Shown one piece after another: positions 1 to 20,000 of a stretch of 20,000 nt of DNA. The position numbers and the translations under genes were made by a program. The notes beneath the pieces were generated by a model that had not been told where the DNA came from, did no database searches, and saw only the letters and a program-made list of their open reading frames with translations. The stretch is from an uncultured virus (IMG/VR IMGVR_UViG_3300025770_000897). Lineage: Duplodnaviria > Heunggongvirae > Uroviricota > Caudoviricetes. Location: the IMG/VR virus record IMGVR_UViG_3300025770_000897; one strand, given 5' to 3'. Position 1 is the first letter of the stretch; the number at the start of each line of letters is the position of its first letter.

Positions 1-444
1 CCTCAAAATACTTTTTCTGGAGGTATCTCTGGCACAGCAGCACCGTATCCGTGGACTGTCACCGATGTTCCACCCCACTACGAACTTTTACCTCCAATTT
101 ACATTTTACCTGAGCAAACATGGGACTTTCGATTCACTATGCTTAATGACCTTCGTGATTACTGCGCTACGGCGGGCATAACTGAAATCCCTGAAACGAC
201 AATTTTGGCTCAATGTTTCGTGCAATACCATTTATTTGATGGACCCGATGCTTTAATTTGTCACCAATTACTTGAAATGGGTATTCCAATTACAGTTGAT
301 AACGTCGAGTGGTATAAAAGAATCTTACTTCGTAGCAGAGGTCTTGATACTCAAACATGGGAATACTATCTGTCAGCCATGCAAGCCTACCGAGAAAGAG
401 ATGAATACCACGAAAAATACGGTTCACGCACCCGAAAAGGATAA
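1..444 (+). CDS. 5'-truncated hypothetical protein, probably virion-structural
   Basis: Frame 1 is open from base 1 (PQNTFSGGISGTAAPYPW...LPPIYILPEQTWDFRFT) through the listed 139..444 ORF to TAA at 442-444, so the gene most likely starts upstream of the window. Function is inferred only from position. Confidence 0.7.
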   Translation, partial: PQNTFSGGISGTAAPYPWTVTDVPPHYELLPPIYILPEQTWDFRFTMLNDLRDYCATAGITEIPETTILAQCFVQYHLFDGPDALICHQLLEMGIPITVDNVEWYKRILLRSRGLDTQTWEYYLSAMQAYRERDEYHEKYGSRTRKG

Positions 445-463
445 CTACCACTTCGGGGAAATC

Positions 464-475
464 TTTAAGTAGTCG
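464..475 (+). promoter_or_regulatory. Archaeal TATA-box promoter TTTAAGTAGTCG
   Basis: First T lies exactly 30 nt upstream of ATG 494. The identical 12-mer occurs at 3792 (+) and 15102 (-). Confidence 0.8.
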
Positions 476-493
476 GAGCATCCATGAAACTGT

Positions 494-1423
494 ATGAGTT
501 ACTCTGGTTCTTACGGCGAAAACATTCGTGACAGAAAGCGACCTTATCGCAAGCAAGCCCTTCAAACCGGCTATTCTCAAAAAGGTGCAGCAGTAAATAG
601 CACACCACAACCAGTTCACACTTATTCAACGGCTACGGTTCAACAAACTGAAGCCATTCGACCCGGAGTGGACCCACACACATTCAATCGGCCAGTTCGC
701 CCTGCGGTAGAAGCCATTGAAGGAGGTATGCCGATTGCTTCGGCTTTCTTTCCGTGGCACACAGTATCTAAGCCAGAGTCTGCGAACCTTATTCAGCGTC
801 AAAAAGTTAATTTGACCACTACCAACATCGCTAACGGTGCTTATCTCGATGCGGTCGTTATCAATGTTTCTAACAACGTCACAGGAACTGATTCATGGAC
901 TGGTGGCGCACCAGTTTCCACCGCTTTCACAGGCACAGCCCCATCTCCCAGACTTCCACAACAAGTCGGAACGATTACTTCCACGCCCGGTGCGCCCAGT
1001 AACACTGGTCAAGCCAACCGTCGGAATGTCAGCACAAACCCAGTGACCAGTCGTGCAGCAGGTGGCACAACCTTTGCACCCTCAATTGCTAATATCACCT
1101 CTGGTTCTAATCAATTCATTTATCGAGTAGCCAGTTTCGGCCATGCTGAAAGCACAGGTGCCGCTAATGGCGTTACTTATCAGATTTGGATTGATGGAAA
1201 GTTATTCATGGAATGGCCGGATTTCCAATGGTCACCTACAATTCCACAGCGAGACCAATGGTTCTTTGAAAATCCATTAGTTGTAGAACAGCAAATTGTC
1301 TATCGTGTTATCAACGAAACTGGTGGAGTCATCAATACTGGTGTAGCCGAGGCTATCTTCTCAGGCTGGGTTGAAAACCGTGACTACTACAACGATGTAG
1401 GATACGACCAACTCAAGTCTTGA
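494..1423 (+). CDS. Putative virion structural protein, 309 aa, with a beta-rich C-terminal domain (possible single jelly-roll)
   Basis: Long ORF with its own TATA box. Basic N-terminus, Thr/Pro/Gly-rich middle, and C-terminal alternating hydrophobic strands (FIYRVASF, VTYQIWIDG, FFENPLVV, IVYRVIN, AEAIFSGW). The fold is inference. Confidence 0.55.
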   Translation: MSYSGSYGENIRDRKRPYRKQALQTGYSQKGAAVNSTPQPVHTYSTATVQQTEAIRPGVDPHTFNRPVRPAVEAIEGGMPIASAFFPWHTVSKPESANLIQRQKVNLTTTNIANGAYLDAVVINVSNNVTGTDSWTGGAPVSTAFTGTAPSPRLPQQVGTITSTPGAPSNTGQANRRNVSTNPVTSRAAGGTTFAPSIANITSGSNQFIYRVASFGHAESTGAANGVTYQIWIDGKLFMEWPDFQWSPTIPQRDQWFFENPLVVEQQIVYRVINETGGVINTGVAEAIFSGWVENRDYYNDVGYDQLKS

Positions 1424-1435
1424 GGTGAATAAAAC

Positions 1436-2098
1436 ATGGCATCAATCTACTCTGGCTCCGACGCTGGTAAATCTGGCTTAGAATTGGTGGAACTTGATGG
1501 TAGCCCTGATGTTCGAGGAGTTACCAAAATCAAAGTTTCCAATACCACGCTCACGGATGATGGCAACGGCGAAGTTACCTTACAAACAGGCGGCGGTGGC
1601 GGTGGCGGTGGAACAGTTACCGAAGTAGCCACAGGAGTCGGATTACAAGGAGGCCCAATTACTACCACAGGAACTATTGCTCTTACCGATACCGCAGTTA
1701 CACCGGGAGTTTATACCAACGCCACAGTTACTGTAAATCAAAAAGGAAGGATAACTGCCGCTTCAAGTGGGACAGGAGGAGGTGTGACACTTTCAGGCAG
1801 CACCAACAATACCATTTCCACCGTCACAGGTGCTAACGCCCTACAAGGAGAAGCCAATTTAACTTTTGACGGCACACTTCTAACAGTTACAGGTAATTTG
1901 TCAGTCGGTGTCAATGCAGCCAGCACTCTTGGATTTTATGGGGCTACTCCGACGGCTCGTATAACAATTGATGATATTACTGCTGCTCCACCCCCAGACC
2001 CCGGACAAGGTGGACAATTTGCTACCGTAGATGCTTTGGTCGCTTGGGCTGCTACGGTTCAAGGGCTGATTACTACTATTGGACTCGGAAATGTATGA
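1436..2098 (+). CDS. Fibre/spike-like structural protein, 220 aa
   Basis: RBS GAGGTGA at 1422-1428. Carries phage-fibre-type motifs GTVTEVATGVGLQGGPITTTGTIAL, VTPGVYTNATVTVNQKGRITAASSG and LQGEANLTFDGT, plus a poly-Gly hinge. Confidence 0.75.
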   Translation: MASIYSGSDAGKSGLELVELDGSPDVRGVTKIKVSNTTLTDDGNGEVTLQTGGGGGGGGTVTEVATGVGLQGGPITTTGTIALTDTAVTPGVYTNATVTVNQKGRITAASSGTGGGVTLSGSTNNTISTVTGANALQGEANLTFDGTLLTVTGNLSVGVNAASTLGFYGATPTARITIDDITAAPPPDPGQGGQFATVDALVAWAATVQGLITTIGLGNV

Positions 2099-2122
2099 AA
2101 CTAATGCTGGAGATGATGATTT

Positions 2123-2731
2123 GTGGCTACTAAATACACCGGTTCAAATGAGGGTGTTGAAGGTCTCCGAATGCGAGACCAAGATGGTAACCCTAACGTC
2201 ACCCCAGTAACTGAGATTCGAGTTACCAACGGCACTTTAACCGATGATGGCAACGGCATAGTCTCTTTGCAGACTGGCGGAGGCGGAGGTGGTGGAGGCA
2301 CATCTTCAGGACCCACAGGTGCAGTTCAACTTTCAGACGGTGGCGGTGGTTTCACCAACGATACAGATTTAGATTATGATAGCACCAATGACCGACTCAA
2401 TTTGGGCGATTCAGCCCTCGGAACGGCAGCAACGGCTGTGCCGGGGATAGCAACAATTATTGATTCATGGCCTATTACTACTTATCGTTCTGCTAAATAC
2501 TCAGTTCAAATTACCGATACAGTTACTGCTGAATATCAAACTTCCGAGATAGCAGAACTTCACGATGGAGCCACAGTTATTTTTAATGAATACGGTGTTT
2601 TGTTTTCGGGAGGTAACCCACTCGGAACTTTCGCCGGCAACATTTCTTCGGGTGCGGCTCGCCTTATTTTTACTCCCACTAATGCTAACGCTATGAACAT
2701 CAAAGTTACTCGAACCTTGTTAGAAGTCTAA
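2123..2731 (+). CDS. Virion structural protein, 202 aa; N-terminus shared with 1436 ORF, C-terminus is a YRSAKY-type beta domain
   Basis: GTG start after GGAGATGA. The C-terminal IDSW..TTYRSAKYSVQI...EI..LHDG.....EYG.L......GTF...ISSG..RL.FTP pattern resembles a domain common in structural proteins of marine T4-like phages. Confidence 0.75.
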   Translation: MATKYTGSNEGVEGLRMRDQDGNPNVTPVTEIRVTNGTLTDDGNGIVSLQTGGGGGGGGTSSGPTGAVQLSDGGGGFTNDTDLDYDSTNDRLNLGDSALGTAATAVPGIATIIDSWPITTYRSAKYSVQITDTVTAEYQTSEIAELHDGATVIFNEYGVLFSGGNPLGTFAGNISSGAARLIFTPTNANAMNIKVTRTLLEV

Positions 2732-2738
2732 CGACATC

Positions 2739-2746
2739 TTTAAATA
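2739..2746 (+). promoter_or_regulatory. TATA box TTTAAATA for a short-leader transcript
   Basis: Intergenic, 42 nt upstream of ATG 2781. An RBS-like GGAGTTGA begins at 2769, 30 nt downstream of the box. Confidence 0.6.
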
Positions 2747-2780
2747 GCAAAAGGAATAAAGATTTACTGGAGTTGATTTT

Positions 2781-3782
2781 ATGGCCCAAGCACCATTTCG
2801 AGTCGCAGCCTTGACAGCCACGGGCGATGTCACTTTAGGTGCTACTGGACAATTGACTGTCACGGCTTCTAACGGGAACATCGAAACTTCAGGAACCGGA
2901 AGTTTCGGAGCAACTACGGTGACCAGTCTTAACGCCAGTTCTGGTGGAATCACCAATGCAGGTGCAATTGCTGGTGCTACTACAATTAACGCTTCTGGAG
3001 CAATCACTGGCGGCACACTTACTGACGGAACTGCTTTAACCATAACTGGTGGAAACCTTACTGGTGCTACTACTGTTTCTTCCGTTACTGTCACCGATGG
3101 TGCAGGTTCTACTATGACTGGTGGCTCAGTTACCGCTACAACTCTCACGGATGGTGCTTTCAGCGTTACATCTGGTGCCGTCACAGGCGTAACTACTTTG
3201 AATATGTCCTCAACTCTGACCATTGGAACTGGTGGCACAACTTACGCTTTCCCAACGGCTCGTGGAACTGCAAATCAAATCTTGAAGATTGATGGTTCTG
3301 GTAATCTAACTTTCCAAGATGACGGTGGAGCCACAGGTCCCGGTGGAGCATCTGGAAACATTCAGTTTAACGACGGAGCAGGTGGTTTCAGTGGAGAAGC
3401 ATCTTTGAATTGGGATTCTACCAATGACGTTCTCGAACTCGGAAACGGTGGAACTGCTTACGCTGGTATTGCCAGTAACACTCAAGCCGTTGCTGGTGGA
3501 GCAACCACAGCCATTGATACTTTCGCTCAAACCGCTTATGTGGCTGCTAAATACTTGATTACCGCAGAAAATGTAGGTAACAACGAAGTTCATACCGTAG
3601 AACTTTTGATTTCTGGTGACGGCACTACTACTAATTTCGTGCCTTTCGCTGATGTCTTTACTGGAGGCGCACCGTTGTTTTCAATTGCAGTATCAGGAAC
3701 CGGAACTATTTCGATTGATGTTACCAATTTAGATGGTGCTAACGCTATCAACGTTCAATTTATGCGAACCACACTTGCTTAA
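2781..3782 (+). CDS. Fibre-like structural protein, 333 aa, with Thr/Gly repeats and a C-terminal YxAAKY domain
   Basis: Contains ITGGTLTDG-type repeats, a YAFPTARGTANQILKIDGSGNLTF fibre motif and GNIQFNDGAGGFSG. The C-terminal domain is paralogous to that of the 2123 ORF. Confidence 0.75.
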   Translation: MAQAPFRVAALTATGDVTLGATGQLTVTASNGNIETSGTGSFGATTVTSLNASSGGITNAGAIAGATTINASGAITGGTLTDGTALTITGGNLTGATTVSSVTVTDGAGSTMTGGSVTATTLTDGAFSVTSGAVTGVTTLNMSSTLTIGTGGTTYAFPTARGTANQILKIDGSGNLTFQDDGGATGPGGASGNIQFNDGAGGFSGEASLNWDSTNDVLELGNGGTAYAGIASNTQAVAGGATTAIDTFAQTAYVAAKYLITAENVGNNEVHTVELLISGDGTTTNFVPFADVFTGGAPLFSIAVSGTGTISIDVTNLDGANAINVQFMRTTLA

Positions 3783-3791
3783 GCAGAGAGT

Positions 3792-3803
3792 TTTAAGTAG
3801 TCG
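3792..3803 (+). promoter_or_regulatory. TATA-box promoter TTTAAGTAGTCG
   Basis: Exactly 30 nt upstream of ATG 3822. Confidence 0.8.
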
Positions 3804-3821
3804 TGAAACTTTATTCTTATC

Positions 3822-6101
3822 ATGGCTGAAGTCCCTTTCCGTGTCAAGGATGTAACTGCTTCAGATGAAGTGAAAGTTCCCAGTAGCAAACTTTTCATCA
3901 ATAATACTGCGGTTACCAGTTCTGCGGCAGATTTAAATCAACTCGATGGCATAACCCTCGGCACAGCCGCCCAAGCCAACACGGGAGATTTTGCTACGGC
4001 TGCACAAGGAGCCACAGCAGACACGGCTTTACAAGTGGTAGCCGTAGATGGAACCACAATTACAGGAGATGGAACAGGAGGCAACCCTTTAATCGCAGCC
4101 TCACAAGGTATTTCTATCGGAGATACCATCACAGGAGCCACAGAAGGTTCAGTATTATTTGCGGGTTCGTCGGGTGTTCTTACTCAAGACAATGCTAAGT
4201 TGTTTTTCGATGACAGCACTAACCGATTAGGCGTAGGAACAAATAATCCTTCGGTTTTACTTCACCTTCAAGAGAACTCTTTGGATGAAATACTACGGAT
4301 TGAATCAACAGATGCTACGGCAGGTTCTAACTCCGCCCCCGATGTAGTGATTAAAAGCCCTAAACAGACCGCTGACGACTACTTAGGAAGTCTTTGGTGG
4401 TATGGGAACGATGATGGCGGAAACGCCGAAGCATACGCCCGTATAGGGGTAATTTTAGACGACCCTACCGATGGTGTGGAATCAGGTGCTATGTTTATCC
4501 AATCCGATATTGAAGGAACTCTTAGAACCATGCTTTACATAGAAGGCCATACCACAGGCGGAACGGGGCAAGTAGTAACCAATTATAACGCTAAAAATGT
4601 CAATTTTAGAACCTTAAATCTCGCAGCCCCCGCAGGTCCCGGTGGCTACGGTATCGCTCATGATGCTTCCACAGGAAGAATAGGAATTGGGACTTCTGCA
4701 CCATCTTCACTTTTACACTTAGTAGGTGTTGATGATGATAATCCAGAACTTCGCATCAGCAGGTCGGGTGTTACCTCTCAATATCTTTCGATGCAAAATG
4801 AAGATGCTTCCGGTGGTTTCGTTTCTTCTCAATCGGGTGAAAGCAATAAAAAGCCACTTTACTTAGAATCCCTCCATAATTCGGGTGGTTCAGCCGCAGG
4901 TGATAACTCCATTTTGATTAGAACGGGTGCTGCTTCAAGTCCGACTACCAGAGTGACCTTAAGTGATACCGCCAACAAGTTCATAATCGAAAGCGGAACT
5001 GTGTTGAGCGTGGATGATAACATAAGAGTAGGCAATACTTCAGGACCCACAGAAACAGATTATTCAATATCGGCTTCCAAAAGTGCATCCACAGTCTCAG
5101 GTGGGTTATTTTCTTCAAGCACTGGTGAAGGTGCAATTACTAATGATAATGCAGGGTGGTGGCTTACTGCGGCGGGAATGAATACCTCTTCTAAATATAC
5201 CCCTGCGCTCAAGTTCGGTTCATCCGACACCGCATTCACTACGGATAGCCCAAAATGGCTTGCAGGTATCATAGGTCGAGCAGGTGAAACGTATTCTTCC
5301 GATACTACTGGTGGTATGGCTCTTGATTTCTTAACTTTCCCCGATGGTGGAGGTGCTACGGGTGGACCCACAACCCGTATGACAATTCACGAAAACGGTT
5401 TTGTCGGTATTGGAACAACATCCCCTGCTGAAGAATTGCACATTGTCGGTTCCTCAGACCCCAAAATTAGAATTACCGAAACGGGTCAAAGTGGTTATAC
5501 TGAAATTACTGCTTTTGCTGATTCTTATGGTGCATTCAAAATCATTAACGAAACTAACAATGAATCAACCATTATGGATTTATCGGCTGAAAGTAGCGGA
5601 ACAGGGGCGCAAACCATCAGAATGTTTAGAACAGCCAACACCAGTGCTGCTTCCACCAGATTCCAAATCCTATCACCCGGTTCAACAACCGAAACTTTCA
5701 GAGTAGATGCTTCTAACGGACAAGTAACTCAAGCCTTTGCTAAAAACGGTGTATTAACTGCTGATTCCAACGGTGCGCTACAAATTGCCTCCAACTTATC
5801 CGACGTAGCCTATCTCCAAACCGTAGCCATTGGTTCAGGTCTTAGTGGTGACGGCACAACAGGTAATCCATTAGTGGCTACTGGTGGCGGTGGTGGCCTA
5901 CAACCCGGTGACAATGTTTCATTATTGACCAATGACGCAAATTACATCAACCCTCAACAAATAGGTGCGTTTGCTCCACCTGCGGCTCCACCAACTACTG
6001 CCGCACTTGCTGATTCGCCTACGGGTGGTCCTTTGAATCCCACAGGTTGGTTAGAAATTGATGTCGGATTGGGTCCTATGTTTGTTCCTGTTTTCCAATG
6101 A
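3822..6101 (+). CDS. Long fibre / receptor-binding protein, 759 aa
   Basis: Three G[IV]GTxxPxxxLH[LI] repeats typical of trimeric phage fibres, ATAAQGATADTALQ, two GDGTxGNPL motifs, LQPGDNVSLLTNDANY, and a C-terminal PTGWLEIDV....FVPVF. No peptidase S74 chaperone domain is recognisable. Confidence 0.8.
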   Translation: MAEVPFRVKDVTASDEVKVPSSKLFINNTAVTSSAADLNQLDGITLGTAAQANTGDFATAAQGATADTALQVVAVDGTTITGDGTGGNPLIAASQGISIGDTITGATEGSVLFAGSSGVLTQDNAKLFFDDSTNRLGVGTNNPSVLLHLQENSLDEILRIESTDATAGSNSAPDVVIKSPKQTADDYLGSLWWYGNDDGGNAEAYARIGVILDDPTDGVESGAMFIQSDIEGTLRTMLYIEGHTTGGTGQVVTNYNAKNVNFRTLNLAAPAGPGGYGIAHDASTGRIGIGTSAPSSLLHLVGVDDDNPELRISRSGVTSQYLSMQNEDASGGFVSSQSGESNKKPLYLESLHNSGGSAAGDNSILIRTGAASSPTTRVTLSDTANKFIIESGTVLSVDDNIRVGNTSGPTETDYSISASKSASTVSGGLFSSSTGEGAITNDNAGWWLTAAGMNTSSKYTPALKFGSSDTAFTTDSPKWLAGIIGRAGETYSSDTTGGMALDFLTFPDGGGATGGPTTRMTIHENGFVGIGTTSPAEELHIVGSSDPKIRITETGQSGYTEITAFADSYGAFKIINETNNESTIMDLSAESSGTGAQTIRMFRTANTSAASTRFQILSPGSTTETFRVDASNGQVTQAFAKNGVLTADSNGALQIASNLSDVAYLQTVAIGSGLSGDGTTGNPLVATGGGGGLQPGDNVSLLTNDANYINPQQIGAFAPPAAPPTTAALADSPTGGPLNPTGWLEIDVGLGPMFVPVFQ

Positions 6102-6102
6102 G

Positions 6103-6110
6103 TTTAAATC
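6103..6110 (+). promoter_or_regulatory. TATA-box variant TTTAAATC
   Basis: Exactly 30 nt upstream of ATG 6133. Confidence 0.6.
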
Positions 6111-6132
6111 AGTGATTCGGCTTATCACGACC

Positions 6133-6297
6133 ATGACCCTGAAACCAGTTAAACTAACGCATCCCGAACTTAGTCTTCTGTTGAATCTTCTTAATCAAGC
6201 CAGCGTTCAAGGCATTGAAAATGTCAGAGTAGTTTTAGCCGTAGCCGACAAACTAACGGCGTTGCTTCCTGCTGAATCAGATACTACAAATGCTTAA
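6133..6297 (+). CDS. Small helical protein, 54 aa (start revised from 6058); possible fibre-associated chaperone
   Basis: MTLKPVKLTHPELSLLLNLLNQASVQGIENVRVVLAVADKL. The revised start removes the overlap with the fibre gene and fits the 30-nt TATA spacing. The role is inferred from position only. Confidence 0.6.
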   Translation: MTLKPVKLTHPELSLLLNLLNQASVQGIENVRVVLAVADKLTALLPAESDTTNA

Positions 6298-6305
6298 GTA
6301 TCAGA
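6293..6305 (+). promoter_or_regulatory. TATA box CTTAAGTATCAGA overlapping the upstream stop codon
   Basis: Exactly 30 nt upstream of ATG 6323. TTAAGTATCAGA also occurs at 17671-17682. Confidence 0.7.
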
Positions 6306-6322
6306 ACATCTTCAGAATAGTT

Positions 6323-6487
6323 ATGACTAACTGGAATTATTGGAGTCTTGGTTTTGCGACTTTGGCTATGTTTGCATCTTTAGCCGCTATCTCAACGGAA
6401 AAGGCTGCTGAATATCCAGATTACCTCGACGAAACACCTTCAGAAGAAACTTTAGATTCTATGCGTGGTTTGGGGGCATCTGCTTGA
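6323..6487 (+). CDS. Small single-pass membrane protein, 54 aa (start revised from 6290)
   Basis: MTNWNYWSLGFATLAMFASLAAI is a hydrophobic segment followed by an acidic tail. TATA spacing supports the start. Confidence 0.6.
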   Translation: MTNWNYWSLGFATLAMFASLAAISTEKAAEYPDYLDETPSEETLDSMRGLGASA

Positions 6488-6708
6488 GTGAATCTGAAAC
6501 TAAATCAGTTCGCATGACTGTCACCAAATTAGGCCATAAATTAGATGATTTAACAGAAGTCATGGACATCATAACTAACGAAGTTATGGAAATTAAATCG
6601 GCTCTCAAATCTTTGGTTGAAGTCCAAAAAGAAATCATCAAAGCCACAGTTACCAGCAAACCTGAGCCGAAAACTCAAGATGAAACTGATTTCACCATGT
6701 ATGGTTGA
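6484..6708 (+). CDS. Small coiled-coil protein, 74 aa
   Basis: TTG start overlaps the upstream TGA (TTGA). Heptad-like LDDLTEVMDIITNEVMEIKSALKSLVEVQKEII. Confidence 0.55.
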   Translation: MSESETKSVRMTVTKLGHKLDDLTEVMDIITNEVMEIKSALKSLVEVQKEIIKATVTSKPEPKTQDETDFTMYG

Positions 6709-6714
6709 ATTATT

Positions 6715-9700
6715 TCACCACAGACTTTGCTGTTTGCCCAATTCTTGAGATTCAAAGGTTTCACTGACCCACTTTGAAACTTGGCTATACAATCCAGAAA
6801 TGTATTCGTTACAACCGTAGCGTTCAATCAGAGTCGCCATCAAGTCATCATATTTAGCCACTGAACCTTCCGTTACCGTCAAAATTAGATTACCGGGGCA
6901 ATAAATATCCACTGTTTCGCCAGTGAATCTGTCTTTTCGAGTATCCAATTTTGTTCTACATTTGCCCGAAACAGGCACACGTCGATAACTTTCACCACAT
7001 TTGGTGCATCGAACTTTCTGTTGCCCGTAAGCCCTAAGATTACCTCTCATGTCTCTAATCAAGTGTCTGTCAATCAATTTACTGGCTTGCTCGATGTTAT
7101 CCACCGATTCAAGGATTTCTCCAAGTGCAAATTGTTCCATTGTTTTTCGGCGCATAGAATCCAATGTGTTATACGGATTATTACGGGGTCCTGCTCCACA
7201 ATCTGAAGTGTCGTGAGTAAATCCTATCTTACCCACAGGCAATACGTCTTCATCAATCAAAGTTTCGACAATCCGAATACCATGCTTCAAGGCTTCTTTG
7301 GGTCCCGGTGGTTCTTCAGCGTTGCGAAGAAACTCATAAAACGAAACTGGATATTGCGACAAAATGTCGGTGTTCAAGGCTTCTTTATCAATCTCAGTGG
7401 CTACAATCCGAGTCGTCAGCGTTAGCGGTGCATCCATACGACCACCTCGATTCCGAGGCAAAAACATTCGGCTAAAATTGAGTAGCCCTTCGGTCAGCAA
7501 CATAATACAATCAATATCACCGTCGCAGTTGCGACGTTTAGCAGCATGGTAAAATGGATGACCGTAATGACCCTTAACAGGTGCCGTGCCGATAATCCTT
7601 GCTAAAACTGCCCCAGAGGTGTGAGGTGCAAGCCCCATGATTAACTGACCCACAAGTGCTTCAGCCCCAGCATCGTCTTTCAGCCGATAAAATGGCTCTA
7701 ACTCATACATAGTAACCAAAGCATCATCAGTGAAACGCATAGCCGCTAACAACGGTGTAACACAGTTTTGTGCAACCACTACATCTTGAGGCATCAATTC
7801 AATAACTTGGTCGTCAGCCACAACTGGTTGGCCTTGATAATCCACGTCGTAGCCCAAATCTCTGGCTCGTTCTGCCGTGATACCGATTTCATCGGGTCTA
7901 AAGTGAGTCATAGTAATGTCCACCATATCAAATCGAATTGTGCCGTCACGAAACGAACTTGTGCCGTTGCGTTGTCGCAGCACGGCTTTCAGTAAGTGTT
8001 CTGGAATCTTTTCACCAGAGCCAAGACTTTTGTTACCTTTGACTTTGGGTTCTACGGCTTGGTGAGTAGTTTCCATCGCTTCTTTCCACAATACATCAGC
8101 ATCCAAAGTTTGCTTTACCATACCCACAAAGTTGGTTTCAGTCGGTTTGTGTGCAGGGTCGCCCAAACAAACACCTTTCCATGTTTGCTCGTTGCATTCT
8201 GGACACACTCGAATACCTGTGTAATACTTTTCTGATTTACGAACCGCATCTGGAATCAATCGCTTTGTGCCTACATTAGAACCCACAGGCCAAATCCCGT
8301 GTGTGCTGGGATTCATTTCCCGATGTTTTGAACCTTCGGGCTTACCCATTCTGGCTCCAATTCTCAACGTAGTTCTCGGTCGAACTTGCACCCCAAAACT
8401 TTCGTTAATCCATTCTCTGGCGGATTTTTGGTCGAGGGTATTTAAACTATTCAATTCTTCAGCATCCATCAACGAAACTTTTTCAATAACTTTCAAAATC
8501 AAGCCGGCTTCAGCACCCAGCAAGACTCCTTCTGAATCCATGTCCACATTCAAACGATACACTAATTCTCGATATTTCTGAGGAACGCTTGATGTTAAAG
8601 TCAAAGCCATACTTGCCGCCATTTCCCCGATTTCAACTGCCGTGACATCATCAAGACCCACAGCAATATATTTCGGGTCTAAGGGAACTCCGTAAGTTTC
8701 CGACATACTCCACGCTTCCTTGAAACTTTCCGCAGATTTCAATCCGGCTTCTCCAACTATTTGGTCATGCCACTCCGAAACATAAGGACTTGGAGGAAGT
8801 GGATGGTTGTTTTCTAAGAACTCACCCACAGGCACTAACAATTCACCGATGTCCCAAACTTTTTCAATCGGCCAATCGGGTTCAGTCGGCAACAAAGACC
8901 ATTCATCAGTTTCTTCTAAACCTGCTCGAAGTTTCATTTCAGATTCTGAATTGATTCGTTTTCCTGAGCCATCTTTGAATTGCAGATACGGACCTTGTAT
9001 GGTATCGCATGGCGTAGCCACCGTAGCCTTGCCGGGTCGTTCATACTTCATTTGTGTGCCGCAAATAACGAAACCTCCGATAGCCATCATTGAAACAGGG
9101 TGCATCGCTGTGGTCGCCAGCCCAGCCAATCGACTTCGACCGTATCGTAGTCTCAAACCACCAACTTTCATCGGCAATCCAAAAATAGGGCGACCCGCTA
9201 AAACGTCACTCATGTATTTTTCACTGGGTTCAATGGTTTTAGACTTTCCACCCGTTTTGACGAAATCTCGAAGCCAGTCCCAACCATCCATTTCCAATTC
9301 TTCCACATACTTCAGAATCTTTGGGGCTTTTAACACCAAACCTTCGCACATAACCAACAACATACCTTCACGAACTCTGTTAGTGGGAACTCGTTCAAGG
9401 TCACGCTGACCTGTAACTTCACCGCCTACGCCTTCACCATCAACATAAACAGGACAGTTGTAAGCAATAACTTCTAATTGAGGATTAGAAGGTCGGTATT
9501 GTAATCCACGACTATACTTGGAAACTTCTTCTTTGTAGCGTTCCACTTCATTAAATGTCACTTGTGGTGGCTTTAATCCAAAATCACGACGTAACACATC
9601 AGCAATCAAAACACTCAACGCTTGACCCGTTCCACCTGCACTCCGAATAGGACCTGCATAATTCACCGCTAATGATTCGCTACCATCTTCATTAGTAATA

Positions 9701-10281
9701 ATCCGACATGAAACCACTCCATCCAACGGAGCCACCAGAATACCTTCTGTAAGCACCGCTAAACCAGCGCAAATGCCGTGATACATACAAGTAGCCATTC
9801 GGCTCGTTCCGAGCGTTAAGGAGTCCTTGAGAGCCTCGGTTTCATAAGTCTTGAGAGTTTCTCTCCAATCAGCCTTACCAACCACTTCAGAATCAAACCC
9901 AATAACTTTTCCTGTGCCTTCACAGTTTTCACACGGCACGTCCTTCCATGAAACTTGAGCGTTCTTACCTGACCCTTTACAAGCAGGGCATTTTTGATTC
10001 TCACCGTAAATTAAACTTTCAGCCGCTACAATACGAGCAATCTGAATCGCAACCATTTCACGGTTGCCATTATTTTCTTCTGTAAGTTCTCGAATCTGTG
10101 CCGCCGTGTTTCGAGGATGTAGAAAATCTAAAAGTTTCTGAGTTCGGTCTGCAAGGTCGGAGGCCAGAGGAATCTCTACGGAAAGTCGTGGGTCTAAACC
10201 TTTGGCTTTGGCTTTGGCTACTAATTTATAGGCTTCAGCACACTCCGCTTCTAACCGAGCAATATACCCTTCGTAGTCCAT
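6715..10281 (-). CDS. polC: Archaeal DNA polymerase D large subunit DP2, 1188 aa (start revised from 10302)
   Basis: Collinear DP2 motifs: GLDP...VEIPLA.DLADR, GLAVLTEGILVAPLDG, YAGPIRSAGGT.QALSV, RDLERV.TNRVR.G, KYMSDVLAGRPIF, GGLRLRYGRSR, ERPGK, GEFLENNHPL, RIGARMGKPE, DGTIRFD, GLAPHTS, HAAKRRNCDGD.D, RGGRMDAPL and C-terminal RC.KC...YRR.P..GKC. No intein. Confidence 0.97.
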   Translation of the reverse strand: MDYEGYIARLEAECAEAYKLVAKAKAKGLDPRLSVEIPLASDLADRTQKLLDFLHPRNTAAQIRELTEENNGNREMVAIQIARIVAAESLIYGENQKCPACKGSGKNAQVSWKDVPCENCEGTGKVIGFDSEVVGKADWRETLKTYETEALKDSLTLGTSRMATCMYHGICAGLAVLTEGILVAPLDGVVSCRIITNEDGSESLAVNYAGPIRSAGGTGQALSVLIADVLRRDFGLKPPQVTFNEVERYKEEVSKYSRGLQYRPSNPQLEVIAYNCPVYVDGEGVGGEVTGQRDLERVPTNRVREGMLLVMCEGLVLKAPKILKYVEELEMDGWDWLRDFVKTGGKSKTIEPSEKYMSDVLAGRPIFGLPMKVGGLRLRYGRSRLAGLATTAMHPVSMMAIGGFVICGTQMKYERPGKATVATPCDTIQGPYLQFKDGSGKRINSESEMKLRAGLEETDEWSLLPTEPDWPIEKVWDIGELLVPVGEFLENNHPLPPSPYVSEWHDQIVGEAGLKSAESFKEAWSMSETYGVPLDPKYIAVGLDDVTAVEIGEMAASMALTLTSSVPQKYRELVYRLNVDMDSEGVLLGAEAGLILKVIEKVSLMDAEELNSLNTLDQKSAREWINESFGVQVRPRTTLRIGARMGKPEGSKHREMNPSTHGIWPVGSNVGTKRLIPDAVRKSEKYYTGIRVCPECNEQTWKGVCLGDPAHKPTETNFVGMVKQTLDADVLWKEAMETTHQAVEPKVKGNKSLGSGEKIPEHLLKAVLRQRNGTSSFRDGTIRFDMVDITMTHFRPDEIGITAERARDLGYDVDYQGQPVVADDQVIELMPQDVVVAQNCVTPLLAAMRFTDDALVTMYELEPFYRLKDDAGAEALVGQLIMGLAPHTSGAVLARIIGTAPVKGHYGHPFYHAAKRRNCDGDIDCIMLLTEGLLNFSRMFLPRNRGGRMDAPLTLTTRIVATEIDKEALNTDILSQYPVSFYEFLRNAEEPPGPKEALKHGIRIVETLIDEDVLPVGKIGFTHDTSDCGAGPRNNPYNTLDSMRRKTMEQFALGEILESVDNIEQASKLIDRHLIRDMRGNLRAYGQQKVRCTKCGESYRRVPVSGKCRTKLDTRKDRFTGETVDIYCPGNLILTVTEGSVAKYDDLMATLIERYGCNEYISGLYSQVSKWVSETFESQELGKQQSLW

Positions 10282-10303
10282 GTGTTCTATAAGAACAAGC
10301 ACT

Positions 10304-10311
10304 TACTTAAA
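10304..10311 (-). promoter_or_regulatory. TATA box TTTAAGTA for DP2
   Basis: Begins at 10311 on the - strand, exactly 30 nt upstream of ATG 10281 (MDYEGY...). Confidence 0.75.
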
Positions 10312-10313
10312 CT

Positions 10314-12764
10314 TCACTCTAAGCCAGTGGGAAAGTGTTCAGCCCAAGGACCAGATTCCCAATTACCATATTTCCATGTCGCCAAATGAAACTTTCGATA
10401 ATCAGTTACAGGACCCATCGCTGTAAATCCACTAATATGAGAAACTTTGGTGGCAAAAACATCAATAGCATAAGGCGTGTAACGGTTTGATACAATGTCT
10501 TCCAAAGCCCCAATCAGTTCTCGGTAATTTTCATATTTCTTCCAACTAACTACGCTACCATTTGGCCTTCTAATTTCTACCTCAAAAGGTCCTTGATATT
10601 CATCAGTTTCTACTTCAAAGGTTTCATACTCTGCTGCAAATGTTTCATTGATGACTTCTAAGTAACTTTCACTAACGGGTGGATAAACCATATCTACTCC
10701 GGGCTGACGTTCCGAAAGTTCTTCTCCATTTCTAACGATTTTCTCCACTAAAATGTAATAATGGTCGCATTCCGCACCGCACCAATCCACAGGTGCAATC
10801 TTGGTCACTCGACCTTCCATATAACAATCATCTCGAATCAAAGTTCCGTCAGGGAGAACAAAATCATAACTACGAACACGGTCACCAACTGATACAGCAA
10901 GTTCTGGCTGGCGTTCAGCACCAAAAGTTTCGGAATCGAAAATCTCATGGGCTTCTGGTTCATGTGATGATAATCGGCTGTATCTCCAAAGTGGACCTCC
11001 CCAATCACCATTATCTTCAATAGTGCTTCGCCAATGAGAACGCCAATTATTTCGCACCTCATCAACGGCTTCGTCTTCGTCATAGGCTTCTACTGGACCA
11101 ATACTATAATAATGTAATACTGGAACACTAACTTCGTAGGTTCTTAATTCATCTTCTTCTTCTTCGGATTCAGCATTTTTTTCCATCTTAATAGAACAAG
11201 GGCAAGGAAGATGCGCTATCGCATCGGATTTCCATTTTTTAAGCACTTTGTTTGTGCAAGGTTTAACTTCTGGTCCTATCATACAAACACAAGGATTTTC
11301 TGAATCTGCACCGCACATCTTACAAAAAGATTTGGTTAGCACATAATTAGGAGGATATGTTTTGCCTTCTTGGATTCCTAAAACTCCTCTATGCTTTTGC
11401 TTGAACAAAGACATAAGACGAGCCTCATCTTGCGCTTTTTCAAGGTTAGAAAATGGTCCTTCTAATAAATAACCCATCGCAAACTTTGGTCTATAACGAA
11501 TGTAGTATTCTTTTTCTTCTTCGGCTCGGAGTGTATCATACTCTTTATTGGCCTGATTTTTTGCCTTATCTAAAATCTTGTCCCAATCCCAAGATTCTAC
11601 TTCATCATCATAAATCCATGTGTTTTTGGGCGCATCTATCTTGGGCATATTGCCACTATAATGCCAAATATCATAGACCGGCATATCATAGACTTCGCTA
11701 AAATCTTCAATAGAAAAAATATCTCCGTTTGGGTAAATGTAAGCAGCCTGTTGCCAACCACCTGTTTTTATTCCTTTAGGAATCTTAGGCATAGTGCTTT
11801 CAGATTCAAACCATCGAAAACCTCCGGCATTTCTGGGTCCTTCGTATGGAGTTTTTTGTTCAAAGGTTGCAGTTTTTCCGCACTCCACACATTCCATCAC
11901 GATGAGATTATCCTCGTAGATGTCAAACTTTGCGTTATCAGCGCAGTTGTGTTCGTGTTTCCATTCGTCGTATAATCCATCCCAAAGAACCTGATAGTAG
12001 TCGTGCTGAGGATAGTCCACCGAATCTTCTCCCTTCAACAGTCCATTCTCATGTAAAATGTTCCAGTCTATGTCAGGAACCTTACCCACGTCCCCAGAGT
12101 GGTCGTTTTCAAAAAATGTCAATCTTGAAAATCCATCAACCTCTTCGTTTTGACTCAAACAGACCTCCAACACAACCCCGTTTGGGGCTACCAGTTGTGG
12201 CTTGTAAAACTCAACGATTTGGTCCTTGTATGTTGTTCCAACGCTTGTCATGCTAAATCCAGCATTCTTCAATCGTTTCTTAATCAATTCGGTGGGTGCT
12301 AAATCGGTTCTGCCCCATCCCCATTCATAATTGTCTTCAGACCTAAAACTTACGGATTCATATTTAGCACGCATACTGGGTTTTAGCCATTCCCCAATGG
12401 TTGTTCCACCCAAATACTCAAACGTAAATGGGTTCTTGGTTGTATCAACCCGAATAGTTTCAGGATTAACAATCGGCCTCAATTGCGAAGTAAGAGCCAC
12501 ACTATTTACAATGGTCGTCATCCCAGAACGACCGTAAGTTTCACGATAACGGTTCAATAATTCTGCCGCAGTTACTGGTTCGCCCATCTGAGCCAACAAA
12601 TCAACAAGACGAGCCAATTTGTATCCACTCATATTTCGCTTAAAGTTTCGAGAAGCCTGTTTGTAACATTCGCCTCCACAAACCAAAGCATCAGCACCTC
12701 GTCGTGCCGAGTGGGTATTCTCAGTTGATGCACCGCAAACTAAACAATTCTGAAAAGCCCTCAT
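10314..12764 (-). CDS. Mosaic multidomain protein / putative polyprotein B, 816 aa
   Basis: Long ORF starting 4 nt after the upstream stop. N-terminal CxxC...CxxxC, an internal CxxC, a Cys-rich module and an SH3-like VGDRVRSYDF segment. Segments end in FRSE, LKGE, FESE, LRAE, KNAE, FDSE-TFGAE and FAAE. Confidence 0.75.
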   Translation of the reverse strand: MRAFQNCLVCGASTENTHSARRGADALVCGGECYKQASRNFKRNMSGYKLARLVDLLAQMGEPVTAAELLNRYRETYGRSGMTTIVNSVALTSQLRPIVNPETIRVDTTKNPFTFEYLGGTTIGEWLKPSMRAKYESVSFRSEDNYEWGWGRTDLAPTELIKKRLKNAGFSMTSVGTTYKDQIVEFYKPQLVAPNGVVLEVCLSQNEEVDGFSRLTFFENDHSGDVGKVPDIDWNILHENGLLKGEDSVDYPQHDYYQVLWDGLYDEWKHEHNCADNAKFDIYEDNLIVMECVECGKTATFEQKTPYEGPRNAGGFRWFESESTMPKIPKGIKTGGWQQAAYIYPNGDIFSIEDFSEVYDMPVYDIWHYSGNMPKIDAPKNTWIYDDEVESWDWDKILDKAKNQANKEYDTLRAEEEKEYYIRYRPKFAMGYLLEGPFSNLEKAQDEARLMSLFKQKHRGVLGIQEGKTYPPNYVLTKSFCKMCGADSENPCVCMIGPEVKPCTNKVLKKWKSDAIAHLPCPCSIKMEKNAESEEEEDELRTYEVSVPVLHYYSIGPVEAYDEDEAVDEVRNNWRSHWRSTIEDNGDWGGPLWRYSRLSSHEPEAHEIFDSETFGAERQPELAVSVGDRVRSYDFVLPDGTLIRDDCYMEGRVTKIAPVDWCGAECDHYYILVEKIVRNGEELSERQPGVDMVYPPVSESYLEVINETFAAEYETFEVETDEYQGPFEVEIRRPNGSVVSWKKYENYRELIGALEDIVSNRYTPYAIDVFATKVSHISGFTAMGPVTDYRKFHLATWKYGNWESGPWAEHFPTGLE

Positions 12765-12768
12765 AATT

Positions 12769-15072
12769 TCACATCCACCGTGGCTCTACGCCATAATCTT
12801 CAGACTCAGCATCTAAATCAACAACGTCGAAATAAGCATTGTAAGGTTTAAATCTCATAAAAACTTCCATGATTCCATCTTGATATTCAGTCTCATAACT
12901 CAAAAGGAGTTGAGAATACTTGGCGAGTAGAGCCTCCATGTCATTACTAAAACTATTATAATCAAGAGATGAGTCTTCAGCATTCTTTTCCAACGCTTTG
13001 TAACAAGCACACTTAGGTTCTTTGGCTCGACAACTCATTGGCTCAGGTGCTTTCATACAAACACAAGGATTAGATTCATCAGCACCACAGCAGCAAGAAG
13101 TTTTGCTAAGTTTTTCTTCTGCTTCCAATGCTTCCAATCGAGCCAGTTCTTCTGCATCTTCTTGTATCTGAAGGTATTGTTGTTCTAAATACTGGTCGTA
13201 TTCTGGAGTGTCATAAATAGCCATTGTTTGTTCATACCATTCTTCAAAAGACATCGGTGGGTAATCTGTTTCAGGGTCTAACTCTTCAACATACTCTTCG
13301 TAAGCCTCTTGTGCCATCTCATCTTGATGTGCCAAGTTGTCGTAAGAATCAGATGATTCAGCAGACATCATATCATACCAATTGTGTTCTTCAATCAATT
13401 GTTGAACATCTTTTCGGGCGGATTTTAAAATAATAGAGTAGTGCCTTTCAAATACTTCCTCTAACTGCTCTTGCTGCTCGTCATCGTCTTGGTTGGTAAT
13501 GGTATTCCACCAAGCCTCCACAGAGCCATTGGGCTTACCCTCAAAAGTCCAGATTTTAGTGAGGAGTTTATTCGGCGGATAAAGGTTAGCATGAAAGTAG
13601 TCCCAAGTCACTTCTTCTTCGGTTTGTTCTTCATGTTGCATCCATTGTTTCATAGATTTTTTAGGACTCCACGATTCGGCATCAAAAGTTTCTGCATTCA
13701 TTGATGGGTCTGGAACACAATTACTAAGCCAAAATCCACCAGTATCCACAGTTTCACCATACAAGCAACTTTCATAATTGCCAATTTTACATTGGCGACA
13801 CATCATTTCAAAATCTTCAGCATTCATAGCAGCAGACTTTTTCTTAGCCCAATTTACTCCAGAAGTTCCGCCCCATAGATTCCAAGCAATAGTTCCTGCT
13901 GTGGGTCCACCATCTGGCATCTTTTTACTGGGATTATTGTTTTTACGATGACGATTAAACGCTGACATTCGACGAACATCATGTTTTGAAACTTTTCCTG
14001 AAGCAATCTTTCTGGCACGTGTTACTCCAGAATCAATACCTTGCGATTTGGCTTCGGCAGGACTCAACCCTCCACGACCGTATTTCTTTCGTTGCTCTAA
14101 TCCACGCTTGGCTGCGGATATTGCTGAAGCAGGAGGTTTGTAAGATTCGGCACCGAATCCTCGGTCAGTTCCTGAACCAACCACAAACCAACATTGAACC
14201 TTTCTTCGACCGCCCGGAACGTGTAAGTTTCGAGAATAAATCAAACCTTTGGATTCCATGTCTCTGAGAGTTTTTGAAACACCTGAACGAGTAATTCCCA
14301 GTAATTCACAAATGCCGCCCTCGGTGTTCTCAAACTTTCCATCGTATTTGCTGTTTTGTCGATTATTGTTTAACTGTTCTAAGATGAGTTCTTCCTTTTC
14401 AGTCTTGCGAGCCACATTTGATTCAGCATTCTTGCTCATGGCTCGGTCTAATTTTTCTAAAATCTCATCTTCAGTAATCAAACCCATTTTGAGAGCCGTC
14501 TGCAACTTCAAAAGTTTCTGTTGCTTTTCGCTGTCATCCATCATGTATTGAATTGCCATTACTCGGTCAGTAATCTTGTCAGTCTTGAGTCCTCGTGGTA
14601 ACACAGAAACGGCTTCAAAACGTCTGGATTCACGAAGTTCTGGATAGTTCACACTACCCCAGAATCGTTCATGTGCTAACCGACCTCTTCGGGCGGTCAT
14701 TAAGTCTCCACGACTGTCTTTTGGAATCCGACTCAAGGGTCCTGAATCCGCACTTTCTCGAATCTCTTCGGTTCGCTGCAACAGATTCTTACGCCAGTTT
14801 TGTGTTCGATGCACTCTTTTTGCACCATAAACTTTCTGGTCTCCGAGCCAATACTGAACTCGAATAGCATCCTTTCCACGGTCTCGACTAACAGCCCCAG
14901 TAACACTGGAATACACACGGATTTTACCATCGCCAACAGGCGTTTCATACACACGTTCCTTAACAGGTCTGCGGCCAAAACTACCTCGTTGGTCCACACT
15001 TAATTCTGTAAATCCCAATGCAGACATAAAATCAGACATCTCTGATTCTGTAATAGCCACATATCGACTCAT
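12769..15072 (-). CDS. Mosaic multidomain protein / putative polyprotein A, 767 aa
   Basis: Contains a virus-type ERVYE..IRVYSS..GKDAIRV..KRVHRT.NWRKNL domain, a degenerate topoisomerase-type ribbon, a winged HTH, a phage GRGG..GV.RAR..IAW.LWGG domain, acidic segments and a Cys-rich module. These are separated by KNAE, FGAE, MNAE, MNAE-TFDAE, MSAE, LEAE, KNAE and LDAE. Confidence 0.8.
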   Translation of the reverse strand: MSRYVAITESEMSDFMSALGFTELSVDQRGSFGRRPVKERVYETPVGDGKIRVYSSVTGAVSRDRGKDAIRVQYWLGDQKVYGAKRVHRTQNWRKNLLQRTEEIRESADSGPLSRIPKDSRGDLMTARRGRLAHERFWGSVNYPELRESRRFEAVSVLPRGLKTDKITDRVMAIQYMMDDSEKQQKLLKLQTALKMGLITEDEILEKLDRAMSKNAESNVARKTEKEELILEQLNNNRQNSKYDGKFENTEGGICELLGITRSGVSKTLRDMESKGLIYSRNLHVPGGRRKVQCWFVVGSGTDRGFGAESYKPPASAISAAKRGLEQRKKYGRGGLSPAEAKSQGIDSGVTRARKIASGKVSKHDVRRMSAFNRHRKNNNPSKKMPDGGPTAGTIAWNLWGGTSGVNWAKKKSAAMNAEDFEMMCRQCKIGNYESCLYGETVDTGGFWLSNCVPDPSMNAETFDAESWSPKKSMKQWMQHEEQTEEEVTWDYFHANLYPPNKLLTKIWTFEGKPNGSVEAWWNTITNQDDDEQQEQLEEVFERHYSIILKSARKDVQQLIEEHNWYDMMSAESSDSYDNLAHQDEMAQEAYEEYVEELDPETDYPPMSFEEWYEQTMAIYDTPEYDQYLEQQYLQIQEDAEELARLEALEAEEKLSKTSCCCGADESNPCVCMKAPEPMSCRAKEPKCACYKALEKNAEDSSLDYNSFSNDMEALLAKYSQLLLSYETEYQDGIMEVFMRFKPYNAYFDVVDLDAESEDYGVEPRWM

Positions 15073-15090
15073 GCGTATTGTTTGGTGGTT

Positions 15091-15102
15091 CGACTACTTA
15101 AA
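15091..15102 (-). promoter_or_regulatory. TATA-box promoter TTTAAGTAGTCG for the polyprotein operon
   Basis: Begins at 15102 on the - strand, exactly 30 nt upstream of ATG 15072. Confidence 0.8.
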
Positions 15103-15109
15103 GCCTCAC

Positions 15110-15250
15110 TTTGAATCGCAGCACTCTTCAATCAACCTACGGTTGAGGGGGGACAACCTTTCCCCGAATCCGTTACACAGATTCTCCCCTATCCGGAGGG
15201 TGTGTAGCCTAACGGCTACTCAACAAGTGTTACCAACGTTTTAACGGGCG
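15110..15250. other. Hairpin-rich intergenic segment (candidate structured RNA or cis element)
   Basis: Adjacent inverted repeats on the + strand: TTGAA..TTCAA, TCAACC-tac-GGTTGA, GGGGA..TCCCC, GAATC..GATTC, CCCT..AGGG and GTAGCC-taac-GGCTAC. Confidence 0.4.
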
Positions 15251-15251
15251 T

Positions 15252-15410
15252 TCACTCTTTCATTTCTGAGAGTCGGTCGCTTAAAAGCAACAATGCCGAA
15301 GCCCAAAGGCCGACAAAAATACCGAGGTTCTCATCGTGAGCAAAGTAAATAGCAATACTTCCCAAAATAGAAGTGAGACTTGCACCAAATCCAATCTTTT
15401 TCCAATCCAT
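15252..15410 (-). CDS. Small two-helix membrane protein, 52 aa (missing from the ORF track)
   Basis: Translated by hand: MDWKKIGFGASLTSILGSIAIYFAHDENLGIFVGLWASALLLLSDRLSEMKE*. A perfect RBS GGAGGTGA lies at 15415-15422 on the - strand. Confidence 0.8.
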   Translation of the reverse strand: MDWKKIGFGASLTSILGSIAIYFAHDENLGIFVGLWASALLLLSDRLSEMKE

Positions 15411-15426
15411 TATTTCACCTCCAGTT

Positions 15427-15897
15427 TCAATTTCCGTTTAGAACATCCGACAAATGCTTGTTGTCGAGACCCTTTGTGAGTCGGTCAATCAACTGCAACT
15501 TGTTTCCAGACACAGGCAACCCTGCTGACTTGAGTAGTTCTTTGAGTTCTGCAACCTTGAGACCAGAAAGGCGGTCTTGCAGGTCATCCACAGCATCGGC
15601 TACATCGGCAACCACGTCGTCGGCCACTTCTTCAAGTGCTTCCGAAACGCTTTCTCCTTCTTCCAGAGCCTCCATGACTTCTTCCGAAGCCTCTTCGACA
15701 ACATCTTCCACCGAACTTAGAACATCGGAGACCACTTCATCGAGTTCAATGTCCTTTCCTGTCAAGTCCTCGACAACATCTTCGAGTTTGTCTGCAATTT
15801 TGGCAACTGCGTTACCACGGTTCTTGAGCCACCAGCCACCAATTGCTGTAATAGCCAATCCTCCGAGTCCAATTAAAATCTGTGTTTGTTCATCCAT
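15427..15897 (-). CDS. Membrane-anchored acidic protein with C-terminal SAP domain, 156 aa
   Basis: N-terminal TM segment (ILIGLGGLAITAIGGWWL), Asp/Glu/Val-rich spacer and SAP consensus LSGLKVAELKELLKSAGLPVSGNKLQLIDRL. RBS AGGTGA at 15904-15909 and a TATA-like TTTATATG at 15939-15946 (- strand). Confidence 0.85.
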   Translation of the reverse strand: MDEQTQILIGLGGLAITAIGGWWLKNRGNAVAKIADKLEDVVEDLTGKDIELDEVVSDVLSSVEDVVEEASEEVMEALEEGESVSEALEEVADDVVADVADAVDDLQDRLSGLKVAELKELLKSAGLPVSGNKLQLIDRLTKGLDNKHLSDVLNGN

Positions 15898-15949
15898 TTT
15901 GTATCACCTGTTGTGTAACTACTCTATTCCGTAGCACCCATATAAACAA

Positions 15950-16840
15950 TTACTTCATAAATCCAAAGATGTGAGCGATAACATCCACAGTCCAACCGTT
16001 TCCGATGGCTCGACGACGTTGAGTTTCAGCAATACCTTCCGTATATCCATCTGGCAAGGTTTGAAGTCGTTCACATTCCAGATTAGTGAAATCTCTCCAA
16101 TCATCTTTGACTGGACTTCCGTAAGCATCTGGATACCTACCATGTGGCAAACGACTAACTACTGCATCCTTTGAAACTGTGGTCAAGCAAGGAACTTTCG
16201 TAGAATCCTTTCGCACTTGTAGGCATTGAGTAATTGGCACAGACTTGTCATAATCTTTACGAACTCCGTCGGCATTCAATCTTCGGCCAACTACATTGGC
16301 TGCATTTGGATAATCATCCGATTCCAGAATGTCTGAAAGTTTGATACCACGGTCTGCTGGAATCACTACGTCGGGAATGTTAGTCCAGTAATATCGCTTT
16401 CGATTTTGAGCCGATACCAGATTGGAGTTGATAAACACAGGCTCCACACCCAATGCTGCCGAGATAGCATCTCGCACATCATCACTCATTACCACATTTT
16501 CTAACAACCAATACTTAGGTTTGTAATGATTTACAATATCCAAAAACTCAAAGAACAATTTACTGCGTGGGTCATCAAAGTTTAATTGCCGACCTGCGGT
16601 TGAAAATCCTTGACACGGGCTTCCTCCAATAATCAAATCTAAGTTTTCAAGGTCCCAATCACGCCATTTGGTAATATCACCCAGTTGCACGGTGTCAGGC
16701 CAATTCTTTTGAGTAACTTTAATTGGATTCTTGTCAATTTCAGAGGCATAATACTGGTCGTGTTCAATACCTGCTCGTTCCAAAGCAACTTGTCCACAAG
16801 AAATACCGTCAAACAATCCGAGAACATTACGAAGTTTCAT
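15950..16840 (-). CDS. DNA (cytosine-5)-methyltransferase, 296 aa
   Basis: Motifs I LFDGISCG, IV GGSPCQGFS, VI LLENV, VIII QNRKRYYW, IX ECERLQTLPDGYT and X IGNGW. ATGA overlap with the upstream paralog. Confidence 0.95.
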   Translation of the reverse strand: MKLRNVLGLFDGISCGQVALERAGIEHDQYYASEIDKNPIKVTQKNWPDTVQLGDITKWRDWDLENLDLIIGGSPCQGFSTAGRQLNFDDPRSKLFFEFLDIVNHYKPKYWLLENVVMSDDVRDAISAALGVEPVFINSNLVSAQNRKRYYWTNIPDVVIPADRGIKLSDILESDDYPNAANVVGRRLNADGVRKDYDKSVPITQCLQVRKDSTKVPCLTTVSKDAVVSRLPHGRYPDAYGSPVKDDWRDFTNLECERLQTLPDGYTEGIAETQRRRAIGNGWTVDVIAHIFGFMK

Positions 16841-17622
16841 TCGGAGTCCTCCATGTTCCTAAAAATGTGGGAGATAACATCTACTGTCCATCCATTTCCG
16901 AGAGTTTTGTATCGTTGAGTATTTGATATGCCGTTGGTGTAATCGTCAGGTAATGTTTGAAGTCTTTCGCATTCCAATACCGTTAGTTTTCGTGAGTGCG
17001 TGTTGTCTATGCTGTCCCATTCATGTCGGTCATAACTTTGGCGACCACCTACTCGAAGGCACTTACTTTTAGGTCTAACCGTAATGCCCGCTTCCGCAGG
17101 GATTTCCAAAATAGACTCCAAATTGATACTTTGGTCTGCGGGAAGTTCTACATTAGGAATGTTAGTCCAGTAAAGCCTACGTCTGTTTTGTGCCGAAACT
17201 AAATTGGAGTTTATCATAATTGGTTCCACACCAAGTTCTTTCGATATAGCATCTTGAATATCTTGCCTCATTTTTACATTTTCCAATAGGAAATACTTCG
17301 GTTTAAAGTGTTGAACAATGGCTAAGAACTCAAAAAACAAACTGCTTCTGGGGTCATCAAAGTTTAATTGCTTACCTGCTAAAGAAAATCCTTGACACGG
17401 GCTTCCACCCATTACCAAATCTAAGTTCTCAATGTCCCACGATTTCCAATCAGTTACAGAACCCATTTGAACGGTATCAGGAAATTGCTTTTGTGTTACC
17501 TGCATAGCATACTTGTCTATTTCAGAAGCATGATATTTTTCGTATTCAATACCTGCACGCTGCAAAGCAACTTGCCCGCAAGAAATACCGTCGAACAATC
17601 CGAGAACATTACGAAGCCTCAT
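16837..17622 (-). CDS. DNA (cytosine-5)-methyltransferase paralog, 261 aa (start revised from 17640)
   Basis: Same C5-MTase motifs. MRLRNVLGLFDG aligns with the paralog's MKLRNVLGLFDG start. TATA box TTTAAATA begins 31 nt upstream. Confidence 0.95.
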   Translation of the reverse strand: MRLRNVLGLFDGISCGQVALQRAGIEYEKYHASEIDKYAMQVTQKQFPDTVQMGSVTDWKSWDIENLDLVMGGSPCQGFSLAGKQLNFDDPRSSLFFEFLAIVQHFKPKYFLLENVKMRQDIQDAISKELGVEPIMINSNLVSAQNRRRLYWTNIPNVELPADQSINLESILEIPAEAGITVRPKSKCLRVGGRQSYDRHEWDSIDNTHSRKLTVLECERLQTLPDDYTNGISNTQRYKTLGNGWTVDVISHIFRNMEDSE

Positions 17623-17645
17623 GTTTTTGATTACACTCAAGCACC

Positions 17646-17682
17646 TATTTAAAGTTGTGGGCCTGAATCTTTAAGTATCAGA
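17646..17682. promoter_or_regulatory. Back-to-back divergent TATA boxes
   Basis: TTTAAATA on - (17653-17646) is 31 nt from ATG 17622. TTTAAGTATCAGA on + (17670-17682) is 30 nt from ATG 17700. Confidence 0.7.
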
Positions 17683-17699
17683 GTAACTACATTTTTATT

Positions 17700-18371
17700 A
17701 TGAGGGATGAGTTTTACGAAGATTTGGACATCTTTTTCCAAGAAGTTTTTTCAACTGACCCTCCTGCTTTGTCTCCAGAATATCCGTTTGCTGAAGTGAA
17801 AGTTTGGCAACAACTTGACCAAGAATATCCCGGTGCGGTGGACCTTCAAAATCGAGTGTTTGATTACATGGACAACGTGGGAGTTACTTTTTGGCACTCA
17901 AACCCTGACGCTAAAAATTACTATGAATGGCTTGACGACGCTCGTGAGGGAAAAGTCATAGACCCACGCCAACGGGAAAAAGAAATCAGAGAAGAATTGT
18001 ATTACACTCCAGATTACTTGACAGTTGCAGATGTCAATTGGAAAGTTTCGGTGCTTAACCCTGCTATGACTTATCGTATTGAAACTTCATCTAACGAAAA
18101 GATTCTTTCTCCAGAAGATTGGTTCGATTACATTCGTGGTAAGGCTACACTTTCATTAAGTATGTCTGCTAAATCCAATCAGCCTTCGTTCATTTACACC
18201 AACGGTAATGTTTTCTTGCTGATACAAAATCAAGATGTGTATGTTTTAGGCAAACCTCAAATCCAAGAATCGCTCAAGTATTTTGTCAAGGACAGCCTTT
18301 TAGTTACCACTTTTGCTGTGCCAGTCCTCAATTGGACTTTCAACTTCCCCTCTAAACTACTTCGTCGTTAA
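17700..18371 (+). CDS. Hypothetical protein, 223 aa
   Basis: Long ORF with a TATA box at exactly -30. Acidic and aromatic-rich; no family recognised. Its 3' end overlaps the convergent gene by 20 nt. Confidence 0.7.
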   Translation: MRDEFYEDLDIFFQEVFSTDPPALSPEYPFAEVKVWQQLDQEYPGAVDLQNRVFDYMDNVGVTFWHSNPDAKNYYEWLDDAREGKVIDPRQREKEIREELYYTPDYLTVADVNWKVSVLNPAMTYRIETSSNEKILSPEDWFDYIRGKATLSLSMSAKSNQPSFIYTNGNVFLLIQNQDVYVLGKPQIQESLKYFVKDSLLVTTFAVPVLNWTFNFPSKLLRR

Positions 18372-19293
18372 GGTTGTGTTTCACAGCAATTATTTCTGGT
18401 CGCACAGGATAACTGACGATTTCATCTTTATTGAGAAACATTACTTGAAAGTTTCCAGAACTGTCATCGGTAGGCAACTCTGTGCGGAACACATACTCAG
18501 GAGGTCGAAACACTAAATTGTCATCCACACCTGAACTAACATCACTTGTAATTTTGACTTCATAGCGTTCCAAAATCTGTTCCAATCTGCTCACGGGCAT
18601 TCCCGTGGCTCCTGCACGACCTGTGCTGGCTGCGTGGGTTGAAACTTTGGCGTTACCCAGAAACTTTCCAGCCAATGTTGGGTCTGAAATTACTAACGCT
18701 TCCAATTGTTTGCGAACTTCTTGCATAACTTTCGGTTTCCAAAACTCTGATGCTTGATTAGCGGGCAACGTGCTTCTCCAAGTTTCAAAATCCACTTGCC
18801 ACCAAATATCCATGTAATCTTCTTCACCTTCTTCAACGCTGGCTGCGGGTCCTTTCTGCACGTTTCTTCCGAGAGTTTTACCCTCGAATCCTGTGATACC
18901 GCCGTAATACACCAATGAATAGTTTTCAATCTTCACAAAGTTGGGAATCCAAGCCCCACCGTCTTTTACAATAATTGGTTGTTCAGCACCTGTGGAATCA
19001 GGCAAAGTCTGACCACTCATCGTTTTGACTGTTGTTTCTAAGGCTTTAGCGGCGGCTGTGGCGGAGTTACCTGCTAACATTTGATTCAAAAACTCGAACC
19101 TTTTCTGGGCAGCCGTTTTGTTTATTCGGAATCGACCTCTTTTGATACTCCACTTAATACCCTTCAAAGCCAAATAAGTTTTGAGTGTTTTCGGAGTCGT
19201 GCGAGCCAATCGAGTAGCCGCCGTCATAGATACATCACGAGTCAGCAACAATTGAAGTGCTGTTAAAGCCCGTTGTGTTGTTGCCACATCCAT
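18352..19293 (-). CDS. Putative DNA-binding protein with two N-terminal HTH-like repeats, 313 aa
   Basis: LLLTRDVSMTAATRLARTTPKTLKTY and QMLAGNSATAAAKALETTVKTMS are similar HTH-like units joined by a basic linker. The C-terminal region is unrecognised. Confidence 0.6.
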   Translation of the reverse strand: MDVATTQRALTALQLLLTRDVSMTAATRLARTTPKTLKTYLALKGIKWSIKRGRFRINKTAAQKRFEFLNQMLAGNSATAAAKALETTVKTMSGQTLPDSTGAEQPIIVKDGGAWIPNFVKIENYSLVYYGGITGFEGKTLGRNVQKGPAASVEEGEEDYMDIWWQVDFETWRSTLPANQASEFWKPKVMQEVRKQLEALVISDPTLAGKFLGNAKVSTHAASTGRAGATGMPVSRLEQILERYEVKITSDVSSGVDDNLVFRPPEYVFRTELPTDDSSGNFQVMFLNKDEIVSYPVRPEIIAVKHNLNDEVV

Positions 19294-19311
19294 GTTTCAT
19301 CATACCCCAAT

Positions 19312-19323
19312 CAACTACTTAAG
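19312..19323 (-). promoter_or_regulatory. TATA box CTTAAGTAGTTG overlapping the upstream stop codon
   Basis: Begins at 19323 on the - strand, exactly 30 nt upstream of ATG 19293. Confidence 0.75.
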
Positions 19324-20000
19324 GCTGCTCATCGTCGCCTATCATTTCAACCCATCCAGACCATTTGCCTTTGAACTTATTTCCATTCGGATTGATGTAT
19401 TTAAGATTGACTAACTCATCCCATTCTTTTTCGTTAAACGGTATAACGTCCAGCATATCTTTCAGTGACTCATAAATGCCGCCATTGACTTCATAGGCGT
19501 AATCCTTTAATCGGTCAGCCACCATAGCAATTCTTTCAGAAGACCCTCTGGCAAAGTGCCTCCAACCAGCATCGTGTTTCAGCGTGTCCATACTTGTTTC
19601 AAACAGTTTTTCAGCGTGCCATAAACTTGTAATTGAAACTTCTCGTTCACCGTTCAACCGAGCAATACCTTTGCACAGATTGACAAACTCTTGGAACTTT
19701 CGGAAATCACGGGTAGCACGTCCACCACCCAAGAAAGCACCCTTGAATATATCGCTTTTCTTGAGTTTATCCATGCTCTTGCGAATATCACTTCTGAGAC
19801 TTTCGTAGTTGGGGTCCATAGCCGAGACATACCTTAGATATTCACGGAAGAAGTTTCGCCACATTTCCAGATTATTATTGAAGTCTTTCTTCTTATAGAC
19901 TCCATTCATAGAATCCATGATTTTGTCTTCAATCAAGTGGTCTGTGTCGTCGCCTTGTGTCAGAGACATTTTAGCGAAAATCAAAGTCAATCGGCTCATC
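19319..20000 (-). CDS. C-terminal part of a divergent MCM-like AAA+ helicase (5'-truncated by the window edge)
   Basis: MSRLTLIF resembles the MCM arginine-finger LSRFDLIF. FREYLRYV resembles LRKYIAYA, and RKFQEFVNLCKGIARLNGEREVS....HAEKLFETSM resembles the lid motif RQLESLIRL.EA.AR.....V...D...A..L...S. Walker motifs would lie outside the window. Confidence 0.7.
   Translation of the reverse strand, partial: MSRLTLIFAKMSLTQGDDTDHLIEDKIMDSMNGVYKKKDFNNNLEMWRNFFREYLRYVSAMDPNYESLRSDIRKSMDKLKKSDIFKGAFLGGGRATRDFRKFQEFVNLCKGIARLNGEREVSITSLWHAEKLFETSMDTLKHDAGWRHFARGSSERIAMVADRLKDYAYEVNGGIYESLKDMLDVIPFNEKEWDELVNLKYINPNGNKFKGKWSGWVEMIGDDEQP

Follow-up and report, generated by a model that had tools for sequence, protein, structure and literature searches.

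Cassette-built candidate polyproteins with a recurrent Ala-Glu linker in a PolD-encoding marine virus

Two adjacent open reading frames (ORFs) in a 20,000-nucleotide stretch of DNA from an uncultured marine virus (IMG/VR record IMGVR_UViG_3300025770_000897; hereinafter, the window), the replication genes of which are of the archaeal type, encode proteins in which a short motif ending in Ala-Glu recurs at the edges of small modules, and among relatives it is at this linker that modules are gained, lost and reordered. The comparisons described below support the view that both ORFs are chains of small, separately evolving modules. We propose that they are cassette-built polyproteins, the linkers of which would be cut after Glu by a dedicated protease, releasing the modules, and we give this reading, which leans on analogy with virion maturation in tailed phages, a probability of roughly 0.55.

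The two chains and their genomic setting

ORF A (767 aa; 12769..15072, minus strand) comprises approximately nine modules joined by x-A-E linkers, and ORF B (816 aa; 10314..12764, minus strand) about 8-9. B starts after the end of A, across a gap of 4 nt, and its stop codon lies 11 nt upstream of the gene for the large subunit of DNA polymerase D (DP2; 6715..10302, minus strand; Pfam E 1e-103). The two genes and the downstream DP2 gene are tightly linked on the same strand, C5 methyltransferase genes are located upstream in the window, and an MCM-like gene is found further upstream in a related 166-kb genome (G001); the setting is a block of replication genes (methyltransferases, MCM-like, DP2), and no recognisable head genes are located near the two ORFs.

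The virus belongs to a lineage with linear marine genomes of ~160-166 kb that are bounded by inverted terminal repeats (ITR) and encode PolD, TBP and TFIIB, in contrast to the magroviruses, which encode PolB and have genomes of about 100 kb. It is widespread: near-identical DNA is present in seawater metagenomes from at least 6 further studies. Contigs from RNA libraries overlap parts of both ORFs, an observation that is uninformative on transcription, its level or strand; window stretches without contig cover are uninformative as well. A search of the literature on PolD-encoding viruses and on polyproteins in archaeal dsDNA viruses returned nothing relevant.

Modules of the two chains

All modules are encoded on the minus strand. 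Chain A starts with a basic alpha/beta domain without a Pfam family (A1, residues 1-141; 14650..15072), the relatives of which are mostly stand-alone proteins of ~150 aa with a topoisomerase-type Zn ribbon. It is followed by a helical module with a C-terminal KNAE (A2, residues 142-217; 14422..14649), which in relatives can be the last module and then ends with MLGE immediately before the stop codon, and by a winged helix-turn-helix (wHTH) domain of the MarR/CodY-like type with a C-terminal FGAE (A3, residues 218-309; 14146..14421). The best-conserved module is the 'LWGG' domain (A4, residues 310-419; 13816..14145), which has a C-terminal MNAE. Next come a small 4-Cys module followed by a double linker, MNAE-T-FDAE (A5, residues 420-466; 13675..13815), an acidic, Trp-rich helical domain with a C-terminal MSAE (A6, residues 467-572; 13357..13674) and a very acidic helical segment that ends in LEAE (A7, residues 573-652; 13117..13356). 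As originally suggested, the linkers separate segments of opposite charge, with, for instance, a net charge of +17 in the LWGG module and -25 in A7. The chain closes with an 8-Cys module with a C-terminal KNAE (A8, residues 653-699; 12976..13116), which is paralogous to residues 476-532 of chain B, and with A9 (residues 700-756), which has a C-terminal LDAE, plus a conserved 11-residue C-terminal tail (12772..12975 in all). The wHTH was the only domain detected by Pfam in the two chains and the only one recognised by Foldseek against the PDB with the model of ORF A.

Chain B begins with a Zn ribbon and a helical domain that ends in FRSE (B1, residues 1-143; 12336..12764), followed by a beta-rich domain with a Zn-ribbon-like part and a C-terminal FESE (B2, residues 144-322; 11799..12335), a module that ends in LRAE (B4, residues 323-415; 11520..11798), and a helical part with a Cys-rich module and a C-terminal KNAE (B5-B6, residues 416-532; 11169..11519). 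The remainder comprises an acidic module with a double linker, FDSE-T-FGAE, at its end (B7, residues 533-617; 10914..11168), a module that ends in FAAE (B8, residues 618-712; 10629..10913) and a confidently folded C-terminal domain (B9, residues 713-816; 10317..10628). The protein ends with GLE before the stop codon, and its relatives with GAE or GSE.

The linker motif is enriched in the two chains and in independent module families

The original prediction described the motif as [FLMK]-x-[ASG]-E, followed mostly by S, D, T or E. Every occurrence that it listed is present at the coordinates given, and ORF A contains an extra match, LYGE (residues 437-440). Compared with the expectation from composition, the motif is about 3-fold enriched in both ORFs (10 observed vs 3.5 expected in A; 8 vs 2.8 in B) and occurs at expectation in the 15 other ORFs of the window combined (7 vs 7.8); DP2 contains 8 matches (4.3 expected). 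Of 429 unique linker contexts, 318 continue with S, T, E or D, and 361 have Ala at P2; N, D, S, E or G is found at P3 and a hydrophobic residue or Lys at P4. The sharper consensus is [F/M/K/L/Y]-[N/D/S/E/G]-A-E, then S/T/D/E.

Because the motif had been defined after the fact, it was tested on independent sequence, namely those parts of the homologues that do not align with ORF A or ORF B (7110 aa in 30 representatives of single-linkage clusters; 10 aa removed from each end; 300 shuffles). In this set, the tight motif [FMKLY][NDSEGAH]AE occurs 32 times, compared with 3.8±2.1 in the shuffled sequences (11 in the largest shuffle), an approximately 8-fold enrichment, and AE[ST] occurs 22 times (4.3±2.1 after shuffling). 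The reversed controls are flat (EA[ST], 4 vs 4.2; [FMKLY][NDSEGAH]EA, 4 vs 3.6). The comparison that the original prediction called for, with other ORFs and shuffled sequence, confirmed that the recurrence of the motif is real.

In 121 homologues, the motif was observed 842 times, with 338 expected. In the N-domain family, it is enriched in the multi-module forms (56 vs 11.6±3.3 in 34 proteins of ≥300 aa) and near the shuffled level in the short proteins (6 vs 4.4±2.2 in 104 proteins of <220 aa). The linker is restricted to the multi-module proteins found in the lineage of the window virus and is absent from stand-alone homologues outside this lineage. The rest of one related proteome shows a 3-fold enrichment as well (72 vs 24±5), and the excess falls mainly within a cluster of proteins that are unannotated and in part membrane-anchored.

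The linker is conserved at the protein level while its codons vary (GCT, GCC or GCA for Ala; GAA or GAG for Glu), and on account of this variation a purely DNA-level signal was discarded as the origin of the motif. Translation starting internally at the Met of MNAE or MSAE was likewise set aside, given that Phe and Lys are equally common at that position, and so was Asn-dependent self-cleavage at N-A, given that D, E, S or G takes the place of Asn in the majority of linkers.

Linkers mark module edges and the points of module exchange

The linker sits at module edges. In BLAST comparisons of ORF A, a motif Glu lies no more than 5 residues away from 122 of 174 alignment starts and from 147 of 205 ends, a zone that covers 13.6% of the positions; in ORF B, the corresponding numbers are 47 of 113 and 41 of 112, with 10% of the positions covered. 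These breakpoints do not represent independent events because the hits are related to one another. In the AlphaFold model of ORF A, segments with pLDDT <50 coincide with motifs (residues 212-216, 300-308, 418-472, 564-583 and 651-669); one further dip, at 142-181, contains no motif, and helices of low confidence run through four linkers (214-217, 416-419, 569-572 and 649-652). The model of ORF B is poor (mean pLDDT 44) and therefore uninformative on the linkers within residues 296-722. Thus, the claim that the motifs lie at domain edges agrees with the breakpoints and the pLDDT dips but fails for LKGE (12027-12038), which is located inside the fold of B2, a confidently modelled domain (pLDDT about 85), lacks a breakpoint cluster and, for these reasons, is probably a chance match.

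The modules are combined in 56 different orders among 171 homologues, of which 44 mix modules from A and B and 25 are non-collinear with the window. Relatives also carry PolX, Cu/Zn superoxide dismutase (SOD), GNAT and DEAD helicase modules. In contigs from other samples, the two joints that fall within the ORFs each lead from one motif to another (12812>13123 and 13356>13690), and of the 9 loose ends shown within the ORFs, 6 coincide with motif codons. These observations bear out the original view of the ORFs as strings of small modules, with the linker as a plug-in point.

The natural termini of the modules identify Glu as the last residue of a unit: last modules stop there, and first modules begin with Met followed by the Ser-side sequence. 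Among 433 proteins of these families, 54, representing at least five module families, end with [ASG]E or [ASG]EE before the stop codon, which places the unit boundary at Glu|Ser. When LWGG is the first module of a protein, the start is M-SFKPP; stand-alone LWGG genes extend past both motifs, retaining a short leader peptide and a short tail peptide. Judged from the genes alone, such ends and starts fit a cut after Glu.

The LWGG module and the search for a protease

The LWGG module shows 54-60% identity to the N-terminal domain of XkdF-type prohead proteases (PF14550) and 35% identity to part of gp11 of halovirus HGTV-1, a 'prohead protease' encoded just upstream of the major capsid protein gene gp13, with the small gene gp12 in between. 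In other tailed viruses, this module occurs in fusions with prohead proteases and with portals, and its BFVD matches are proteins named prohead protease, XkdF or portal. DUF5872 was rejected as a name for this domain, being a different module. The association of LWGG with head proteins hints that the chains might be packaged into the virion.

The original prediction called for a protease, and the searches for one were negative. No match to the S77 model (PF03420) was detected at E≤1 in G001, the only genome searched with this model, and no match to S78_2 or S78 (PF14550, PF04586) in the related ITR-bounded genomes G001 and G002 (166 and 160 kb). Pfam and PHROGs searches of about 175 ORFs of G001 found no protease or head gene, and no capsid, portal or scaffold gene was recognised in the two related genomes. 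A custom HMM of the protease part of XkdF yielded a best E of 0.55 against six-frame ORFs of G001 and the window, phmmer with head genes of HGTV-1 and of a Vibrio phage matched the LWGG part alone, and the ESM Atlas gave no usable match for a candidate structural protein. The two window chains contain no peptidase domain. Cleavage at the linkers is putative.

Comparison with known systems

Iyer et al. (2017; PMC5512222) propose that the polyvalent proteins of phages and conjugative elements are delivered with DNA and processed into individual units, and ascribe this processing to embedded metallopeptidase domains. Like polyvalent proteins as described there, the window chains combine many unrelated small domains in one polypeptide and show extensive mosaicism among relatives; unlike them, they carry one conserved short motif at every junction and come from a lineage with archaeal-type hosts. 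In a text search of PMC5512222, 'linker' and 'archaeal virus' each occurred 0 times. The hallmark polyvalent domains (metallopeptidase, ART, helicase, methylase, LPD) were not detected in the window proteins by Pfam.

Cleavage after Glu by T4 gp21 and by proteases of the phiKZ type, as stated originally, is confirmed by PMC9026906 and PMC10052503, according to which T4 gp21, phiKZ gp175 and SPN3US gp245 act at short motifs, favour Ser at P1' and have internal or ejected head proteins among their substrates. The window motif is similarly short and Glu-ended, with Ser favoured next and many sites per protein. The motifs reported there, however, are L/I-x-E and A-x-E with P3 as the key residue, whereas the window linkers have Ala at P2 and a hydrophobic residue or Lys at P4 and fail the L/I-x-E or A/S/G-x-E pattern of S77 substrates; furthermore, the known cuts mostly remove propeptides, whereas the window sites separate whole modules. 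XkdF-type (Peptidase_S78_2) proteases and the protease-scaffold fusion gp11 of HGTV-1 have the LWGG domain in common with the window proteins. They contain a protease domain and adjoin capsid genes; the window proteins lack such a domain and adjoin DP2.

In African swine fever virus, which is a large dsDNA virus, virion components are produced as the polyproteins pp220 and pp62, in which a short site is repeated: a viral cysteine protease cuts them at Gly-Gly-X. The site, the protease class and the host differ from those of the window chains, and module shuffling is not known to occur at the African swine fever virus site. Like processed polyproteins, each window chain divides a single ORF into several units that are independent of one another, with every junction marked by a conserved short site. 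We regard the chains as a probable variant of polyvalent or processed virion proteins, one with a conserved plug-in linker.

A model of the chains and its alternatives

In the model that we propose, each ORF would string together about nine small modules that fold autonomously, each ending with a hydrophobic residue or Lys, then N, D, S, E or G, and Ala-Glu, and the next beginning with Ser, Thr or an acidic residue. A dedicated protease, which by analogy with T4, phiKZ and SPN3US would be the virion maturation protease, would cut the linker after Glu and release separate small proteins, namely DNA-binding, metal-binding and strongly acidic units in the window; in relatives, PolX and Cu/Zn-SOD would be among the proteins released. 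The LWGG module, which is highly conserved and very basic, would probably bring the chain into the assembling particle.

The alternative that survives best, although we consider it rather unlikely, is that these are uncleaved multidomain proteins in which the linker is a seam (a spacer or helix cap), the shared coding sequence of which lets modules recombine in frame; the linker would then persist since every successful exchange carries it along. The joints and loose ends of the variant contigs fall exactly in linker codons, AATGCTGAA is present 4 times across the two ORFs, and AAYGCNGAR has 9 matches in the window vs 2.7 expected (5 of them in frame within the two ORFs), such that shared linker codons (AAT-GCT-GAA) could alone favour recombination there; the negative protease searches and the helical models of several linkers are also compatible with a seam. 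Against this, the linkers use different codons, and A-E-[S/T] is retained in spite of wide variation at P4 and P3, which implies a constraint on the peptide. Moreover, the motif is kept at extreme C-termini and around stand-alone modules, where there is no neighbour to join, and it is missing from stand-alone homologues outside the lineage.

It is improbable, in our assessment, that the chains are early cytoplasmic polyproteins, as opposed to virion cargo, cut at the linkers by a host or non-structural viral protease. Such a role would suit their same-strand linkage with DP2 and the methyltransferase genes, the MCM-like gene upstream in G001, the DNA-binding or repair-like modules (wHTH, Zn ribbons; PolX in relatives) and the lack of head genes close by, but other viruses have LWGG in fusions with prohead proteases and portals, and no candidate protease of any kind was recognised. 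Finally, the possibility that the motif arises by chance or from a composition rich in Ala and Glu, to which the looseness of the earlier pattern, the DP2 count and LKGE could point, can be dismissed given the enrichment in module families independent of the window (reversed controls being flat), the clustering of breakpoints at motifs, the expected counts in the other window ORFs and the restriction of the enrichment to multi-module N-domain proteins.

Implications

Returning to the model of cassette polyproteins, it can tentatively be extended, at somewhat less than even odds, to the marine archaeal-type dsDNA viruses of ~160 kb as a group, which may encode much of their accessory and virion repertoire in this form. 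The A-E|S/T linker would have a dual role, as a cutting site for a protease of an unrecognised family and as an in-frame docking point at which new modules such as PolX, SOD, DNA mimics and metal binders are inserted and then exchanged among genes and genomes.

The motif provides a handle to parse hundreds of otherwise unannotatable proteins into units and lets metaproteomes be searched for the predicted termini. Even if uncut, the linker is a clear natural case of a fixed in-frame seam for the exchange of unrelated domains, useful for understanding the evolution of viral accessory proteins and for designing fusion proteins that can be cleaved or swapped. Should the linker be cut, it would point to an unrecognised Glu-specific protease, and polyprotein processing would be a general strategy of gene expression and module acquisition in a prokaryotic dsDNA virus, beyond the trimming of propeptides. 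If the dual role of the linker holds true, it would represent a natural plug-and-play expression system for prokaryotic dsDNA viruses.

Genomic context of the two polyprotein ORFs

The polyprotein ORFs A (12769-15072, minus strand, 767 aa) and B (10314-12764, minus strand, 816 aa) are separated by 4 nt, and B is followed, after 11 nt, by the DNA polymerase D large-subunit gene (DP2; 6715-10302, minus strand; Pfam E 1e-103). The sole Pfam match in A is a winged helix-turn-helix; B has no Pfam match. A close relative, G001 (IMG/VR viral record; 166,176 bp, bounded by inverted terminal repeats), is 86% identical to the window over A and 57% over B (best tblastn segment); a second genome of the lineage, of 160,342 bp, likewise has inverted terminal repeats. 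G001 encodes both PolD subunits (54761-58351 and 145642-147030), TBP, TFIIB, an MCM-like protein, PCNA and an ATP-dependent ligase, Fpg, UvdE and Hjc-like, ERCC4 and XPD-like proteins, a class II RNR, several C5 methyltransferases and an ArsA/Get3-like ATPase. Its sole packaging-like match is a HerA/terminase-like ATPase, and nearly all remaining ORFs match nothing.

Both PolD subunits, TBP, TFIIB, PCNA and an MCM-like protein are encoded by this lineage on linear genomes of ~160-166 kb with inverted terminal repeats. PolD is not known to have been reported in viruses, and a search of the openly accessible literature listed no PolD-encoding virus; magroviruses possess only a DP1-like nuclease. 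DP2 is only 36-39% identical to its Methanolobus and Halobacteriales counterparts and contains near its N-terminus (residues 103-134; window 9900-10000, minus strand) a DnaJ-like CxxCxGxG zinc-finger insertion (Pfam E 0.0013), immediately followed by F-D-S-E. Other neighbors are two tandem C5 cytosine methyltransferase genes (15950-16840 and 16837-17640, minus strand; three tandem genes at 47168-49769 and a fourth at 142374-143333 in G001) and a SAP-domain protein (15427-15897). Near-identical DNA is present in seawater metagenomes from at least six studies, possible source samples being left out of the count. A protein 92% identical to B, P0125, is encoded on an ENA contig of 104,430,999 bases; this is a concatenated record or else a chromosome-scale assembly that carries the virus or is contaminated with it.

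A conserved motif at module junctions

All positions at which the original prediction had placed the motif [FLMK]x[ASG]E in A and B are correct. A contains 10 matches to the motif (3.5 expected), B and DP2 contain 8 each (2.8 and 4.3 expected, respectively), and the other 15 window ORFs combined have 7 (7.8 expected); across 121 homologues, 842 matches were observed and 338 expected. The consensus of 429 distinct contexts is F/M/L/K at P4, N/D/S/E/G at P3, Ala at P2 (361 contexts) and Glu at P1, followed mostly by S (109), T (94), E (62) or D (53); MNAE, FDAE, FEAE, KNAE, FSAE and FGAE are the most frequent tetrapeptides.

Given that this pattern was defined post hoc, it was tested on independent sequence, namely homologue segments without alignment to A or B (7110 aa from 30 single-linkage representatives with trimmed ends). 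The tight motif [FMKLY][NDSEGAH]AE occurs there 32 times, compared with 3.8±2.1 expected (maximum 11 over 300 shuffles), or 53 times against 4.8 when 6-residue flanks are retained; AE[ST] is found 22 times (4.3 expected), and the two reversed controls, with 4 matches each (4.2 and 3.6 expected), show no excess. Within the family of the N-terminal domain of A (exhaustive search; 238 representatives at E<=0.001), enrichment is limited to long multi-module proteins (34 proteins of at least 300 aa, 56 matches vs 11.6±3.3), the 104 stand-alone forms shorter than 220 aa having 6 matches vs 4.4±2.2. Chance is excluded as the source of the motif.

Judging from how units begin and end, the unit boundary is predicted to run between Glu and a following Ser. 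In 54 of the 433 proteins collected, from at least five module families, [ASG]E or [ASG]EE directly precedes the stop codon (e.g., ...YSAE, ...NWSAE, ...RNAE). A homologue of the second module of A terminates in ...MLGE, and the internal form of this module in ...KNAE; B-type C-termini read ...GAE or ...GSE, and that of B itself ...GLE. When the LWGG module is in the first position, Met is followed by the normal post-linker S-F/Y-K-P-P, and in the stand-alone LWGG genes of the lineage the motifs on both sides are retained, along with short leader and tail peptides. A carries a conserved 11-residue tail beyond its final motif.

Modules are shuffled and exchanged at the linkers

BLAST breakpoints between A and its homologues lie within 5 residues of a motif Glu (13.6% of the positions of A; 10% in B) at 122 of 174 starts and 147 of 205 ends; in B, this holds for 47 of 113 starts and 41 of 112 ends. 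As the matches are related to one another, these counts overstate the number of independent events. More robustly, using the 17 modules of the window as queries, we distinguished 56 module strings among 171 homologues, of which 44 combine A-type and B-type modules and 25 depart from the order in the window. Partner modules in relatives include PolX, C2H2 and TFIIB-type zinc fingers, Cu/Zn superoxide dismutase, a Glu/Gln-tRNA-synthetase catalytic domain, pterin dehydratase, GNAT and a DEAD helicase.

AlphaFold modelled A from a 30-sequence alignment with a mean pLDDT of 61.7; five low-confidence segments (212-216, 300-308, 418-472, 564-583 and 651-669) all fall on motifs, but another dip (142-181) contains none. 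B is modelled poorly (mean pLDDT 44.3), though with confident parts that stop ahead of FRSE and resume past FAAE. LKGE (B residues 243-246), originally listed among the linkers, is probably a chance match because it sits within a confidently modelled domain and breakpoints do not cluster there.

For the linker as a plug-in point, contigs from four RNA-library runs, aligned to the window at 90% likeness, offer supporting evidence rather than proof, every joint or loose end coming from one contig of low depth, which probably represents a related strain. The two joints within the ORFs each connect one motif to another (12812>13123, LDAE to LEAE; 13356>13690, MSAE to MNAE), and six of the nine loose ends shown there are at motif codons (12976, 13122, 13358, 14152, 11165, 11179), whereas three are elsewhere (11148 and, twice, 11629). 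These observations are consistent with module exchange at linker codons.

Other modules and membrane-anchored relatives

Each ORF contains one Cys-rich module (12976-13116 and 11169-11339, minus strand); the two copies, with 8 and 7 Cys in CxC/CC patterns, are 44% identical and look metallothionein-like. In relatives this module is also found N-terminally, and relatives have Cu/Zn-SOD modules as well. An 80-residue helical module with a net charge of -25 (13117-13356, minus strand) adjoins modules of +17 and +9 and might, speculatively, mimic DNA in the manner of Ocr/ArdA.

In the 218 ORFs of G001 other than the two polyproteins, the tight motif is enriched 3-fold (72 vs 24±5), the excess centering on a cluster of genes for modular proteins at 69-86 kb; several of these proteins have a membrane anchor at the C-terminus. 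Many linker-bearing modular proteins have a single C-terminal membrane helix (tail-anchored topology), among them those encoded at 69819-71453, 72424-73863 and 84250-86457 in G001 and at 10037-11548, 12514-13314 and 14216-15667 in another compared locus, L020. Together with the ArsA/Get3-like ATPase (G001 113253-114446, minus strand; Pfam E 2e-59), this topology suggests a virus-encoded route for inserting tail-anchored proteins. A repeat unit of ~30 residues with the end sequence G-V-P-x-W-Y/F-G-S/A-A-E, invariably terminating in the linker motif, is present in several copies within and between unannotated proteins of the cluster (G001 84250-86457, 80617-81672; L020 6095-7993, 10037-11548).

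The LWGG module and the virion

The LWGG module (residues 310-419 of A) is by far the best conserved, with dozens of invariant columns. It shares 54-60% identity with the N-terminal domain of ~260-aa Peptidase_S78_2 (XkdF) proteins and 35% with a portion of gp11 from the haloarchaeal virus HGTV-1. This 888-aa protein is annotated as 'prohead protease', and only the small gene gp12 separates its gene from that of the major capsid protein, gp13, downstream. By eye, gp11 looks protease-like in its N-terminal part and coiled-coil and scaffold-like in its C-terminal part. In a Vibrio phage, the LWGG-homologous gene is three genes upstream of the capsid gene and directly followed by that of a coiled-coil protein, which may be a scaffold. 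A Foldseek search of BFVD yielded 48 matches at E<=0.001; the names among the top 50 include prohead protease (8), XkdF (4) and portal (3), and there are also fusions to ParB, HAD, Dps and Tudor domains. The occurrence of relatives in prohead proteases and portals and beside capsid genes places the LWGG domain, as a predicted interior component, inside the assembling heads of tailed viruses. This domain is the sole link from A and B to a virion.

In HGTV-1 gp11 (L018 2621-5287), the LWGG domain is preceded by M-A-E-T and followed by K-S-E-S, and F-D-A-E-E occurs within the scaffold-like tail. A site similar to the linker motif may thus be used in cultivated haloviruses.

Cleavage or seam

The most economical reading is that the linker would be a processing site at which a dedicated protease cuts after Glu; to this reading we assign a probability of roughly 0.55. 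The precedent invoked in the original prediction is sound: according to PMC9026906 and PMC10052503, T4 gp21 cleaves after Glu at L/I-x-E and the phiKZ/SPN3US enzymes at A-x-E, with very short motifs, numerous sites per protein and Ser favored at P1'. The linker differs in having Ala at P2 and a hydrophobic residue at P4 and hence does not share that specificity. Sequence-based searches of every kind failed to reveal a protease in the two related genomes or, with our own HMM, in the window; this is weak evidence, because the phiKZ protease was likewise missed for years, according to PMC9026906.

Four linkers are modelled as helical, at low confidence, which counts against cleavage, and shared codons alone might be enough to make the linker a recombination seam that is never cut: AATGCTGAA is present four times, and AAYGCNGAR matches number 9 in the window (2.7 expected). 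Yet codons vary at the motifs (GCT/GCC/GCA, GAA/GAG), and therefore the constraint acts on the peptide; an uncleaved seam is a tentative second choice. The location of A and B in the replication block, also counted against cleavage in general, would suit cleavage of a cytoplasmic early polyprotein, which we consider improbable.

Among described classes, this putatively cleaved system comes closest to the polyvalent proteins known from phages and conjugative elements (PMC5512222). Processing by embedded metallopeptidases is proposed for these in that paper, and a search of its text returned neither 'linker' nor 'archaeal virus'. No polyvalent-protein hallmark domains were detected in A or B. 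A search of the openly accessible literature yielded no relevant report of polyproteins in archaeal dsDNA viruses. We regard A and B, from an uncharacterized archaeal-type virus lineage, as a system of polyvalent or processed proteins whose junctions all carry one conserved motif, which is also the point of module exchange.
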